A DNA stretch of 64,000 bases from assembly GCA_963666935.1 (NCBI GenBank), contig OY762936.1:861933-925932 (forward strand). The letters are read 5' to 3'. Below are positions 1 to 64,000 of this stretch, in pieces. Each line of letters starts with the position of its first letter. Positions within the stretch are counted from its first letter, which is position 1. The stretch is from Christensenellaceae bacterium (GTDB taxonomy: Bacteria > Bacillota > Clostridia > Christensenellales > CAG-138). Both the position numbers and the translations under genes were made by a program. The notes under the pieces were generated by a model. The model was given only the letters and a program-made list of their open reading frames with translations, did no database searches and was not told the DNA's origin.

Positions 1-2
1 AA

Positions 3-98
3 AATAGCAGATGTAATATTAACATGTTTTCGAATGTATTTCTTGTGAAATCACAAGAAATACGCTTTGATACTCTTGAATTTGTCGAGTGGGACTAA
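3..98 (+). CDS. 3' end of an unidentified CDS entering from the left edge (...LEFVEWD*)
   Basis: The frame is open from the window edge to TAA at 96-98, and a strong intrinsic terminator follows 9 nt later. 31 aa is too short to assign a family. Confidence 0.25.
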   Translation, partial: NSRCNINMFSNVFLVKSQEIRFDTLEFVEWD

Positions 99-106
99 AT
101 AATCAA

Positions 107-151
107 ATCCCGGAAACCCGCTAAATAAGCGGGTTTTCGGGATTCTTTTTT
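107..151 (+). terminator. Rho-independent terminator
   Basis: 15-bp stem ATCCCGGAAACCCGC / GCGGGTTTTCGGGAT (one G-U), 7-nt loop, then TCTTTTTT. Confidence 0.85.
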
Positions 152-199
152 GCCTTTTGATAACAGGAGCATTTAGGCATTTATTCCGCGTTTGACTGT

Positions 200-529
200 T
201 TGCTTCTTGAACAGCTTTCTAACCTCAACCTGACTTATGCGGTAAGAAACGCGCCCATAATCAATAATGCCACGATGGAGGACGCACAAGCTTCTGGGTT
301 GGGTCAATATGCCAGAATTGTTTCCACGGGGTGTGATGCGCCGGGTGTGTTGCTTGATGAGTGCAGCGAAGCGTTCTTGGACATCTTTTATGGTGCGGAC
401 ATCGTGATCAGCAAAGGGCAGGGCAATTACGAAACACTATCGGATTGTGATAGGAATATATACTTTCTGCTGAAAGCCAAATGTCTGGTGCTTGCGGGGC
501 TGCTGGACGTGGGGTTAAACGATTTTTAA
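200..529 (+). pseudogene. 5'-truncated remnant of a DUF89 / ARMT1-like damage-control phosphatase
   Basis: PIINNATMEDA...ADIVISKGQGNYETL...IYFLLKAKC matches only the C-terminal third of DUF89 proteins (KGQGNYE motif). The frame is closed upstream, only a TTG start is available, and the N-terminal two thirds are absent. Confidence 0.65.
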
Positions 530-573
530 GTATAATGAACGTGACAAAGCAAAAGAACAAAGTGAGGTTCCAT

Positions 574-1047
574 ATGGCAAGACCAACGAAATTGCGGCAA
601 ATTGAGCATATTCCAGCAATTGAGCACTTTATACCGTCGGATCAAGGAACAATTCAATTTGATGAAAACGTTTTAAAGCTGGAAGAGCTTGAAGCGATAC
701 GGCTGAAAGATCTGGAGGGTCTAGAGCAGGAGGAATGCGCGACAAAGATGCAGGTGTCCCGTCCGACTTTCCAGCGAATACTCCTCTCGGCGCGCGAGAA
801 GGTTGCGGATAGCCTAATCAAAGGAAAAGCAATTCGTATTGAGGGCGGCAATTTTACGCGCAATATATGTCCGGTACGATGCATTAAATGCGGGCACGAA
901 TGGACAGAAGGCTTTGAAAACATGGAGAGGATCGGTAATGGAGAATATGTTTGCCCTAAGTGCGGCTCAAAGAATATTATCTGCGGCCGTGGCGGGAGAG
1001 GTAAGTTTTGTAAAGGTCATTGCCATCGGTATGGGAGAAACGAATAA
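574..1047 (+). CDS. DUF134 (UPF0251) family DNA-binding protein with C-terminal zinc ribbon
   Basis: MARPTKLR...LKLEELEAIRLKDLEGLEQEECATKMQVSRPTFQRIL is the DUF134 HTH core. ATG 574 follows GTGAGG. The C-terminus carries CIKC...CPKC plus a Cys/His/Arg-rich tail. Confidence 0.8.
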   Translation: MARPTKLRQIEHIPAIEHFIPSDQGTIQFDENVLKLEELEAIRLKDLEGLEQEECATKMQVSRPTFQRILLSAREKVADSLIKGKAIRIEGGNFTRNICPVRCIKCGHEWTEGFENMERIGNGEYVCPKCGSKNIICGRGGRGKFCKGHCHRYGRNE

Positions 1048-1131
1048 TAAATTGGCATAGTTTGTGACATTGTTACGGTTCATGATTAGTTACGGGCATA
1101 TGATTATAAAAAACGTAAAGAGGTGCATCAT

Positions 1132-2136
1132 ATGCTTAGCAAAGCTTTTTGGGGTGTTCTTAAATCCCTACAGAAGAAATTAATATTGAGTATTCCAATA
1201 TCAATGGTTTTAGGACTAGTTGTTGGGTATTTTTTCAATGTGGCTTTTCTAAAAGAGTTGATCATACCGTTTACATTCCTAATGGTCTATCCAATGATGG
1301 TGACGATAAAGATTAAAGAACTGGTTCGAATAGGGAATGTTAAACTACAAATTAGCGCACAGATTATTAACTTCCTTGTCATTCCGTTTTTGGGATTTGG
1401 AATCGGATTGCTGTTTTTTAAAGATAATCCTTTGGCAATAACCGGATTGCTTCTTACATCTCTTCTGCCGACATCCGGAATGACGATATCATGGACGGGT
1501 TTTTCAAAAGGAAACGTATCTGCTGCAATTAATATGACGATAATCGGTCTTATTTTAGGCTCTTTACTAACGCCGATATATATCAAAGTATTAATGGGTA
1601 CAGAAGTGAATGTTTCGCTTATTGCAGTGTTTAAGCAAATCGCGTTTATCGTGTTTATTCCTTTAATTGCTGGATACCTGACACAATGGCTGATTATTAA
1701 AAAAGCCGGAATTGACAAATTTGAAGGGAGCATCAAACAGAAATTTCCGATGGTTTCAACAATTGGCGTTCTCGCAATTGTTTTCATCTCTATGGCGATG
1801 AAGGCAAAGAGCATTATCGAGAATCCAGTCATATTATTGTATTACTTGGTGCCGTTGGCAATACTATATTTAATAAATTTCATTATCAGCACTGTATTGG
1901 GGAGATGGTTATTTGCCAAAAAAGATGCTATTGCATTGGTGTATGGTACGGTTATGAGGAATCTGTCCATCGCATTGGCAATCGCCATGGGGGTCTTTGG
2001 AGAGAACGGTTCCGACATTGCGCTTATCATCGCGCTGGCTTATATCATTCAGGTTCAAGCCGCTGCATGGTATGTTAAGCTTACGAGTACGTTTTTTGCG
2101 GAAACGCCTGCGATAAAAAGAACTCATGCAAACTAG
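1132..2136 (+). CDS. ACR3 / bile acid:Na+ symporter (BASS) fold transporter
   Basis: About 10 predicted TM helices. LLPTSGMTISWTGFSKGN aligns with the ACR3 APCTAMV region but lacks the Cys. ATG 1132 sits 7 nt after AAAGAGGTG. Confidence 0.6.
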   Translation: MLSKAFWGVLKSLQKKLILSIPISMVLGLVVGYFFNVAFLKELIIPFTFLMVYPMMVTIKIKELVRIGNVKLQISAQIINFLVIPFLGFGIGLLFFKDNPLAITGLLLTSLLPTSGMTISWTGFSKGNVSAAINMTIIGLILGSLLTPIYIKVLMGTEVNVSLIAVFKQIAFIVFIPLIAGYLTQWLIIKKAGIDKFEGSIKQKFPMVSTIGVLAIVFISMAMKAKSIIENPVILLYYLVPLAILYLINFIISTVLGRWLFAKKDAIALVYGTVMRNLSIALAIAMGVFGENGSDIALIIALAYIIQVQAAAWYVKLTSTFFAETPAIKRTHAN

Positions 2137-2355
2137 TGGTTGTGCACTGTCTGAACGAGAATGATAGGCCCGCAATGATGGAACAAGCGGATTGTCCTTC
2201 AAAGATAAATGAATCAATACTGACATATGCTCATTTATTAATAAGTTATGGGTGTTTGCGGCAGCCGTGCTCATCGGGGTTTGCACTATGATCTGTCTTG
2301 CAGTAAAAAAGAAATCGATACAACAGCATTAGATTGTAAGACGGATAGGACTGGG

Positions 2356-2396
2356 TAAAAAGAGCTAATGGATTTTATTTCAATTAGCTTTTTTTA
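2356..2396. terminator. Bidirectional hairpin terminator
   Basis: AGCTAAT / ATTAGCT stem flanked by an A-run and a T-run, lying between convergent genes. Confidence 0.55.
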
Positions 2397-2433
2397 TTCT
2401 TGAGACACATATTCATTCCCGCTTAGCGACATC

Positions 2434-3081
2434 TCAAAGCTTGCCGTGAAGGGTAATCGTTCGATTATCAATTTCAATGATTCTCTCATCTTTCATTTTT
2501 TTAAATTCTCTAAACAAAGATGGCCTTTGAACGCCCAAATAATCTGCAAGCTGTTTTTTACTGATGGGAAGCGTAATTTTTGATCCTCCCTGTATGATGG
2601 ATTGCTGTTTTAGGTAATCCCATAGATTTTCCCTGAGCGTTTTTTGCGTCATCATGGTGATTCTTTGGTTCATACCCTGAGAATTCATCGATAAGGATTT
2701 GACATATTGCATTACAAAATCATAATTGTGCAATAAGTTCATTACGGCCCTTTGCTCAATACAGAGCAGCTTACAGGCGGTTACGCTGTAGATGTTTAGC
2801 GGATAGTCATTTTTGCTTCCGAAAAGCAGGTTCGCTCCGATTATGCTATTTTTTTGAAATTCAAACATATTCATGGCGGAGCCATTTTCACCAAGTGAAT
2901 ATGCAACAAGCCTGCCAGACAGTACAACGTCCAGCGTGGTACAAGACTCATGCTGATGATGGATTGTGATTCCCTTGGCATAATGCTTGATGCGTATTTT
3001 GTTGTCCGTGCAAAATCGATCCAAAACAGCGGAATCTATTCCTGCCAGCAATGGTATCTGCCGTATCTCCTTGGTTATCAT
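2434..3081 (-). CDS. Crp/Fnr family transcriptional regulator
   Basis: N-terminal cNMP-binding-type beta-roll plus a C-terminal HTH (ISKKQLADYLGVQRPSLFREFKKMKDERII). Confidence 0.85.
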   Translation of the reverse strand: MITKEIRQIPLLAGIDSAVLDRFCTDNKIRIKHYAKGITIHHQHESCTTLDVVLSGRLVAYSLGENGSAMNMFEFQKNSIIGANLLFGSKNDYPLNIYSVTACKLLCIEQRAVMNLLHNYDFVMQYVKSLSMNSQGMNQRITMMTQKTLRENLWDYLKQQSIIQGGSKITLPISKKQLADYLGVQRPSLFREFKKMKDERIIEIDNRTITLHGKL

Positions 3082-3184
3082 ATAGATCGCACCTCTTGAA
3101 CTATTGTAGCAAAAAGAAACATTGGTGTCTATTTTCGGTTTGAAATACCGCCTATAATTTTTTTAAATCTGCAGGAGGTATCGT

Positions 3185-3667
3185 ATGGATGTATTGACGT
3201 TGGCGATGTGGGTTGGAACCGCTGTTTTTCTGATTTTTTCTATAATTAAAGATAAGAAAAAAACCAAACAAGCGCTTAAGATGGCGATTGGCATGGGGAA
3301 GGGAATGTTGAGCAGCATTTTGTCTATTATCTTTCTGATTGGTTTGATCTTAACCATTTTGCCTCCCCAAAGCATAGCTGAATTCATCGGCAATCAGTCG
3401 CTGCTGCTTGCAACGGTTGTTTCTGCCATATTCGGCACAATTACGTTGATTCCCGCTTTTATTGCGTTCCCGATGGTGGGTACGCTTGTAAATGCAGGCG
3501 TGGGAATCGTTCCAGCCGTTGCTTTTTTGACAACGCTTACAATGGTTGGCATCGTAACTTTTCCGCTTGAAAGGCGTGAATTCGGTCTGAAATTTACCAT
3601 TGTAAGAAACGGACTCAGTTTTATATTTGCCATAATAATTGCACTTGGCATGGGGGTGATACTATGA
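3185..3667 (+). CDS. Permease subunit, COG0701/DUF318 (ArsP-like) family, half-size
   Basis: 160-aa polytopic protein. It resembles the small subunit of the 'two-component membrane permease complex' family. RBS is GGAGGT, and its stop overlaps the next start (ATGA). Confidence 0.6.
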   Translation: MDVLTLAMWVGTAVFLIFSIIKDKKKTKQALKMAIGMGKGMLSSILSIIFLIGLILTILPPQSIAEFIGNQSLLLATVVSAIFGTITLIPAFIAFPMVGTLVNAGVGIVPAVAFLTTLTMVGIVTFPLERREFGLKFTIVRNGLSFIFAIIIALGMGVIL

Positions 3668-4446
3668 AAATCCTTAGGAAAGTAAAAGATAATTTGTTCA
3701 TCATAGTCATTCTCGTTGCATATATCGTCCTGTTCATTATCAGGCCGAGCATGGGGATCACTTCTGTGAAAAATAGCGTTTATTACATAAAAGAGATGAT
3801 CATGATTATGCCGGTCATCTTCGTCTTAACCGCGCTTCTGGATACTTGGGTGCCCAAGGAACAGATCATGAAATTTCTTGGAAAAGAAGCCAAGGCAAAA
3901 GGCGCCGTTTTTTCCCTTATACTTGGAAGCATATCAGCGGGGCCAATTTATGCGGCATTCCCGTTATGTGTCATGCTCCATAAAAAAGGTGCTTCCACCA
4001 GAAATCTGGTCATCATTCTAAGTGCATGGGCAGTTATAAAAGTTCCGATGCTGCTCAATGAGCTGAAGTTTCTGGGGTTTCAATTTATGGCAGTCCGTTG
4101 GGTTCTGACTGTCATTGCGATCTTGATTTTTTCCTATATTACAGCAAAAATCGTTAAAGACAGTGATTTGCCGGAAAAAAATCTGGAATCCCATAAAAAC
4201 AGCGAATCCATTTTAATTAACAAATCTGCCTGTATGGGGTGCTCCCTCTGTGCCCAAAAATATCCTGAATTATTTGAGATGGAAAACAAGCGGGCCTCCC
4301 TCAAAAAAAATGAAGGGAGCATAGATCGGGAAAAACTAATGCTGGCAGTGAACGCATGCCCCGTCAAAGCAATCGTTTTGTCTGAAGATTTTCAGTGCCA
4401 ACAGCCGGCAGCTGCCACAGGGGAGAACATTCACGAGACTATTTAG
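3664..4446 (+). CDS. Permease subunit (COG0701/DUF318 family) fused to a C-terminal 4Fe-4S ferredoxin-like domain
   Basis: TM core (GSISAGPIYAAFPLCVMLHKKG) followed by a soluble tail CMGCSLCAQKYPELF...ACPVKAI (CxxCxxC...CP). Confidence 0.6.
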   Translation: MKILRKVKDNLFIIVILVAYIVLFIIRPSMGITSVKNSVYYIKEMIMIMPVIFVLTALLDTWVPKEQIMKFLGKEAKAKGAVFSLILGSISAGPIYAAFPLCVMLHKKGASTRNLVIILSAWAVIKVPMLLNELKFLGFQFMAVRWVLTVIAILIFSYITAKIVKDSDLPEKNLESHKNSESILINKSACMGCSLCAQKYPELFEMENKRASLKKNEGSIDREKLMLAVNACPVKAIVLSEDFQCQQPAAATGENIHETI

Positions 4447-4537
4447 TGGGGCATGGTGTGATGCAAATGAAGCTTGAAATCGTGGCAAGAATGCCGGTCT
4501 AATGCAAGGATAGTGATAGCACCATCATTCATCAATA

Positions 4538-4546
4538 TGTTATAAT
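4538..4546 (+). promoter_or_regulatory. Extended -10 promoter element (TGtTATAAT)
   Basis: TGTTATAAT lies 23 nt upstream of the 4569 start. The -35 is poor. Confidence 0.5.
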
Positions 4547-4568
4547 TTGAAGAAAGGAAGTGATTAAA

Positions 4569-5342
4569 ATGAAAAAGAGCATAACAGTACTGGTGGTTGT
4601 AACCTTTCTTTCCATGATTGTTGTGAATGCGCTGGCTAATTTACTTCCGATCAACGGTGTTGATACGGGCGCAGTATCAAATTCTTATCCAAACCTCTTT
4701 GCGCCTGCAGCGCTTACTTTCTCAATATGGGGCCTCATTTACTTATTGCTTGCAGGATATACGTTTTATCAGTTGGGGATTATCAATAAAAAAGACAGTA
4801 TCAGCAAAGCGCTATTAAACAAGATAGGCATCGTGTTCTCCATATCATCTGTGGCAAATGCGTTGTGGATTTTTACCTGGCATTACAAAATGATCTATTT
4901 ATCTATGGTTCTGATGGCAATTATCTTAATTTGCCTTATTGTGATCGTCGAAGCAACCAGAAAAGAGAGTCTAACCGTAAAAGAAAAAATATTCGTCAAG
5001 TTGCCCTTCAGCATATACTTTGGCTGGATCACTGTCGCAACAATTGCAAACATGACCGCATTATTGGTTAGCCTCGGCTGGAATGGTTTTGGCATATCCG
5101 AAACCATCTGGACCGTTATCATTGTTGCCGTAGGCGCCATAATCGGCATAGCAACCATTCTAAGAAACAAAGACTATGCGTATGGGCTGGTAATCATCTG
5201 GGCATACATTGGCATTTTAATGAAACACGTGTCTTCAAGCGGGTTTGCCAGCATGTATCCTGCTATCATAACAACGGTACTGATCGCATTATCGCTTGTG
5301 GCTGTTGCGGATGTGTTTGCGATTGTTAAAAAGACATACTGA
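4569..5342 (+). CDS. TspO/MBR-related (tryptophan-rich sensory protein-like) membrane protein
   Basis: Multi-TM protein with ALANLLPINGVDTGAVSNSYPNLFAPAALTFSIWGLIYLLLA. RBS is GAAAGGAAG. Confidence 0.45.
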   Translation: MKKSITVLVVVTFLSMIVVNALANLLPINGVDTGAVSNSYPNLFAPAALTFSIWGLIYLLLAGYTFYQLGIINKKDSISKALLNKIGIVFSISSVANALWIFTWHYKMIYLSMVLMAIILICLIVIVEATRKESLTVKEKIFVKLPFSIYFGWITVATIANMTALLVSLGWNGFGISETIWTVIIVAVGAIIGIATILRNKDYAYGLVIIWAYIGILMKHVSSSGFASMYPAIITTVLIALSLVAVADVFAIVKKTY

Positions 5343-5392
5343 TTCGTAACAAAAGTATACTTAATGACGCGCCAATAAGGTGTAAAGATAGG

Positions 5393-5428
5393 AGTCCTCC
5401 GAAAACTTGTTGTTTTCGGAGGACTTTT
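5393..5428. terminator. Hairpin terminator between convergent genes
   Basis: 14-bp stem AGTCCTCCGAAAAC / GTTTTCGGAGGACT followed by TTTT. Confidence 0.8.
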
Positions 5429-5496
5429 ATTAACGCGTTAATTGCGACAAAAGATGGAGCCTGTTGCGGCCCCCTTTGCACGTATCTCTGTTTGAT

Positions 5497-6186
5497 TCAG
5501 CGGGAAGGCTTGTCGAGATCCGCATCGTTGCTATAGCCGTAGTTTTCCCAATACCCTTTATAGGTATCGTCCGATGAGAGTTCGATACGGTTGACTCATC
5601 GGGCCCATTTGTAACCCCACTTCTGCTCAGCGACAAGGATGAATGGATACCCCATCTCCGGCGGCAGCGCGGTACCGTTTGCATCGTAAGCCAATATGAG
5701 ATTGTTGTCTAATATCTCCTGCAACGGCAACGACGTAGTGTACCCGTCCACGGCGTGAAAGATGATGGTGTTTACTTCCGCCTTCGGGCTTACCCCCTCA
5801 ATCAGCGTTTTCATAGGGACGCCTTTCCAGAGGATGTTGGCATCCCAGCCTTCCACGCAATACAGTCGGAGCAGCCGCTCTTCGCTGGGTAGATTTATAA
5901 CGTCATCATAAGTATAGGTTTGCGGCTGATCTGCCAAACCATCGACCGTCAATTGATAGGAAGAAATATCGACGAACTGTATGCCTTTGATCGAATTGTC
6001 CCGCGGCCCAACTGCGGGGTCCAGCTTCTCGCCATTATACTCGCGCAGTTCCCCGTCGCGATAGCGCTCCATCGTCGCAGCCGAAACCACGTCTACTTCT
6101 GGGGTTGTTTCAGATGGCTGAGCCGGCGCAACACATCCAGTGAGCAGCATGATCGCCATCAAAAGCAATGGAATCTGTTTTTTCAT
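5497..6186 (-). pseudogene. Molybdopterin-dependent oxidoreductase (YedY/MsrP-like Moco domain) lipoprotein, interrupted by an in-frame TGA
   Basis: Lipobox LLTGC and a Moco-binding-domain core. The ORF stops at TGA 5596-5598 in ...QKWGYKWAR*VNRIELSSDDTYKGYWENYGYSND. The same frame stays open for 32 more family-like codons, to TGA at 5497. Confidence 0.7.
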
Positions 6187-6418
6187 CGGCGATCCTCCCT
6201 ATAAGACTAAAATTAATTATAACATACAGAAATATCAAGATCAATTTAACCGCTGGGGGGCCGCATCCCCTGGAAATCAAGAAGAAAACACCCTCGCTAA
6301 ATATTCCCCAAATTTCACACTTTTGCTATAGACACATTCAAATCGGGGTGCTATAATTGCTTTCAGTATTATATTAACACTGTTAGCTAATTGGATAGGG
6401 AATAAAGGTGGAATAACA

Positions 6419-6883
6419 ATGGATGTTAAGACTCTGGCAGCTGAAATGCTGCAGAAGACTAGGATGCTGATGAAAGCAAACGGCCCCAAACAGATTGGAG
6501 CGATGCTTCACGGCGAAATGTTCATTATGCATTACATTTTGCAAAAGAACGATGATGTGCTCCCCAGTGAGATAGCGGCGGCGATGGGTGTCAGCACGGC
6601 GAGGGTGGCGATGGCGCTCAAAAGCATGGAGAAAAAGGGGGTTATTGAACGCAGGCCGGATCAAACCGATCGGAGGAAGGTTCGCGTATCCATCACCGAA
6701 TACGGCAAAAGTCTCATCCGGGAACGGCACAAAAATTTGGTTCGCAAAATGGAGCAAATCCTGATGGAATTAGGCGAGGCGGACGCACAAGAATATATCC
6801 GCATTGTCACACGTATGATCGAAATATCGAAAAAACTCAACGGCGGATCAAACGACGAATGTACCCATTATCATTGTAGTTAG
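6419..6883 (+). CDS. MarR family transcriptional regulator
   Basis: Winged HTH: PSEIAAAMGVSTARVAMALKSMEKKGVIERRPDQTDRRKVRVSITEYG. Confidence 0.9.
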   Translation: MDVKTLAAEMLQKTRMLMKANGPKQIGAMLHGEMFIMHYILQKNDDVLPSEIAAAMGVSTARVAMALKSMEKKGVIERRPDQTDRRKVRVSITEYGKSLIRERHKNLVRKMEQILMELGEADAQEYIRIVTRMIEISKKLNGGSNDECTHYHCS

Positions 6884-6893
6884 GAGAAATCGC

Positions 6894-8654
6894 ATGATCA
6901 AAATTCTAAAATATCTTAAACCAAAGGAATGGCTGCTGATCCTGGTGTGCGTGGGCTTTCTTTTTGCGCAGACCTGGCTGAATCTCAAGCTGCCGGACTA
7001 TATTACAGACATTACAAAGTATGTCGAAACGCCGGGCAGCACAATGTCCCAAATCTGGGAGACAGGCGGCAAAATGCTACTTTGCACGCTGGGCAGTGCG
7101 GCGACGTCCATCATCGTCGGCTTTTTTGCTTCCCGGATCGCGGCGCGCTTTTCGCAGCGGATAAGGGGCAAGCTTTTCCACAAAGTTGAGGATTTCTCCA
7201 TGGAGGAGATCAACGGCTTCTCCACGGCGAGTCTCATTACGCGCTCCACCAACGACATTACGCAGATCCAAAGGTTCATCGCGATGGGACTGCAGATTAT
7301 CATTGCCGCGCCGATCATGGCCGTGTGGGCTGTCGCCAAGATATCCACAAAGAGCTGGGAGTGGATGACGATGACGGGTGGTGCGGTGGTCGTTCTCTTG
7401 ATTTTGATCGTCTCGATTATGATTTACGCCTTGCCAAAATTTAAAAAGATCCAGTGGCTGACAGATAATTTGAACCGCGTAACGCGGGAGAATCTGACGG
7501 GGATCCGCGTCGTCCGGGCGTATAACGCCGAAAGCTACGAGCAAGCAAAATTCGAGGGTGCCAACAGTGATATTACAAACAACAATCTCTCCGTTATGCG
7601 GGCCATGGCCGTGTTCAATCCGGGCATGCGCCTGATCATGAGCGGCTTGACGCTGGGCATCTATTGGATTGGGGCGTATATTATCAACGCTGCCGTCGGC
7701 ATGGATAAACTCAGCGCGTTTTCGAACATGGTGGCGTTTTCCGGTTATGCCATGCAGGTTATTATGGCGTTTATGATGCTTACCATGATCTTTATCATGG
7801 CGCCGCGGGTTCAGGTGGCGGCCAAGCGCGTCAACGAGGTTCTGGATACGAAGCCAAAGATTCTTGACGGCAAGATAACCGAGTCTCCGGCGGGCGTTGT
7901 GGGCGAGGTAGAATTTAAAAATGTAAGCTTTAAATACCCCGATGCCGAAGATTATGTCTTGCATGATATCAGCTTCAAGGCAAAAAAAGGCGAGACGGTC
8001 GCCTTCATTGGCTCAACCGGCAGCGGCAAGTCCACGCTGATCAATCTTTTGCCGCGCTTCTATGACGTTACGGAGGGACAGGTGCTGGTGGATGGCGTCG
8101 ATGTGCGCGACTATACGCAGGAAGCGCTGCGCAACAAGCTGGGCTACGTCCCGCAGCGCGCCGTGCTGTTCACCGGAACGGTGCGCTCCAACGTCAACTT
8201 CGGCGACAACGGCAAAGCGCCGGGCACCGAGGAAGAAATCAAGCGCGCCGTTGAAATTGCGCAGGGTAACGGCTTTGTGGAGCAAATGGAGGGCCAATAC
8301 GATGCCCACATCGCGCAGGGAGGAACGAATGTGTCCGGCGGGCAGAAGCAGCGTTTGGCCATCGCCCGCGCAATCTACAGGGAACCGGAAATCTATATTT
8401 TTGATGACTCATTCTCGGCGCTGGACTATAAAACCGACAGAATCCTGAGGTCGGCGCTGAAAAAAGAAACGTCGGGTGTCACGAGCTTTATTGTGGCGCA
8501 GCGCATTGGCACCATCCGGGATGCCGATCGAATTATCGTGCTCGAGGATGGGAATATGGTCGGCCAGGGCATCCATGACGAGCTGATGAAAAGCTGTGAG
8601 GTGTATCAGCAGATTGCCTACTCTCAACTCTCAAAGGAGGAACTCGGCGCATGA
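6894..8654 (+). CDS. ABC exporter, fused permease/ATPase (heterodimer half 1)
   Basis: Six-TM domain plus Walker A GSTGSGKST, signature VSGGQKQR and Walker B IYIFDD. Confidence 0.9.
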   Translation: MIKILKYLKPKEWLLILVCVGFLFAQTWLNLKLPDYITDITKYVETPGSTMSQIWETGGKMLLCTLGSAATSIIVGFFASRIAARFSQRIRGKLFHKVEDFSMEEINGFSTASLITRSTNDITQIQRFIAMGLQIIIAAPIMAVWAVAKISTKSWEWMTMTGGAVVVLLILIVSIMIYALPKFKKIQWLTDNLNRVTRENLTGIRVVRAYNAESYEQAKFEGANSDITNNNLSVMRAMAVFNPGMRLIMSGLTLGIYWIGAYIINAAVGMDKLSAFSNMVAFSGYAMQVIMAFMMLTMIFIMAPRVQVAAKRVNEVLDTKPKILDGKITESPAGVVGEVEFKNVSFKYPDAEDYVLHDISFKAKKGETVAFIGSTGSGKSTLINLLPRFYDVTEGQVLVDGVDVRDYTQEALRNKLGYVPQRAVLFTGTVRSNVNFGDNGKAPGTEEEIKRAVEIAQGNGFVEQMEGQYDAHIAQGGTNVSGGQKQRLAIARAIYREPEIYIFDDSFSALDYKTDRILRSALKKETSGVTSFIVAQRIGTIRDADRIIVLEDGNMVGQGIHDELMKSCEVYQQIAYSQLSKEELGA

Positions 8655-10510
8655 GCAAAAAAGAATACGAAATCGGAGATGCTAAAATCCAGCAGCAGCG
8701 GCAACACGGCCCAGGCGGTATGCAGTTTGGCGAGAAGCCAAAGAACTTTAAAAAATCCATGGGCAAGCTGATCGCGTATAGCCGTCCATACTGGACGGTG
8801 GCAATCGTCGCGATTGCTTGCGCGGTCGCCGGTTCCATTGTGACGCTGATGGGCCCCGACCGGCTCAAGGAGATCACCGACATCATTATCAAGGGCGTCG
8901 AGGCCGCGATGATCCCTGGGGGCAGCGGCGGGATGGATCTCGATAGAATTGCGAATATTTGTTGGACGCTCGCCATCCTATATGTTGGCGGCGCCGTTCT
9001 GATCTTTATTCAGGGTTGGATTATGACTACGGTTACGCAGCGGCTGACGAAAGGCTTGCGACGTGGGATTTCGGAAAAAATCAACAGGCTCCCGCTTCGG
9101 TACTTCGACAATACCACGGCAGGCAATATTATGAGCCGCGTAACAAACGATGTCGATACTTTGGGGCAGTCGCTTAACCAGAGTCTGGGGCAACTTGTCA
9201 CTTCGATTGCGATGTTCGTGGGATCAATTGCGATGATGCTGGCGACAAATGTCATTATGGCCCTGACGGCGGTAGGATCCACGCTGATCGGCTTCGTATT
9301 GATGAGCATCATTCTCAAAATGTCTCAGAAATATTTCAGGCGCAACCAGAGTAACCTCGGGGCAATTAACGGCCATGTGGAGGAGATTTACGCCGGACAT
9401 AGCATTGTCAAAGCTTTTAACGGCGAGAAAGAAGCACGCCGGAAGTTCGACGAAATTAATGAGAAAATGTACGAATCCAACTGGAAATCCCAGTTTTTCT
9501 CCGGCCTCATGATGCCGTTCATGACTTTTATCGGCAACTTCGGCTATGTGGCCGTCTGCATCGCCGGCGCCATCCTCACGAAGAACGGAACCATCGATTT
9601 CGGCGTGATCGTGGCGTTTATGATCTATATCCGGCTCTTTACTCAGCCTTTGGCACAGGTCGCCCAATCGGCAACCATGCTGCAGTCTACGGCAGCCGCG
9701 TCGGAGCGTGTTTTCGAGTTCCTGGAAGAGCAGGAGATGGAGGACGAGTCGAAGAAGACCGAAAAACTTTCCTCTATCCGGGGTGATGTTACCTTCGAGC
9801 ATGTCCATTTCGGCTATAATCCAGAGAAGACAATTATCAAGGACTTTTCTGCTGATGTGAAAGCGGGGCAAAAGGTCGCCATCGTCGGGCCAACGGGCGC
9901 CGGCAAGACAACAATTGTGAATCTGCTGATGCGGTTCTATGAGGTGGGCAGCGGCGAAATCCGCATCGATGGCGTGCCGCTTTCCGCACTCAAACGCGAA
10001 AACGTCCATGACCTTTTCTGCATGGTGCTTCAGGATACGTGGCTCTTTGAGGGGACCATTCGGGAAAACGTCGTCTATAGTAAAAAAGGCGTCACGGACG
10101 AGGAAGTCAAGCAGGCGTGCAAAGCCGTGGGCATGCATCATTTCATAAAAACGCTGCCGCATGGTTATGATACCGTCCTCAACGACAATGCTAACCTGTC
10201 CGTGGGGCAGAAACAGCTTCTGACCATCGCCCGTGCCATGATCGAAAACTCGCCGCTCCTCATCTTGGATGAAGCCACGAGTTCGGTGGACACGCGTACA
10301 GAGGTTCTGGTGCAAAGGGCCATGGATGAGCTGATGAAGGGGCGCACCTCGTTTGTTATCGCGCACCGCCTCTCAACGATCAAAAATGCCGACACCATCC
10401 TCGTGATGCGGGATGGCGACATCGTTGAGAGCGGCCGCCACGAGCAGCTCCTGGCAAAGGGCGGCTTCTATGCGGAGCTCTACAACAGCCAGTTCGAGCA
10501 GGCGTCGTAA
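8651..10510 (+). CDS. ABC exporter, fused permease/ATPase (heterodimer half 2)
   Basis: Overlaps the upstream stop (ATGA). Walker A GPTGAGKTT, signature LSVGQKQL, Walker B LLILDEATS. Confidence 0.9.
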   Translation: MSKKEYEIGDAKIQQQRQHGPGGMQFGEKPKNFKKSMGKLIAYSRPYWTVAIVAIACAVAGSIVTLMGPDRLKEITDIIIKGVEAAMIPGGSGGMDLDRIANICWTLAILYVGGAVLIFIQGWIMTTVTQRLTKGLRRGISEKINRLPLRYFDNTTAGNIMSRVTNDVDTLGQSLNQSLGQLVTSIAMFVGSIAMMLATNVIMALTAVGSTLIGFVLMSIILKMSQKYFRRNQSNLGAINGHVEEIYAGHSIVKAFNGEKEARRKFDEINEKMYESNWKSQFFSGLMMPFMTFIGNFGYVAVCIAGAILTKNGTIDFGVIVAFMIYIRLFTQPLAQVAQSATMLQSTAAASERVFEFLEEQEMEDESKKTEKLSSIRGDVTFEHVHFGYNPEKTIIKDFSADVKAGQKVAIVGPTGAGKTTIVNLLMRFYEVGSGEIRIDGVPLSALKRENVHDLFCMVLQDTWLFEGTIRENVVYSKKGVTDEEVKQACKAVGMHHFIKTLPHGYDTVLNDNANLSVGQKQLLTIARAMIENSPLLILDEATSSVDTRTEVLVQRAMDELMKGRTSFVIAHRLSTIKNADTILVMRDGDIVESGRHEQLLAKGGFYAELYNSQFEQAS

Positions 10511-10525
10511 TATTCTTTAAGCCGG

Positions 10526-10552
10526 GGAGGCGCAATGAGCGCCTCCTTTTTG
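10526..10552 (+). terminator. Rho-independent terminator
   Basis: GGAGGCGC-AATGA-GCGCCTCC followed by TTTTT. Confidence 0.85.
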
Positions 10553-10782
10553 TTTGGTGAATCCCGCAGGCCGCGCAGGCGGCTGACCGCCTTGAAATGC
10601 TTGTGTTCAAGGTCGTTTCGTGATACGATTTTGGTACGATGCTGGTATTCAGAATAACTTGTGGAGCTGGAGTTTGACGATTCGTCAACATGGCGGGGGT
10701 ATCTGACGATGAGGCGCTTAAAAAGCCTGACCATATCGGGCATGTCGCGGTCATGGTATATGCAAGTAAACTGTTTTCATAG

Positions 10783-11190
10783 TTCAAGGGTGGAGCGGAA
10801 TATGCTGGATATGATAACTGGAGACTCCCAAACGTTAAAGAACTGCAAAGCGTATTGGATTATACTAGGAGTCCTGACACGGCTAACAGCGCGGCAATCA
10901 ATCCGGTATTTGAATGTACCCAAATGATTAACGAAGCATCACAAACGGATTATCCGTTCTTTTGGACGAGTACGAGCTTTAATCCGGGAAAGGATGCGGC
11001 TATCGTTTGTTTCGGCAGGGCATTGGGATATTTCAATGCGAATGGCCAAGGCGAACAATTTGTTGATGTTCGTGGAGCCGGGTGCCAAAGAACCGACCTG
11101 AAGAAAGGTAAAAGTTCTTACGGCCAAGGGCCGCAGGGTGATGTGCGGCGAGTTTATAACTATGTACGCTTAGTAAGAGATGCCGGTTAA
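10783..11190 (+). pseudogene. 5'-truncated DUF1566 (Lcl C-terminal domain) remnant
   Basis: The frame opens right after a TAG and reads GGAEYAGYDNWRLPNVKELQSVLDYTRSP...YPFFWTSTS...VRLVRD, which is the C-terminal DUF1566 core. There is no plausible start, RBS or N-terminal part. Confidence 0.55.
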
Positions 11191-11405
11191 ACATGTAAAT
11201 CGCCGGTAATTAAAAGGATAGCAGTGATGAAAAGCATATTTACAGGGCGGGTTTTCTGCTATATGATACTAAGGCGAGCCCTTAGTAACACTTGTATTCA
11301 TAATCATTTCAAATATATTAACGATTTGGTCGGGCCTTTGCGCGTGGGAGTAAACTTTTAAGAATCGCACAAACTATATTTAATGTACTATAAGGAGGTA
11401 ACAGA

Positions 11406-11660
11406 ATGTCTTGTTATTATGTCATTGGCGTACGGATGGACAACAGGGTTGGCAACGCACTAAATTTTCAGGAAACCCTCACAAGAAACGGCTGCAAGAT
11501 AAAGGCGCGTTTGGGTCTGCATGAAGCAAGCGAAAGCATCTGTGCGAATGATGGACTGATCGTGCTGCAGCCCTGCGGTGAAAAAGCAGAAATCGAGCAG
11601 CTGGTTGTGGACTTAAACCGCCTGGAGGGGATCACCGCAAAACTCATCGACTTAAACTAA
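11406..11660 (+). CDS. Small ACT-fold protein, TM1266-like (putative iron-only hydrogenase system regulator family)
   Basis: 84 aa with RBS AAGGAGGT. The pattern YVIGV...ARLGLHE...GLIVLQ...LNRLEGITAKLI resembles that family. The assignment is from memory only. Confidence 0.4.
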   Translation: MSCYYVIGVRMDNRVGNALNFQETLTRNGCKIKARLGLHEASESICANDGLIVLQPCGEKAEIEQLVVDLNRLEGITAKLIDLN

Positions 11661-11686
11661 ATAACATGTTTATGAACGAGCATTTT

Positions 11687-11717
11687 AACCACCAGTAAAA
11701 CTGGTGGTTCTGATTTT
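11687..11717 (+). terminator. Putative terminator
   Basis: AACCACCAG-TAAAA-CTGGTGGTT followed by CTGATTTT. Confidence 0.6.
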
Positions 11718-11835
11718 GGAGCGATCGAGGGAAACAAAGCAAGGGCTCGATAAGTGCGAAGATTCCAGATTGACTTTCCGCAAGGGCTTAATTAAAAAAA
11801 TGTGCAGAATTATAAAAATCACTTAACGTAATCCC

Positions 11836-11866
11836 TTGCTCATTACGCTGCGTAATGAGCTACAAT
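11836..11866 (+). promoter_or_regulatory. Putative promoter (TTGCTC...TACAAT) whose spacer is a 23-bp perfect palindrome
   Basis: GCTCATTACGC-T-GCGTAATGAGC (11838-11860) abuts TACAAT (11861-11866), about 100 nt upstream of the ABC-2 ATPase. Confidence 0.45.
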
Positions 11867-11961
11867 GCAATCGGCAGATAAAATTTATGTGGACTACCAT
11901 AACCTGTGGGCCGGTTAACAAGACGGCTGTGATTCACAGCTCATAATAATGAAAAGAAGGA

Positions 11962-12693
11962 ATGAGTATGCTTGAAATCAAGAATCTGACAAAAACCTAT
12001 CCCGGCAATGTAAAGGCGGTAGACAATCTCTCCCTAACGGTGGAAAATGGGGACCTCTATGGATTTATCGGGCAGAACGGGGCCGGCAAAACCACGACCA
12101 TCAAGGCCATCGTTGGCATCCACTCCTTTGACGGGGGAGACATCCTAATCGATGGGCTCTCAATAAAGTCGCGCCCCATCGAGTGCAAGAAAGTCATGGC
12201 TTATATTCCAGACACGCCGGATCTCTATGAGTTCATGTCCGGGAACCGGTATCTGAACTTCGTTGCGAATATGTATGACGTCCCTATGGCCCCGCGAAAA
12301 GAGCGAATTGCGAAATTCAGCAAGGCATTTGAAATTGAGCAGGATCTGTCCGCGTCCATCTCTTCCTACTCCCATGGCATGAAACAAAGGGTCGCGCTGA
12401 TTGCGGCGCTGATTCATAAGCCGAAACTGCTGATTCTGGATGAGCCGTTTGTGGGGCTGGACCCGAAGGCGGCGTACACCTTAAAAGAGTATTTCCGTGA
12501 GATGACCGAAGGGGGCTGCTCGATTTTCTTCTCCACGCACGGGCTGGAGGTCGCGCAGAAACTGTGCAACAAAATCGCCATCATTAAAAACGGCAAACTG
12601 CTCGAATGCGGGAAAACGGAAGATGTCGTGGGAAACAAATCTCTGGAGGACGTCTTTTTGGAGTTGACGGAAGGGGTTTTAAAGGATGCGTAA
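11962..12693 (+). CDS. ABC transporter ATP-binding protein (ABC-2 type)
   Basis: Walker A GQNGAGKTT, signature YSHGMKQR, Walker B LLILDEPF. The start may instead be ATG 11968. Confidence 0.9.
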   Translation: MSMLEIKNLTKTYPGNVKAVDNLSLTVENGDLYGFIGQNGAGKTTTIKAIVGIHSFDGGDILIDGLSIKSRPIECKKVMAYIPDTPDLYEFMSGNRYLNFVANMYDVPMAPRKERIAKFSKAFEIEQDLSASISSYSHGMKQRVALIAALIHKPKLLILDEPFVGLDPKAAYTLKEYFREMTEGGCSIFFSTHGLEVAQKLCNKIAIIKNGKLLECGKTEDVVGNKSLEDVFLELTEGVLKDA

Positions 12694-14275
12694 GTTTTTT
12701 GAGCTGCTGAAGGTTAACATTTCCCTTTCGATGATGCAGGTCAATATCCGCCGTTTCAGGAGAGGGAAAAAACAAAGCCGCTCCTCGAGTTATGTTCTTT
12801 TGCTTGCCGCTGTGCTGATTATGGCATATATGGGCAAAATCTCCTCCATCCTCTATGGCGCGGTGGGCCCGTATGGGTTTGGCTGGCTGCTGGTGGCCAT
12901 GGGGCTTTTCATGGTATCCATCTTAACCTTGGCTACGGGAATCTATAGCGTTGGCGCCGTGCTTTTCGACGGGCGGGATCTGGATCAGCTTTTTTCCTAC
13001 CCGCTCCGGCCTTTGCAAATCCTCTTTTCAAAGGTGTTTGGGCTGGTGGTGGAAAACTGGCTGGTGGGCATTGTGTTTTTTCTGCCTTTTGTGGCTGTAT
13101 ACTGTATCAACGTGAGGCCCGGGGCGCTCTTTTATATTCATGCCCTTCTGGGGTTTCTCTGCCTGCCATGTATCCCGGTGTCCCTTTTCATACTGCTTGC
13201 ATACATTTTGAATTTCATCACAAGCGGAAAGCGCGCGAAAAATACGATCAACGCGATCGTTGCGATTGGGCTGATTGCAGGCACCGTAGTTGGAATGCAA
13301 AGCCTTATGTCCGGTTATCAGAATCCTAATATGGATATCTCCGGTTTAATGGAAGGATTCAAGCATATTTATCCCCCCCTTGGCTATCTCACAAGTGGAA
13401 TTGTTGGCGCCAACCCGGGGGACCTTGGGATCGGCCTGCTATGGAACGTCGCTCCTTTTGCCGTATTGTGCGCTGTTTTATCAGTTGGTTATCGAGCGCT
13501 GTGGTCCCGGTCCCGGGCAGTGCGCAAGACCCGGCGTGGCAAACTCTCCTTTGGCATGCGCTCCTCGTTTTCATCTTTACTGCAAAAGGAATTTTCCCGG
13601 TATTTCTCCTCGGCTATGTATGTTTTAAATTCCTCAATTGGAATCATCCTTATGACTCTGTTCACGGTGTTTTCCGGAGCGGGAGGGGCAGACATACAAA
13701 AGCTGGGGTCGTACTTTCCTGCGGATATGAAAATTCTGTTTATTCTACTGGTCTTCGGTTTTACCCTTATCATCACCAATACAACGGCACCATCCATCTC
13801 CTTGGAGGGGAAAAACCTATGGATCATCAAAAGCCTGCCGGTTGAGGAGGGGAAAATCCTGCTGGCAAAATTATGCGTCCATCTGATCGTGACAATTCCG
13901 CTGTTGCTTGTCAACTGCGTCATCGCGGGGTTCACCCTGCATCTAAGCGCCGTAAACTGTTGCATCCTTTTCGCCATCTGCGCGCTTTTTGCGGTCTTGG
14001 GCGGACTTTTGGGGCTGATTTTTAACCTGTATTATCACCGGTTTGATTTTTACAGTGACATGCAGGTGGTGAAAAACAGCGCCAGCGTATTGCTGACCTA
14101 TCTGACAATGCTGGTCATTGCCGCGGCCTTTGCCGGCATCTTCTGGCTGCTGCGCACAAATCTTGTGCTGGGCTGGTTTTTATTCGGTGTCGGGGTTGCG
14201 CTTGCCGCCCTCGCGGTGGCTGCCGCGGCGTTTGTATTTACCAGGGGTAAGGAAATGCTCAAAAACATTTCATAA
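12686..14275 (+). CDS. Multi-TM ABC-2 exporter permease
   Basis: 529-aa polytopic protein translationally overlapping the ATPase gene. Confidence 0.6.
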   Translation: MRKFFELLKVNISLSMMQVNIRRFRRGKKQSRSSSYVLLLAAVLIMAYMGKISSILYGAVGPYGFGWLLVAMGLFMVSILTLATGIYSVGAVLFDGRDLDQLFSYPLRPLQILFSKVFGLVVENWLVGIVFFLPFVAVYCINVRPGALFYIHALLGFLCLPCIPVSLFILLAYILNFITSGKRAKNTINAIVAIGLIAGTVVGMQSLMSGYQNPNMDISGLMEGFKHIYPPLGYLTSGIVGANPGDLGIGLLWNVAPFAVLCAVLSVGYRALWSRSRAVRKTRRGKLSFGMRSSFSSLLQKEFSRYFSSAMYVLNSSIGIILMTLFTVFSGAGGADIQKLGSYFPADMKILFILLVFGFTLIITNTTAPSISLEGKNLWIIKSLPVEEGKILLAKLCVHLIVTIPLLLVNCVIAGFTLHLSAVNCCILFAICALFAVLGGLLGLIFNLYYHRFDFYSDMQVVKNSASVLLTYLTMLVIAAAFAGIFWLLRTNLVLGWFLFGVGVALAALAVAAAAFVFTRGKEMLKNIS

Positions 14276-14293
14276 AAATTCGGGGGTGATTCT

Positions 14294-14500
14294 ATGTCAA
14301 AAAGAAAATGGACAAAAGAAGAGGTTGAACAGTGGCGCGAGAAAAATAGAAGGACTTTATATTTCAACAAGCAGGACAGCAATGTCTTTGTCCCGAAAAG
14401 TTACGGAATCGGCATAACCTGCAACTGGGGGAACCCGATCTCCTGGGTTCTTATCGTGGCAATCATCGCTATTATCGTTCTAATAAAAGTCTTCAGGTGA
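14294..14500 (+). CDS. DUF5808-domain small membrane protein
   Basis: NVFVPKSYGIGITCNWGNP motif followed by one TM helix. RBS is GGGGGTG. Confidence 0.55.
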   Translation: MSKRKWTKEEVEQWREKNRRTLYFNKQDSNVFVPKSYGIGITCNWGNPISWVLIVAIIAIIVLIKVFR

Positions 14501-14510
14501 ATTTTTGAAC

Positions 14511-14548
14511 TGGTCCGCAACAAAAAACAGCGGGCCATTCATTTTTTC
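14511..14548 (+). terminator. Rho-independent terminator
   Basis: TGGTCCGC / GCGGGCCA stem followed by TTCATTTTTT. Confidence 0.6.
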
Positions 14549-14666
14549 ATTCCTTTCTGTATGATGGCAACCTTCCTGATATTGTCTATCTGGTGGCCTT
14601 GGAGTAACATAGTAGTGTTGGCAGCATAGCAGGATGAAAAATGTGCGGACATCGGGAGGAGATACG

Positions 14667-16160
14667 ATGCTGAACGAAAATTGGGTCACAGAGAATTTTG
14701 AAACGGATCTGGCTGTCGCGTATCAAAGAGAACAGTGCGAAGAAGGAAAAAAGACTTTTGATCTGGAGATGCATTTGCATCTGGCGCATGTGGAAATGCT
14801 CTTAAAGCAGGGAATTATCTCCAAAGAGGAGGCAAAACTCCTTCTGGGCGCACTTCTAAACGTGTGGGAGGCCGGGCCAGACATCATCGAAATCCGGGAA
14901 GGACGCGTCGATCTATATTCCAATCTGGAAGACTACATCGTTAAGGCGATCGGAATTGACGTGGGTGGGAAATTCCATATCGGGCGCTCGCGTAACGATA
15001 TGGAGTGCACCATTTCGCGCATGCTTTGCAGGGCCTACCTCATCGACTTCACCCTGTCCGTCTGCGGGCTGATAGAATCTCTGATCAAAAAGGCGTCCGA
15101 TCATGTGGATACGGTCATGCCGGGGTATACCCACCATTCCCAGCATGCCCAGCCTACCACCATGGGGCATGTCCTGTTGTGGGGTGTGGATAGCTTTCTG
15201 CGGGATATCGACCGGGCGGATACCTGTTTTGCGCGCCTGAACAAATCCCCCATGGGCGCTGCGGCTCTTTGTACAACGGGGTTCCCGGTGAGCCGTGCGT
15301 ATATAGCGGGCCTTCTGGGCTTTTCCGGCGTCGTCGAACATTCCATTGACGCGGCGGGCAGCCGTGATTTTGCGCTGGAAATGGGCAGCGTCCTCTCAAT
15401 CTTTCTGAGCAATTTAAACCGCCTGAGCGAACTCCTGCTGGTGTGGAACATCCGGGAAGTGGGCATGATCAAGATGGCCGGCAAGCATTGTTCCTACAGC
15501 TCTATTATGCCGCAGAAGGTCAATCCCGTGGGGATTGAAATGGTGCGTTTTGCCGGCACATCCGCATATGGCTCCTTATCCGCCATGTTTAATAACCTCA
15601 AAGGGACCACTCCCGGCAACGGCCGCGAGCCCGGCCATGAGGACGCGTTTCTCGCGGGCATCATTGAGGCGGCCATCCCTTCGGCTTCGTATATGGGCGA
15701 TATTGTCGCCGATATGACGGTAAACAAGGAGCGCTGCCTGCAGTTGGCCAAAGAAGGGTTTTCCACTATGACGGAGCTGGCCGACGAAATGGTACGAAGC
15801 AAGGGCGTTTCTTTCTATATGGCGCATAAAATCGTATCCAAACTTGCGCTGCTTGCCGTGGATCAAAATATCCCGTGCGAGGGAATCACGCAGGACTTGG
15901 TGGACGGCGTGGCGATGGAGCTGTTTAATCGGAAGATCAATATGACAGATACGGAAATCAAACGGGCGATTGATCCCGTGGAGAATGTGAAGCACCACAG
16001 TCTTCCCGGCGGCCCGTCCTTTGAGGAAGTGAAGCGCATGCTTGCCAACAGGGTGCAAAAGGTTGCCGAAATCCGCAGCGATTGGGAATCCAGAAAGAAG
16101 TATCAGCAAAGCAAGATCGCGCAAGTCAAAGTGCTGGCAAATTCAATTATAAAGGATTGA
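14667..16160 (+). CDS. Argininosuccinate lyase-like enzyme (fumarate lyase superfamily), orphan paralog
   Basis: GRSRNDM, GYTHHSQHAQP and SSIMPQKVNP motifs. ATG 14667 follows GGGAGGAG. Confidence 0.75.
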   Translation: MLNENWVTENFETDLAVAYQREQCEEGKKTFDLEMHLHLAHVEMLLKQGIISKEEAKLLLGALLNVWEAGPDIIEIREGRVDLYSNLEDYIVKAIGIDVGGKFHIGRSRNDMECTISRMLCRAYLIDFTLSVCGLIESLIKKASDHVDTVMPGYTHHSQHAQPTTMGHVLLWGVDSFLRDIDRADTCFARLNKSPMGAAALCTTGFPVSRAYIAGLLGFSGVVEHSIDAAGSRDFALEMGSVLSIFLSNLNRLSELLLVWNIREVGMIKMAGKHCSYSSIMPQKVNPVGIEMVRFAGTSAYGSLSAMFNNLKGTTPGNGREPGHEDAFLAGIIEAAIPSASYMGDIVADMTVNKERCLQLAKEGFSTMTELADEMVRSKGVSFYMAHKIVSKLALLAVDQNIPCEGITQDLVDGVAMELFNRKINMTDTEIKRAIDPVENVKHHSLPGGPSFEEVKRMLANRVQKVAEIRSDWESRKKYQQSKIAQVKVLANSIIKD

Positions 16161-16185
16161 CCGAATCCAAATTAAGATTCATATG

Positions 16186-16217
16186 CGCCCGGCCATCTTT
16201 GGCCGGGCGTTTTTTTC
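16186..16217 (+). terminator. Rho-independent terminator
   Basis: CGCCCGGCC-ATCTTT-GGCCGGGCG followed by TTTTTTT. Confidence 0.9.
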
Positions 16218-16386
16218 CCTTTTCTTTGCGACAGCCGCGCCAAAAAATAAAAATCCCGTCGAAAACGGGAAAATATAAGAACGATTCATTCTTTTTTGCA
16301 TTCTTATATTACCATAAATTCAAAGAAATTTCAAGACTTGTAGGGGATAGCACAGGGGGGTATACTGCGAAATGGAGGTGGTATAG

Positions 16387-16860
16387 ATGGATGGCAATTT
16401 TTCGCTACAACCCCTCGAAATGCAAAAGCTCGCTGCAATGCAGGAATTGCGCAATTGCAACGAACTGACGGCGCGCTATGGTCTGGCGCTGTCCGAAGCA
16501 CAGATGCAAGCCCTGGTGGAAGGCCGCTTTGGCGCGCTTATTGATACCGGGCGCGTGGAGTTTGGCGAGGGCGTATTAAAAAAGCTCATATACGCCTTTT
16601 GCGATTCTCCCTATGTCATCCAAGACAATTATGAGGAAACCATCTTGGAGCTGCAGGATTCGTTCTACTATTATAAAAACGAATCCATGGGCCTGATCGC
16701 TGACGATGAGCTCATTGGGTTCATGAAAATCGTATTTGATGGCAGGGCACAGGGCTCGCTGGAATACCTGACCGGAACCTCTCTGGATGAGCTTTGCCGT
16801 TATGCTCGGGACGGCGGCTATGATCCCTTAGACGGCGGCGCTTCCGGCGACCGGTTTTAA
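16387..16860 (+). CDS. Conserved hypothetical protein (possibly DUF6323-like)
   Basis: 157 aa, soluble and acidic. RBS is GGAGGTGG, and a promoter-like TTGTAG-17-TATACT lies upstream. The family name is from memory only. Confidence 0.5.
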   Translation: MDGNFSLQPLEMQKLAAMQELRNCNELTARYGLALSEAQMQALVEGRFGALIDTGRVEFGEGVLKKLIYAFCDSPYVIQDNYEETILELQDSFYYYKNESMGLIADDELIGFMKIVFDGRAQGSLEYLTGTSLDELCRYARDGGYDPLDGGASGDRF

Positions 16861-16866
16861 CGCATT

Positions 16867-17781
16867 ATGGAAAATTTAGATCTGATAATTCCGGGTGATG
16901 ACACGCTTTCCCCTGAAGAGCTGCAGATCCTGCAGGTCAAGCTCTGGGGGCTTTTGGGGGAGCGCACCGGGCGCTATACCATGGGGGACAGCTCGTCGGT
17001 TCCCGTGGAGCTGGCGCAAGAACTTTTAACCTCCATCTGCTTCACGCTAGGCATATATCTGAAGGAAATCGGCGAAACGCAAAAGCTGCTGGTGTCCGCT
17101 GATCTGTCCCAGCTGCTCAAGGTGGGAATCAGGATCATAGAATCCCAAATAGAGACGGGCAAGCAACTCTGGCAGGCTGCTTGCCTGAGCGCGCCGGAAA
17201 TTGAAAACATCGCTTACCGGGACACTCTAAAAAGCATCGGCAAATTTTTCAAACGCTATAACCGTCACTTTCTGGCGCACCAAATCCCCTGCAGCATCGA
17301 TTATCCGCTGTGTGATCCGGTACCAGAGCAGACCATGGGGATTGAATATATCAACGAATACCTGCGCCGCATTCTCATGGAAAACGATGTCCTGCGCCGC
17401 TTCGATCCCTGTTTGACCATCCGCCTTCTGGAAGGATATTGTTCCGATTATAGAGAGCTCCTCATCAATCTCTGTGAGCCGGTTGTAACCAATGCCGTGG
17501 GGCTGGTGCTCATTGGCGGTGATCCGCTGCCGCTTGAGATTTTGGATACGCACTGCGCCCGGCTCGCGGAGATCTTCGTGCCGCTGTCAGAGCCGGAGGC
17601 GCGCCGCGTGCTTCATGAGGCCGCCGGGCGGCTCTGCCGCATGCTGAACGTTGAAAACACGGTCGAGCAAACATACCTCGTGCACCTTGCGGCGGAACTG
17701 GCTCCTCGGATCTTTGCCGCCCTGCCGTATGGGAACCTGAACGGTGTTTTTACTCCGTCCACTGAACCGGAGAACCCATGA
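16867..17781 (+). CDS. Conserved hypothetical protein (possibly DUF6179-like)
   Basis: 304 aa. It starts 6 nt after the preceding stop, so co-transcription is likely. Confidence 0.5.
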   Translation: MENLDLIIPGDDTLSPEELQILQVKLWGLLGERTGRYTMGDSSSVPVELAQELLTSICFTLGIYLKEIGETQKLLVSADLSQLLKVGIRIIESQIETGKQLWQAACLSAPEIENIAYRDTLKSIGKFFKRYNRHFLAHQIPCSIDYPLCDPVPEQTMGIEYINEYLRRILMENDVLRRFDPCLTIRLLEGYCSDYRELLINLCEPVVTNAVGLVLIGGDPLPLEILDTHCARLAEIFVPLSEPEARRVLHEAAGRLCRMLNVENTVEQTYLVHLAAELAPRIFAALPYGNLNGVFTPSTEPENP

Positions 17782-17890
17782 GTCAAAATTCTCAGCACAG
17801 ACTTCAAATCCGCAGGAAATTATGGTAAGATGAAGTGCAAAACAATAAGGAAATCGTTGTGGAAACGAGTGGAATCACAGGAGGATGGAT

Positions 17891-19297
17891 ATGAAGAGCC
17901 AATACGAAAGCCCGCTGGCGTCCCGGTACGCCTCAGATTATATGTTGTCCCTGTTTTCGCCGGACAAGCGGTATCAAACCTGGCGGGAGCTGTGGGTGGC
18001 GCTGGCGGACGCGGAGCGGGAGTTGGGCCTGCCGATTACAAAGGAGCAGGTGAAGCAGCTGGCCGCCCATACTACGGACATCGACTACGACGTGGTGGCA
18101 AAGAAGGAAAAGGAAATCCGCCATGACGTCATGGCCCATATCTACGCCTACGGGCTGCTTTGCCCGGAGGCCAAAGGCATCATCCATCTGGGTGCAACCA
18201 GCTGCTATGTCACGGACAATGCGGATCTGATCCTCTATCGGGATGCGCTTCGTTACCTTCGGGGCGAGGCGGTCACGGTGATGCAGGGGCTTTCGGATTT
18301 CGCGAATCAATATAAAGACCTGCCCACTTTGGGCTATACCCATTATCAGCCGGCCCAGCTTGTGACGGTGGGCAAGCGCGCCTGCCTATGGATTCAGGAT
18401 TTCATGCTGGATCTGGAGGAGATCGACGCGGTGCTCTCCGATCTGCGCTTTTTGGGCTGCCGGGGCACCACGGGGACCGAGGCCAGCTTTATGGAGCTTT
18501 TCGAGGGGGATACGAAAAAGATCGACACCCTCAATGAAAAGCTGGCGGCCAGATTCGGCTTTGACCGCTGCTATCCCGTCTGCGGCCAAACCTATCCAAG
18601 GAAGGCGGACAGCCGCATCATGGCGGCCTTGTCCTCCCTGTGCCAAAGCGCATACCGCTTTGCAAACGATATCCGCCTGTTGCAGCATGACCGGCAAGTG
18701 GAGGAGCCCTTTGAAACCGAGCAGGTGGGTTCTTCTGCCATGGCTTACAAGCGCAACCCCATGCGCTGCGAGCGGGTCTGTTCCCTTGCCCGCTTTGTGA
18801 TCGCGGACGCACAAAACGCGCCCATGACCGCCAGCGTCCAGTGGCTGGAGCGCACGCTGGATGATTCCGCCAACCGCCGCATCAGCATTCCCGAGGCCTT
18901 CTTGGCTGCGGACGCGGTGCTTCGGATCTGCGCCAACGTGGCAAAGGGATTAAGGGTCAACGAAAAGATTGTGGAGCGCACCGTCATGGAATACCTGCCC
19001 TTTATTGCCACGGAAAACCTGTTGATGGAGGCCGTGAAAAAAGGCGGCGACCGGCAGGCCATGCACGAGGTCATCCGGGTGCATTCCATGGCCGCCACTG
19101 CCCGCATGAAGGAGGGCCTCCCCTGCGATCTCCTGGAGCGGCTGGCCAAGGACGAAAGCTTCCCCATGGATCAGGGCCAGATCGAATCTCTGCTGAATCC
19201 CGCCCTGTATATAGGCCGCTGCGCCGAGCAGGTGGATCGGTTCCTCGCAGGGTTGAACCTCTCCGGCGCTGGAAAGGCGGAGCAGCTCAACGTATAA
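17891..19297 (+). CDS. purB: Adenylosuccinate lyase
   Basis: MKSQYESPLASRYAS..., GYTHYQPAQ, SSAMAYKRNP. ATG 17891 sits 6 nt after AGGAGG. Confidence 0.95.
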   Translation: MKSQYESPLASRYASDYMLSLFSPDKRYQTWRELWVALADAERELGLPITKEQVKQLAAHTTDIDYDVVAKKEKEIRHDVMAHIYAYGLLCPEAKGIIHLGATSCYVTDNADLILYRDALRYLRGEAVTVMQGLSDFANQYKDLPTLGYTHYQPAQLVTVGKRACLWIQDFMLDLEEIDAVLSDLRFLGCRGTTGTEASFMELFEGDTKKIDTLNEKLAARFGFDRCYPVCGQTYPRKADSRIMAALSSLCQSAYRFANDIRLLQHDRQVEEPFETEQVGSSAMAYKRNPMRCERVCSLARFVIADAQNAPMTASVQWLERTLDDSANRRISIPEAFLAADAVLRICANVAKGLRVNEKIVERTVMEYLPFIATENLLMEAVKKGGDRQAMHEVIRVHSMAATARMKEGLPCDLLERLAKDESFPMDQGQIESLLNPALYIGRCAEQVDRFLAGLNLSGAGKAEQLNV

Positions 19298-19302
19298 ATG
19301 AG

Positions 19303-19331
19303 CGGCGGAAGTTTTTCTTCCGCCGTTTTTC
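19303..19331 (+). terminator. Rho-independent terminator
   Basis: CGGCGGAAG-TTTTT-CTTCCGCCG followed by TTTTT. Confidence 0.9.
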
Positions 19332-19651
19332 TTTGTAATAGGGCACTCCCCACTGTGCAGGGCGTACAAATTAGCATTCAGCTATGGTAAAGGGCTTTTA
19401 GTTCTGTTTGAAGCTCATTTTTATGCTTAAATCGACAAAACAATGGTGAAACATAGAAACGATAATGAAATACACATAATGCTTGACTTTTTCTATAGCA
19501 TTCGCTATAACTTAATAAGTTGCTATTTTTTTCAAATTTTGGTTAATGTGGTGTAGGCAGCAAGCAACGAAAAAACTATTTGTTCAATGAGCGTCGTTCA
19601 GTAAACGCCGTTGTTTTGTGTCCGCGTTGCGTTTGAGGGGAATTTGTTTTT

Positions 19652-21007
19652 ATGGTCTTTTCGTCGTCGGTGTTTCTCTTTTTGTTTCTGCCTATAGTTC
19701 TGCTTTTCTATTATGGCGTATTCCGCAAGAGCAGGCGTTGGCAAAATATCTTACTCACATTTTCAAGTCTGTTTTTCTATGCGTGGGGTGAGCCCCTTTT
19801 TGTTCTGGTTATGCTCGGTTCAATTGCCGTTAACTGGTTTCTTGGCCTGCAAGTCAGCCGTTATGCAGACAACCGCAAGGCTCAACGGATATTAGTTGCA
19901 ATTGCCATTACTGTAAATATCGGTATCTTGTTTGTGTTCAAGTACCTGTCATTTTTTGCAAACATGATAACAAATTCAAAAGTGCTTGATATTGCCTTGC
20001 CGATAGGCATTTCGTTTTTTACATTTCAAGCGATGTCATATGTGTTCGACATCCAGCGCGGACGCGGACAGGCGCGGAAGAATCCCCTTGACGTTGCTCT
20101 GTATATCTCGTTTTTCCCGCAACTCATAGCCGGACCGATTGTGCGCTATGAAACCATCGCAGAGCAAATTAACAATCGCCGCGAAACACTCTCAGATTTC
20201 ACGGATGGTATTGAGCGTTTCATGTGTGGGTTTATAAAAAAGGTTTTTATTGCCAACAATATCGCGCCCCTTGCGGGCTTGGCTTTTGATCATGGCATAC
20301 CGACAACCGTTTTTGCCTGGATGGGTGCCATAGCCTACACCCTGCAAATTTACTATGACTTTTCAGGCTATTCCGATATGGCGATCGGGCTTGGTAAAAT
20401 GTTCGGGTTCAAATTTAATGAAAACTTCGATTATCCCTATATAGCAAAGTCGATCAGTGAATTTTGGCGGCGTTGGCATATATCGCTCAGTACTTGGTTT
20501 CGGGATTATGTCTATTTCCCTCTTGGCGGTAGTCGCGTCAAGACAAAAACCCGCCTTGTATTCAACCTCTTTGTTGTTTGGTTTTTAACAGGCGTATGGC
20601 ATGGCGCAAACTGGACATTTTTCCTGTGGGGCTTGATGTATTTTGTCTTGATAACGTCCGAAAAGCTGACCGGGTTTTCTCAAAAACTCGGTAAATTCGG
20701 TCACATCTATACAATGCTGTTTGTGATTATAGGCTGGGTAATATTCCGCGCGGATAGTCTGCCAGCCGCGTTCTCCTACATATCCGCCATGTTTGGCATA
20801 ACAGGTGCGGGCTTGTTGACCGTGTCTGATGTGTTTTGGTTAAAAAATAACGCCTTTTTTTTGGTCGCGGGAATTGTCTTTGCCCTGCCCGTGGCAAAAA
20901 AGCTTCCACGTGCCATACAAACTGCCGGTATAGCGGCCTGTTTCCTGCTCGCATTTACTTATATGATAAAGGGTAGTTACAATCCATTCATCTATTTCAA
21001 TTTCTAG
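19652..21007 (+). CDS. MBOAT family O-acyltransferase (AlgI/DltB-like)
   Basis: Polytopic protein with the MBOAT core FWRRWHISLSTWFRDYVYFPLGGSR...WHGANW. Confidence 0.9.
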   Translation: MVFSSSVFLFLFLPIVLLFYYGVFRKSRRWQNILLTFSSLFFYAWGEPLFVLVMLGSIAVNWFLGLQVSRYADNRKAQRILVAIAITVNIGILFVFKYLSFFANMITNSKVLDIALPIGISFFTFQAMSYVFDIQRGRGQARKNPLDVALYISFFPQLIAGPIVRYETIAEQINNRRETLSDFTDGIERFMCGFIKKVFIANNIAPLAGLAFDHGIPTTVFAWMGAIAYTLQIYYDFSGYSDMAIGLGKMFGFKFNENFDYPYIAKSISEFWRRWHISLSTWFRDYVYFPLGGSRVKTKTRLVFNLFVVWFLTGVWHGANWTFFLWGLMYFVLITSEKLTGFSQKLGKFGHIYTMLFVIIGWVIFRADSLPAAFSYISAMFGITGAGLLTVSDVFWLKNNAFFLVAGIVFALPVAKKLPRAIQTAGIAACFLLAFTYMIKGSYNPFIYFNF

Positions 21008-21019
21008 GAGCATAGTATC

Positions 21020-22270
21020 GTGAAAAAATCAGCCGTCATTCTTTCAATCGTATTTGCACTATGCCTTTTGTCTGGAGTAAAAGGCTATGTCAAGCTCGTA
21101 ACAAGAGGTTACGAAACCTTGACAGGGACAAACAAAATTGAAGCGCTTGAAATAGCGGAAGAAGAGGGAAGCAACATTGAAACGTTCATACTTGAAACCT
21201 CCGGGAAATCTGTCGCTGAAACGGTATTCGAAAACGCAAGCATTAGCGACAAAATCCGGCACTTTCAAAACGCGATACAATTATATTTAAATGACGTTCC
21301 GTTACAGAATCAAATAGTCAAGGTTAACGGTGGCTTTCAAGCTATGATCGGACGGGATATTATAGCCGATGCGGATGTGGGAAACGACGTGATTAAACTT
21401 GATAACGGCTATTTAGTGAGGTTACAATCAGGTGGAGATGCTGATTTTGTATCAAAGGCAGCGCAAATCATTGACTTAAATGTATTTCTGACTGAAAAAG
21501 GCATACCACTTGTTTTCGCCCACGCACCATATAAAATTGAATATTCAGATATCCCGTTAGAAAACAAGGCTAAAACCAATTATCAGCTTTTGAATGATAT
21601 GCTTGTTAACGGCGGCGTTAAAGTGATTGATATAAAAGCGGAAATGGATCGTGCCGGAATGGATTTCTTTTCATCATATTATAAGACGGACCATCATTGG
21701 AAAGCCCAAACAGGCTTATGGTGTGCCGGAATGCTCGCTCAAAAGTTTAGTAATGACTACGGCTTTACTTATGATGAAAGCCTGTTGAACCCGCAAAATT
21801 ACACCTACGAAGTGCTGGAAAATTTTATTGGTACGCAAGGTAAACGCGTCGGAACGCTATACGCTGGTGTAGATGACTTCACAATAATTCACACGAAATT
21901 TGAAACAGATCTTGAAAGCGACATACTTCTAGGTAATGGGGAATGGGAATGTCGGTCTGGTACACTTGAAAACGCGATGTACGGGGATAACCAAAGCGAC
22001 ACTTTTGATTGTTTCAGCGACATAAAAATTTTACCGTACTCAATGTATTCTAACGGTAATAACCCAATTCAAGTTATTCGCAATAACAAGGCTAAGAACG
22101 ACAAAAAAATTATCGTCGTGAGACATAGTTTTGCAAATGTAACAATGCCGTTTTTGTCACTTGCGTTTAGGGAAATAAACGTTGTTGACTTGAGGGCTCC
22201 TAACAGGCCGGACAATCTCTATTCCTACATAGAGGAATACCAGCCGGATTTCGTATTGTTTCTGTGGTAG
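21020..22270 (+). CDS. DHHW family protein (AlgJ/AlgX-like SGNH O-acyltransferase partner)
   Basis: N-terminal signal/anchor and the YYKTDHHWKAQTGLW motif. GTG start follows AGGAGC. Confidence 0.8.
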   Translation: MKKSAVILSIVFALCLLSGVKGYVKLVTRGYETLTGTNKIEALEIAEEEGSNIETFILETSGKSVAETVFENASISDKIRHFQNAIQLYLNDVPLQNQIVKVNGGFQAMIGRDIIADADVGNDVIKLDNGYLVRLQSGGDADFVSKAAQIIDLNVFLTEKGIPLVFAHAPYKIEYSDIPLENKAKTNYQLLNDMLVNGGVKVIDIKAEMDRAGMDFFSSYYKTDHHWKAQTGLWCAGMLAQKFSNDYGFTYDESLLNPQNYTYEVLENFIGTQGKRVGTLYAGVDDFTIIHTKFETDLESDILLGNGEWECRSGTLENAMYGDNQSDTFDCFSDIKILPYSMYSNGNNPIQVIRNNKAKNDKKIIVVRHSFANVTMPFLSLAFREINVVDLRAPNRPDNLYSYIEEYQPDFVLFLW

Positions 22271-22292
22271 ACTGCTCCTTTTTACCTGATAA

Positions 22293-22487
22293 TTGAATGT
22301 ATCGGCTCATTTTGAGCGGACGAAAATAATTTAATTGGGGGAACTGGCGTTCCCCCAAGGCCCCCACTTAAGGGACAGGGGGTTTACCTCTCTTACACAA
22401 GTGTTCCCCCTGAAGAGGTACAGGGGGCTTTCCCCCTCCAATAAAAGAATCTCCGTCGCCGCCGTAGGCGGCAACTCACTATTTCTC
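22293..22487 (+). repeat. Structured intergenic repeat element, copy A
   Basis: About 200 nt, homologous to the reverse complement of 44511-44716. It has four hairpins: GCTCA/TGAGC, TGGGGGAAC/GTTCCCCCA, AGGGGG/CCCCCT and GCCGCC/GGCGGC. Confidence 0.75.
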
Positions 22488-22488
22488 C

Positions 22489-22517
22489 TTGACATTGAAG
22501 CTCCGATGTGCTATTTT
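22489..22517 (+). promoter_or_regulatory. pyr operon promoter
   Basis: TTGACA (22489-94), 17-nt spacer, then TGcTATTTT extended -10. Confidence 0.7.
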
Positions 22518-22527
22518 AATCAAAATA

Positions 22528-22633
22528 AATCTTGGCAGTTTGATGCCGACAAGATTGTGCATACAGTTTGGGTTTGATGGCCGCACAGCGGCTGTCCGAT
22601 GGATTGGAATCTTGCCGGCGGCAGGATTTTTTT
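22528..22633 (+). promoter_or_regulatory. pyr leader attenuator (alternative hairpins plus intrinsic terminator)
   Basis: The terminator AATCTTGCC-GGC-GGCAGGATT plus T7 ends 13 nt before the pyrC ATG. CAAGATT (22550-56) can pair with either AATCTTG copy (22528 or 22608). Confidence 0.6.
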
Positions 22634-22645
22634 ATGGGAGGTTTT

Positions 22646-23926
22646 ATGGATATCTTGCTGAAGAATGGGTTGATCTGTACCGATGGCGGCGTTTTGCGGG
22701 CGGATCTCTCCGTGTCGGAGGGCAGGATCGCCCGAATTGCGGAATCGCTGGAGCCTTCGGCCGGTTCCGCTGTTTATGATTTGTCCAATCAGGTTCTTTT
22801 CCCCGGTTTTACAGATGTTCATGTGCATCTGAGAGAACCGGGTTTTTCTTATAAAGAGACCATTGCAAGCGGTACCGCCGCGGCGGCTCGGGGCGGCTAC
22901 ACCACCCTGTGCGCTATGCCAAACCTCAATCCCGTGCCGGATTGTAAGGGAAATCTAGAGGCCGAGCTTCGCATCATCCGGGATACCGCCCGGGTGCGCG
23001 TCTATCCCTATGGTGCCCTCACCCGGGGCGAGAAAGGGAAGGAACTGGCTGACCTTGCGGGCATGGGGGAGGCGGTGGCCTTTTCCGACGACGGCAAGGG
23101 CGTCCAGACGGATAATATGATGCGCGCCGCCATGCAAAAGGTGAAGGAGCTGGGGAAAATTCTGGTCGCCCACTGCGAGGACGAGAATCTGCTCTTTGGC
23201 GGGTACATTCACGATGGTGCCTATGCAAAGCTTCATGGCCATGCGGGTATTCCTTCGGAAAGCGAATGGCGGCAGATAGAAAGGGATATTGCCTTGGCAA
23301 AAGAAACCGGCTGCCGCTACCATGTGTGCCATGTCTCCGCCAAAGAGAGCGTTGTGTTGATCCGGAAGGCAAAGGCGCAGGGGGTGGATATCACCTGCGA
23401 AACTGCGCCCCATTATCTGCTCCTTCACGATATGGATTTGCAGGAGGATGGCCGGTTCAAAATGAACCCGCCCATCCGGGGGGAGGAAGACCGGCAGGCC
23501 CTCATTGAAGGGATCAAAGATGGCACCATCGATATGATCGCTACCGACCACGCGCCCCACGCGGCACAAGAGAAAAACCGGGGGCTCAAAGGCAGCCTCA
23601 ACGGCGTGGTGGGGCTGGAAGTCGCCTTCCCGGTGCTGTATACGGGGCTGGTCAAAAAGGACATTTTGAGCTTAAATGAGCTGATTGCGCTGCTCCATGG
23701 AAACCCCAAACGTCGCTTTGGTATCGGTTCAACCGTGGCGGAAGGGCAGGCCGCCGACCTGACGGTATTTGACCTGAACGCGGAATATGAGATTGCTCCC
23801 AATGAATTCCTGTCCAAGGGCAGATCCACGCCCTTTGAGGGCAATAGCGTCTTCGGCCGGTGCCTGCTGACCCTATGCGGCGGCGAAGTGGTTTATCAAG
23901 ATAAAAGACTGGCGGTGGAACAGTGA
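22646..23926 (+). CDS. pyrC: Dihydroorotase
   Basis: FPGFTDVHVHLREPG, VAHCED, ATDHAPH. ATG 22646 follows GGGAGG. Confidence 0.95.
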   Translation: MDILLKNGLICTDGGVLRADLSVSEGRIARIAESLEPSAGSAVYDLSNQVLFPGFTDVHVHLREPGFSYKETIASGTAAAARGGYTTLCAMPNLNPVPDCKGNLEAELRIIRDTARVRVYPYGALTRGEKGKELADLAGMGEAVAFSDDGKGVQTDNMMRAAMQKVKELGKILVAHCEDENLLFGGYIHDGAYAKLHGHAGIPSESEWRQIERDIALAKETGCRYHVCHVSAKESVVLIRKAKAQGVDITCETAPHYLLLHDMDLQEDGRFKMNPPIRGEEDRQALIEGIKDGTIDMIATDHAPHAAQEKNRGLKGSLNGVVGLEVAFPVLYTGLVKKDILSLNELIALLHGNPKRRFGIGSTVAEGQAADLTVFDLNAEYEIAPNEFLSKGRSTPFEGNSVFGRCLLTLCGGEVVYQDKRLAVEQ

Positions 23927-24657
23927 TGGAACAAAGAGAGTTCACAATCCAATTGAATAAAAAAATCGCGGCGGATACCTTCCGGCTGGAACTGAATGGC
24001 GATACCTCGGCCATTCTTCGGCCGGGGCAGTTCGTGGATATTCAGCTGCCGGGCTTTTACCTCCGGCGGCCCCTTTCGGTCTGTGACCGGGAGGAGGGGA
24101 AGCTGACCCTCATCTACAAAGTGGTGGGGCAGGGCACCGATTTTTTAAGTGGCCTCACCTCCGGCAAGCTGGATCTGCTGGTAGGGTTGGGCAACGGCTA
24201 CGATACAAAAAAGAGCGGCGCAAAGCCTCTCTTGGCGGGCGGCGGCGCAGGCGTGCCGCCTCTGTACCTGCTGGCAAAGGAGCTTATAAAAGAAGGAAAG
24301 GAAATTACTGCCGTGCTGGGCTTTAACCGGGCGGATGAGGTTTTTCTTCTGGAAGAATTCCGGGCGCTGGGGGTCAGGATGCTGCTGGCCACGGTGGACG
24401 GCAGCGCGGGGATCAAGGGCTTCGTCACGGATGCTATGCAGGAGGCGGGGGAGTACACATACTTCTACGCCTGTGGGCCGGAGCCCATGCTCAAAGCGGT
24501 GAGCGAAACGGCACCTACTGGCGGGCAGTTGAGCTTTGAGGCCCGGATGGGCTGCGGATTTGGCGCCTGCATGGGCTGTTCCTGCGAAACCAAATACGGA
24601 GCCAAGCGCATTTGCAAGGACGGGCCCGTGCTGGAAAAGGAGGAAGTCCTATGGTAA
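23923..24657 (+). CDS. pyrK: Dihydroorotate dehydrogenase B electron-transfer subunit
   Basis: FAD/NAD-binding fold plus a C-terminal 2Fe-2S motif CGFGACMGCSC. Confidence 0.9.
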   Translation: MMEQREFTIQLNKKIAADTFRLELNGDTSAILRPGQFVDIQLPGFYLRRPLSVCDREEGKLTLIYKVVGQGTDFLSGLTSGKLDLLVGLGNGYDTKKSGAKPLLAGGGAGVPPLYLLAKELIKEGKEITAVLGFNRADEVFLLEEFRALGVRMLLATVDGSAGIKGFVTDAMQEAGEYTYFYACGPEPMLKAVSETAPTGGQLSFEARMGCGFGACMGCSCETKYGAKRICKDGPVLEKEEVLW

Positions 24658-25565
24658 ATACCAAAGTCTGTCTCAGCGGCATCGAACTGGATAACCCGGT
24701 GATTCCGGCCAGCGGCACCTTCGGGTTTGGCCATGAATTTGCCGAGCTTTACGACATCAACACCCTCGGCGCGATCTCCATTAAAGGCACCACGGTTGAG
24801 CCACGCTTCGGCAACCCGCTGCCCCGCATCGCCGAATGTCCTTTCGGGCTCCTCAATTCGGTGGGGCTGCAAAACCCCGGCCTGGAGGCGGTGGTTAAGA
24901 CCGAAATCCCCAAACTTCGGGCCTGCTATAAGAGGCCCATATTCGCCAACATTAGCGGCTTTTGTGTAGAGGAATTTGCCCACTGCTGCAGGCGGATGGA
25001 CGAAGTGCAGGATGTGGACATCATAGAGTTGAACATCAGCTGCCCCAACGTGCGTCACGGGGGCATGAGCTTCGGTACTTCGCCGGAGGCGGCGCATGAA
25101 GTCACCGCGGCGGCACGGGCAGCAACGAAAAAACCGCTGTATGTGAAGTTGAGCCCCAACGTAAGCGACATTGTGGCCATCGCCAAGGCCTGCGAGGCGG
25201 CCGGGGCAGATGGAGTCTGCTTGATCAACACCCTGCTGGGTATGCGCATCGACCTGAAAAAGAGAAGGCCCATCCTCGCCAATACTACGGGAGGACTGTC
25301 CGGTCCGGCGGTATTCCCGGTGGCACTGCGAATGGTATGGCAGGTCTATGAGGCGGTGAAAATTCCCATCATCGGGCTGGGAGGGATCTCCACACCGGAG
25401 GATGTGATTGAGATGATGCTGGCGGGGGCGGCGGCGGTGCAAGTAGGATCTGCCAATCTGGTGAATCCATGGGCCTGCCAGGATATCATTGTGGGATTGT
25501 CCGGCGCTATGGAGCGATACGGAATCCAGACGCTAAGTGAAATTACGGGAGGCGCACACAGATGA
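24651..25565 (+). CDS. pyrD: Dihydroorotate dehydrogenase B catalytic subunit
   Basis: [27 protein letters not shown]...ELNISCPN...GGLSGPA. The start overlaps the pyrK stop (ATGGTAA). Confidence 0.95.
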
Positions 25566-26275
25566 ATAGAGACGTGATCATAGCCTGCGACTTTAACAGC
25601 AGGGAAGAGACGCTGAACTTTCTTGAAAAATTTAAGGACGAAAAGCCCTTTGTGAAGATCGGTATGGAGCTTTTTTACGCAGAGGGGCCGGCCATTGTAA
25701 AGGAAATCAAAAAGCGAGGGCATCGGATTTTTCTGGACCTGAAGCTCCATGACATTCCCACCACGGTAAAGAAGGCCATGCGCGTGCTTTCTGCGCTGGA
25801 CGTGGATATGACCAACCTCCACGCAGGAGGGACTGTCGCCATGATGGAGGCGGCGGTGGAAGGGTTGATGCGCCCGGATGGCACCAGGCCTCTGCTCATT
25901 GCGGTGACCCAGCTCACCTCCACCGGCGAGGATGCGCTGAAACGGGACTTGCTTATTGAGCGGCCCATGGAAGAAGTGGTTCTGCACTATGCCCAAAACG
26001 CCAAAGCAGCGGGGCTGGACGGCGTAGTCTGCTCCCCCCTGGAGGCAGGGGCGGTGCATAAAGCCTGCGGGAATGGATTTTTGACCGTTACGCCCGGGGT
26101 GCGCTTTGCCGAGGCGGGTAAGGACGACCAGAGCCGGGTGGCCACGCCAGAGCGGGCCAGAGGGCTGGGATCGGATTTTATCGTGGTGGGCAGGCCCATC
26201 ACCCAGGCGGAAGATCCCGTGGCCGCATACCAAAGATGCGTGCGAGAGTTTCTGGGAGAGGGAGAGCAGAAATAG
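25562..26275 (+). CDS. pyrF: Orotidine 5'-phosphate decarboxylase
   Basis: FVKIGMELF...[13 protein letters not shown]...[10 protein letters not shown]. Confidence 0.95.
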
Positions 26276-26484
26276 AGGCAGCCGGGCGGCCACGCCGAGT
26301 GAGGCGGATAATTTGGGGCGTGACCTGATTGCGGCCAGCAGATCCATCATGCAGGCGAAGGATTCCGTGGCTGCAACCCGCTGTGTGCGAGTGTGTCACG
26401 CAGACGGAGAAAAATCAAGGATGAAGGCCCATAAAGTATTGACAAATTTCTTGGGAAATATTGTTTCCGGAAGGAGATTATGAA

Positions 26485-27129
26485 ATGATAGAGAAGATAA
26501 TTGCACAGGACCTTTTAACCATCGGGGCCGTTTTTCTGCGGCCGGACAAGCCCTTTACTTGGGCCAGCGGCATCAAGAGCCCCATCTACTGCGACAACCG
26601 GCTGATTTTGACCGCGCCCGACGCGAGGACCCGGGTGGAACAGGGCCTTTCGGCGCTGATAAAAGAACATTATCCATCCTGTCAGGTGCTGATGGGAACC
26701 AGCACAGCGGGAATCGCCCACGCGGCCATCTGCGGACATCTGACGAACTTACCCATGGGCTATGTGCGGGGAGGGAACAAGGATCACGGCCGGGAGAATA
26801 AAATTGAAGGAAAACTGAATTCTGGCGACAAAGTGGTGGTGGTGGAAGACCTGATCTCCACCGCAGGCAGTGTGCTGGAAGTGGTGGACGCGCTTCGAGA
26901 GGCCGGTGCAGAGGTGCTGGGCATTGCCAGCATCTTCACCTACGGCATGAAGAAGGGTATCGAAAAGTTAAAGAAGGCCAATGTGAAAAACGTGAGCCTC
27001 ACGGACTTCGACACGGTGGTTACTGTGGCGGCTGAAACCGGGTTTCTGCGCCCTGAGGATGTGAAGCGGCTGCTGACGTTTCGGGACAACCCTTCGGACG
27101 AAAGCTGGATCAAAGGAGGAGAAGCATGA
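26485..27129 (+). CDS. pyrE: Orotate phosphoribosyltransferase
   Basis: [14 protein letters not shown]...[16 protein letters not shown] 26485 sits 8 nt after AAGGAG. Confidence 0.95.
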
Positions 27130-28040
27130 GACATCTCATCGACATTAAAGACCTTTCCGTATCCGAGATTGATGCGCTGATCGCGGTGGCGGATGACATC
27201 GTTGTAAATCCAGGGAAATACAGGGAAAAGTGCAAATTCAAGAGGCTGGCCACGCTGTTTTATGAGCCCTCCACCCGCACACGGCTGAGTTTTGAATCCG
27301 CCATGCTGGATTTGGGCGGCACTGTCATCGGATTTTCCGACGCCGGAAATTCCAGTGTATCCAAGGGGGAGAGCGTGGCGGATACCTCGCGGACCGTAAG
27401 CTGCTACGCGGACATTATCGCCATGCGGCATCCCAAGGAAGGCGCGCCCACTGTGGCGGCAGCCAGCGTAAACATCCCCATAATCAACGCGGGAGACGGC
27501 GGACACAACCATCCCACCCAGACCCTCACCGACCTGTTGACCATTCACAGGGAGATGGGGCGCATGGACAATTTGACCATCGGTATGTGCGGCGATTTGA
27601 AATTTGGCCGTACCGTGCATTCCCTGCTTCTTGCCATGGCTCGCTACCCGGGCGCCCGGTTTGTACTCATCTCTCCGGAAGAGCTGAGAATGCCCGAATA
27701 CCTCATTGAGGATGTGATCAAGAAGAACAACATCGAGTTTGTGGAAACCACGGACCTGGAACAGGTGATGCCGACGCTGGACATCCTGTACATGACACGG
27801 GTGCAGAAGGAGCGGTTCTTTAACGAGGCGGACTACATACGGCTCAAGGACAGCTACATCCTCACCCGGGCAAAACTGGCTACAGCAAAGGACTCCATGC
27901 GGGTTCTCCACCCGCTGCCCCGGGTGAACGAGATTTCCGTGGCCGTGGACAAAGATCCCCGGGCGGCCTACTTCCGGCAGGTGAAGAACGGCAAAATCAT
28001 CCGAATGGCATTGATCATGAAGCTTTTGGAGGTGGATTAA
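27126..28040 (+). CDS. pyrB: Aspartate carbamoyltransferase catalytic subunit
   Basis: [15 protein letters not shown] and HPLPRVNEI motifs. Confidence 0.95.
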
Positions 28041-28457
28041 ATGATTATAGGAACCATCGTAAACGGCGTGGTTATCGACCATATTCCCGCGGGGCGAGCT
28101 ATGGAACTGTACCGTTACCTGAATCTGGACCAGCTACAGTGCGAGGTGGCCATCATCGAAAACGCCTTGAGCCAGAAACATGGGAAGAAAGACATCATCA
28201 AGATCAACGAGATCATCGACATCGATATGGACGTGCTGGGATATATTGACCCCGACATGACCGTGGACATCATCCGTAACGGGAAGCGGGCTGAAAAGAT
28301 GCATCCGGACATGCCGGAGCAGGTGGTGGACATGATCTGCTGTAAAAACCCGCGGTGCATTACCTCCGTGGAGCGGGGACTGCCCCAAATCTTCAAGCTC
28401 ACAGACCGGGAAAAGCGGGTTTATCGCTGCGCCTACTGCGAGGCGCAGGCCAAATAG
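28041..28457 (+). CDS. pyrI: Aspartate carbamoyltransferase regulatory subunit
   Basis: GTIVNGVVIDHIPAG plus the Zn site CKNPRC...CAYC. Confidence 0.9.
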   Translation: MIIGTIVNGVVIDHIPAGRAMELYRYLNLDQLQCEVAIIENALSQKHGKKDIIKINEIIDIDMDVLGYIDPDMTVDIIRNGKRAEKMHPDMPEQVVDMICCKNPRCITSVERGLPQIFKLTDREKRVYRCAYCEAQAK

Positions 28458-28680
28458 GGATTTTCGACGCGAAAAGACCGGGCCGTTTTCCAAAATACCA
28501 GCGAAAAGGTCGCCGCCTCTCCGCGCGGAGGAAACGGGATACAGGTAGAAGCGAGCCGGCTAATGCACATAAAAAAAGCCACGTCGCGCCCAAAAAGACC
28601 ACGGGAGGGTTTTTTGTGACTTTCTGCACCCATTCCACGTCGGCAGGATCAGGAGCATACAGGCGGTTGGAGGGCTCGAT

Positions 28681-29077
28681 TTAGCGGGGATGGATGATCA
28701 TGTGGCTCTCATAGCCCATCTGGATGCCGTGGTGTATGTTCTTTATCAAACGCCTCGATGTTTTTAAAGTTCGTAAAAGGCGTGTCGATGGCGGCGATAC
28801 CGGCGGCGTGGCAGGCCACGCCCACCTTGAAACGGCCATAAAGCTGCTCGAAGCCGTCGTTGGTCATGCCGGTTCCCCAGTTGTTGAGGCGGACGAACAT
28901 CTTTGCGCCGCCGGAAGCCGCATGCTGCAGGCTGGCCTGGCGGCCGCGTTTTTTTCGGTGGCGGGCATCGCATCTTCAAGATCCAACGTAATAATATCCG
29001 CGGGATACTTGGGGGAATTTCTCTACAAAATCCGCGCGGTGGGCGGGGACGTAAAAAATAGAACGCATGACTGCCAT
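28681..29077 (-). pseudogene. Degraded citrate lyase beta / HpcH-HpaI (CitE-like) gene
   Basis: Minus-strand pieces lie in three frames: MAVMRSIFYVPAHRADFVEKFPQV / ADIITLDLEDAMPATEKNAA / QASLQHAASGGAKMFVRLNNWGTG...AAGIAAIDTPF / GYESHMIIHPR. That implies at least 3 frameshifts plus loss of about half of the family's central region. Confidence 0.7.
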
Positions 29078-29159
29078 GGCAAAAAACGCCTGTATGCGAT
29101 GCGCATTTTTGTAATATTACATCAAACTCTAACGGACGCCAACGCACTTTGCTAATTAC

Positions 29160-29188
29160 TTGACAATCATTACTTTCCATCATATAAT
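29160..29188 (+). promoter_or_regulatory. Consensus sigma-A type promoter
   Basis: TTGACA, 17-nt spacer, TATAAT, about 200 nt upstream of the malic enzyme gene. Confidence 0.7.
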
Positions 29189-29274
29189 TCAAACACGATT
29201 GTGAAAATATATTTTATCATAAGTAAACAACCCCGGATATTTCAATCCGCGGGAGGTGCGTGTCTGCAAGCAAG

Positions 29275-29303
29275 TTGACACGTGCGCCCGGGTAGATTAT
29301 GAT
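29275..29303 (+). promoter_or_regulatory. Second promoter upstream of malic enzyme
   Basis: TTGACA, 17-nt spacer, TATGAT. Confidence 0.6.
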
Positions 29304-29384
29304 ATACGCTGAACAATAAAATCGAATCGAAACGATAAACTCCGACAAAATTAAAATAACAATATTATTTAAGGAGATACTGAA

Positions 29385-30560
29385 ATGGATTACGCAAAAG
29401 AGTCCCTCAAGAAGCATGAGGAATGGAAAGGCAAGATCGAGGTTATCGCCACTGTCCCCGTTAAAACCAAAGAAGACCTCTCTTTGGCCTATACGCCCGG
29501 CGTAGCGCAACCCTGCCTGGAGATTGAGAAGGACGTGAACAAGAGCTATGACCTGACCCGCCGCCACAACCTGTGTGCCGTAGTGACCGACGGCACCGCG
29601 GTGCTGGGCCTTGGCGACATCGGCCCCGAGGCGGGCATGCCTGTCATGGAAGGCAAGTGCGTGCTGTTCAAAGCCTTTGGTGACGTGGACGCCTTCCCGC
29701 TTTGCGTCAAGAGCAAGGAAGTAGACGATATCGTTAACACCATTTACATGGTCAGCGGCAGCTTCGGCGGCGTGAACCTGGAGGACATTTCCGCGCCCCG
29801 CTGCTTTGAGATCGAGCGTAAACTCAAGGAAAAGTGCGACATCCCGATTTTCCATGACGACCAGCACGGCACAGCCATCATCACCCTAGCCGGATTACTC
29901 AACGCGCTCAAGGTCGTTGGCAAGAAGAAGGAAAACGTGAAGATTGTGACTTCCGGCGCCGGCGCTGCGGCAATTTCCATCACCAAGCTGCTGCTTTCCG
30001 CGGGCTTTACAGATATCACCATGTGCGACCGTACCGGCATCATTTACAAGGGCCGGGAAAAGGGCATGAACTGGATCAAACAGGAAATGGCTGAAATCAC
30101 TAACAAGAGCGGCAACCAGGGATCCATAGCGGATGCACTCATGGGTGCTGACGTGTTTATCGGCGTATCCGGCCCCGGCACCGTGACTACGGATATGGTG
30201 AAGGGCATGGCCAAGGATGCCATCATCTTTGCCTGCGCCAACCCCACGCCGGAAATCTTTCCCGACGAAGCCAAGGCGGGCGGCGCTGCGGTGATTGCCA
30301 CCGGACGGAGCGACTTCCCCAACCAGATCAACAACGTGCTGGCGTTCCCCGGCGTGTTCCGCGGCACCTTCGACGTGCGCGCATCGGATATCAACGAGGA
30401 GATGAAGATGGCCGCCGCCATGGCGCTGGCGAACCTGATTTCGGACGAAGAGCTTTCCCCTGACTACATCATCCCCAAGGCTTTTGACCTGCGAGTGGGC
30501 AAGGCCGTGGCGGCAGCGGTTGCAGAGGCGGCAAAGAAGAGCGGTGTAGCGAGAATATAG
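29385..30560 (+). CDS. NAD(P)-dependent malic enzyme (short form)
   Basis: [52 protein letters not shown] is AAGGAG. Confidence 0.9.
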
Positions 30561-30593
30561 TCGCAGTTGATCCTTTTTAATGAGACCTTCTTT

Positions 30594-30864
30594 ATGAAGA
30601 TCATTAGGATTCGTCGCGGCCGGTAGAGAAATCCACGAATATATTGAAGGCTATGGCAAAGAGAGGCCCTATATGGGCCTCTTTGCCGTCTGTGAGGAGG
30701 GCGTTCGCGCGACGGTGAAATACCGCTGTGCCAAGCCCGGTGAAACCAAGCTCTTTTTCTCTGTTGAAGAGGCGATGGACAAAGTGGAGATGAAGGATGG
30801 TATGACGATATCCTTGCATCATCATCTGCGTAACGGCGACGACGTAATCCGCAAGCCCGAATAG
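30594..30864 (+). pseudogene. N-terminal remnant of citrate lyase alpha subunit (CitF)
   Basis: MKII then a frameshift into GREIHEYIEGYGKERPYMGLFA...KLFFSVEEAMDKVEMKDGMTISLHHHLRNGD, then a stop. Only about 85 of roughly 510 aa remain, and a terminator follows directly. Confidence 0.65.
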
Positions 30865-30878
30865 GTAGAAACGATTGA

Positions 30879-30907
30879 GAATCCGGCAATGCGCCGGATT
30901 CTTTTTA
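30879..30907 (+). terminator. Rho-independent terminator
   Basis: GAATCCGGC-AATGC-GCCGGATTC followed by TTTTT. Confidence 0.85.
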
Positions 30908-31273
30908 TTTGCGGAGAAGTGCTCCGCGAAAGTGCCATGAAGCGCCCGGCACAGAGCGATACAGCTTACCCATCAAGGCCGGCGGACAGGAGCAGAGGGG
31001 AGAGAAAGAGGAGTGGTTTTGTCAAGCGGAATTATTTCGGGCGACAAAGCACGAGTGAAAAAAGTTTTTCTTGGGCGTGAAGGCAGCTGCGAAAAAAACA
31101 ACAGCACAAAATTGCGAATGAATTGTAAAAACACTGAAAATTACGTATATATTTGCAAAAATTAGTGTAGAAATTCCGGTGGATTTATGATAAACTACTT
31201 GAGGAACTTCTTAGCATGCTGATTTTTTTGATTGGTGTGGCTAACAAAAATATTTTGGAAAAGAGGAGCATGT

Positions 31274-31849
31274 ATGATCGAAATCAGGTGGCATGGCCGC
31301 GGCGGACAAGGCGCTAAGACCGCTTCGCTGCTGCTGGCAGATGTTGCGTTCGCCACCGGCATGTATGTTCAGGGATTCCCTGAGTACGGCCCCGAACGCA
31401 TGGGCGCGCCCATCACGGCTTACAATCGCATAAGCCAGGAGAAGGTGACAGTACACTCTAATATTTACGAACCCGATATGGTGGTCGTTGTGGACGAGAC
31501 TTTGATCGAGTCCGTAGACGTGACGGCGGGTTTGAAAAAAGGTGGAAGCGTTATCGTAAATTCCCAGCGCAAGCCCGATGAAATTAAGGCTGAGCTGTCG
31601 AGCAAAGGCTATAACGGCGACATCTATGTTGTCGATGCCAAAGCCGTTTCCGAGAAAAACCTTGGCCGCTATTTGCCCAATACCCCATTGCTTTCCGCAG
31701 TGGTAAAGGTAGCCGGCATTATGGAAAAAGAGGCCTTTTTCAAGAACATGCGCGGCTCTTTTGAACACAAGTTTGCTTCAAAGCCCGAAGTTGTGGAAGG
31801 TAACCTAAACGCGATCCGCGATGCATGGGAGGAGGTCAAGAAAATATGA
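31274..31849 (+). CDS. 2-oxoacid:ferredoxin oxidoreductase gamma subunit
   Basis: MIEIRWHGRGGQGAKTAS... is typical of the Por/Vor gamma subunit. Confidence 0.9.
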   Translation: MIEIRWHGRGGQGAKTASLLLADVAFATGMYVQGFPEYGPERMGAPITAYNRISQEKVTVHSNIYEPDMVVVVDETLIESVDVTAGLKKGGSVIVNSQRKPDEIKAELSSKGYNGDIYVVDAKAVSEKNLGRYLPNTPLLSAVVKVAGIMEKEAFFKNMRGSFEHKFASKPEVVEGNLNAIRDAWEEVKKI

Positions 31850-32154
31850 GCAAGAACCTAATGGAAAAAATTAACACCAACAGCACTGCCTCTGAAATGA
31901 CCCCCGGCGGCATGGTATACGGCAGCGGCAATTCCTTTTACTTTAATACCGGCGAATGGCGTACCCAAACCCCGGTATGGCATCCCGAAAAGTGCAAGCA
32001 GTGCCTGCTTTGCTTCCCGGTCTGCCCCGACAGCAGCATTCCCGTGGCAGATGGTAAGCGCGGCGATTTTGACTTTGACCACTGCAAAGGCTGCGGCATT
32101 TGCGCGAAGGTTTGCCCGTTTGGCGCAATCACCTTTGAAGAGGAGGCTAAATAA
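31846..32154 (+). CDS. 2-oxoacid:ferredoxin oxidoreductase delta subunit (2x 4Fe-4S)
   Basis: CKQCLLCFPVCP and CKGCGICAKVCP. The start overlaps the gamma stop. Confidence 0.9.
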   Translation: MSKNLMEKINTNSTASEMTPGGMVYGSGNSFYFNTGEWRTQTPVWHPEKCKQCLLCFPVCPDSSIPVADGKRGDFDFDHCKGCGICAKVCPFGAITFEEEAK

Positions 32155-33333
32155 ATGAGCAAAAAAGATCGCCTTTCCGGTAACGAAGCGGCTGCGGTGG
32201 CAATTCGGCAGATCGACCCCGATGTGGTTGCCGCATTCCCCATTACGCCTTCGACCGAAATCCCCCAGTATGTTTCTATGTTCCAAGCAAACGGCGAACT
32301 CACTTCCGAATTTGTGGCGGTGGAGAGCGAACACAGCGCCATAAGCGCCTGCGTGGGCGCCCAGGCTGCCGGTGTGCGTGCCATGACCGCCACCAGTTCC
32401 TGCGGCCTTGCCCTCATGCATGAAATTCTTTACGTTGCGTCTTCTTCCCGTCTGCCCATTGTGATGGCGGTGGTGAACCGCGCGCTCTCTGCCCCTATCA
32501 ACATCAACAACGACCACAGCGATTCCATGGGTTCCCGCGACAGCGGCTGGATTCAGCTTTACAGCGAAAGCGCCCAGGAAGCCTACGACAACATGCTCAT
32601 GGCGAACCGCATTGCGGAGCACAAGGACGTGCAGCTGCCCATCATGATCTGCCAAGATGGCTTTATTACCAGCCATGCCGTGGAGAATATTGTCCTTGAG
32701 GACGACGAGTTTGCAAAGAAATTCGTGGGTCAGTACAAGCCTGAAAAGTATATGCTCAACCCCAAGGAATCCCTGTCCGTTGGCCCCTATGATATTTCTT
32801 CCTACTACATGGAACACAAATATCAGCAGACCGAAGCCCTCCGGGAATCCATTAAGGTGATTCGTGAAGTCAGCGCTGCATACGGCAAGGCCACTGGCCG
32901 CACCTATGACCTGATCGAGAAGTACAAGATGGAAGATGCGGAATATGCCCTCATGGCCATTGGTTCCTCTGCCGGCACCGGCAAGGCTGCGGTGGACGTG
33001 TTGCGCGCGCAGGGCAAGAAGGTGGGCCTGATCAAGGTTCGCTGCTTCAATCCCTTCCCCGTGGATGACATCATTGAGGCTGTCAAGAACGTGAAGGTCT
33101 TGGGTCTCATGGACAAGACCGACAGCTTCAACGGCTTCGGCGGCCCCTTGGGCGCTTTGGTGCGCGCTGCTATGTATGGAAAGTGCGACGGCATCAAGAC
33201 AATCAACTATGTTTATGGCCTTGGCGGACGCGACGTGAGCGTCGATACTTTCTACGGGGCCTACGCAGAGCTTGAAGAGATTGCGAAGGGCAAGGAAGTT
33301 CCTGCCTACCGTTATCTCGACACCAGAATTTGA
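32155..33333 (+). CDS. 2-oxoacid:ferredoxin oxidoreductase alpha subunit
   Basis: LSGNEAAAVA...FPITPSTEI...ESEHSA...TATSSCGLALM. Confidence 0.9.
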   Translation: MSKKDRLSGNEAAAVAIRQIDPDVVAAFPITPSTEIPQYVSMFQANGELTSEFVAVESEHSAISACVGAQAAGVRAMTATSSCGLALMHEILYVASSSRLPIVMAVVNRALSAPININNDHSDSMGSRDSGWIQLYSESAQEAYDNMLMANRIAEHKDVQLPIMICQDGFITSHAVENIVLEDDEFAKKFVGQYKPEKYMLNPKESLSVGPYDISSYYMEHKYQQTEALRESIKVIREVSAAYGKATGRTYDLIEKYKMEDAEYALMAIGSSAGTGKAAVDVLRAQGKKVGLIKVRCFNPFPVDDIIEAVKNVKVLGLMDKTDSFNGFGGPLGALVRAAMYGKCDGIKTINYVYGLGGRDVSVDTFYGAYAELEEIAKGKEVPAYRYLDTRI

Positions 33334-33346
33334 AAGGAGTATCGCA

Positions 33347-34279
33347 ATGGCTTATAATTTGAAAGAACTCGCTAACAGGCCGGAGCGCTTGGCTCCCGGA
33401 CATCGCATGTGTGCAGGTTGCGGCGGCCCCATTGCCGTTCGTAGCGTCCTGCGTGCGCTGAAACCTGAAGATCGCGCGGTGGTTGCTACCGCAACCGGCT
33501 GTCTGGAAGTTTCCACCTGTATGTATCCCTATACTTCATGGACCGATAGCTGGATTCACACCGCCTTTGAAAATGCTTCCGCCACTTTGAGCGGCGCCGA
33601 AGCGGCATACTGTGCCATGAAGAAGAAGGGCAAGTTGGACGAGACCTTTAAGTTCATCGCGTTCGGCGGCGACGGCAGCAGCTATGATATCGGCTTCCAG
33701 TCCCTGTCCGGCGCTATGGAGCGCAACCATGACATGGTATACGTTTGCTACGACAATGAAGCTTACATGAACACCGGGATTCAGCGGTCCTCTTCCACAC
33801 CTAAGTATGCCAACACCACGACGTCTGCCATTGGCTCTCAGAGCAACGGTAAGGTTCAGGTGAAGAAGGATCTGACCAAGATCATCGCCATGCATCACGT
33901 GCCCTATGTGGCGCAGACCACCTTCATTGGCAATATGAGCGACCTGCACAAGAAAGCGGAAAAGGCCCTCTACACCCCCGGCGCCGCATTCCTGGCCGTT
34001 ATGGCGCCCTGCCCCCGCGGCTGGCGCTATGAGGCTGCCGACATCATGAAGGTCTGCAAGGCGGCTGTTGAAACTTGCGTTTGGCCCATGTATGAGTACA
34101 TCGAAGGCAAGTGGATTTTGAGCTACAAGCCCAAGAACAAGCTGCCCGTGGAAGATTACCTCAAGACGCAGGGCCGGTTCAGCCACTTGTTCAAGAAGGG
34201 CAACGAAGACCTTATCGCCGAGATTCAGGCTGATGTGGACACCCGTTGGGCAGAGCTGCTGAGGCTTTGCGAAGAGTAA
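33347..34279 (+). CDS. 2-oxoacid:ferredoxin oxidoreductase beta subunit (TPP-binding)
   Basis: GHRMCAGCGG...GGDGSSYDIGFQSLSGA...YDNEAYMNTGIQRS. Confidence 0.9.
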   Translation: MAYNLKELANRPERLAPGHRMCAGCGGPIAVRSVLRALKPEDRAVVATATGCLEVSTCMYPYTSWTDSWIHTAFENASATLSGAEAAYCAMKKKGKLDETFKFIAFGGDGSSYDIGFQSLSGAMERNHDMVYVCYDNEAYMNTGIQRSSSTPKYANTTTSAIGSQSNGKVQVKKDLTKIIAMHHVPYVAQTTFIGNMSDLHKKAEKALYTPGAAFLAVMAPCPRGWRYEAADIMKVCKAAVETCVWPMYEYIEGKWILSYKPKNKLPVEDYLKTQGRFSHLFKKGNEDLIAEIQADVDTRWAELLRLCEE

Positions 34280-34312
34280 AGACAACGTCTTAAATACTCA
34301 ACTTTTCAAGAA

Positions 34313-34350
34313 AGGCCGACTGATGATGAGAATTCAGCCGGCCTTTTTTC
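34313..34350 (+). terminator. Rho-independent terminator
   Basis: AGGCCGACTGA / TCAGCCGGCCT stem followed by TTTTT. Confidence 0.75.
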
Positions 34351-34460
34351 GCACAAAAAAAGCAGCTTTTTGCTGCTTTTAATCAAAGCCCTAAAATTTC
34401 AGTGAACAAAGATCCCAAATCGGAGGACAATATTTTCTGACCACATAGAACTGCTGCATT

Positions 34461-34501
34461 AAAAAAAGGGCATTGGAAGCGAATTCCAATGCCCTTTTTT
34501 T
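34461..34501. terminator. Bidirectional terminator
   Basis: A7-GGGCATTGGA-AGCGAAT-TCCAATGCCC-T7, immediately 3' of the minus-strand HAD gene. Confidence 0.85.
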
Positions 34502-34504
34502 GAG

Positions 34505-35212
34505 TTATTTATAGTTGTAGAAATCTGCGCCTTCTGTTGCCATGAGCTTGATAACCATGGCCAGAGTCTTCATATCGCCGACCATGAAGGTTTCCCAAAC
34601 GTCCAAAGGACGAGGTTCGCCTTGACGGTTAACCCAGCAGGTCTTGTAGCCTAGCTCAGTACCCGGAACGATGTCATATTTGAAGCCGAAGCCCGCATGA
34701 AGGATGTCCTTTTCGGTGAGGCCCAGACGCTTCTGGGAGAGGAAGAAACCCTTGTGGCTGGGCTTGTAAGCGCCGGCCATCTCTGCGGTTACGATATCGT
34801 CAAACTCGACACCAATCTGCTTTACGGATTCTTTGATGATGTCGTTATCAGTGTTGGTGATCAGGGTGACCTTGGTGTACTTCTTGAGCTCAAGGAGCGC
34901 ATCGTGAGAATCCGGGAAAGGCTGCCATTTGCCCATGGAATCCGCAAATTCTTCGGCATCCTGGTTGGTGAAGGAGAAGCCGAACTCTTTGCAGGTCATG
35001 CCCATGGTATCCTTCAGAACCTGGAAATAGGGGCGGTACTGCTCCTGAATGTAATTGAACTGGAGCTCTTCCCATCTGCGCTGAATAGTCTTAGGCGCAA
35101 TGCCTTCGATGCCCTTCTTTTCCATAAAGGCTTTAAAGTACTTCTGAATTTCGCCTTCCCAGTCGATTATGGTGCCAAAGTTGTCAAAAGATATTGCTTT
35201 CGGTGCTGCCAT
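34505..35212 (-). CDS. HAD superfamily hydrolase, type II haloacid dehalogenase-like
   Basis: Nucleophile motif SFDNFGTIIDWE, cap region, ITNTDND and AGAYKPSHKGF. Confidence 0.75.
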   Translation of the reverse strand: MAAPKAISFDNFGTIIDWEGEIQKYFKAFMEKKGIEGIAPKTIQRRWEELQFNYIQEQYRPYFQVLKDTMGMTCKEFGFSFTNQDAEEFADSMGKWQPFPDSHDALLELKKYTKVTLITNTDNDIIKESVKQIGVEFDDIVTAEMAGAYKPSHKGFFLSQKRLGLTEKDILHAGFGFKYDIVPGTELGYKTCWVNRQGEPRPLDVWETFMVGDMKTLAMVIKLMATEGADFYNYK

Positions 35213-35348
35213 AGTATACCTCTCATTCTATTTGTATAAATTATTTTGTGAACAAATTTGGGTTTCATTTTCGCAAATCGCTGAAAATGAAGCTTGTCTC
35301 AACCAAAACGAGACGGGGGCAAAAGGGGGGGTAAAATAAATACACTAC

Positions 35349-35377
35349 ATTATAGTATCCGAACGGACAAAAGTCAA
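35349..35377 (-). promoter_or_regulatory. Near-consensus promoter for the HAD gene, overlapping the larA stop codon
   Basis: Minus strand: TTGACT (35377-72), 17-nt spacer, TATAAT (35354-49). About 130 nt of 5' leader follows. Confidence 0.7.
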
Positions 35378-36627
35378 CCCTTGCAGCAGCGGGGAAGCGT
35401 GGAACCGCCATAAGGCATGGCGAGAATGGATGCGTTCTTGCCCAGTTTGGCAAAGGCTGCGTCCAGCGCGGCCTGCGCGTTGGGATAAGGCGTCAGGAAA
35501 ATGCTCTTCACAAAATCGGGTGCCATATCGCTTACCAGATAGATGTCGGAATTTTCCAGCACCATGGCAATCGCGGCCGCCTTGTGACCGCCCAGACGAA
35601 ATTCTTTTTGAATCCGGTCAATGAGACTGCTGGCGGTAGGTGCGCTGGTCATCCATTCTTCAAAGACGTGCTCGCCCATTCCTTCTTTGCAGGAACCGAT
35701 CAGGATGATGACACCGCCTTTTTTCACAGCATGCTTGGCATTGTCCAGCGCTTTTTGGGTTTGGTAGAGATTCAGATCCTTTGGGGCGCCGCCCTGAGAA
35801 ACCAGGACGATATCCGCCCGCTCGGGGATTCGCTTCATATAGAGGTCATCCAAAAAGGAACAGCCTTCCCGATGGGCGTATTTGGCATCTCCGGCCACGG
35901 CTTTGATGATCTTCTTATGTTCATCCAACACCACATTGAGGAGGAAGTCGATGCCAACCATGGCGGCGGCCTCTTCAATGTCCTCTCGGACTGGATTACC
36001 TTTGATGCGGCCGGCGCAGGCGGTTTCCTCCACCATCCGGCTGTGATTGCTCTGGATGGCGTCCCGGGTGGAGACTCCGGGCATGATGGATTTTGCGCCG
36101 CCGGAATAACCGGCAAAGTAGTGGTACTCAATATTCGCCAGACAAATGCGGCGGTCCGCTTCCGCCACCACGCGGACGATATCCACCGGCGTGCCCCGGG
36201 AAGTGACCCCGATATGCACACAATCGCTGGCATCGCCGTCGATGCATGCAATTTCGGACCAAGCGCGGTCACCTGCCAGCTTATGCCGTTCCGCTTCGGT
36301 ATGCATTCTATGACTGCCCAGGGCGAACACCAGCGTGATATCCTGTTTGCTGATTCCCGCGGCATAGAGTTCATCCAGTAAAGCGGGCATCACAATATGT
36401 GTGGGCATGGGGCGCGTGATGTCGCTGGTGACGATGGCGATTTTTTCGCCCGGCTTGACGATATCCCGAAGGGCGGGGGAGTGAACCGGTGCGGCAAGAG
36501 CCCTTTCAACCTCATCCTCGCCGGTGAGACCCACCGGCATGGGGTTGGGCGATAGAATGCCAAGCAGACTCTTTGAGGGAACTTCGACGCATTGGGTACC
36601 GGCGCCGAATCCAAATTCCAATTTCAT
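35374..36627 (-). CDS. larA: LarA family nickel-pincer-dependent 2-hydroxyacid racemase/epimerase
   Basis: DUF2088/LarA architecture: ITRPMP, HRMHTEAE, YHYFAGYSGGAKS, QGGAPKDLNLYQ and GGHKAAAIA. The substrate cannot be read from the sequence. Confidence 0.8.
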   Translation of the reverse strand: MKLEFGFGAGTQCVEVPSKSLLGILSPNPMPVGLTGEDEVERALAAPVHSPALRDIVKPGEKIAIVTSDITRPMPTHIVMPALLDELYAAGISKQDITLVFALGSHRMHTEAERHKLAGDRAWSEIACIDGDASDCVHIGVTSRGTPVDIVRVVAEADRRICLANIEYHYFAGYSGGAKSIMPGVSTRDAIQSNHSRMVEETACAGRIKGNPVREDIEEAAAMVGIDFLLNVVLDEHKKIIKAVAGDAKYAHREGCSFLDDLYMKRIPERADIVLVSQGGAPKDLNLYQTQKALDNAKHAVKKGGVIILIGSCKEGMGEHVFEEWMTSAPTASSLIDRIQKEFRLGGHKAAAIAMVLENSDIYLVSDMAPDFVKSIFLTPYPNAQAALDAAFAKLGKNASILAMPYGGSTLPRCCKG

Positions 36628-36730
36628 AGTTATCACCCATTTCTATTACAAATTTAGAATTATGTGCATTAAACAACAACTATACAATATATCTTTGCCG
36701 GGCGCAACGTCAAGAGATTTAATTTCCAAA

Positions 36731-36992
36731 AAGACCATGCGATATCTGAAAGGACCAGGACCAGGTATTTTTAACGATGCATGTAAAAAAACACTAGACT
36801 TTGCAACAAGAAAGGATTATCCTTAAAAGGACCAAGCGACATAGGGAAGGACCAGAAACGGCGACGGGAATCCCTTGAAGAATCAGAGACCTCATGATAA
36901 AATCAGTTAAATATTTAGGGAGAAACATCCCGATATGAGAACCGGATTTTGCAAGGTCCGTAACGCTGCCGAAAAGACGTTTGGCCAGACCA
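36731..36992 (+). promoter_or_regulatory. Array of AGGACCA-like direct repeats in the larA/gntR divergent region
   Basis: AAGACCA 36731. AGGACCA at 36751, 36758, 36828 and 36848. CAGACCA 36986. Inverted GGTCC at 36955. Confidence 0.4.
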
Positions 36993-37012
36993 TATAACCG
37001 GGAAGTGACACT

Positions 37013-37735
37013 ATGCATTTGTTGTATGCAGATGTTGCAGAAAAAATTGAGCGGCAAATCCGTAACTCCGATTGGCCGATTGGAACGCAGTTGCCTTCCG
37101 AACGGAAATTGGCGGATCAATACCACGTGAGCCGCAACGTAGTGCGACGGGCCTTGAGCCAGCTTAAAGAGGGCGAACTTATTGAGTTGAAGCCGGGCGA
37201 TGGCGCATATGTGACTTACCGATGCGACGAGAAGTCGTTGCTGCATATGGTTGCGCTGAAAAACATGATGATAAAAAACGACGTCACTTTTTTACAAGCG
37301 CTGGAAGTACGGCAAATGCTGGAAGTGGCCATTGTCAAAAAGTGCGTTCCGTACATGGATGGCGATAAGATGGAGACACTGGAAGACCTTTATGATGAGA
37401 TGGAGAAATGCCACAATTGCCGGGATATTGATCGGTTCGTCAAGTACGATACCCAGTTTCACGATTCTCTGGCCCGATGCATTCCCAACCCTATGTTCCA
37501 TCTTCTGCTCAAGACTTATATGGACATTGTGCCGGACTTTACCGTTATGAGTCGGACGCTCAACGCCGTATTTTTTGACATGCAGAGCACGCAAGAGGAG
37601 CACCGAACCATACTGGATGCCCTTTATGCCCACGATGAGGCGAAGGCCGAGAAAGCTATGCTGGAGCATATGCGGAAGATCCGCCGGGATTTGGAACAGC
37701 TAAAAAACAAGCGAATCCCGGAGGATGAAAAATAG
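37013..37735 (+). CDS. GntR family transcriptional regulator (FadR/FCD subfamily)
   Basis: N-terminal wHTH (GTQLPSERKLADQYHVSRNVVRRAL) plus a C-terminal all-helical FCD-type domain. Confidence 0.9.
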   Translation: MHLLYADVAEKIERQIRNSDWPIGTQLPSERKLADQYHVSRNVVRRALSQLKEGELIELKPGDGAYVTYRCDEKSLLHMVALKNMMIKNDVTFLQALEVRQMLEVAIVKKCVPYMDGDKMETLEDLYDEMEKCHNCRDIDRFVKYDTQFHDSLARCIPNPMFHLLLKTYMDIVPDFTVMSRTLNAVFFDMQSTQEEHRTILDALYAHDEAKAEKAMLEHMRKIRRDLEQLKNKRIPEDEK

Positions 37736-37798
37736 CGAAGGACGCGACAATGCCGCGTGCTAATATATAAATCATTTTTTGTGATAGGAGATGCAACT

Positions 37799-39163
37799 AT
37801 GGAAGCAAATGAATACGTAAGTGGGTTGATCGCCAAGGGCCGCGTGGCGCAGAAGGCATTCGAATCCATGACGCAGGAGCAGGTCGACGCTATCGTGCGC
37901 GCCATTGCCAAGACGGTGTTTGACAACGCTGAAATGCTGGCCCGCATGGCCGTGGACGAGACCCGCATGGGTGTCTATGAGCACAAGGTCAAAAAGAATC
38001 AGGGAAAGGCCCGCATCATCTGGCACGAGCTCAAGGGCAAGAAGAGCATTGGGATTATTAATGAGTATCCCGAGCTGGGTCTGGTTGAGGTGGCGAAGCC
38101 CATGGGCGTTATCGGCGCCATCACGCCTACCACCAACCCCATCGTTACCCCCATGTGCAACGCTATGTTTGCGCTCAAGGGACACAACGCCATCGTCATC
38201 TGCCCCCATCCCCGCGCCAAGGACTGCAGCACCAAGACCGTTGAGCTGATCAACGAGGCCATTGCCAAGCTGGGCGCTCCCGAAAACCTGATCCAGGTGA
38301 TCGCCGACCCCACTGTGGAACTTTCTGGCCAGGTTATGAAGCAGGCGGACGTTTGCATTTCCACCGGCGGCATGGGCATGATCCGCGCGGCATACTCTTC
38401 CGGAAAGCCCGCCTTTGGCGTAGGCGCCGGCAACGTACAGTGCATGGTGGACGAAGGCGTAAATCTGGAGGAGGCTATCCCCTTGATCATCGCCGGCCGT
38501 GAGTTCGATAACGGCATCATCTGCTCTGGCGAACAGACCGCCATTATGCCCGAGAAGGACTACGACAAGGGCGTTGCCATCTTCCAGAAGAACGGCGCTC
38601 ATTACGTTGATGACCCCAAGGAAATCGACGCGCTGCGCGCCATCCTGTTCCCGGACGGCATCATGAACAAGGACTGCGTTGGCAAGAGCGCCAACCAGAT
38701 CGCTGCGCTGGCCGGCATCAAGGCGCCCGCCGGTACCCGCGTACTGCTGGTGAAGGCCCCTGGTTACGGCAAGGCTGACATGTATGCCAAGGAGAAGATG
38801 TGCCCCGTGATCGCTGCTTATTCCTACAAGACCTGGGAAGAGGCCGTGGCGATTGCCGATGCCAACCTGAACGTAGAGGGTAAAGGCCACAGCGTTTGCA
38901 TCCATTCTAACAATAAGGCAAACGTGGAATATGCTGCGTTGAAGCTGCCCGTTTCCCGCTTCGTGATCAACCAGATCTGCTCCACCAGCAACGGCGGTAG
39001 CTTCTCTAACTCCCTTTCCGCCACCACGACGCTTGGCTGCGGCAGCTGGGGCAACAACTCTATCAGCGAAAACTTGAGCTGGAAGCACCTGTTCAACGTC
39101 AGCCGCATCGCCTATGTGCGTCCCGGCAGCAGAGTGCCTTCTGACGAAGAAATCTGGGGGTAA
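37799..39163 (+). CDS. CoA-acylating aldehyde dehydrogenase, SucD-type (succinate-semialdehyde dehydrogenase, acylating-like)
   Basis: End-to-end resemblance to Clostridium kluyveri SucD: TPTTNPIVTPMCNAM, FDNGIICSGEQ, TTTLGCGSWGNNSISENL, VPSDEEIWG. ATG 37799 follows AGGAGA. Confidence 0.8.
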   Translation: MEANEYVSGLIAKGRVAQKAFESMTQEQVDAIVRAIAKTVFDNAEMLARMAVDETRMGVYEHKVKKNQGKARIIWHELKGKKSIGIINEYPELGLVEVAKPMGVIGAITPTTNPIVTPMCNAMFALKGHNAIVICPHPRAKDCSTKTVELINEAIAKLGAPENLIQVIADPTVELSGQVMKQADVCISTGGMGMIRAAYSSGKPAFGVGAGNVQCMVDEGVNLEEAIPLIIAGREFDNGIICSGEQTAIMPEKDYDKGVAIFQKNGAHYVDDPKEIDALRAILFPDGIMNKDCVGKSANQIAALAGIKAPAGTRVLLVKAPGYGKADMYAKEKMCPVIAAYSYKTWEEAVAIADANLNVEGKGHSVCIHSNNKANVEYAALKLPVSRFVINQICSTSNGGSFSNSLSATTTLGCGSWGNNSISENLSWKHLFNVSRIAYVRPGSRVPSDEEIWG

Positions 39164-39169
39164 TACTGA

Positions 39170-40327
39170 ATGAAATTACTTGAATACAAGGCAAAAGAGC
39201 TGTTCGAAAAATACGGCATTCGCACCATGCGGGGCTGTGTTGTGGACAGCGCCGAGGGGATGGAGAAGGTCATCGCCGATGCGAACCTCTCTTACCCAGT
39301 GGTGATCAAAGCACAGGTGCAGATCGGCGGCCGCGGCAAGGCCGGCGGAATTCAATTCGCCGACAACGCCAAAGAAGCGGAAGCACACTGCCGCCGCCTT
39401 CTGGGCAGCGATTTAAGAGGCCTGACCGTGCGTCAGCTCCTCATTGTGGAAAAAGCTTCCTTTAAAACGGAATGGTACATTTCCATTATGCTGGACAGGC
39501 TCACCAAGTGCCCCATGATTATTTTCTCCGCCAACGGCGGTATGGAAATTGAGCAGACGGCGAAGGAAGCTCCTGAAAAGATTGTGAAGGTGGTCATTGA
39601 CCCCCTGATGGGATTCCGGCCCTACATGGCAGAGTATATGCTCAGCAAGAGCAACCTGCCCCTATCCTATAAAAAGGAGCTCATCAATCTGGTGAGCAAG
39701 CTCTACAAAGCGTTTATGGAGTACCACTGCATGCTATGCGAGATCAATCCGCTGGTGATTGCGGATGACGATACCCTGATCGCGTTGGACGGTAAGGTGG
39801 ACATCGACGACAGCGCACTGTATAAGCTGCCCGACATGATGGCTTTCCGGGAGGAACTTTATGAAGAACCCCTGGTTCGAGAAGCCCGCCACAACGACTT
39901 CCTGTATATCCCCGTGGAAGAGGGCGGCACCGTTGCCGTGACCTCCAACGGCTCCGGCATGCTCATGAGCTGCATCGACCTCATCACCAAAGAGGGTATT
40001 AAAATCGGCGCGGCGCTTGATCTGGGCGGCGGCGCCACCGCGGAACGCATTGAAAAGGCCATCCGCATTCTGTTCTCCACCCCCGGCGTGAAGGCCGTTC
40101 TCATCAACATTTTCGGGGGCATCACCCGCTGTGATGAAGTTGCCGGCGGCGTGAAGCTGGCCATGGAACACGGCTACTGTGAAGGTAAGATCATCGTGGT
40201 TCGCATGGAAGGTACCAACAAGGAAAAGGGTCTGGAAATCATCAACTCCCTAGGTGGAGACATCATCAACGTGCCCGGCCTCAGAGAGAGCGTCAAGGCC
40301 CTGGTGGACAGGAGGGATCGTCTATGA
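39170..40327 (+). CDS. sucC: Succinyl-CoA synthetase (ADP-forming) beta subunit-like
   Basis: ATP-grasp N-terminus MKLLEYKAKELFEKYGI...VIKAQVQIGGRGKAGG. Confidence 0.85.
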   Translation: MKLLEYKAKELFEKYGIRTMRGCVVDSAEGMEKVIADANLSYPVVIKAQVQIGGRGKAGGIQFADNAKEAEAHCRRLLGSDLRGLTVRQLLIVEKASFKTEWYISIMLDRLTKCPMIIFSANGGMEIEQTAKEAPEKIVKVVIDPLMGFRPYMAEYMLSKSNLPLSYKKELINLVSKLYKAFMEYHCMLCEINPLVIADDDTLIALDGKVDIDDSALYKLPDMMAFREELYEEPLVREARHNDFLYIPVEEGGTVAVTSNGSGMLMSCIDLITKEGIKIGAALDLGGGATAERIEKAIRILFSTPGVKAVLINIFGGITRCDEVAGGVKLAMEHGYCEGKIIVVRMEGTNKEKGLEIINSLGGDIINVPGLRESVKALVDRRDRL

Positions 40328-41208
40328 GCATCATTATCGACCAGAACACCAAGCTCATCGTGCAGGGCATTACCGGCCGCGAGGGCACGTTCCACACGGA
40401 GCAGATGCTGGCCTACGGTACCAAAGTTGTGGGCGGCGTAACCCCCGGTAAAGGTGGCCAGAAAGTGCTGGGCGTGCCGGTATTCAACACCGTGCGCGAA
40501 GCCGTGGAAGCCACCGGCGCAGACTCCACCGTGGTTTTTGTTCCTGCAAAGTATATGAAGGCTTCTGTTGAAGAAGCGCTGGACGCCGGAGTGAAAAACA
40601 TCTTTACCATTGCCGAGCATGTGCCGGTGCATGAGATGATGATTTGCTACCATCTGGCACACAAAAAGGGTGCGCGGCTGTTTGGGCCCAACTCTTTCGG
40701 CGTGATTTCCCCGGGTAAGACCAAGGCAGGATTTATGGCGCACCGGATATTCTCCCCCGGAAACGTCGGCGTCATGAGCCGCAGCGCCACCAACTGCTAC
40801 GAGACCGTGTTTATGATGACTAGCAACGGCTTCGGCCAGTCCACTTGCGTGGGCGTGGGTGGCGACATGATCCCCGGATCCACATTTGTGGACCTGCTGC
40901 CTGACTTCAACGCAGATCCAGAGACCAAGGCCATTATCATCATCGGCGAAATCGGCGGCAACGAGGAAGAGCTGGCGGCTGCGTACATCAAGGAACACAT
41001 TAAGAAGCCCGTCATTGCTCTTATCGTGGGCAAGAACGCTCCCAAGGGCCGCAGCATGGGCCACGCGGGTGCCATTGTGAGCGCAGACGGTACTGGCAGC
41101 GCGCAGAACAAGGAAAAAGTGCTCAAGGAAGCCGGCGTTATCATCGCCGAGAGCACCCAGCACATTGTCGATATTCTTCAGGATTTGCGCAAAGAGGGAA
41201 AGATCTGA
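40324..41208 (+). CDS. sucD: Succinyl-CoA synthetase alpha subunit-like
   Basis: VQGITGREGTFH, GVTPGKGG and the catalytic-His region MGHAGAIV. The start overlaps the upstream stop. Confidence 0.9.
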   Translation: MSIIIDQNTKLIVQGITGREGTFHTEQMLAYGTKVVGGVTPGKGGQKVLGVPVFNTVREAVEATGADSTVVFVPAKYMKASVEEALDAGVKNIFTIAEHVPVHEMMICYHLAHKKGARLFGPNSFGVISPGKTKAGFMAHRIFSPGNVGVMSRSATNCYETVFMMTSNGFGQSTCVGVGGDMIPGSTFVDLLPDFNADPETKAIIIIGEIGGNEEELAAAYIKEHIKKPVIALIVGKNAPKGRSMGHAGAIVSADGTGSAQNKEKVLKEAGVIIAESTQHIVDILQDLRKEGKI

Positions 41209-41232
41209 TTTAATTCTATAACGAAGTAAGCG

Positions 41233-41267
41233 GCAAAAGGCAGTCAAGAAATTTGTCTGCCTTTTGC
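41233..41267 (+). terminator. Putative terminator hairpin
   Basis: GCAAAAGGCAG / CTGCCTTTTGC stem with a 13-nt loop and a weak U-tract. Confidence 0.5.
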
Positions 41268-41442
41268 TATACAAAGAAAGTTGCCTGCGCTGCAGCTCTT
41301 CGGACAGGGCTGCGGGAGAAAGGAGGGAACAAAAATCAAGCAGGATGCTTGCAGGCATTATCAGGTTTTATGGCGTAATGGACTTTTGTTTTATCAATTT
41401 GTATGATACGAGAGAGTGCCGCTTGTTTTCCCAAAATAGCGC

Positions 41443-41471
41443 TTGACAGGCATCCCCGTACGGGGTATACA
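41443..41471 (+). promoter_or_regulatory. Promoter with a palindromic spacer
   Basis: TTGACA, 17-nt spacer, TATACA. The spacer contains the perfect palindrome CCCCGTACGGGG (41454-41465). Confidence 0.65.
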
Positions 41472-41554
41472 ATAAATTTTGGAGAACCCGTTTCATCTGG
41501 AATCGTTTTAATTGGCATCTGTCAATGTAACAATGAATAAGCAGGAGGTAAAAA

Positions 41555-42742
41555 ATGAAACTGTCCGATTTTTCCTACAACACGCAGGTACTTTACAAGG
41601 GTGACAAGGTAAAGGGCTGCGAGATTCAGCCTGAATCTGCGGCGATTTTCCTGACTTCCGCCTTTGATCTTCCCGGCGATTTGGATGACGTCAACAAAGT
41701 TTACGAATCCAAGGGATATGGATATATTCGCGGACGGAACCCAAACCGCCATATGCTGGCGGACAAGATTACCTTTTTGGAGGGCGGCGAGGACAGCGTG
41801 ATTTGCTCTGCCGGCATGGGGGTCATTATCACGACGCTGTTCACCTTCTTAAAGGGTGGAGATCACATTTTGGCCAGCGACACCCTTTATGGGGAAAGCT
41901 TGGAATTCATCGAGATGCTGGAAGAGTACGGCATCGAGCATACTTTTGTGCGCTTCAGTGACCTTGATGCTATCAAAGCCGCAATCCGGCCCAACACCAA
42001 GATGGTTTATAGCGAGACCATCAGCAACCCCAGCATCGACCTGATGGACGTGGAAGAAGTGGCAAAAGTGGCCCATGCCAACGGCGCGCTGCTGGTTCTG
42101 GATAACACCTTCGGGACTCCTTTCGCCATGAAAGTGCTGGAAATGGGTGCGGATCTGTCGATCAACAGCATGACCAAGTTCATCAACGGCCACAGCGATG
42201 CCCTGCTGGGCTCCGTTACCGGCTCCCATAAGCTCATCGATCAGATTTTGCCCAAGGCGTCGCTTATGGGCACCACCGGCGGCACATTCAGCACTTGGCT
42301 GGTGAACCGCAGCATGCTGACCCTTGAACTGCGCATCAAGCGGCAGATGGAGAACGCCGCCAAGATCGCGGCGGCGCTGGAAAAGAACCCACATGTAAAC
42401 AAAGTGTTTTATCCCACTGCCTCTAATTATGCCAAAAAGGAACTGGTTAAGAAAGTATTTAAGTTCGGTTACTACGGCGCCATGCTCAGCTTCCAGATCA
42501 AGGGCGACCGGCCCGAGGTCAATACCTTTATGAAAAATCTGACGCTGGTGCATTATGCGCCCACCCTCGGTGGCGTAAGAACTACCATGGCGAATCCCTA
42601 TACGTCTTCTCACCGGCATTTACCCCAAGAGATGAAAGATGAGCTGGGCATCACTCCCGGTCTCATTCGCCTCTCTGTGGGCATCGAGGATGCAAACGAT
42701 CTGATTGCAGATCTGAACTATGCCCTCAATGCCATCGGCTGA
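41555..42742 (+). CDS. Cys/Met-metabolism PLP-dependent enzyme (cystathionine gamma-synthase / methionine gamma-lyase family)
   Basis: SMTKFINGHSD (PLP lysine) and the family-wide fold. RBS is AGGAGGT. Confidence 0.85.
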   Translation: MKLSDFSYNTQVLYKGDKVKGCEIQPESAAIFLTSAFDLPGDLDDVNKVYESKGYGYIRGRNPNRHMLADKITFLEGGEDSVICSAGMGVIITTLFTFLKGGDHILASDTLYGESLEFIEMLEEYGIEHTFVRFSDLDAIKAAIRPNTKMVYSETISNPSIDLMDVEEVAKVAHANGALLVLDNTFGTPFAMKVLEMGADLSINSMTKFINGHSDALLGSVTGSHKLIDQILPKASLMGTTGGTFSTWLVNRSMLTLELRIKRQMENAAKIAAALEKNPHVNKVFYPTASNYAKKELVKKVFKFGYYGAMLSFQIKGDRPEVNTFMKNLTLVHYAPTLGGVRTTMANPYTSSHRHLPQEMKDELGITPGLIRLSVGIEDANDLIADLNYALNAIG

Positions 42743-42755
42743 TTAATAACGTAAA

Positions 42756-42787
42756 GGACCGGCAATTTGCCGGTCCTTTTTTTTTTG
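42756..42787 (+). terminator. Rho-independent terminator
   Basis: GGACCGGC-AATTT-GCCGGTCC followed by T10. Confidence 0.9.
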
Positions 42788-42861
42788 AAAAACCGCGATG
42801 CGGACGCGGGGAGGCTCCATGCAATCCACGGGTTGTTTTCCGGCGGCAATCCGCAGCGCGA

Positions 42862-42891
42862 TTGCCGCGGGGGAACCAGGTATGATATAAT
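42862..42891 (+). promoter_or_regulatory. Promoter with extended -10
   Basis: TTGCCG, 18-nt spacer, TGaTATAAT. Confidence 0.6.
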
Positions 42892-42924
42892 GCTTCCATT
42901 ATTCGACATAAAAGGAGACGGCGC

Positions 42925-44502
42925 ATGCGAAAAAAACTGCCTGTTTTTCTGCTTTGTGCGCTGCTTGTCCTCTGTACCGCGGGGAAGGCACTTTGTCTGG
43001 ACCCCCAGGAGGTCTATGCGCAATGCGAGGCGGGGGAGCTATACCGCCTCACGGACGTTTTTCAGGAAGGTTCCTTTTATGGGCCCCAGGATGTGGATAC
43101 GGCGCCCCAGAGCCGGTTGCTCTTTGCGGTGCCCGACGCGGAGGACCTGCTTTACGCAATCATTGAAAACGGCATGGCGGAGCTTGAAACTATGCTGGAT
43201 GTTTTCGCGTTGGAGCTGGATGTGGCGACCTATGACAGCGAAACCGGCCCCATTACGGACGTTTTGACCCGGGTTATCAACAACAATCCCCGGTTTTTTA
43301 TGTATAAGGCGATGTGGCGGCCATACTACGACCCCGAGGATGAGTACATCAGGTACATTGAGCTGTATCAAAACGAGCTGACCATTGACCACGTGGGTGA
43401 CTACGAGACGGAGATCGCGGCGATGATTGAGCGCGCCGCACCGGTCCGCATGCGGGACAGCATGACTGAGGCGGAAATTGCCCTTGCCCTGCACGACGAG
43501 CTTGTGGCCCACGCAGCCTATGATTATGAAGCTTACGCATATGCTGATTCCGGTGCCACCAATTCGGAGGTGGTAAACGCTTTTCCCAACGTGTTTAACG
43601 CCTATGGTGCCATCGTGGACAAAAAGGCGGTATGTCAGGGGTTTTCTTTAGGGTATATGGACATGCTCCAAAGGGTAGGTATCAGCGCCGCCGTGGTGGC
43701 CACTACCACATACGGACATGCATGGAATATCGTTTGTGCGGACGGGAACTGGTATCATGTGGATTTGACATGGGACAACCCGCTGGTGAGCTGCGGAGAA
43801 AGCATTGGCACGGACTGGCTGGGGTATGTGCACCATACATACTTTTTGCTGTCGGATGCGCAAATCAAGACGTATACACACCATTACAGCTGGGATGACC
43901 CCGATTTGACCGCCCCCAGCGCATATGACGGGACGTGTTTTTGGAGCGGGATCAACTCTGCGCTTTGCTATGACGGCGGCCTTTGGTATTACAATACGGG
44001 TGCTTTGGACGCCGCCAACAGAAAAACCACAGGGAATCTCGCTTACAAAACGTCATCCAACGAAAATGCAGGCACGGCGGTAGAGAACGTTTCCTTTGCC
44101 GATCGCTGGGGCGGAAAGCTGATCTACTACAATTATGCCGGCACCGGCCTGTTTGCCTACGACATGGGAATTGGTACTGAACAGAAGCTCATTGACGTTG
44201 CAGCTTCCCACGTGGGCGAGCTGACGGTCAACCGGGACTCGCTCAATTATTGGACCTGTCTACCGGATGGCCTGTACAGCCTTGTGCTCAGCGACCTGCT
44301 GTCCAAGGGAGATGTGGACGCCGACCGGTTTATGGAGGCGGAGGACGCCATGAGAATTTGCGGGCACATCATGGGAAAAAGCCTGCTTACGGATACGCAG
44401 TTTGCCAATGCGGACGTGAACGGCGATTCCGCAGTTACCATTTTGGACATGATTCGGGAGATCCAATACCTTCGGGGCAATATACCGGAATTCCCGGAAT
44501 AG
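42925..44502 (+). CDS. Secreted transglutaminase-like (cysteine protease fold) protein with C-terminal dockerin
   Basis: Signal peptide. Cys-His-Asp core (AVCQGFS...GHAWN...HVDLTWD). Two dockerin Ca-binding repeats, DVDADRFMEAED and DVNGDSAVTILD. Confidence 0.75.
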   Translation: MRKKLPVFLLCALLVLCTAGKALCLDPQEVYAQCEAGELYRLTDVFQEGSFYGPQDVDTAPQSRLLFAVPDAEDLLYAIIENGMAELETMLDVFALELDVATYDSETGPITDVLTRVINNNPRFFMYKAMWRPYYDPEDEYIRYIELYQNELTIDHVGDYETEIAAMIERAAPVRMRDSMTEAEIALALHDELVAHAAYDYEAYAYADSGATNSEVVNAFPNVFNAYGAIVDKKAVCQGFSLGYMDMLQRVGISAAVVATTTYGHAWNIVCADGNWYHVDLTWDNPLVSCGESIGTDWLGYVHHTYFLLSDAQIKTYTHHYSWDDPDLTAPSAYDGTCFWSGINSALCYDGGLWYYNTGALDAANRKTTGNLAYKTSSNENAGTAVENVSFADRWGGKLIYYNYAGTGLFAYDMGIGTEQKLIDVAASHVGELTVNRDSLNYWTCLPDGLYSLVLSDLLSKGDVDADRFMEAEDAMRICGHIMGKSLLTDTQFANADVNGDSAVTILDMIREIQYLRGNIPEFPE

Positions 44503-44510
44503 AGCGCATC

Positions 44511-44716
44511 ATAAATAGTTTGTATCGCCACCTGCGGCGGCGACGAATATTTTTATTATTGGAGGGGGATTTGCCCCCTTGCATCCCTGCGTGAAATTCC
44601 AACCGCGTGTTCAAGAGAAAAAGTTGAACCACTTCACCCTAGGAGAGGGCGTGGGGGAACGTAAGTTCCCACAATTAAAAAATATTCTCGCGGGCTCAAT
44701 TTGAGCCTATACGTTC
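44511..44716 (-). repeat. Structured intergenic repeat element, copy B (inverted relative to copy A)
   Basis: Its reverse complement aligns with 22293-22487 across the same conserved blocks and four hairpins. Confidence 0.75.
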
Positions 44717-44786
44717 AGAATATAAAACCTTATATCTATAGCTGAGGGTTCTTTTAACCTTGGTACAGTAGGGGGGTTCTAAGACA

Positions 44787-44820
44787 ATAAAAGCAGGTTC
44801 TTTGAAGAACCTGCTTTTTA
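44787..44820. terminator. Bidirectional terminator 3' of ilvD
   Basis: AGCAGGTTC-TTTGAA-GAACCTGCT flanked by an A-run and a T-run. Confidence 0.85.
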
Positions 44821-44844
44821 TATTGACTTTGAAGATCAAGCAGC

Positions 44845-46503
44845 TTACGGCATAACCGCGCCGGTGTTTGCGCTGCTGACCAGCTTTGCGTAGCGCGCTA
44901 GCCAGCCGGTTGTGATGTTGGGCGCTTTGGGTACATATGCCGCGCGGCGTGCTGCGAATTCCTCATCGGAAACCAGCGCATCCAGCCGATTGTTGGGGAT
45001 ATCTACGCAGATGGTATCGCCCTCGTGCAGCAGACCGATTTCACCGCCCATGGCTGCTTCGGGACACACATGGCCGATGGAAGCGCCGCGGCTGGCACCG
45101 CTAAAACGTCCGTCGGTGATGAGAGCCACATCCTTATCCAGCCGCATGCCGGCCAAGGCAGAGGTGGGGTTAAGCATTTCGCGCATGCCGGGGCCGCCGC
45201 GAGGGCCTTCGTAACGAATGACCACCACGTCGCCTTTGCAGATCCGACCGTTGTAGATGGCGTCGATGGCCTCTTCCTCGTTGTCGAACACCCGGGCTGG
45301 GCCGGTATGGCAAAGCATGGAGGGATCCACGGCGCTGCGCTTTACCGCACAGCCTTCCCGGGCGATATTGCCCCAGAGGATGGCGATGCCGCCAGTTGTG
45401 GAATAAGGCGCGTCGATGGGGCGGATCACGGTTTCATCCAAGATCCGTGCGTCGGCGATGTTTTCACCCATGGTTTTGCCAGTGCTGGTCAAAACACTTG
45501 CGTCGATGCAGCCACCCTTTTGCAGCTGGGCAAGCACGGCCGGTATGCCGCCCGCCCTGTGCAGATCCTGAATGTGCGCGGGACCCGCCGGGGCCAGATG
45601 GCACAAATTTGGTGTTTTGGCGCTGATGGCGTTGATGGTTTCAAGGTCCAGCTCCAAGCCTGCCTCATGGGCGATTGCCAAGAGGTGAAGCACGCTGTTG
45701 GTGCTGCAGCCCAGCGCCATATCGCAGGCTACGGCGTTATGGATTGCCGTGAGCGTGATGATTTTTCGGGCGGTGATGCCTTCCTTCAGCAGGGACATGA
45801 TCTGCATGCCCGCGTGCTTGGCAAGGCGCAGCCGCGCCGCTTCCACGGCGGGAATGGTGCCGTTGCCGGGGAGGGCGATGCCCAGCACCTCGCAAAGGCA
45901 GTTCATGCTATTGGCCGTATACATGCCCGCGCAGGAGCCGCAGCCGGGGCAGGCACTCTGCTCCAAAGCCGTCAGCTCTTCGTCGCCGATGAGGCCGGCC
46001 TTCTTTGCGCCTACTGCCTCAAAGAGCTTGGAGAGGCTGATCTCACAGCCGTCGGAAATGCCTGCCATCATGGGGCCGCCGCTGACTACGATGGCGGGGA
46101 TATTAAGCCGTGCCGCCGCCATGACCATGCCGGGGACGATTTTATCACAGTTGGGTACCAGCACCACCGCATCCAATGCGTGGGCGACGACCATGCTTTC
46201 CACACTGTCTGCGATAAGCTCGCGGCTGGCAAGGGAATACTTCATGCCTACATGCCCCATGGCGATGCCGTCGCAAATGCCGATGGAGGGGATGAGGATG
46301 GGGGTGCCTCCAGCCGTGCGGACGCCCGCCTTTACCGCATCGGCTACTTTGTCCAGATGCATATGACCGGGCACGATTTCGCTGTATGCACTGACTACGC
46401 CTATTAGCGGACGCTCCAGCTCTTCCTGCGTATAGCCCAACGCGTAAAACAGCGACCGGTTTGGTGCGCGCTCTACGCCTTTCTTTACCGAATCACTTCG
46501 CAT
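44845..46503 (-). CDS. ilvD: Dihydroxy-acid dehydratase
   Basis: [17 protein letters not shown] and TDGRFSG motifs. Confidence 0.95.
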
Positions 46504-46510
46504 AGCTACC

Positions 46511-47506
46511 TCACTTCTTGAGCCAGCTCATCATGGAGCGCAGCTCCTTGCCCACCTTTTCCAGAGGATGTTCCGCCTCTTTACGGCGGCTTGCAAGGAA
46601 CCGGGCCTGACCGCCCGACTTAAACTCGGTGATGAACTCGCTGGCGAAGGTGCCATCCTGAATCTCGGAAAGAACCTGCTTCATAGCCTTGCGGGATTCT
46701 TCGCCGATAATGCGCTTGCCGGTGCGGTAATCACCGTATTCGGCAGTGTTGGAGACGGAATAGCGCATCATGGCGAAACCGCCGCTGTTGATCAGGTCTA
46801 CGATGAGCTTCACCTCGTGGATGCACTCGAAATATGCCATTTCCGGCTCATACCCGGCTTCCACCAGCGTATCGAAGCCCGCCTTCATCAACTCAGTGAC
46901 GCCGCCGCAAAGTACCGTCTGTTCGCCGAAGAGGTCGGTTTCGGTTTCCTGACGGAATGTGGTTTCCAGAATACCTGCGCGGCCTGCGCCGATGCCGCTG
47001 GCGTATGCCAGAGCATAATCCTTCGCTTTGCCGGAAGCGTCCTGATGTACCGCGATGAGACTGGGAACGCCCTTGCCTTCCTGATACTGGCTACGTACGG
47101 TATGGCCGGGACCCTTGGGGGCCACCATGATGATGTCTACATAGGAGGGGGGCTGGATCTGGCAGAAATGGATGTTGAAGCCGTGTGCAAACATCAGCAC
47201 GTTGCCTTCCTTCAGGTTGGGCGCAACTTCTTTGGCATATAAATCCGCTGCAGTTTCGTCCGGAACCAGCATCATGACCAGATCACCGGCCGCCGCCGCT
47301 TCGGGAACCGTCATGACATTAAGACCTGCCGCTGTCGCTTCCGCCCAGCGGGCGGAATCACGACGAAGCCCCACGACCACGTTGATGCCGCTTTCGTGAA
47401 GGTTCAGCGCGTGTGCATGGCCTTGGCTGCCGTAGCCGATGACCGCTACGGTCTTATTGTCCAGCACTGCGAGATTGCAATCTTTGTCATAGTACTTTTT
47501 GATCAT
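46511..47506 (-). CDS. ilvC: Ketol-acid reductoisomerase
   Basis: [12 protein letters not shown]...[18 protein letters not shown] 47506 follows GGAGGAAC. The ORF-track N-terminal extension is rejected. Confidence 0.95.
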
Positions 47507-47525
47507 TGTTTGTTCCTCCGTAAAA

Positions 47526-48068
47526 TTATAATTGGGTTGAATTGATATCGTCTTCGTTTTCCTTTGCCAGTTCCGCCAGCGTGACTTTTCCGTGGCTGAT
47601 GGCCGTGACGCCCGTGCGGCACAGCTCAATGATCCGGTACGGGCTCAACACCCGCAGGAAAGCGTCGATTTTGGATGGTTTTCCGGTAAGCTCTACGACG
47701 ATACTATCCACCGAAAGGTCCACGATGCCGGCCTTATATACTTCGGCAATTTCCTTCACGGCACTGCGTTCTTTTTCTTCCGCTGCAAGCTTTACCAGCA
47801 GCAACTCGCGCTGAATCGTATCCTTTTCCGGAAGGATGGCGATAGCGCCGGTATCTTCCAGCTTTTCGGTTTGCAGAAGAATCTGGTCCAGAATTTGCGG
47901 ATTGCCGCGCACCGTGATGGTGATGCGCGACACCCCCGGGTCATTGGTTTCGGATACCGTCAGGGAGTCGATGTTGTAGCCCCGCCTGCCGAAAAGGCTG
48001 GCGACTCGGGCGAGTACGCCGGGGTGATTTTCCACCAGCATGGACAAAATTTCTTTTTCCATTTCCAT
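47526..48068 (-). CDS. ilvN: Acetolactate synthase small (regulatory) subunit, copy 1
   Basis: ACT domain [30 protein letters not shown]. Confidence 0.9.
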
Positions 48069-48079
48069 AACGCACCTCC

Positions 48080-49738
48080 TTACCGCGTGATCATGTCTCT
48101 TACGGTCATGCCGGACGGGATCATGGGAAGAACCCGTTCCTCAGGGTTTATCTCACAGGTGATCCAGACAGGACCGCTGTCTTTTAGGGCCGCCGCGAAG
48201 GCGTCCTTAAACTCCGCCAAAGTTTTAACCGTGTATGCCGCCAGACCAAAGCCGTGGCCCACCATCGTAAAGTCCGTTTTGCGGTACGGCTCCGTTTCCA
48301 TATAGCGCGAATCACAGTATACGGTCTGAAGCTGGCGCACCATGCCCAGAACCTTGTTGTCTATGTTGATGGTGATTACCTTGATTCCGTAGCTGACCGC
48401 GGTGCAGGCTTCTGTCATGTTCATGTGGAGTGAGCCGTCACCCGTAATATGAATGACCGTGCTGTCTGGGCAGGCCAGCTTCGCGCCGATGGCCGCGCCG
48501 TAACCGAAGCCCATGGCGCCCAGGCCGCCGCTGGTGATAAAGCGCCGCAGTTTTCCGCAGTGTTGCGCCGCCCACATCTGGTGCTGGCCCACGTCGGTGG
48601 TCATCATGGTATTTTCATCCGTCATGGAAGAGATGGTTTGCAAAATGCCGCGTGGGCTGAGCATGTTTGGATCGTCGGAGCCGCCGCATGCAAAGTTCTT
48701 CCACGCCGCCAGACGCGAGGTCCATTCGGGCCTCTCACCATATTCCACAAGGGGAAGGAGCGCTTCCAGCGTTGCTTTGACATCGCCTACAACACCCGTG
48801 GTGATGCTAACGTTTTTGCGCATTTCGCTGGGGTCGATATCTACCTGCACGATCTTTGCGCGCTTGGCAAAAGCCTCCATGTTGAGGGCAACTCTGTCGC
48901 TCATGCGGCAGCCAAGCACCAGTACCATATCGGCCGCATCCACAGCCTTGTTGGCCGCTACGCTGCCGTGCATACCTAAAAGGCCCATGTTGTGCGGGTT
49001 GTCTTGTTCAAAAAGGCCCGTTGCCATCAAAGTGTTGCAGCAGGGGATTCCGCTTTTCTCTACCAGCGTTGTTAGTGCCTGCTGTGCATCGGCCGCCACG
49101 ACACCGCCGCCATAGCAGAGGATGGGCCGCTCGGATGCGTTGAGCAGTTCGGCGATGAATTGCACCTGGTCCGGCCGGGGCGCTCTAATCGAAGAAACTT
49201 CCATCGGCGGCGCGGGCATAAACTCGCAGGCCGAGGCGAGAATATCTTTGGGGATATCCACCAGCACAGGGCCGCGCCTGCCGCTTTGGGCGATCCGAAA
49301 GGCGTTGCGTATCGTTTCCGCCAGTTCATTTAAATCCTGTACGGCATAGTTGTGTTTTGTGATGGGCGTGGTAATGCCCGTGATATAGACTTCCTGGAAG
49401 CTGTCGCGGCCGATCAGCTGGGTGCTCACGTTGGCCGTGATGACCACCATGGGAATGCTGTCCATAAAGGCGTTGGCAATGCCCGTTACGGTATTGGTGG
49501 CGCCCGGGCCGCTGGTAACGACCACGACCCCCGGCTTGCCGCACGCCCGGGCATACCCGTCCGCAGCGTGGGCTGCGCCCTGCTCATGCGCCGTTAGGTA
49601 ATGGTGTATTTTGCCGTCCCCGCGGGCATACAGCGCATCATAGATGCCCAGCGCTGCGCCGCCTGGATACCCAAACACGGTGTCGACACCCTGCTCTTCC
49701 AACACTTCCAAAAGAATTTCCGCGCCTGTCAGCTTCAT
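48080..49738 (-). CDS. ilvB: Acetolactate synthase large subunit, copy 1
   Basis: TPP enzyme with GYPGG, TSGPGATN and GLGAMGFG...GDGS motifs. Confidence 0.95.
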   Translation of the reverse strand: MKLTGAEILLEVLEEQGVDTVFGYPGGAALGIYDALYARGDGKIHHYLTAHEQGAAHAADGYARACGKPGVVVVTSGPGATNTVTGIANAFMDSIPMVVITANVSTQLIGRDSFQEVYITGITTPITKHNYAVQDLNELAETIRNAFRIAQSGRRGPVLVDIPKDILASACEFMPAPPMEVSSIRAPRPDQVQFIAELLNASERPILCYGGGVVAADAQQALTTLVEKSGIPCCNTLMATGLFEQDNPHNMGLLGMHGSVAANKAVDAADMVLVLGCRMSDRVALNMEAFAKRAKIVQVDIDPSEMRKNVSITTGVVGDVKATLEALLPLVEYGERPEWTSRLAAWKNFACGGSDDPNMLSPRGILQTISSMTDENTMMTTDVGQHQMWAAQHCGKLRRFITSGGLGAMGFGYGAAIGAKLACPDSTVIHITGDGSLHMNMTEACTAVSYGIKVITINIDNKVLGMVRQLQTVYCDSRYMETEPYRKTDFTMVGHGFGLAAYTVKTLAEFKDAFAAALKDSGPVWITCEINPEERVLPMIPSGMTVRDMITR

Positions 49739-49810
49739 TTTTTACCTCCCGCCCCAGCAGGGGCCACGTTCAAAAGTGCTCTAATTATTGACATGAGGTT
49801 ATAAACATGA

Positions 49811-49839
49811 AATATACTATATCCAATCTATTTCGTCAA
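49811..49839 (-). promoter_or_regulatory. Internal promoter between the two AHAS gene pairs
   Basis: Minus strand: TTGACG, 17-nt spacer, TATATT, about 70 nt upstream of the copy-1 ilvB start. Confidence 0.55.
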
Positions 49840-49869
49840 CTCTCAATTTACATTTTACCAAGATTCCTC

Positions 49870-50379
49870 TTACAAATCCTTGGCAAGCACCGAGTCGCCG
49901 TGCCCGATGGCCGTGACCCCGGTGCGGCACAATTCCAGAATTTTATAATCTTCCATCACCCGCAAAAAAGCGTCTATCTTTGAGGGCTTACCCGTGAGTT
50001 CCAGCACCATGCTGCGGGCGGATAGATCGACAATGGAGGCCTTGTATACTTCGGCGATGTCCCGGATCGCACTGCGGGTGCGCTCGTCCGCTGCAATTTT
50101 AATCAACAGCAGCTCCCGCTGGATGGAATCCGTATCGGCTAAAATGGTGACGGCCTGCGTTTCCACCAACTTGCGCGTTTGCATGACAATCTGATCGATG
50201 ATCTGCTCGCTTCCCTCCGTGGTGATGGTGATGCGGGTAAACGCAGGATTTTCGGTGGTTGAGGCCGCGATGGTTTCAATGTTGTAACCCCGCCGCTCGA
50301 ACAGGCTCGCAATGCGTGCCAGCACGCCGGACTTGTTTTCAACCAGAATGGAAATGACTTCTCTTCTTGTGGCTTCCAT
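49870..50379 (-). CDS. ilvN: Acetolactate synthase small subunit, copy 2
   Basis: ACT domain ISILVENKSGVLARIASLFERRGYNIETI. It is a paralog of 47526-48068. Confidence 0.9.
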   Translation of the reverse strand: MEATRREVISILVENKSGVLARIASLFERRGYNIETIAASTTENPAFTRITITTEGSEQIIDQIVMQTRKLVETQAVTILADTDSIQRELLLIKIAADERTRSAIRDIAEVYKASIVDLSARSMVLELTGKPSKIDAFLRVMEDYKILELCRTGVTAIGHGDSVLAKDL

Positions 50380-50394
50380 ATAGATGCCTCCTTT

Positions 50395-52059
50395 CTATTG
50401 CAGGATGGTTTGATCGACGGTCTGGCCGTTGGGGATCATGGGAAGAACCCGCTCATCCGGGCAAATGGGGCATTCGATCCATACAGGCCCCTGTGCTGCC
50501 AGCGCCTCGCAAAACGCCGCTTCAAACGCCTCGGGTGTTTGCGCGCACAATGTCTTTACGCCGAAACCTTCCCCCAGTTTGAGATAGTCCGTTTTGCGGT
50601 CCGGCTCCGTGGCCATCCGGCGCTTGTTGAGAAATATATCCTGCCATTGCCGTACCATACCCAAACCGCAGTTGTTCATGATGATAGTAATTACCTTCAC
50701 ACCGTAGGTGACTGCCGTGCAGGCCTCGTTCATGTTCATGTGAAAAGAGCCGTCGCTGGTGATATGCACTACGGTGGCATCCGGGCAGCCCAACTTTGCG
50801 CCAATGGCGGCGCCATAGCCGAACCCCATTGTGCCGAAGCCGCCGCTGGTGATGAAGCGCCGCGGCTTTACATTGCGAATATACTGCGCCGCCCAGAGCT
50901 GGTGCTGCCCCACATCCGTGACCACGCACAGCGATTCTCTCGCCAAGCGGGAAATAGCATCCATCACGTGGTACGGGCGCAAAACATCCCGATCACAGGG
51001 AGGTGTATAATCCTCCGCTTTGAAGCTTTCGATCTGGGCAAGCCAATCCGTGCGCGTCTGCGCCGGGTCGATTTCCTTCGTCAGACCGCACAAAACAGCG
51101 CCTATATCGCCCGCGATTCCCATATCCGCTCTCACGTTTTTGCGCATTTCACTGGGGTCGATATCGATCTGGAGCACTTTTGCGCCGGGGGCAAAGCTTT
51201 CTGCCCTTTGCGCCACGCGGTCGGAAAAGCGTACGCCCATTGCAATGAGCAGATCCGATTCGGCAATGGCGCGGTTAGCCGCAACGCAGCCGTGCATGCC
51301 GGCCATGCCCAGATAGTGCGGGTTGTCGTTTAAAAGTGCCCCGAGCCCCATCATCGTGCTTGCCGCGGGTAGGTTGCCCTTGCTCAGAAAGGCATCGAGC
51401 AGCTGTGAAGCGCCGCTACTGATTATGCCGCCGCCGTAGAGAACCACCGGCCTTTCGCTTTCGTTGATGAGTTTTGCCGCCGCGCACAATTCTGCTTCCC
51501 CGCAACATGTTGCTTCCTGTTTGGCCTTATTTGCCGCGGGCGTGAACTCGCAAGATTCCAGCAGGATATCCTTGGGAATATCCACCAGCACCGGACCCTT
51601 GCGGCCACCGTTTGCGATGGCAAACGCTTCGCGCAAAGAATCAGCGAGCTTATCAATATCCTTGACCATATGGTTGTGCTTCGTAATGGGCATGGTGATG
51701 CCCGTAATGTGCGCCTCCTGGAAGCTGTCCCGCCCAATCATATTCCGGCTGACGTTGGCCGTGATGACTACCATGGGGATGCTGTCCAAATGGGCGGTGG
51801 CGATGCCGGTTACGGTATTGGTGGCACCGGGGCCGCTGGTGACCGCTACTACACCCGGCTTGCCGGTTGCCCGGGCATAGCCGTCCGCCGCGTGGGTCGC
51901 GCCCTGCTCATGGGCCGTCAAATAAAAGTTGATATCGTCCTGCCTGTCGTAAAGCGCATCAAACAGGTGGAGAACTGTTCCGCCGGGATAGCCGAACACC
52001 GTATCCACACCCTGTTCAATCAGCACTTCCGTTACGATTTGCGCACCTGTTAATTTCAA
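50395..52059 (-). CDS. ilvB: Acetolactate synthase large subunit, copy 2
   Basis: Same TPP motifs as copy 1. It is visibly a diverged paralog of 48080-49738. Confidence 0.95.
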   Translation of the reverse strand: MKLTGAQIVTEVLIEQGVDTVFGYPGGTVLHLFDALYDRQDDINFYLTAHEQGATHAADGYARATGKPGVVAVTSGPGATNTVTGIATAHLDSIPMVVITANVSRNMIGRDSFQEAHITGITMPITKHNHMVKDIDKLADSLREAFAIANGGRKGPVLVDIPKDILLESCEFTPAANKAKQEATCCGEAELCAAAKLINESERPVVLYGGGIISSGASQLLDAFLSKGNLPAASTMMGLGALLNDNPHYLGMAGMHGCVAANRAIAESDLLIAMGVRFSDRVAQRAESFAPGAKVLQIDIDPSEMRKNVRADMGIAGDIGAVLCGLTKEIDPAQTRTDWLAQIESFKAEDYTPPCDRDVLRPYHVMDAISRLARESLCVVTDVGQHQLWAAQYIRNVKPRRFITSGGFGTMGFGYGAAIGAKLGCPDATVVHITSDGSFHMNMNEACTAVTYGVKVITIIMNNCGLGMVRQWQDIFLNKRRMATEPDRKTDYLKLGEGFGVKTLCAQTPEAFEAAFCEALAAQGPVWIECPICPDERVLPMIPNGQTVDQTILQ

Positions 52060-52081
52060 TTGAAACGACCTCCCTTCAATA

Positions 52082-52348
52082 CAAAAAACCCTTGCCTCCT
52101 ATTTAAGAGACAAGGGTCAAATCCCCTGCGGTACCACTCTTCTTGCCGTCCATTGTGTTATGACGACCACTTAGCTGCATCCAACAATGCAAATTGCTAT
52201 AACGGGCGATTCCCGTTCGCGCTTACACAGGCGTTAACCCTTCAGGCGAATGCTCAGGGGTGATTCGTTCCGCAGATCCTGCACCGCCTTGCACCCTCCG
52301 GCGGCTCTCTGCAACATTCACAACGGACTTTTCCCCATCAACGCATAC
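52082..52348 (-). ncRNA. T-box riboswitch leader, probable Ile (AUC) specifier
   Basis: Minus strand: Stem I GCGUUGAUGGGGAAAAGU, AGAGAG box, distal GGUGCAA, and specifier-loop 3' side AACGA-AUC-A. The T-box sequence is AGAGUGGUACCGCAGG, followed by terminator CCCUUGUCUC...GAGGCAAGGG plus U6. Confidence 0.85.
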
Positions 52349-52364
52349 AAAAATTTAATTAGGA

Positions 52365-52396
52365 ATTATAGTACCATGAATATGCCGCTTTGTCAA
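52365..52396 (-). promoter_or_regulatory. ilv operon promoter
   Basis: Minus strand: TTGACA (52396-91), then TGgTACTAT at 17-nt spacing, overlapping a TATAAT at 20-nt spacing. Confidence 0.6.
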
Positions 52397-52414
52397 GAAG
52401 CGAAACCCTGCAGA

Positions 52415-53608
52415 TCATAAAATATTTTCAGCTGCCTTGTGTTCCACAAATTGTCTTGCGGTGCGGGGCGTGCGCCCACCGGTGCGGATGGCGAAAGCTT
52501 CCGCTTCTTTTTCTAGCGTTTCCTGGGGGATTTTAAGCCCATAAGCCTCCGTATAGCGGCGTGCGATCTCCAGATACAGCTCGCGCTCGGGCCTTGAAAA
52601 ATTCACGATCAGGCCGAAACGCGCGGCGAGGCTGGTGGTTTCCTCCAGCGTGTCGTTCAGGTGCAGCTCGTCGCCTGCGCGCCCGGAAAAACTCTCCCGC
52701 ACCAGATGGCGGCGGTTGCTAGTGGCGCAGATGATCACATTGCCGGGCCGGGAGCTGATACTGCCTTCCAACACCGCTTTGAGCGCCGTGAAGTTGGCGT
52801 CGTTTTCTCCGAAAGAGAGGTCGTCTATAAACAACATGAATTTCAAGGGGTTGTCGGATAGAAAATCCAAAAGCGCGGGAATCAATTGCAGCTGATCCTG
52901 CCGCAACTGTACCAGCCGCAGCCCCTTGCCGCACAGTTCGTTGGCAATGGCTTTGATGGTGCTGCTCTTGCCTGTGCCGGCATCGCCGTAGAGCAGCATA
53001 TTGCTTGCAGGGATTCCGGCAAGCAGGGCCAGCGCGTTATTTAGGATCCGCTCTCGCTCTGCGGCATATCCGCACAGCGCGTCAAGGCGCTGGGGATCCG
53101 GATGCGCCACGGGCACAAGGTTTCCCTCGTCGTCCAGCCAAAACATGTGGTATGCGGCAAATATTCCGTAACCGGTTTCCTGTATCTGTGCAAGGCGCTG
53201 CCGGAACAGCGTTTTGAAATCTCTCTTTTCAAAAATCCAGTCCAGCGCCGGTGCACCATCGCCCAACTCTTCATAAAAAGGACGGCTGGGCAGTGCGGCC
53301 AGCGTGGCAAGGATGTCCAGTTCCCTATCTGCCTGAGCGTAAAGCGCCGCGCAGGGTGCTCTACCCGCCGCCGCTTCCCGAACGAAAAAATTATCATCGA
53401 GCAGCACAGCCCGTTCAATCAGGTCCGTCAGGTTGCCGCCCTGTGACCAGATCAGGCGCGCAAGCTCGGCATACGCGGCAATTCGCTCCGCATCAGAAGC
53501 GACGAGCATGCGCCGCGCCGCGGCCACCGCTTTTTGGTCAAGCAGGCCCCGGAAGAGAATCAGACCCTCTAGGGATCGATCCAGCGCGATATATGCGGGA
53601 TAGGACAT
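52415..53608 (-). CDS. DUF815-type AAA+ ATPase (COG2607)
   Basis: Walker A LLYGDAGTGKSS and Walker B LFIDDLSF in the typical DUF815 layout. Confidence 0.75.
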   Translation of the reverse strand: MSYPAYIALDRSLEGLILFRGLLDQKAVAAARRMLVASDAERIAAYAELARLIWSQGGNLTDLIERAVLLDDNFFVREAAAGRAPCAALYAQADRELDILATLAALPSRPFYEELGDGAPALDWIFEKRDFKTLFRQRLAQIQETGYGIFAAYHMFWLDDEGNLVPVAHPDPQRLDALCGYAAERERILNNALALLAGIPASNMLLYGDAGTGKSSTIKAIANELCGKGLRLVQLRQDQLQLIPALLDFLSDNPLKFMLFIDDLSFGENDANFTALKAVLEGSISSRPGNVIICATSNRRHLVRESFSGRAGDELHLNDTLEETTSLAARFGLIVNFSRPERELYLEIARRYTEAYGLKIPQETLEKEAEAFAIRTGGRTPRTARQFVEHKAAENIL

Positions 53609-53706
53609 GGGCTCACCTCAATAAATTTTTGCCTATTATACTGCATTTGTATAGCGATGTACAGGCTCTGAGGCAAATTGTTATATTAATAACTTTTAAA
53701 AAAGTA

Positions 53707-53735
53707 TTGACAGCGGAGAATATATAGTGTATATT
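53707..53735 (+). promoter_or_regulatory. leu operon promoter
   Basis: TTGACA, 17-nt spacer, TATATT. Confidence 0.7.
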
Positions 53736-53749
53736 CGCACAAAATAACT

Positions 53750-54025
53750 TAAATGCGCCGAAGGGAACAAAGTTACGGTGGAAGCGTTGCAGAGAGCCGC
53801 CAAGAGGTGTAAGGCGGTACCTGAACCCGTGACGAACTCTTCCTCGAGCATCTGGCTGAAGGGCACTGCCTGTGTAGGTTCGGACGGAATCCTCCCCGTT
53901 AGAAGGAGGCTGTATTCACCGCCATGCGCGGCTGATACGGACTGAGCGGGGCATATTATATGCCCAAGCAGAGTGGTACCGCGGATATACTCCGTCTCTT
54001 GCAAATCAAGAGACGGAGTTTTTTT
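53750..54025 (+). ncRNA. T-box riboswitch leader, probable Leu (CUC) specifier
   Basis: Stem I GCGCCGAAGGGAACAAAGU, AGAGAG box, GGUGUAA distal loop, and ACGAA-CUC-U in the specifier loop. The T-box sequence is AGAGUGGUACCGCGG, followed by terminator CTCCGTCTCTT-GCAAATC-AAGAGACGGAG plus T7. Confidence 0.9.
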
Positions 54026-54048
54026 ATTTCGTAAGAAAGGATATCAAC

Positions 54049-55554
54049 ATGGAGAAAAAGATCATATTCTTCGACACAACGCTCCGGGATGGGGAACAGT
54101 CCCCCGGATGCAGCATGAACCTGAAAGAGAAGCTGGAGATGGCGCGGCAGCTCGACCGACTGGGCGTGGACGTCATTGAAGCGGGCTTCCCGATTTCCTC
54201 CCCAGACGATGCACAGGCCGTGGCGGCCATTTCCCAAGTGGTGGAGCACGCCAGCATTGCCGCTCTTGCGCGCTGCGTCAAGGTCGATATCGACGCGGCA
54301 TACGGAAGCTTAAAAAACGCGAAAAGACCCAGAATGCACGTGTTTCTGGCTACCAGCGATATTCATCTGCAATACAAACTGAAAATGACGCGGGAGGAAG
54401 CGATTGCCCGCATCGATGAGATGGTCCGCTATGCGGCGTCTTTGGTGCCGGTCATCGAATTTTCCGCGGAGGATGCCTCTCGTTCCGATCCCGCTTTCCT
54501 GGCGCAGTGCTATACCACCGCCATTGCCGCGGGCGCCAAGGTGATTAATGTGCCGGATACGGTGGGTTATGCCATGCCGGATGAGATGCGGGATTTGATT
54601 CTCTACCTCAAAGCCAACGTGAAGGGGATTGAGAATGTGGATATCTCTGTTCACTGCCACGATGACTTGGGTATGGCGGTGGCCAATTCTCTGGCCTGCA
54701 TTCGTGCGGGAGCCACGCAGGTGGAATGTACCGTCAGCGGCATCGGTGAGCGGGCGGGCAACGCCAGCCTGGAGGAAATCGTCATGAGCCTCAAAACCCG
54801 AAAAGAATACTTTGGCGCGGGGTATGGTATCAATACCCGTGAAATATACCGCTCCAGCAGGCTGCTGTCTACTATCACAGGCGTGCCGGTGGCGCCCAAC
54901 AAATCCATCGTGGGCAAAAACGCCTTCGCTCACGAAGCCGGCATTCACCAGCACGGTGTGATCTCCAACCCGCTCACCTATGAGATCATGGTGGCGGAAG
55001 AGGTTGGGGTATCCCAGCGCAGCATGGTGCTCGGCAAACATTCCGGCAAGCACGCCCTTCGGGAACGGCTGGAATCCTTCGGCCACATACCGGGGAAGGA
55101 GGAGATGGAAACAATCTTTGTGCGGTTCAAGGAGCTCTGCGACAAGAAGAAGAACGTGACGGATGCGGATATTGAGGCACTGGCCATGGACGAACGCCAC
55201 ATGGTGCAGACAGTATACAAGCTGGAAGACCATGTGGTGAACACGGGCCGCAACATTTCCAATACCGCCTGCATCAAAATATGCAAGGAGGACACGCTCA
55301 TCGAGGAAGTCGCCATCGGCGACGGGCCCATTGACGCCGCCTTCAAGGCCATTGACCGCATCACCGGCATTCCCGTGACGCTGGAGAGTTACAGCATTAC
55401 TGCGGTAACCGAGGGAGAGGACGCCATGGGCGAGGCGGTCATCAAACTCCGCCATGAAGATAGTATTTATACTGGGCGGGGGTTATCTACCGACATCATC
55501 GAATCGTCCATACAGGCTTACCTCAACGGCCTGAACAAAATCGTTTCCGTATAG
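54049..55554 (+). CDS. leuA: 2-isopropylmalate synthase
   Basis: [26 protein letters not shown] and a C-terminal LeuA dimerisation/regulatory domain. Confidence 0.95.
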
Positions 55555-55568
55555 AAAGGGGCTTTCCT

Positions 55569-56831
55569 ATGGCAATGACAATGACGCAAAAAATTCTCGC
55601 TGCACACGCGAATCTTCCCGAAGTCCGGGCAGGGCAATTGATCCGTGCCCGACTGGACATGGTGCTGGGCAACGATATCACCACCCCCGTGGCCATCAAC
55701 GAGATGGAAAAGGCCGGCATCGACAAGGTGTTTGACAAAAATCACATCTCGCTGGTGATGGATCATTTTGTTCCAAACAAGGACATCAAGGCGGCGGCCC
55801 AATGCAGCCAGTGCCGCAGTTTTGCCAAGCGCTTCGATATTACCAACTATTACGATGTGGGGGAGATGGGCATTGAGCATGCGCTGCTGCCGGAAAAGGG
55901 CCTGATTGCCCCCGGCGAAACCTGCATCGGCGCCGATTCCCACACCTGCACCTACGGCGCGCTGGGCGCTTTCTCCACCGGTGTGGGCAGCACGGATATG
56001 GCTGCCGGTATGGCCACGGGCGAATGCTGGTTCAAAGTGCCTGCCGCCATCCGGGTTGAACTGACGGACCAGCCGCGGAGGTGGGTAGGCGGTAAGGACG
56101 TTATATTGTACCTGATCGGTTTAATCGGCGTGGACGGTGCGCTGTACCGCTCGCTGGAATTCACGGGCCCGGGAGTCGCGCATCTGTCCATGGACGACCG
56201 CTTCACCATCGCCAACATGGCTATCGAGGCTGGGGCGAAAAACGGCATATTCCCCGTGGATGAAAAAACCCTTGAATATGTGGAAGGTCGGGTTAAGCGT
56301 CCCTTTACCGTATACGAGGCGGATGCCGACGCAGAATATGAGCGGACAATCCAGTTGGATCTTTCCAAAATTCCGCCCACGGTGGCTTGGCCGCATCTGC
56401 CCGAAAACGTGCACCCCGCCGCGCTGGGCGAGGATATCCCCATCGACCAAGTGGTGATCGGCTCCTGCACCAACGGGCGTATCAGCGATATGGAGATTGC
56501 CGCGGAGATCCTCAAGGGCCGCAAAGTGGCCAAAGGCGTGCGTGTCATCATTATTCCCGCTACGCAGGCCGTGTACTTGGAGTGTGTTGAACGCGGCTAC
56601 GCCAAGATATTCATTGAATCCGGCTGCGCCTTGTCCACGCCTACCTGCGGGCCGTGTCTGGGCGGCTATATGGGAATTCTATCGGCCGGCGAACGCTGTG
56701 TCGCCACCACGAACCGCAACTTTGTGGGCCGCATGGGCCATACCGAGTCCGAGGTTTATCTCGCTTCTCCCGCTGTGGCGGCGGCTTCCGCCATCACGGG
56801 AAAAATCACCGATCCGAAGGAGGTTATGTAA
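55569..56831 (+). CDS. leuC: 3-isopropylmalate dehydratase large subunit
   Basis: Aconitase-family motifs [14 protein letters not shown] and CGPCLG. Confidence 0.95.
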
Positions 56832-56832
56832 T

Positions 56833-57333
56833 ATGGCGGCAATGAATGCGACGGGCCGCGTCCATAAATACGGCAACAACATCGACACCGACGTGATTAT
56901 TCCCGCGCGTTATCTCAATACGCCGGATGCCGCCGAACTGGCGCGCCACTGCATGGAGGATATTGATGCGGACTTTGTGAAAAACGTTCATGTGGGCGAC
57001 ATCATGGTGGGCGGCAGCAACTTCGGCTGCGGCTCTTCCCGGGAGCATGCACCCCTTTCCATCCGCACTGCGGGCATTTCCTGCGTGATTGCTGCCAGCT
57101 TTGCGCGGATCTTCTACCGCAACGCCATCAACATCGGCCTTGCAATTTTGGAATGCCCCACGGCCAGCGCGGCCATTTCGGCGGGGGATATGGTGAGTGT
57201 GGACTTTGACACCGGCGTCATCACCGACGAAACCACCGGAGAGACGTTCCAGGCGGAGCCTTTCCCAGAATTCATCAAGGATATGATCAAGCGCGGCGGA
57301 CTGATGCGCGCTATTGGAGGGGAAAATGCATAA
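56833..57333 (+). CDS. leuD: 3-isopropylmalate dehydratase small subunit
   Basis: [21 protein letters not shown]...[13 protein letters not shown]. The upstream part of the ORF-track frame overlaps leuC and is rejected. Confidence 0.9.
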
Positions 57334-58399
57334 AAGAATTGCAGTGATCGCGGGCGACGGAATCGGCCCGGAAATCACACAGCAGGGCATGCGCGTACTG
57401 GAGACCATTGCGCAGCGCTTTGGACATAGCTTTGCCTTTGAACCCGTCCTTTGCGGCGGCGCGGCCGTGGATCAGGAAGATGATCCGCTGCCACCCAAGA
57501 GCTTGCAGGCCTGCATGGAAAGCGACAGCGTGCTTTTAGGCGCTGTGGGCGGTCCCAAATGGGATGGCGTGCCCAAGGAAAAGCGCCCCGAAAAGGGATT
57601 GCTGCGCCTGCGCAGCGGCATGGGATTGTACGCCAACCTGCGCCCGGCCCGCCTGTTTTCCCAGCTTGCGGGTGCCTGCCCCCTCAAGGATGCGGACGGC
57701 ATCGACATGCTGGTGGTGCGCGAGCTGACCGGCGGCATCTACTTCGGCGAACATTCCACCCAGACAGTTGGTGGAGAACTGCGCGCCAAGGACGTGATGG
57801 AATACTCGCAAAGCGAGATTCTGAGAATTGCGCGCCTTGCCTTCGACGCAGCGCGTAGGCGCCGCAACCACGTGACTTCTGTGGATAAGGCCAATGTGCT
57901 GGACACTTCCCGCCTGTGGCGGGCTATCGTTACGGAACTGGCAAAGGAATACCCGGACGTGATTTTAGAGCACATGCTGGTGGACAACGCTGCCATGCAG
58001 CTGGTGCAATCACCCCAGCGCTTCGACGTGATGTTGAGTGAAAATATGTTTGGAGACATCCTGTCGGACGAGGCGGGAATGATCACCGGCTCCATCGGCA
58101 TGCTGCCTTCCGCCAGTATGGGAGACGGGACCCGGGGCTTGTTCGAACCCATCCACGGTTCCGCGCCCGATATCGCCGGGCGCAACATCGCCAATCCCAT
58201 AGGCACCATCCTTTCCTGCGCTATGATGCTGGAGTATTCCTTCGGCATGGGGGAAGAGGGACGGGCAATCGGAGCGGCGGTGGAAGCTGTGCTCAACGCC
58301 GGGTATAGGACCGCCGACATCTGGGTGCAGGGCTGCACCCGTGTCTCCTGCTCTGAGATGGGTGATCGCATTGTCGCCATGGTGGGCGGCCGGGCATAA
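57326..58399 (+). CDS. leuB: 3-isopropylmalate dehydrogenase
   Basis: [23 protein letters not shown]-like ([11 protein letters not shown]) and GSAPDIAG. Confidence 0.95.
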
Positions 58400-58560
58400 A
58401 GAGCCTGTTCTTACCTATTGTAAATTTTAGTCGTGGCAAAAGTTCCGGCAATCGGTAGTTCGGGCTTTGACCCGGCTCTCCCTATCCGGGAGAAATTGGA
58501 ACCCAACTCCGCCGACTGTCGTTTCTGCATTTCGCTTTTGGTGGGGATGGAAAATATATT

Positions 58561-58597
58561 GCGTGCCCCCGAGCCGGAAACCGGCTCGGGGGCACGC
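58561..58597. other. Perfect 17-bp stem / 3-nt loop hairpin
   Basis: GCGTGCCCCCGAGCCGG-AAA-CCGGCTCGGGGGCACGC, with no canonical U-tract on the plus strand. Confidence 0.6.
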
Positions 58598-58707
58598 GCA
58601 TTTGGAAAAATTCGGCAGCCGGGGCATATATATAAAATGGCGAGTTTCGAATGATATCCTGTGGATTGTTTCGGAAGCCGCGAATTTATTATTGGGGGGA
58701 TTTATAA

Positions 58708-59022
58708 ATGGGAACTTTTGTCGAAGCCTTTTTTACCTGGGAAGCCCTTGCGACTTTGGCCGGGGCTGTGGCCGCGACCACTCTGATTACCCAACTGTTT
58801 AAGGGGGTTGGCTTTATCGATAAGCTGCCCACCCGGGTATTCGCTTACATCGTGGCTCTTATCGTTCTTTTGGCGGCCACCGCCTTTACCGGGGGTTTGA
58901 CATGGAACTCGGGGGGGCTGTGCGTCATCAACGCCGTGGTGGTAGCCCTTGCGTCCAACGGCGCGTATGATGCGGTTGTTACAACAAAGACGAGTGCGAA
59001 CGATAAGAAAGTAAATCAGTAG
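58708..59022 (+). CDS. Small three-TM membrane protein, phage holin-like
   Basis: 104 aa with TWEALATLAGAVAATTLITQLFKG, two further TM segments and a polar Lys-rich tail. RBS is GGGGGG. The holin resemblance is from memory only. Confidence 0.4.
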   Translation: MGTFVEAFFTWEALATLAGAVAATTLITQLFKGVGFIDKLPTRVFAYIVALIVLLAATAFTGGLTWNSGGLCVINAVVVALASNGAYDAVVTTKTSANDKKVNQ

Positions 59023-59028
59023 AATATG

Positions 59029-59060
59029 AAAAAAAGCCCCCGCTGTCGCAGGGGCTTTTA
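59029..59060. terminator. Bidirectional terminator
   Basis: A-run, GCCCC...GGGGC hairpin, then TTTT. It sits between a plus-strand CDS and the minus-strand tRNAs. Confidence 0.65.
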
Positions 59061-59152
59061 ATTTATGAGGCTGCCATCAAAGGGCTGCTCCTTCATGCGC
59101 GAATAAAAAAAACGAAGAACCAGGACATTGGATCAACATCAAGGCTCTTCTA

Positions 59153-59228
59153 TGGTACACCCTCAGGGGCTCGAACCCTGGACACCCTGATTAAGAGTCA
59201 GGTGCTCTACCAGCTGAGCTAAGGGTGC
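59153..59228 (-). tRNA. tRNA-Lys (anticodon CUU), CCA encoded
   Basis: Minus strand GCACCCTTAGCTCAGCTGGTAGAGCACCTGACTCTTAATCAGGGTGTCCAGGGTTCGAGCCCCTGAGGGTGTACCA folds as a cloverleaf with anticodon loop CUCUUAA. Confidence 0.95.
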
Positions 59229-59236
59229 ATACTGAC

Positions 59237-59312
59237 TGGAGCGGGAGACGGGGCTCGAACCCGCCACCTCCGCCTTGGCAAGGCGGCGCTCTACCGAATG
59301 AGCTACTCCCGC
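59237..59312 (-). tRNA. tRNA-Gly (anticodon GCC), CCA encoded
   Basis: Minus strand GCGGGAGTAGCTCATTCGGTAGAGCGCCGCCTTGCCAAGGCGGAGGTGGCGGGTTCGAGCCCCGTCTCCCGCTCCA has anticodon loop UUGCCAA. Confidence 0.95.
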
Positions 59313-59341
59313 ATGCCGCCTTTTGGCCAGCGCGCTTGATT

Positions 59342-59370
59342 ATTGTAGCGCAACGATTTAATGTTGTCAA
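59342..59370 (-). promoter_or_regulatory. tRNA promoter
   Basis: Minus strand: TTGACA (59370-65), 17-nt spacer, TACAAT (59347-42), about 30 nt upstream of tRNA-Gly. Confidence 0.7.
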
Positions 59371-59506
59371 TAGTCTGTCCTTCATTTTCAGCCAAAAAAA
59401 TATGGCGTAAGCAGCCGTATTTGATAATAAATTGCTGGTTCATATATAGTTCATATGAACCCCATATACTTATCATTAATTATATGTTTATAATGGAGTT
59501 GTTAAA

Positions 59507-60355
59507 ATGAAGATTAAAATCACAGCCGACAGTACATGCGATCTGCCTCTTGAGATGATTCAGCGCTATGATATCGATATCGTGCCACTTTATATTCAAA
59601 AGGGAGATAACGAATACCGTGATAACATCGATATTTTCCCCGAAGATATTTTCGTGCATATGGAGGAGGGGGGAGAACCCTGCAAGACCGCCGCAGTAAG
59701 CGTAACGGATTATATGGAGCTGTTCAGCAAGTATGCAGGTAAATACGACGCCGTGATCCACATTAACATCAGTTCGGAATTTTCCTGTTGCTATAACAAT
59801 GCATGCATCGCCGAAAAGGAGTTCGATAACGTCTACGTTGTGGATTCCAGAAACCTTTCCAGCGGCCACGGGCTCGTGGTGATCGAGGCGTGCGAGCGGG
59901 TGAAAGAAGGTATGGACCCAAAGCAGATCTGCGACGAACTCAACGAATTGGCTCCTCGTGTGGACTCCAGCTTCATTTTGTGCAAGCTGGAGTATCTGCG
60001 CAAGGGCGGCAGGTGTTCCGCCGTGGCGGAGCTGGGTGCCAATTTGCTACAGCTCAAGCCTTGCATCGAGGTGACGGACGGAAAGATGCACCCCGGAAAA
60101 AAATACCGGGGGACCTTTAAGAGCTGTTTGGAAAAATATATCGCTGACCGTCTGGCGGATGGGGAAGAAATTGTCACAGATCGAATTTTCATCACCCATG
60201 CTGCGACGCCGGAACTGGAAGAACCGGCAAAAGAACTGATCGCGCAGCACCGTGAGTTCAAGGAAATGATCATCTCCCGGGCGGGATGTACCGTCAGCTG
60301 CCACTGCGGACCACAGACGCTGGGAATCCTTTACATCAGAAAATCTCCCAAATAG
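59507..60355 (+). CDS. DegV family fatty-acid-binding protein
   Basis: MKIKITADSTCDLP...TAAVS...SSGHG, with typical DegV layout and length. Confidence 0.9.
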   Translation: MKIKITADSTCDLPLEMIQRYDIDIVPLYIQKGDNEYRDNIDIFPEDIFVHMEEGGEPCKTAAVSVTDYMELFSKYAGKYDAVIHINISSEFSCCYNNACIAEKEFDNVYVVDSRNLSSGHGLVVIEACERVKEGMDPKQICDELNELAPRVDSSFILCKLEYLRKGGRCSAVAELGANLLQLKPCIEVTDGKMHPGKKYRGTFKSCLEKYIADRLADGEEIVTDRIFITHAATPELEEPAKELIAQHREFKEMIISRAGCTVSCHCGPQTLGILYIRKSPK

Positions 60356-60363
60356 GGAAAACA

Positions 60364-60397
60364 AAAGGAACAGGAGAATATCTTCTCCTGTTCCTTT
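60364..60397 (+). terminator. Hairpin terminator
   Basis: Perfect 15-bp stem AAAGGAACAGGAGAA-TATC-TTCTCCTGTTCCTTT. Confidence 0.75.
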
Positions 60398-60455
60398 ACT
60401 TATGCCCGAAATTCGCTTTATAATAACAATATCAAGATGGAGAAAGGGGAAAAAC

Positions 60456-61424
60456 ATGCCGGAAGATACAATTTATGGGGTAAAGATGGACAAGAAAAAA
60501 ATAAAGAGGATCATTACGGCCGTAATTCTGGTTTTCGTTGCGTTATCCATCGGTCTTACCTGTTGGTATACCGTGAACGAAAAGCAGCAGGCAGTTGTTA
60601 CGACCTTTGGGAAGGTGACCAGTGTGACGGACTCGGGCATCCACTTCAAGTTGCCTTTGGGAATTCAGCAGGCCCACAAGGTGGACGTCAACATCTTTCA
60701 AAAGATCGAGATGGGATATCGAACGGACGATTCCGATTTGGGGTATTCGGTGGTGGGGGCCGAAAGCAAGATGATCACAGGGGACTACAACATCGTCAAC
60801 GTGGATTTCTTTGTGGAATATAAGGTTTCGGATCCTGTGAAATACCTGTATGGTTCCTATGAACCGGAGCTGGTGCTCAAGAACCTTGTGCAGAGCCAGA
60901 TCCGCAACGTGGTGGGCTCTACCAATGTGGATGCCGTGCTCACCAACGGCAAGGAAGTTATTCAGATGGAGGTGAAGGAACTGATCTCCGGAATGCTGGA
61001 ACAATATGACATTGGCCTGATGCTTACAGACGTAAAGATTCAGGACAGCGAGCCGCCCACGGAAGATGTGACCTATGCCTTTAAGCAGGTGGAAACCGCC
61101 AAGCAGGATGCTGAAACGGTGATTAATGATGCAAAGGCCTACGAGAATGCGAAGCTTCCCGCGGCGCAGGCAGAAGCAGACAAGCTGCTTCAAAACGCGG
61201 CATACCTCAAGCAAAAGCGGATTAATCGGGCCGTGGAGCAAGTGGCTATGTTCGAAGCCATGTATGAGGAGTACTCTCTCAATCCCGTGATGACCCGGTC
61301 TCGAATGTATTATGAAGCCATTTCCGAAGCGTTGCCGCGCGTGAAGCTGTATCTGGACGTTTCTGATGGTCAGGTGGAAAAGCTGATTCCCCTTGAGAGC
61401 TTTTCCGGCGTTTCGGGCAACTAA
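60456..61424 (+). CDS. hflK: SPFH/band-7 protein, HflK-like
   Basis: N-terminal TM then SPFH domain (VNEKQQAVVTTFGKV...GIHFKLP...MITGDYNIVNVDF). Confidence 0.8.
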   Translation: MPEDTIYGVKMDKKKIKRIITAVILVFVALSIGLTCWYTVNEKQQAVVTTFGKVTSVTDSGIHFKLPLGIQQAHKVDVNIFQKIEMGYRTDDSDLGYSVVGAESKMITGDYNIVNVDFFVEYKVSDPVKYLYGSYEPELVLKNLVQSQIRNVVGSTNVDAVLTNGKEVIQMEVKELISGMLEQYDIGLMLTDVKIQDSEPPTEDVTYAFKQVETAKQDAETVINDAKAYENAKLPAAQAEADKLLQNAAYLKQKRINRAVEQVAMFEAMYEEYSLNPVMTRSRMYYEAISEALPRVKLYLDVSDGQVEKLIPLESFSGVSGN

Positions 61425-61432
61425 GAGGAGGG

Positions 61433-62320
61433 ATGAAGATGAAAAAGAAATCATTGAAAACCGTTGTCGTAATCGCCGTTGCGCTTGTGGCATTTGTGGT
61501 TATGTTGGGAATGTATACTGTGGCGGAAAATGAACACGTGTGTGTGGTGAGATTTGAAAAGATCATCCGCACCACATCGCAAGCGGGTCTGTATTTTAAA
61601 GTGCCCTTTATTGACAGCGTAAAATCCTTCCCCAAGGCGGTTATGCTCTACGACATCCCGCCTTCTGAGGTGCTCACTTCCGATAAGCAAAATATGACGG
61701 TGGACAGCTATGTGCTTTGGCAAATTTATGATCCACTGCTATTTTACCGCACCCTGGGCAATACCGTGGTGGCGGAACAGCGGCTGGACGCTTTGACCTA
61801 TAATGCTCTGAAAAACGTCATGGGTACGATGGCCCAGAGGGACATCATCAACGAGGAACCCGGCTCGGCCCGAAACGATATCTATGCTGGGATTTCGGCC
61901 AACGTATCCACGCTGGCCGAAAACTACGGCATCAAAGTGGTAGATGTGAAAATCAAGCGGTTTGATCTGCCGGAGGCCAACGAGGAAGCCGTATACTCCC
62001 GCATGATTTCAGAACGGAACCAGATCGCTGAAAAATACAAGGCGGACGGCGAGTATGAAGCTTCCATTATCCGGAACAATGTGGATATGCAAGTGAATAT
62101 CATCGTATCCAACGCGCAGGCGGAGGCCGCGAAGCTGGAGGCCGAGGGCGAACAGGAATACATGCGCCTGCTGGCGAAAGCCTACGACTCGGACGACAAA
62201 AGGAGCTTTTATGAATTTACGCTGGCCCTTGAGGCGCTCAAGTCCTCGCTCACCGGCAGCGAAAAGACCGTGATTCTGGGCACCGATTCCGCTCTCGCCC
62301 AAATTCTGACAACCCCCTGA
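61433..62320 (+). CDS. hflC: SPFH/band-7 protein, HflC-like
   Basis: TM then VAENEHVCVVRFEKI...LYFKVPFID...TSDKQNMTVDSYVLWQI. The start may instead be ATG 61439. Confidence 0.8.
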   Translation: MKMKKKSLKTVVVIAVALVAFVVMLGMYTVAENEHVCVVRFEKIIRTTSQAGLYFKVPFIDSVKSFPKAVMLYDIPPSEVLTSDKQNMTVDSYVLWQIYDPLLFYRTLGNTVVAEQRLDALTYNALKNVMGTMAQRDIINEEPGSARNDIYAGISANVSTLAENYGIKVVDVKIKRFDLPEANEEAVYSRMISERNQIAEKYKADGEYEASIIRNNVDMQVNIIVSNAQAEAAKLEAEGEQEYMRLLAKAYDSDDKRSFYEFTLALEALKSSLTGSEKTVILGTDSALAQILTTP

Positions 62321-62336
62321 TCTAGGAGGATAGAGC

Positions 62337-63011
62337 ATGCTTAACATCCTAGTCGTGGAAGACAACGACGATTTGAGAAGGCTTATGCGCATTCATTTGA
62401 CGCGCGCCGGATACTCGGTTTTAGAAGCCTGCAACGGCGCGCAGGCCCTGCAGGTTATGGATGCCGCCAATGTCCATCTCATGATCGCTGATGTGATGAT
62501 GCCCGTCATGGATGGATACGAGCTGGTGGAAGAGTTGCGGGGCGCGTCATATTTTCTGCCTGTGCTGATGGTTACGGCGAAATTTGCCCTGGAGGATAAG
62601 CGCGTCGGTTTTCAAAAAGGCGCCGACGACTACATGGTGAAACCCATTGACATGGATGAAATGCTGCTTCGGGTTGAGGCGCTGCTACGCCGCTCCAATA
62701 TTGTGGGAAACTGCGTGTTGAACGTTGGCAAATGTAGGTTGGATAGCGAAAGATTAACGGTTGATTACGAGGGTAGGGAGGTGGAGCTCCGGCAAAAGGA
62801 GTTTGCCCTTTTGTATAAGCTTCTCTCCTACCCCAACAAAATCTTTACCCGGCAGGTGCTGATGGATGAGATTTGGGGATACGAAAGTGAGACGGATTCC
62901 AGAAGCGTGGACGTGCATATCAAGCGGCTTCGGGAGAAACTAGCGGACTGCGGCGATTTTGAAATTCAGACCATTCGGGGTCTGGGATACAAGGCGGTGG
63001 TGAAGGCATGA
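62337..63011 (+). CDS. OmpR-family response regulator
   Basis: Receiver domain (ILVVEDNDD...MIADVMMP...TAK) plus a winged-helix output (VDVHIKRLREKL...IRGLGYK). Confidence 0.95.
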   Translation: MLNILVVEDNDDLRRLMRIHLTRAGYSVLEACNGAQALQVMDAANVHLMIADVMMPVMDGYELVEELRGASYFLPVLMVTAKFALEDKRVGFQKGADDYMVKPIDMDEMLLRVEALLRRSNIVGNCVLNVGKCRLDSERLTVDYEGREVELRQKEFALLYKLLSYPNKIFTRQVLMDEIWGYESETDSRSVDVHIKRLREKLADCGDFEIQTIRGLGYKAVVKA

Positions 63012-64000
63012 GCAAGTTGCTCAAACGTTTTATTCTGATGCTGCTGGCCATCGTCGCGATCTCCTCGTTGCTGGCTTACGGCATCGTGGTGGTACTGAGG
63101 CTGGTGGTATACCCCACACTGGAAATCAACTATTCGGCGTTTTTGGAGGCAGTGAAGGACTTTGTCTTTCCTGCGCTGACCATCGGTTTTGCGATGATAT
63201 TGATCATGTATTTTTCGCCTCGGGCAATTGAACCCTTTTTGAAATTGACGGAGGCAACGAAAAAGATTGCGGCGGGCGATTTTGACGTCCGGGTGGACGA
63301 GCTGGGCAAAGATGACGAATTGAGCAACCTACAGCGCAACTTCAACCGCATGGCAAATGAGCTGCAGGGGAACGAACTGTTGAAGAAGGATTTCATCGCC
63401 AATATTTCCCATGAAGTTAAAACGCCCCTTGCCGTCATGAAGGGATACGCGAAGCTGTTGGGAGAAGACAAAATTTCGGACGCAGAGAGAACGGAATATG
63501 CACAGCTTATCGCGCAGGAGAGCGAGCGCCTTTCCAAGCTTTCTGCTAATATGTTGCGGATGTCCAAACTGGAGAATGAGGCGATTCTCTCAGCGCCGGC
63601 CCGTTTTCAACTGGATGAGCAGATCCGGCAGATGGTGCTGATGCTGGAGCCAAAGTGGAGCGAAAAAAACATTGAGTTCAACATCGACCTGCCCAAAATC
63701 TATTACATTGGTGACGAGGAGCTTCTAGCCGATGTTTGGATGAACATCATGGAAAACGCTGTGAAGTTTTCTCATATGGGAGGCGAAATCGCCATTGACC
63801 TGATTCGGCAGGGAGGAGAGATTCAAATCAGCTTCCGGGACAGCGGAACGGGCATGGATGAGGAGTCGGCGAAGCATGCCTTCGAGCAATTTTACCGGGG
63901 CGGTGCCGCCCGCGCCAAAGAGGGTAGCGGATTGGGTCTGTCCATTGTAAAACGCATTGTGGAGCTTCATGGGGGCCGTGTCAGGCTTCAAAGCGAGCCG
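63008..64000 (+). CDS. Sensor histidine kinase (3' end beyond window)
   Basis: Two TM segments, a HAMP domain (AAGDFDVRVDELGKDDELSNLQRNFNRMANEL), the H-box FIANISHEVKTPL and the G-box GSGLGLSIVKRIVELHGG. The frame is open to the window edge. Confidence 0.9.
   Translation, partial: MSKLLKRFILMLLAIVAISSLLAYGIVVVLRLVVYPTLEINYSAFLEAVKDFVFPALTIGFAMILIMYFSPRAIEPFLKLTEATKKIAAGDFDVRVDELGKDDELSNLQRNFNRMANELQGNELLKKDFIANISHEVKTPLAVMKGYAKLLGEDKISDAERTEYAQLIAQESERLSKLSANMLRMSKLENEAILSAPARFQLDEQIRQMVLMLEPKWSEKNIEFNIDLPKIYYIGDEELLADVWMNIMENAVKFSHMGGEIAIDLIRQGGEIQISFRDSGTGMDEESAKHAFEQFYRGGAARAKEGSGLGLSIVKRIVELHGGRVRLQSEP

Follow-up and report, generated by a model that had tools for sequence, protein, structure and literature searches.

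The larA region of the window, as the whole 64,000-nt stretch of DNA analysed is called here, is a rearranged copy of a catabolic gene set that is widely conserved in many anaerobic Clostridia (host genome 2.44 Mb, single contig, 96% complete). The reading that we favour, with a probability of about 0.5, is a route in which a HAD hydrolase, an aminotransferase, a CoA-acylating aldehyde dehydrogenase (ALDH) and an ATP-forming SucCD-like ligase would lead to D-malate, which would pass through the racemase LarA to L-malate and through malic enzyme (ME) to pyruvate. The evidence for it consists of gene identities, families and signature residues, conserved neighbourhoods, and alternative end modules made up of either LarA and ME or a D-malate dehydrogenase. 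The initial annotation had suspected that the combination was not a textbook pathway, and a literature search found no published description of the whole.

All of the genes named in that annotation (larA, HAD, GntR, ALDH, SucCD, OFOR and ME) were confirmed by Pfam and NCBIfam profile searches; of its interpretation, the linkage of the divergent units was supported, whereas its views on substrate, placement of the racemase, succinyl-CoA and the OFOR were corrected or lacked support. Gene neighbourhoods were compared at 70 loci carrying the ALDH subtype of the window. SucCD is present at 59 of these, LarA at 34, ME at 26 and a TTC-type D-malate/tartrate dehydrogenase at four; where full flanks were available, LarA, ME or TTC was found at 25 of 33 loci. 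ALDH subtype, SucCD, LarA and ME recur in dozens of unrelated genomes from several families and in varied orders, and because the neighbourhood is conserved, the larA-HAD and gntR-ALDH-sucCD units are taken to be functionally linked and not randomly juxtaposed. In some clusters TTC, which scores above the family threshold for tartrate/D-malate dehydrogenases, takes the place of LarA and ME at the operon end; the same ortholog (74% identity) occurs in an aerobic-type HAD-aminotransferase-ALDH cluster (L191). The feeder genes, namely E1ab/E2/E3 (42 loci), a TAL-like gene (12) and aminotransferase/HAD (three), overlap only once, and this near mutual exclusion fits one common aldehyde that is reached by different routes.

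The scheme that we infer, in every substrate, direction of flux, stereochemistry and regulation, would run as follows. The HAD hydrolase would act at C2 of its substrate, perhaps an L-2-substituted 4-aminobutyrate, in an SN2 reaction (opening or substitution) with inversion to a D-2-hydroxy acid; the best candidate, the plant toxin L-azetidine-2-carboxylate, would yield (R)-2-hydroxy-4-aminobutyrate. A class-III aminotransferase (G000:C1:1269824-1271170) would then form a C4 hydroxy-aldehyde acid, whose likeliest identity is D-malate semialdehyde ((R)-2-hydroxy-4-oxobutanoate). The variant SucD-type ALDH is proposed to oxidise this aldehyde to an acyl-CoA, a malyl-CoA-type thioester, from which the variant SucCD, with ADP and Pi, would release D-malate and conserve the bond as ATP. 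The Mar2-type nickel racemase LarA would convert D-malate into L-malate, and ME would complete the route to pyruvate and CO2. Inversion by the HAD hydrolase would explain both the formation of D-malate and the need for a racemase. The carnitine pathway of Acinetobacter baumannii reportedly takes similar downstream steps, from malic semialdehyde through D-malate to pyruvate.

LarA (35374..36636, minus strand; Lar_N and LarA_C), a racemase homolog dependent on the nickel-pincer cofactor NPN, scored 566.6 bits against the LarAH6/Mar2 malate racemase equivalog NF052593 (cut-off 500) and 404.7 bits against the Mar2 structure 6d6z. No catalytic, NPN-binding or substrate-signature residue is missing: D72, R75, H109, H172, K182, H198, Q294-K295 and the GHK motif are in place. 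The substrate had been called open; with the family cut-off exceeded and every signature residue in place, LarA is assigned to the Mar2/LarAH6 malate racemase family, and it is proposed to convert D-malate into L-malate. Action downstream, on the D-malate product, was judged likelier than the earlier suggestion of a racemase feeding a hydroxyacid into a succinyl-CoA pool. The reported lack of larB, larC and larE holds for the window but not for the genome, in which all three lie together at G000:C1:1374851-1377264, beside another LarA paralog and 475 kb from the larA of the window. Against our reading, 36 of 40 sampled LarAH6 orthologs stand in unrelated contexts, and LarA occurs without ALDH in family relatives. 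ME is an occasional neighbour of LarAH6 (15% of group 6), the published LarA context table is without ALDH, SucCD, HAD or aminotransferase, and the physiological role of Mar2/LarAH6 was left open (Desguin et al. 2020, PMC7583248). If the proposed route is correct, this nickel-dependent malate racemase gains a physiological job.

The ALDH (37757..39163, plus strand) matched Clostridium kluyveri SucD (CkSucD; PDB 8cei) with 547.9 bits and keeps the equivalents of K70, C242, S243 and H364, including the residues that bind the distal carboxylate. The ligase subunits, SucC-like beta (39170..40327, plus; NF001913, 380.7 bits, cut-off 370) and SucD-like alpha (40324..41208, plus; NF004230, 375 bits, cut-off 336), both exceed NCBIfam succinate-CoA ligase cut-offs. 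These matches weigh against our reading and favour the alternative that survives best, although we regard it as unlikely: a true succinyl-CoA reductase and synthetase that would connect succinate with succinic semialdehyde for a GABA/4-hydroxybutyrate fermentation cluster, with LarA and ME supplying or draining C4 acids. The host genome does hold a gabT-4hbD-abfD-cat2-thl-crt-hbd cluster (G000:C1:2142261-2151781), and the SucD ortholog of a relative (G028) lies within a classic cat1-sucD-4hbD-cat2 cluster. However, SucDs from classic contexts form a clade separate from that of the window ALDH (SH-aLRT 95.7), and its acyl-pocket loop is NQICSTSNGG instead of NQP.ST.AGG, a change that correlates with gene context. 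In the alpha subunit the phospho-His loop (GHAGA) and the Tyr are intact, but SRSATNCYETV and GPNSFGVISPG stand where E. coli has SRSGTLTYEAV and GPNCPGVITPG; in a comparison of the window SucD with 44 cluster members, 43 of the 45 sequences carry the SRSATNCYETV version. The best PDB match of SucC is Thermus SCS 3ufx (265.7 bits), and the GIT motif common to both, being present in a genuine SCS, also counts against our reading. Since ALDH and SucCD belong to distinct subfamilies with altered substrate-site motifs, the convergence on succinyl-CoA that the initial annotation envisaged is doubtful. Co-occurrence of the trio with a 4-hydroxybutyrate pathway, which it had named as contrary evidence, is formally seen in the host; the host cluster nevertheless does not explain the trio, because, of 40 genomes that carry this ALDH-SucCD subtype, only five have AbfD. 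The single-contig, 96%-complete host genome yielded no fumarate reductase/succinate dehydrogenase flavoprotein, so that no malate-succinate connection was detected, and LarA and ME, or D-malate dehydrogenase, in the same operons would be left unexplained.

ME (29385..30560, plus strand; Pfam malic and Malic_M) is 61-84% identical to the MEs within conserved operons of other genomes. It is also the sole malic enzyme of the genome (single tblastn match), which counts against our reading, as do the OFOR and the terminator that lie between it and the module. The OFOR (31232..34279, plus) is a four-subunit gamma-delta-alpha-beta POR-type enzyme (Pfam POR, Fer4, POR_N and TPP_enzyme_C) whose best NCBIfam matches, PorA/PorB, fall under the cut-off; between this enzyme and the HAD gene lies a strong terminator (34459-34503). 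The OFOR had been grouped with the other genes, but the adjacency is not conserved: its orthologs in relatives do not adjoin LarA, ME or HAD, and in the nearest relative having both genes these lie on separate contigs. Its membership in the module is doubtful, and it could act as a taker of pyruvate. A POR would have a larger part if D- or L-malate were the growth substrate, fermented by racemase, ME and then POR (a PDH-like complex elsewhere), with ALDH and SucCD acting on acetyl-CoA for redox and ATP. ALDH-SucCD-E1E2E3 operons bracketed by ME and LarA in several genomes, the TRAP or TTT carboxylate transporters adjoining some loci and the PDH-type best scores of the E1/E2 subunits agree with such a fermentation; we nonetheless consider it very improbable, as the ALDH scores 548 bits against SucD but only ca. 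318-330 bits against acetaldehyde dehydrogenases and keeps the distal-carboxylate ligands, and the HAD-aminotransferase operons would go unexplained. No SucCD-type enzyme is known to function as an acetate-CoA ligase.

Slighter still are the chances of a sulfonate analogue, in which the trio would oxidise 3-sulfopropionaldehyde or sulfolactaldehyde to the corresponding sulfo-acid with ATP gain, like HpfXYZ, and LarA and ME would act on sulfolactate-like malate analogues. HpfX/HpfYZ and SqwD/SqwKL are homologous ALDH and SucCD-like pairs (PMC11489063), and a TAL/FSA-like gene precedes LarA-ALDH-SucCD at 12 loci; against this, the alpha subunit has the SCS Tyr instead of the His of HpfYZ and the beta subunit GIT instead of GIN, LarA and TTC exceed the cut-offs of the malate racemase and tartrate/D-malate dehydrogenase families, respectively, ME is a typical malic enzyme, and the loci inspected showed neither sulfoquinovose nor glycyl-radical genes. 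Least probable is chance juxtaposition of unrelated genes sharing an intergenic region, for which the solitary LarA of family relatives and the split, rearranged host arrangement speak, but which the recurrence in varied orders across several families contradicts.

The first step of the favoured route rests on the HAD hydrolase (34505..35212, minus strand), a type II, dehalogenase-type protein (NCBIfam TIGR01428, 130 bits, cut-off 125.4) with motif I D10-N-F-G-T and no second Asp. Its best PDB matches were 8hp5 (104.7 bits) and L-azetidine-2-carboxylate hydrolase 3smv/8ywo (98.3 bits), the closest characterised relative, of which four of five pocket residues are kept (D, W, Y and N). Points against the assignment are the restriction of the latter match to aligned residues 5-197, the replacement of HTAESLYHD by HAGFGFKYD, and the distance of 370 kb to the aminotransferase gene in the host. 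Elsewhere, HAD orthologs head HAD-aminotransferase-LarA-ME(-ALDH) operons (L061, L185 and L186); the order is aminotransferase-ALDH-SucCD-ME-LarA-HAD at L091 and HAD-aminotransferase-ALDH at L184, a Bacillus. A Cys/Met-metabolism PLP enzyme of the gamma-lyase/synthase family (41555..42742, plus; PF01053), followed by a strong terminator (42753-42779), is possibly associated with the HAD gene, as homologs with 45-50% identity adjoin HAD orthologs at L061, L180/181, L184, L187 and L192.

The divergent control region between larA and gntR (36637..37012) contains a 31-nt direct repeat in two copies (36728-36758 and 36825-36855), each bearing a pair of A[AG]GACCA half-sites, flanked by promoter-like sites for larA (36713..36686, minus) and gntR (36875..36903, plus), as identified by repeat search and promoter scan. 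At least four such matches per 150 nt occur nowhere else in the 2.44-Mb genome, and paired units only here, apart from one chance pair. The repeats are probably a GntR operator array, through which the GntR/FCD protein (37013..37735, plus; Pfam GntR and FCD) would probably control both units as a local regulator. GntR/FCD genes flank the operon at some ten other loci, with only 21-31% identity to that of the window.

Among known systems, Mar2 of Thermoanaerobacterium thermosaccharolyticum (6d6z) belongs to the same NCBIfam equivalog as the window LarA and agrees with it at the catalytic, NPN-binding and substrate-signature positions (a Y that follows the catalytic His, Q-K and GHK); crystallised Mar2 has K173, whereas the window LarA and 70 of 70 other orthologs checked have Phe. 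C. kluyveri SucD (8cei; PMC10249356) is the closest solved ALDH homolog and shares the catalytic Cys/His, K70 and S243, but it serves the cat1-sucD-4hbD pathway of succinate/4-hydroxybutyrate metabolism, and the window ALDH differs in clade, acyl-pocket loop and gene context and seldom co-occurs with AbfD. The azetidine hydrolases of Pseudomonas sp. A2C (3smv/8ywo) and Aspergillus nidulans (AzhA) are, like the window HAD, dehalogenase-type enzymes with a single nucleophilic Asp and the D, W, Y and N pocket residues; the match is weak, and the HAGFGFKYD that replaces their HTAESLYHD is conserved. Their product, 2-hydroxy-4-aminobutyrate, enters a GABA-transaminase route (PMC8016842; bioRxiv 10.64898/2026.09.25.754441), which the class-III aminotransferase after HAD in operons resembles. 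Those systems are aerobic and have been studied for detoxification and nitrogen assimilation; a literature search found no acylating ALDH, ligase or racemase reported alongside them. HpfX/HpfYZ (3-sulfopropionaldehyde to 3-sulfopropionate and ATP) and SqwD/SqwKL offer a precedent for the two-step logic of the trio and belong to the same families: an acylating ALDH and then an ADP-forming, SucCD-like ligase draw substrate-level ATP from an aldehyde (PMC11489063). They differ in that His160 (alpha) and GIN (beta), the signature of HpfYZ, are missing here, and in working with sulfonate enzymes instead of malate racemase, ME or D-malate dehydrogenase. In the L-carnitine pathway of A. baumannii (PMC11353897), the aldehyde reportedly comes from an oxygenase, its dehydrogenase is non-acylating and without ATP yield, and no racemase is known to take part. 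The lower part of this pathway is nonetheless a precedent via malic semialdehyde: as in our proposal, a C4 hydroxy-aldehyde acid passes through D-malate to pyruvate, there by malic semialdehyde dehydrogenase and a D-malate dehydrogenase, the latter represented by the TTC type in some of the clusters described here.

Gene calls in the window were based on an open reading frame listing and on Pfam and NCBIfam scans, by which every gene named in the initial annotation was recovered; its observation was confirmed, and its interpretation was partly supported. The source genome is a single contig of 2.44 Mb (96% complete), in which the window occupies G000:C1:861933-925932. The minus strand carries a type II HAD hydrolase gene (34505-35212; TIGR01428, 130 bits against a cut-off of 125.4) and a larA homolog (35374-36636). 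On the plus strand lie a GntR/FCD regulator gene (37013-37735; assigned by Pfam/NCBIfam scan), an acylating aldehyde dehydrogenase (ALDH) gene (37757-39163), the closest match of which is Clostridium kluyveri SucD (547.9 bits), sucC (39170-40327), which narrowly passed the NCBIfam cut-off for succinate-CoA ligase (380.7 against 370 bits), and sucD (40324-41208; 375.3 against 336 bits); the sucC and sucD reading frames share 4 nt. Malic enzyme (29385-30560) and a gamma-delta-alpha-beta 2-oxoacid:ferredoxin oxidoreductase (OFOR) of the POR type (31232-34279) are encoded upstream of the larA and ALDH units, and a Cys/Met-family PLP enzyme (41555-42742) downstream of sucD. Strong terminator-like hairpins were located in the gap between the OFOR and HAD genes (34459-34503) and 3' of the PLP enzyme gene (42753-42779).

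The substrate of LarA had at first been left open. The protein scored 566.6 bits against the curated equivalog threshold of 500 for NF052593 ("nickel-dependent malate racemase, LarAH6 family") and, with the crystal structure of Mar2 (6d6z) as reference, 404.7 bits. Residues for catalysis, binding of the nickel-pincer cofactor (NPN) and substrate recognition in LarA enzymes have been named by Desguin et al. (PMC7583248). All catalytic positions are kept (D72, H109, H172 and K295; D72, H108, H174 and K298 in reference LarA), as are the NPN ligands R75, K182 and H198 (reference R75, K184 and H200); the catalytic and NPN residues are conserved in 29 of 29 aligned cluster-associated LarAs, and the loop motif also in 40 class-wide orthologs. 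The substrate signature is complete, with H172-Y173 (Tyr after the catalytic His), Q294-K295 (Gln before the catalytic Lys) and G350-H351-K352 (GHK, helix 14). By equivalog score and signature residues, the window LarA is predicted to be an NPN-dependent malate racemase of the LarAH6/Mar2 type and is not regarded as an open case. The H-Y-F sequence, compared with H-Y-K in Mar2, was considered as a sign of another substrate and was dropped, all sampled LarAH6 orthologs having H-Y/W-F. Because Phe occupies the position of Mar2 Lys173 in every LarAH6 ortholog sampled (the window LarA, the 29 cluster-associated LarAs and 40 of 40 class-sampled orthologs), it is the norm of the family. The cofactor genes larB, larC and larE are missing from the window, as had been noted initially, but all three are present elsewhere in the genome (G000:C1:1374851-1377264), each above its cut-off. 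The larE-larB-larC region (G000:C1:1372132-1377264; inspected as loci L004, L005, L007 and L008) adjoins a second, distant LarA paralog, and four genes of the source genome contain Lar_N.

The ALDH retains equivalents of Cys242 and His364 of C. kluyveri SucD (C256 and H378), and of its Lys70 and Ser243 (K84 and S257), which bind the distal carboxylate (PMC10249356). Its acyl-pocket loop reads NQICSTSNGG. The pattern NQ[IV]C[SA]TxNGG is shared by the window ALDH and nearly all homologs in SucCD/LarA/malic enzyme contexts; C. kluyveri SucD and ten homologs from abfD-cat2-4hbD, gabT-only or orphan contexts have NQP[SAC]ST[ST]AGG or a close variant. In the ALDH tree, 55 of 55 sequences with the variant motif lie across one branch from the classic-context group (SH-aLRT 95.7). 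By loop alignment and tree, the window ALDH is without the classic SucD loop and outside the clade with cat1/4hbD/abfD or gabT contexts. The alpha subunit SucD has the phospho-histidine loop GHAGA and the Tyr to which, in pig SCS, the C4 carboxylate of succinate is bound. The canonical alpha motifs of the CoA/succinate site, SRSGTLTYE and GPNCPG, are absent from it: GPNSFG (E. coli GPNCPG) was found in 45 of 45 and SRSATNCYETV (E. coli SRSGTLTYEAV) in 43 of 45 sequences, the comparison covering the window protein and 44 cluster members. The beta subunit SucC has GIT, not GIV, in 52 of 52 sequences (the window protein and 51 cluster members); GIT was dropped as a marker of a non-succinate substrate, since the genuine Thermus SCS (3ufx) also carries it. 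In their motifs, ALDH and SucCD both depart systematically from the canonical enzymes.

A scan of the genome collection with the ALDH gave 80 loci (ALDH identity 58-74%), 70 of which were of the variant type, that is, with the changed acyl-pocket loop; neighbours were scored by ORF clustering and tblastn panels. The adjacency of ALDH and SucCD, for which the initial annotation had proposed a neighbourhood check, recurs, SucCD being present at 59 of the 70 variant-type loci. The recurrent operon has the form [GntR][ME] ALDH-SucC-SucD-[E1alpha-E1beta-E2-E3]-[LarA], where ME denotes malic enzyme. PDH/Aco-like E1 genes were present at about 41 of the 70 variant-type loci, LarA (47-77% identity) at 34 and malic enzyme at 26; at four, a tartrate/D-malate dehydrogenase of the TTC family (TIGR02089, 513 bits against 470) takes the position of LarA. 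Among the 33 variant-type loci with complete flanks, 25 contain LarA, malic enzyme or TTC, and there are minimal arrangements, for example ALDH-LarA-ME. The feeder classes are almost mutually exclusive: E1ab/E2/E3 genes at 42 loci, a transaldolase-like (TAL/FSA-like) gene at 12, and a class-III aminotransferase and/or HAD gene at three, with two classes overlapping at one locus.

The lipoamide complex genes (E1alpha/E1beta/E2/E3, PDH/acetoin-dehydrogenase type) stand between sucD and larA at L035, L053, L068, L085 and about 37 other loci, sometimes accompanied by lipoate-protein ligase; the complex may serve either in oxidation of pyruvate as end product or in an acetoin-type cleavage yielding the aldehyde. 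No E1/E2 homolog or PDH-like complex was found in the source genome. The TAL/FSA-like protein (458 aa) is encoded directly 5' of LarA-ALDH-SucCD (L034, L037, L039, L040, L044, L049, L050 and L059), with TTT (TctABC) or TRAP transporter genes adjoining; it has a weak transaldolase/FSA domain, a 140-aa N-terminal extension and no NCBIfam match, and is an uncharacterised candidate for an alternative feeder.

Viewed from LarA, an even sample of 40 LarAH6 orthologs from across the class included two near ALDH-SucCD or E1E2E3 genes and four beside malic enzyme. The latter rate agrees with the published malic enzyme association of group 6 (15%), the context table of which is without ALDH or SucCD (PMC7583248). 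LarAH6 racemases therefore serve in several kinds of context, and they are often recruited by the ALDH module. Of 24 family-level representatives searched, four have LarA, all without the window's LarA neighbours, and the variant ALDH was absent from all 24. PorA orthologs were found in three family relatives; in G007, the only PorA-bearing relative inspected, the OFOR genes are not near malic enzyme, LarA or HAD genes. The link initially drawn between OFOR and the LarA/ALDH set was thus unsupported by the gene context of relatives; OFOR was rejected as a conserved module partner and is treated as a neighbour only.

Motif I of the HAD hydrolase (D10-N-F-G-T) lacks the second Asp, and N120 and K150 are present; with a single Asp in motif I, the protein is of the dehalogenase and not of the phosphatase type. 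Among solved structures, it matches 8hp5 (104.7 bits) and L-azetidine-2-carboxylate hydrolase (3smv/8ywo/9v14; 98.3 bits) best; L-DEX scores 64 bits. The residues given for the pocket of L-azetidine-2-carboxylate hydrolase are Asp12, Tyr14, Trp20, Tyr64 and Asn122 (bioRxiv 10.64898/2026.09.25.754441). Four of these five residues are identical in the window protein (D10, W18, Y62 and N120) within an overall match that is weak at 98.3 bits; the fifth, Tyr14, is Phe in the window protein and Tyr in 70 of 119 HAD family members. The segment HAGFGFKYD is invariant in the family of the window protein, whereas azetidine hydrolase (Pseudomonas A2C/AzhA) has HTAESLYHD in its place, so that orthology between the two is not established.

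Homologs of this HAD gene occur in the order LysR<>HAD-aminotransferase-LarA-ME (L185 and L186), in the same order continued by ALDH and a family III CoA-transferase and then by a Na:alanine-type symporter, a Cys/Met PLP enzyme and an M20 peptidase (L061), and in the order aminotransferase-ALDH-SucCD-ME-LarA-HAD (L091). HAD-aminotransferase-non-acylating ALDH was found in a Bacillus (L184) and at L191, where B3_4, GntR/FCD, EamA and a TTC-type dehydrogenase follow, the last being 74% identical to the TTC of ALDH-SucCD-E1E2E3 clusters. The source genome has an ortholog of the operon-type class-III aminotransferase standing alone at G000:C1:1269824-1271170 (63-70% identity). A HAD paralog (59% identical) heads a sugar-acid-like operon (G000:C1:2364360-2371754; L027) in the order IclR<>HAD, IlvD/EDD-family dehydratase, D-2-hydroxyacid dehydrogenase, DUF362 and UxaA-like dehydratase; other HAD homologs adjoin 2-Hacid_dh, IclR and four-subunit OFOR genes (L180-L183 and L190).

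Cys/Met-family PLP enzymes 45-50% identical to that of the window are encoded beside HAD orthologs at L061, L180/181, L184, L187 and L192, often in pairs and sometimes with a Na:alanine-family symporter; one idea is that they catalyse gamma-elimination from a 4-substituted 2-aminobutyrate. Another recurrent neighbour of HAD, Cys/Met PLP and ALDH genes is a free-standing B3_4 domain protein with the PheRS editing-domain fold (L180:1522-2187, L191:4718-5398, L192:11888-12583 and, in the source genome, G000:C1:561101-561760), which might act in trans-editing to clear an amino-acid analogue that has been mischarged.

The spacer between larA and gntR (376 bp) contains two 31-nt direct repeats (36728-36758 and 36825-36855), each with two A[AG]GACCA sites, which by promoter scan sit between the promoter-like sites of the two genes. 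It is the sole place in the genome with at least four such sites per 150 nt, and the paired unit occurs nowhere else except in one chance pair. Since no GACCA array was found upstream of malic enzyme, OFOR or the aminotransferase gene, nor of other genes or at the loci of other genomes, the putative regulon would be local to the two divergent units.

Type II HAD dehalogenases act by attack of Asp on C2 with net inversion, converting an L-2-substituted acid into a D-2-hydroxy acid. The analysis itself establishes family memberships, motif patterns and recurring gene neighbourhoods. In the scheme that we infer for the substrates by combining the conserved gene orders, HAD would open L-azetidine-2-carboxylate, or a similar 2-substituted 4-aminobutyrate, to (R)-2-hydroxy-4-aminobutyrate, which would be transaminated to (R)-2-hydroxy-4-oxobutanoate and oxidised by the acylating ALDH to a thioester of the malyl-CoA type. 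SucCD (the CoA-transferase in L061) would release D-malate with formation of ATP, LarA would convert D-malate into L-malate, and malic enzyme would yield pyruvate; where TTC replaces LarA and malic enzyme, D-malate would be taken straight to pyruvate. The product reported for azetidine hydrolase, 2-hydroxy-4-aminobutyrate, is transaminated by the GABA route (PMC8016842). HAD and aminotransferase would be the feeder in the source genome, and inversion by HAD would provide the stereochemical reason for a racemase. Under a tentative reading, to which a probability of about 0.3 is assigned, gut Clostridia and anaerobic degraders of plant biomass would gain net ATP by fermenting L-azetidine-2-carboxylate, a toxic amino acid of plants, through this sequence, from HAD inversion to nickel-dependent malate racemase and malic enzyme. 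The compound might be taken up free, or the paired Cys/Met-family gamma-lyases might release it from compounds of the nicotianamine type; the latter route could form 2-oxobutyrate, which OFOR could oxidise.

A succinate/succinic-semialdehyde function of ALDH-SucCD is judged improbable. It would agree with the carboxylate ligands of ALDH and with the NCBIfam scores, and the source genome has a complete GABA/4-hydroxybutyrate cluster on the minus strand (G000:C1:2142261-2151781; L025:4261-13781) with a PucR-like regulator, gabT (TIGR00700 over cut-off), a 4hbD-like Fe-ADH, an AbfD-like dehydratase, cat2/abfT, thiolase, crotonase and hbd, and without a SucD-type ALDH of its own. Co-occurrence of the trio with a 4-hydroxybutyrate pathway had been named initially as grounds against the proposal; the cluster is indeed present, but only 5 of the 40 genomes with the variant ALDH subtype also have AbfD, and the link was rejected for the subtype. 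The D-malate-specific end modules would moreover be left unexplained by succinate. A link from malate through fumarate to succinate was also set aside: with the queries used, neither an Frd/Sdh (fumarate reductase) flavoprotein C-terminal domain nor a class II fumarase was found in the whole genome, although a class I fumarase is present (G000:C1:1872393-1873190). Less weight still is given to a sulfonate, an acetyl-CoA and a chance reading. Against the sulfonate reading, the window SucCD has Tyr (alpha) and GIT (beta) where the 3-sulfopropionate-CoA ligase HpfYZ has alpha His160 and beta GIN.

If true, the azetidine-to-malate route would give a LarA-family malate racemase its first physiological pathway and would be a new form of substrate-level phosphorylation. 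Malate racemases have been described as the largest group of the LarA superfamily (PMC11770544), and their role in vivo has explicitly been left open (PMC7583248); a conserved operon leading from aldehyde through thioester to D-malate and ATP, followed by racemase and malic enzyme or by D-malate dehydrogenase, would give them one. It would also enlarge the small set of modules converting an aldehyde through acyl-CoA into acid and ATP, and could account for the handling of a toxic plant proline mimic by anaerobes of digesters and guts. The proposed system is a variant on kinds that are already known, namely ATP-forming modules of acylating ALDH and SucCD-like synthetase, the malate racemase LarA, and the route through the HAD-type azetidine hydrolase.
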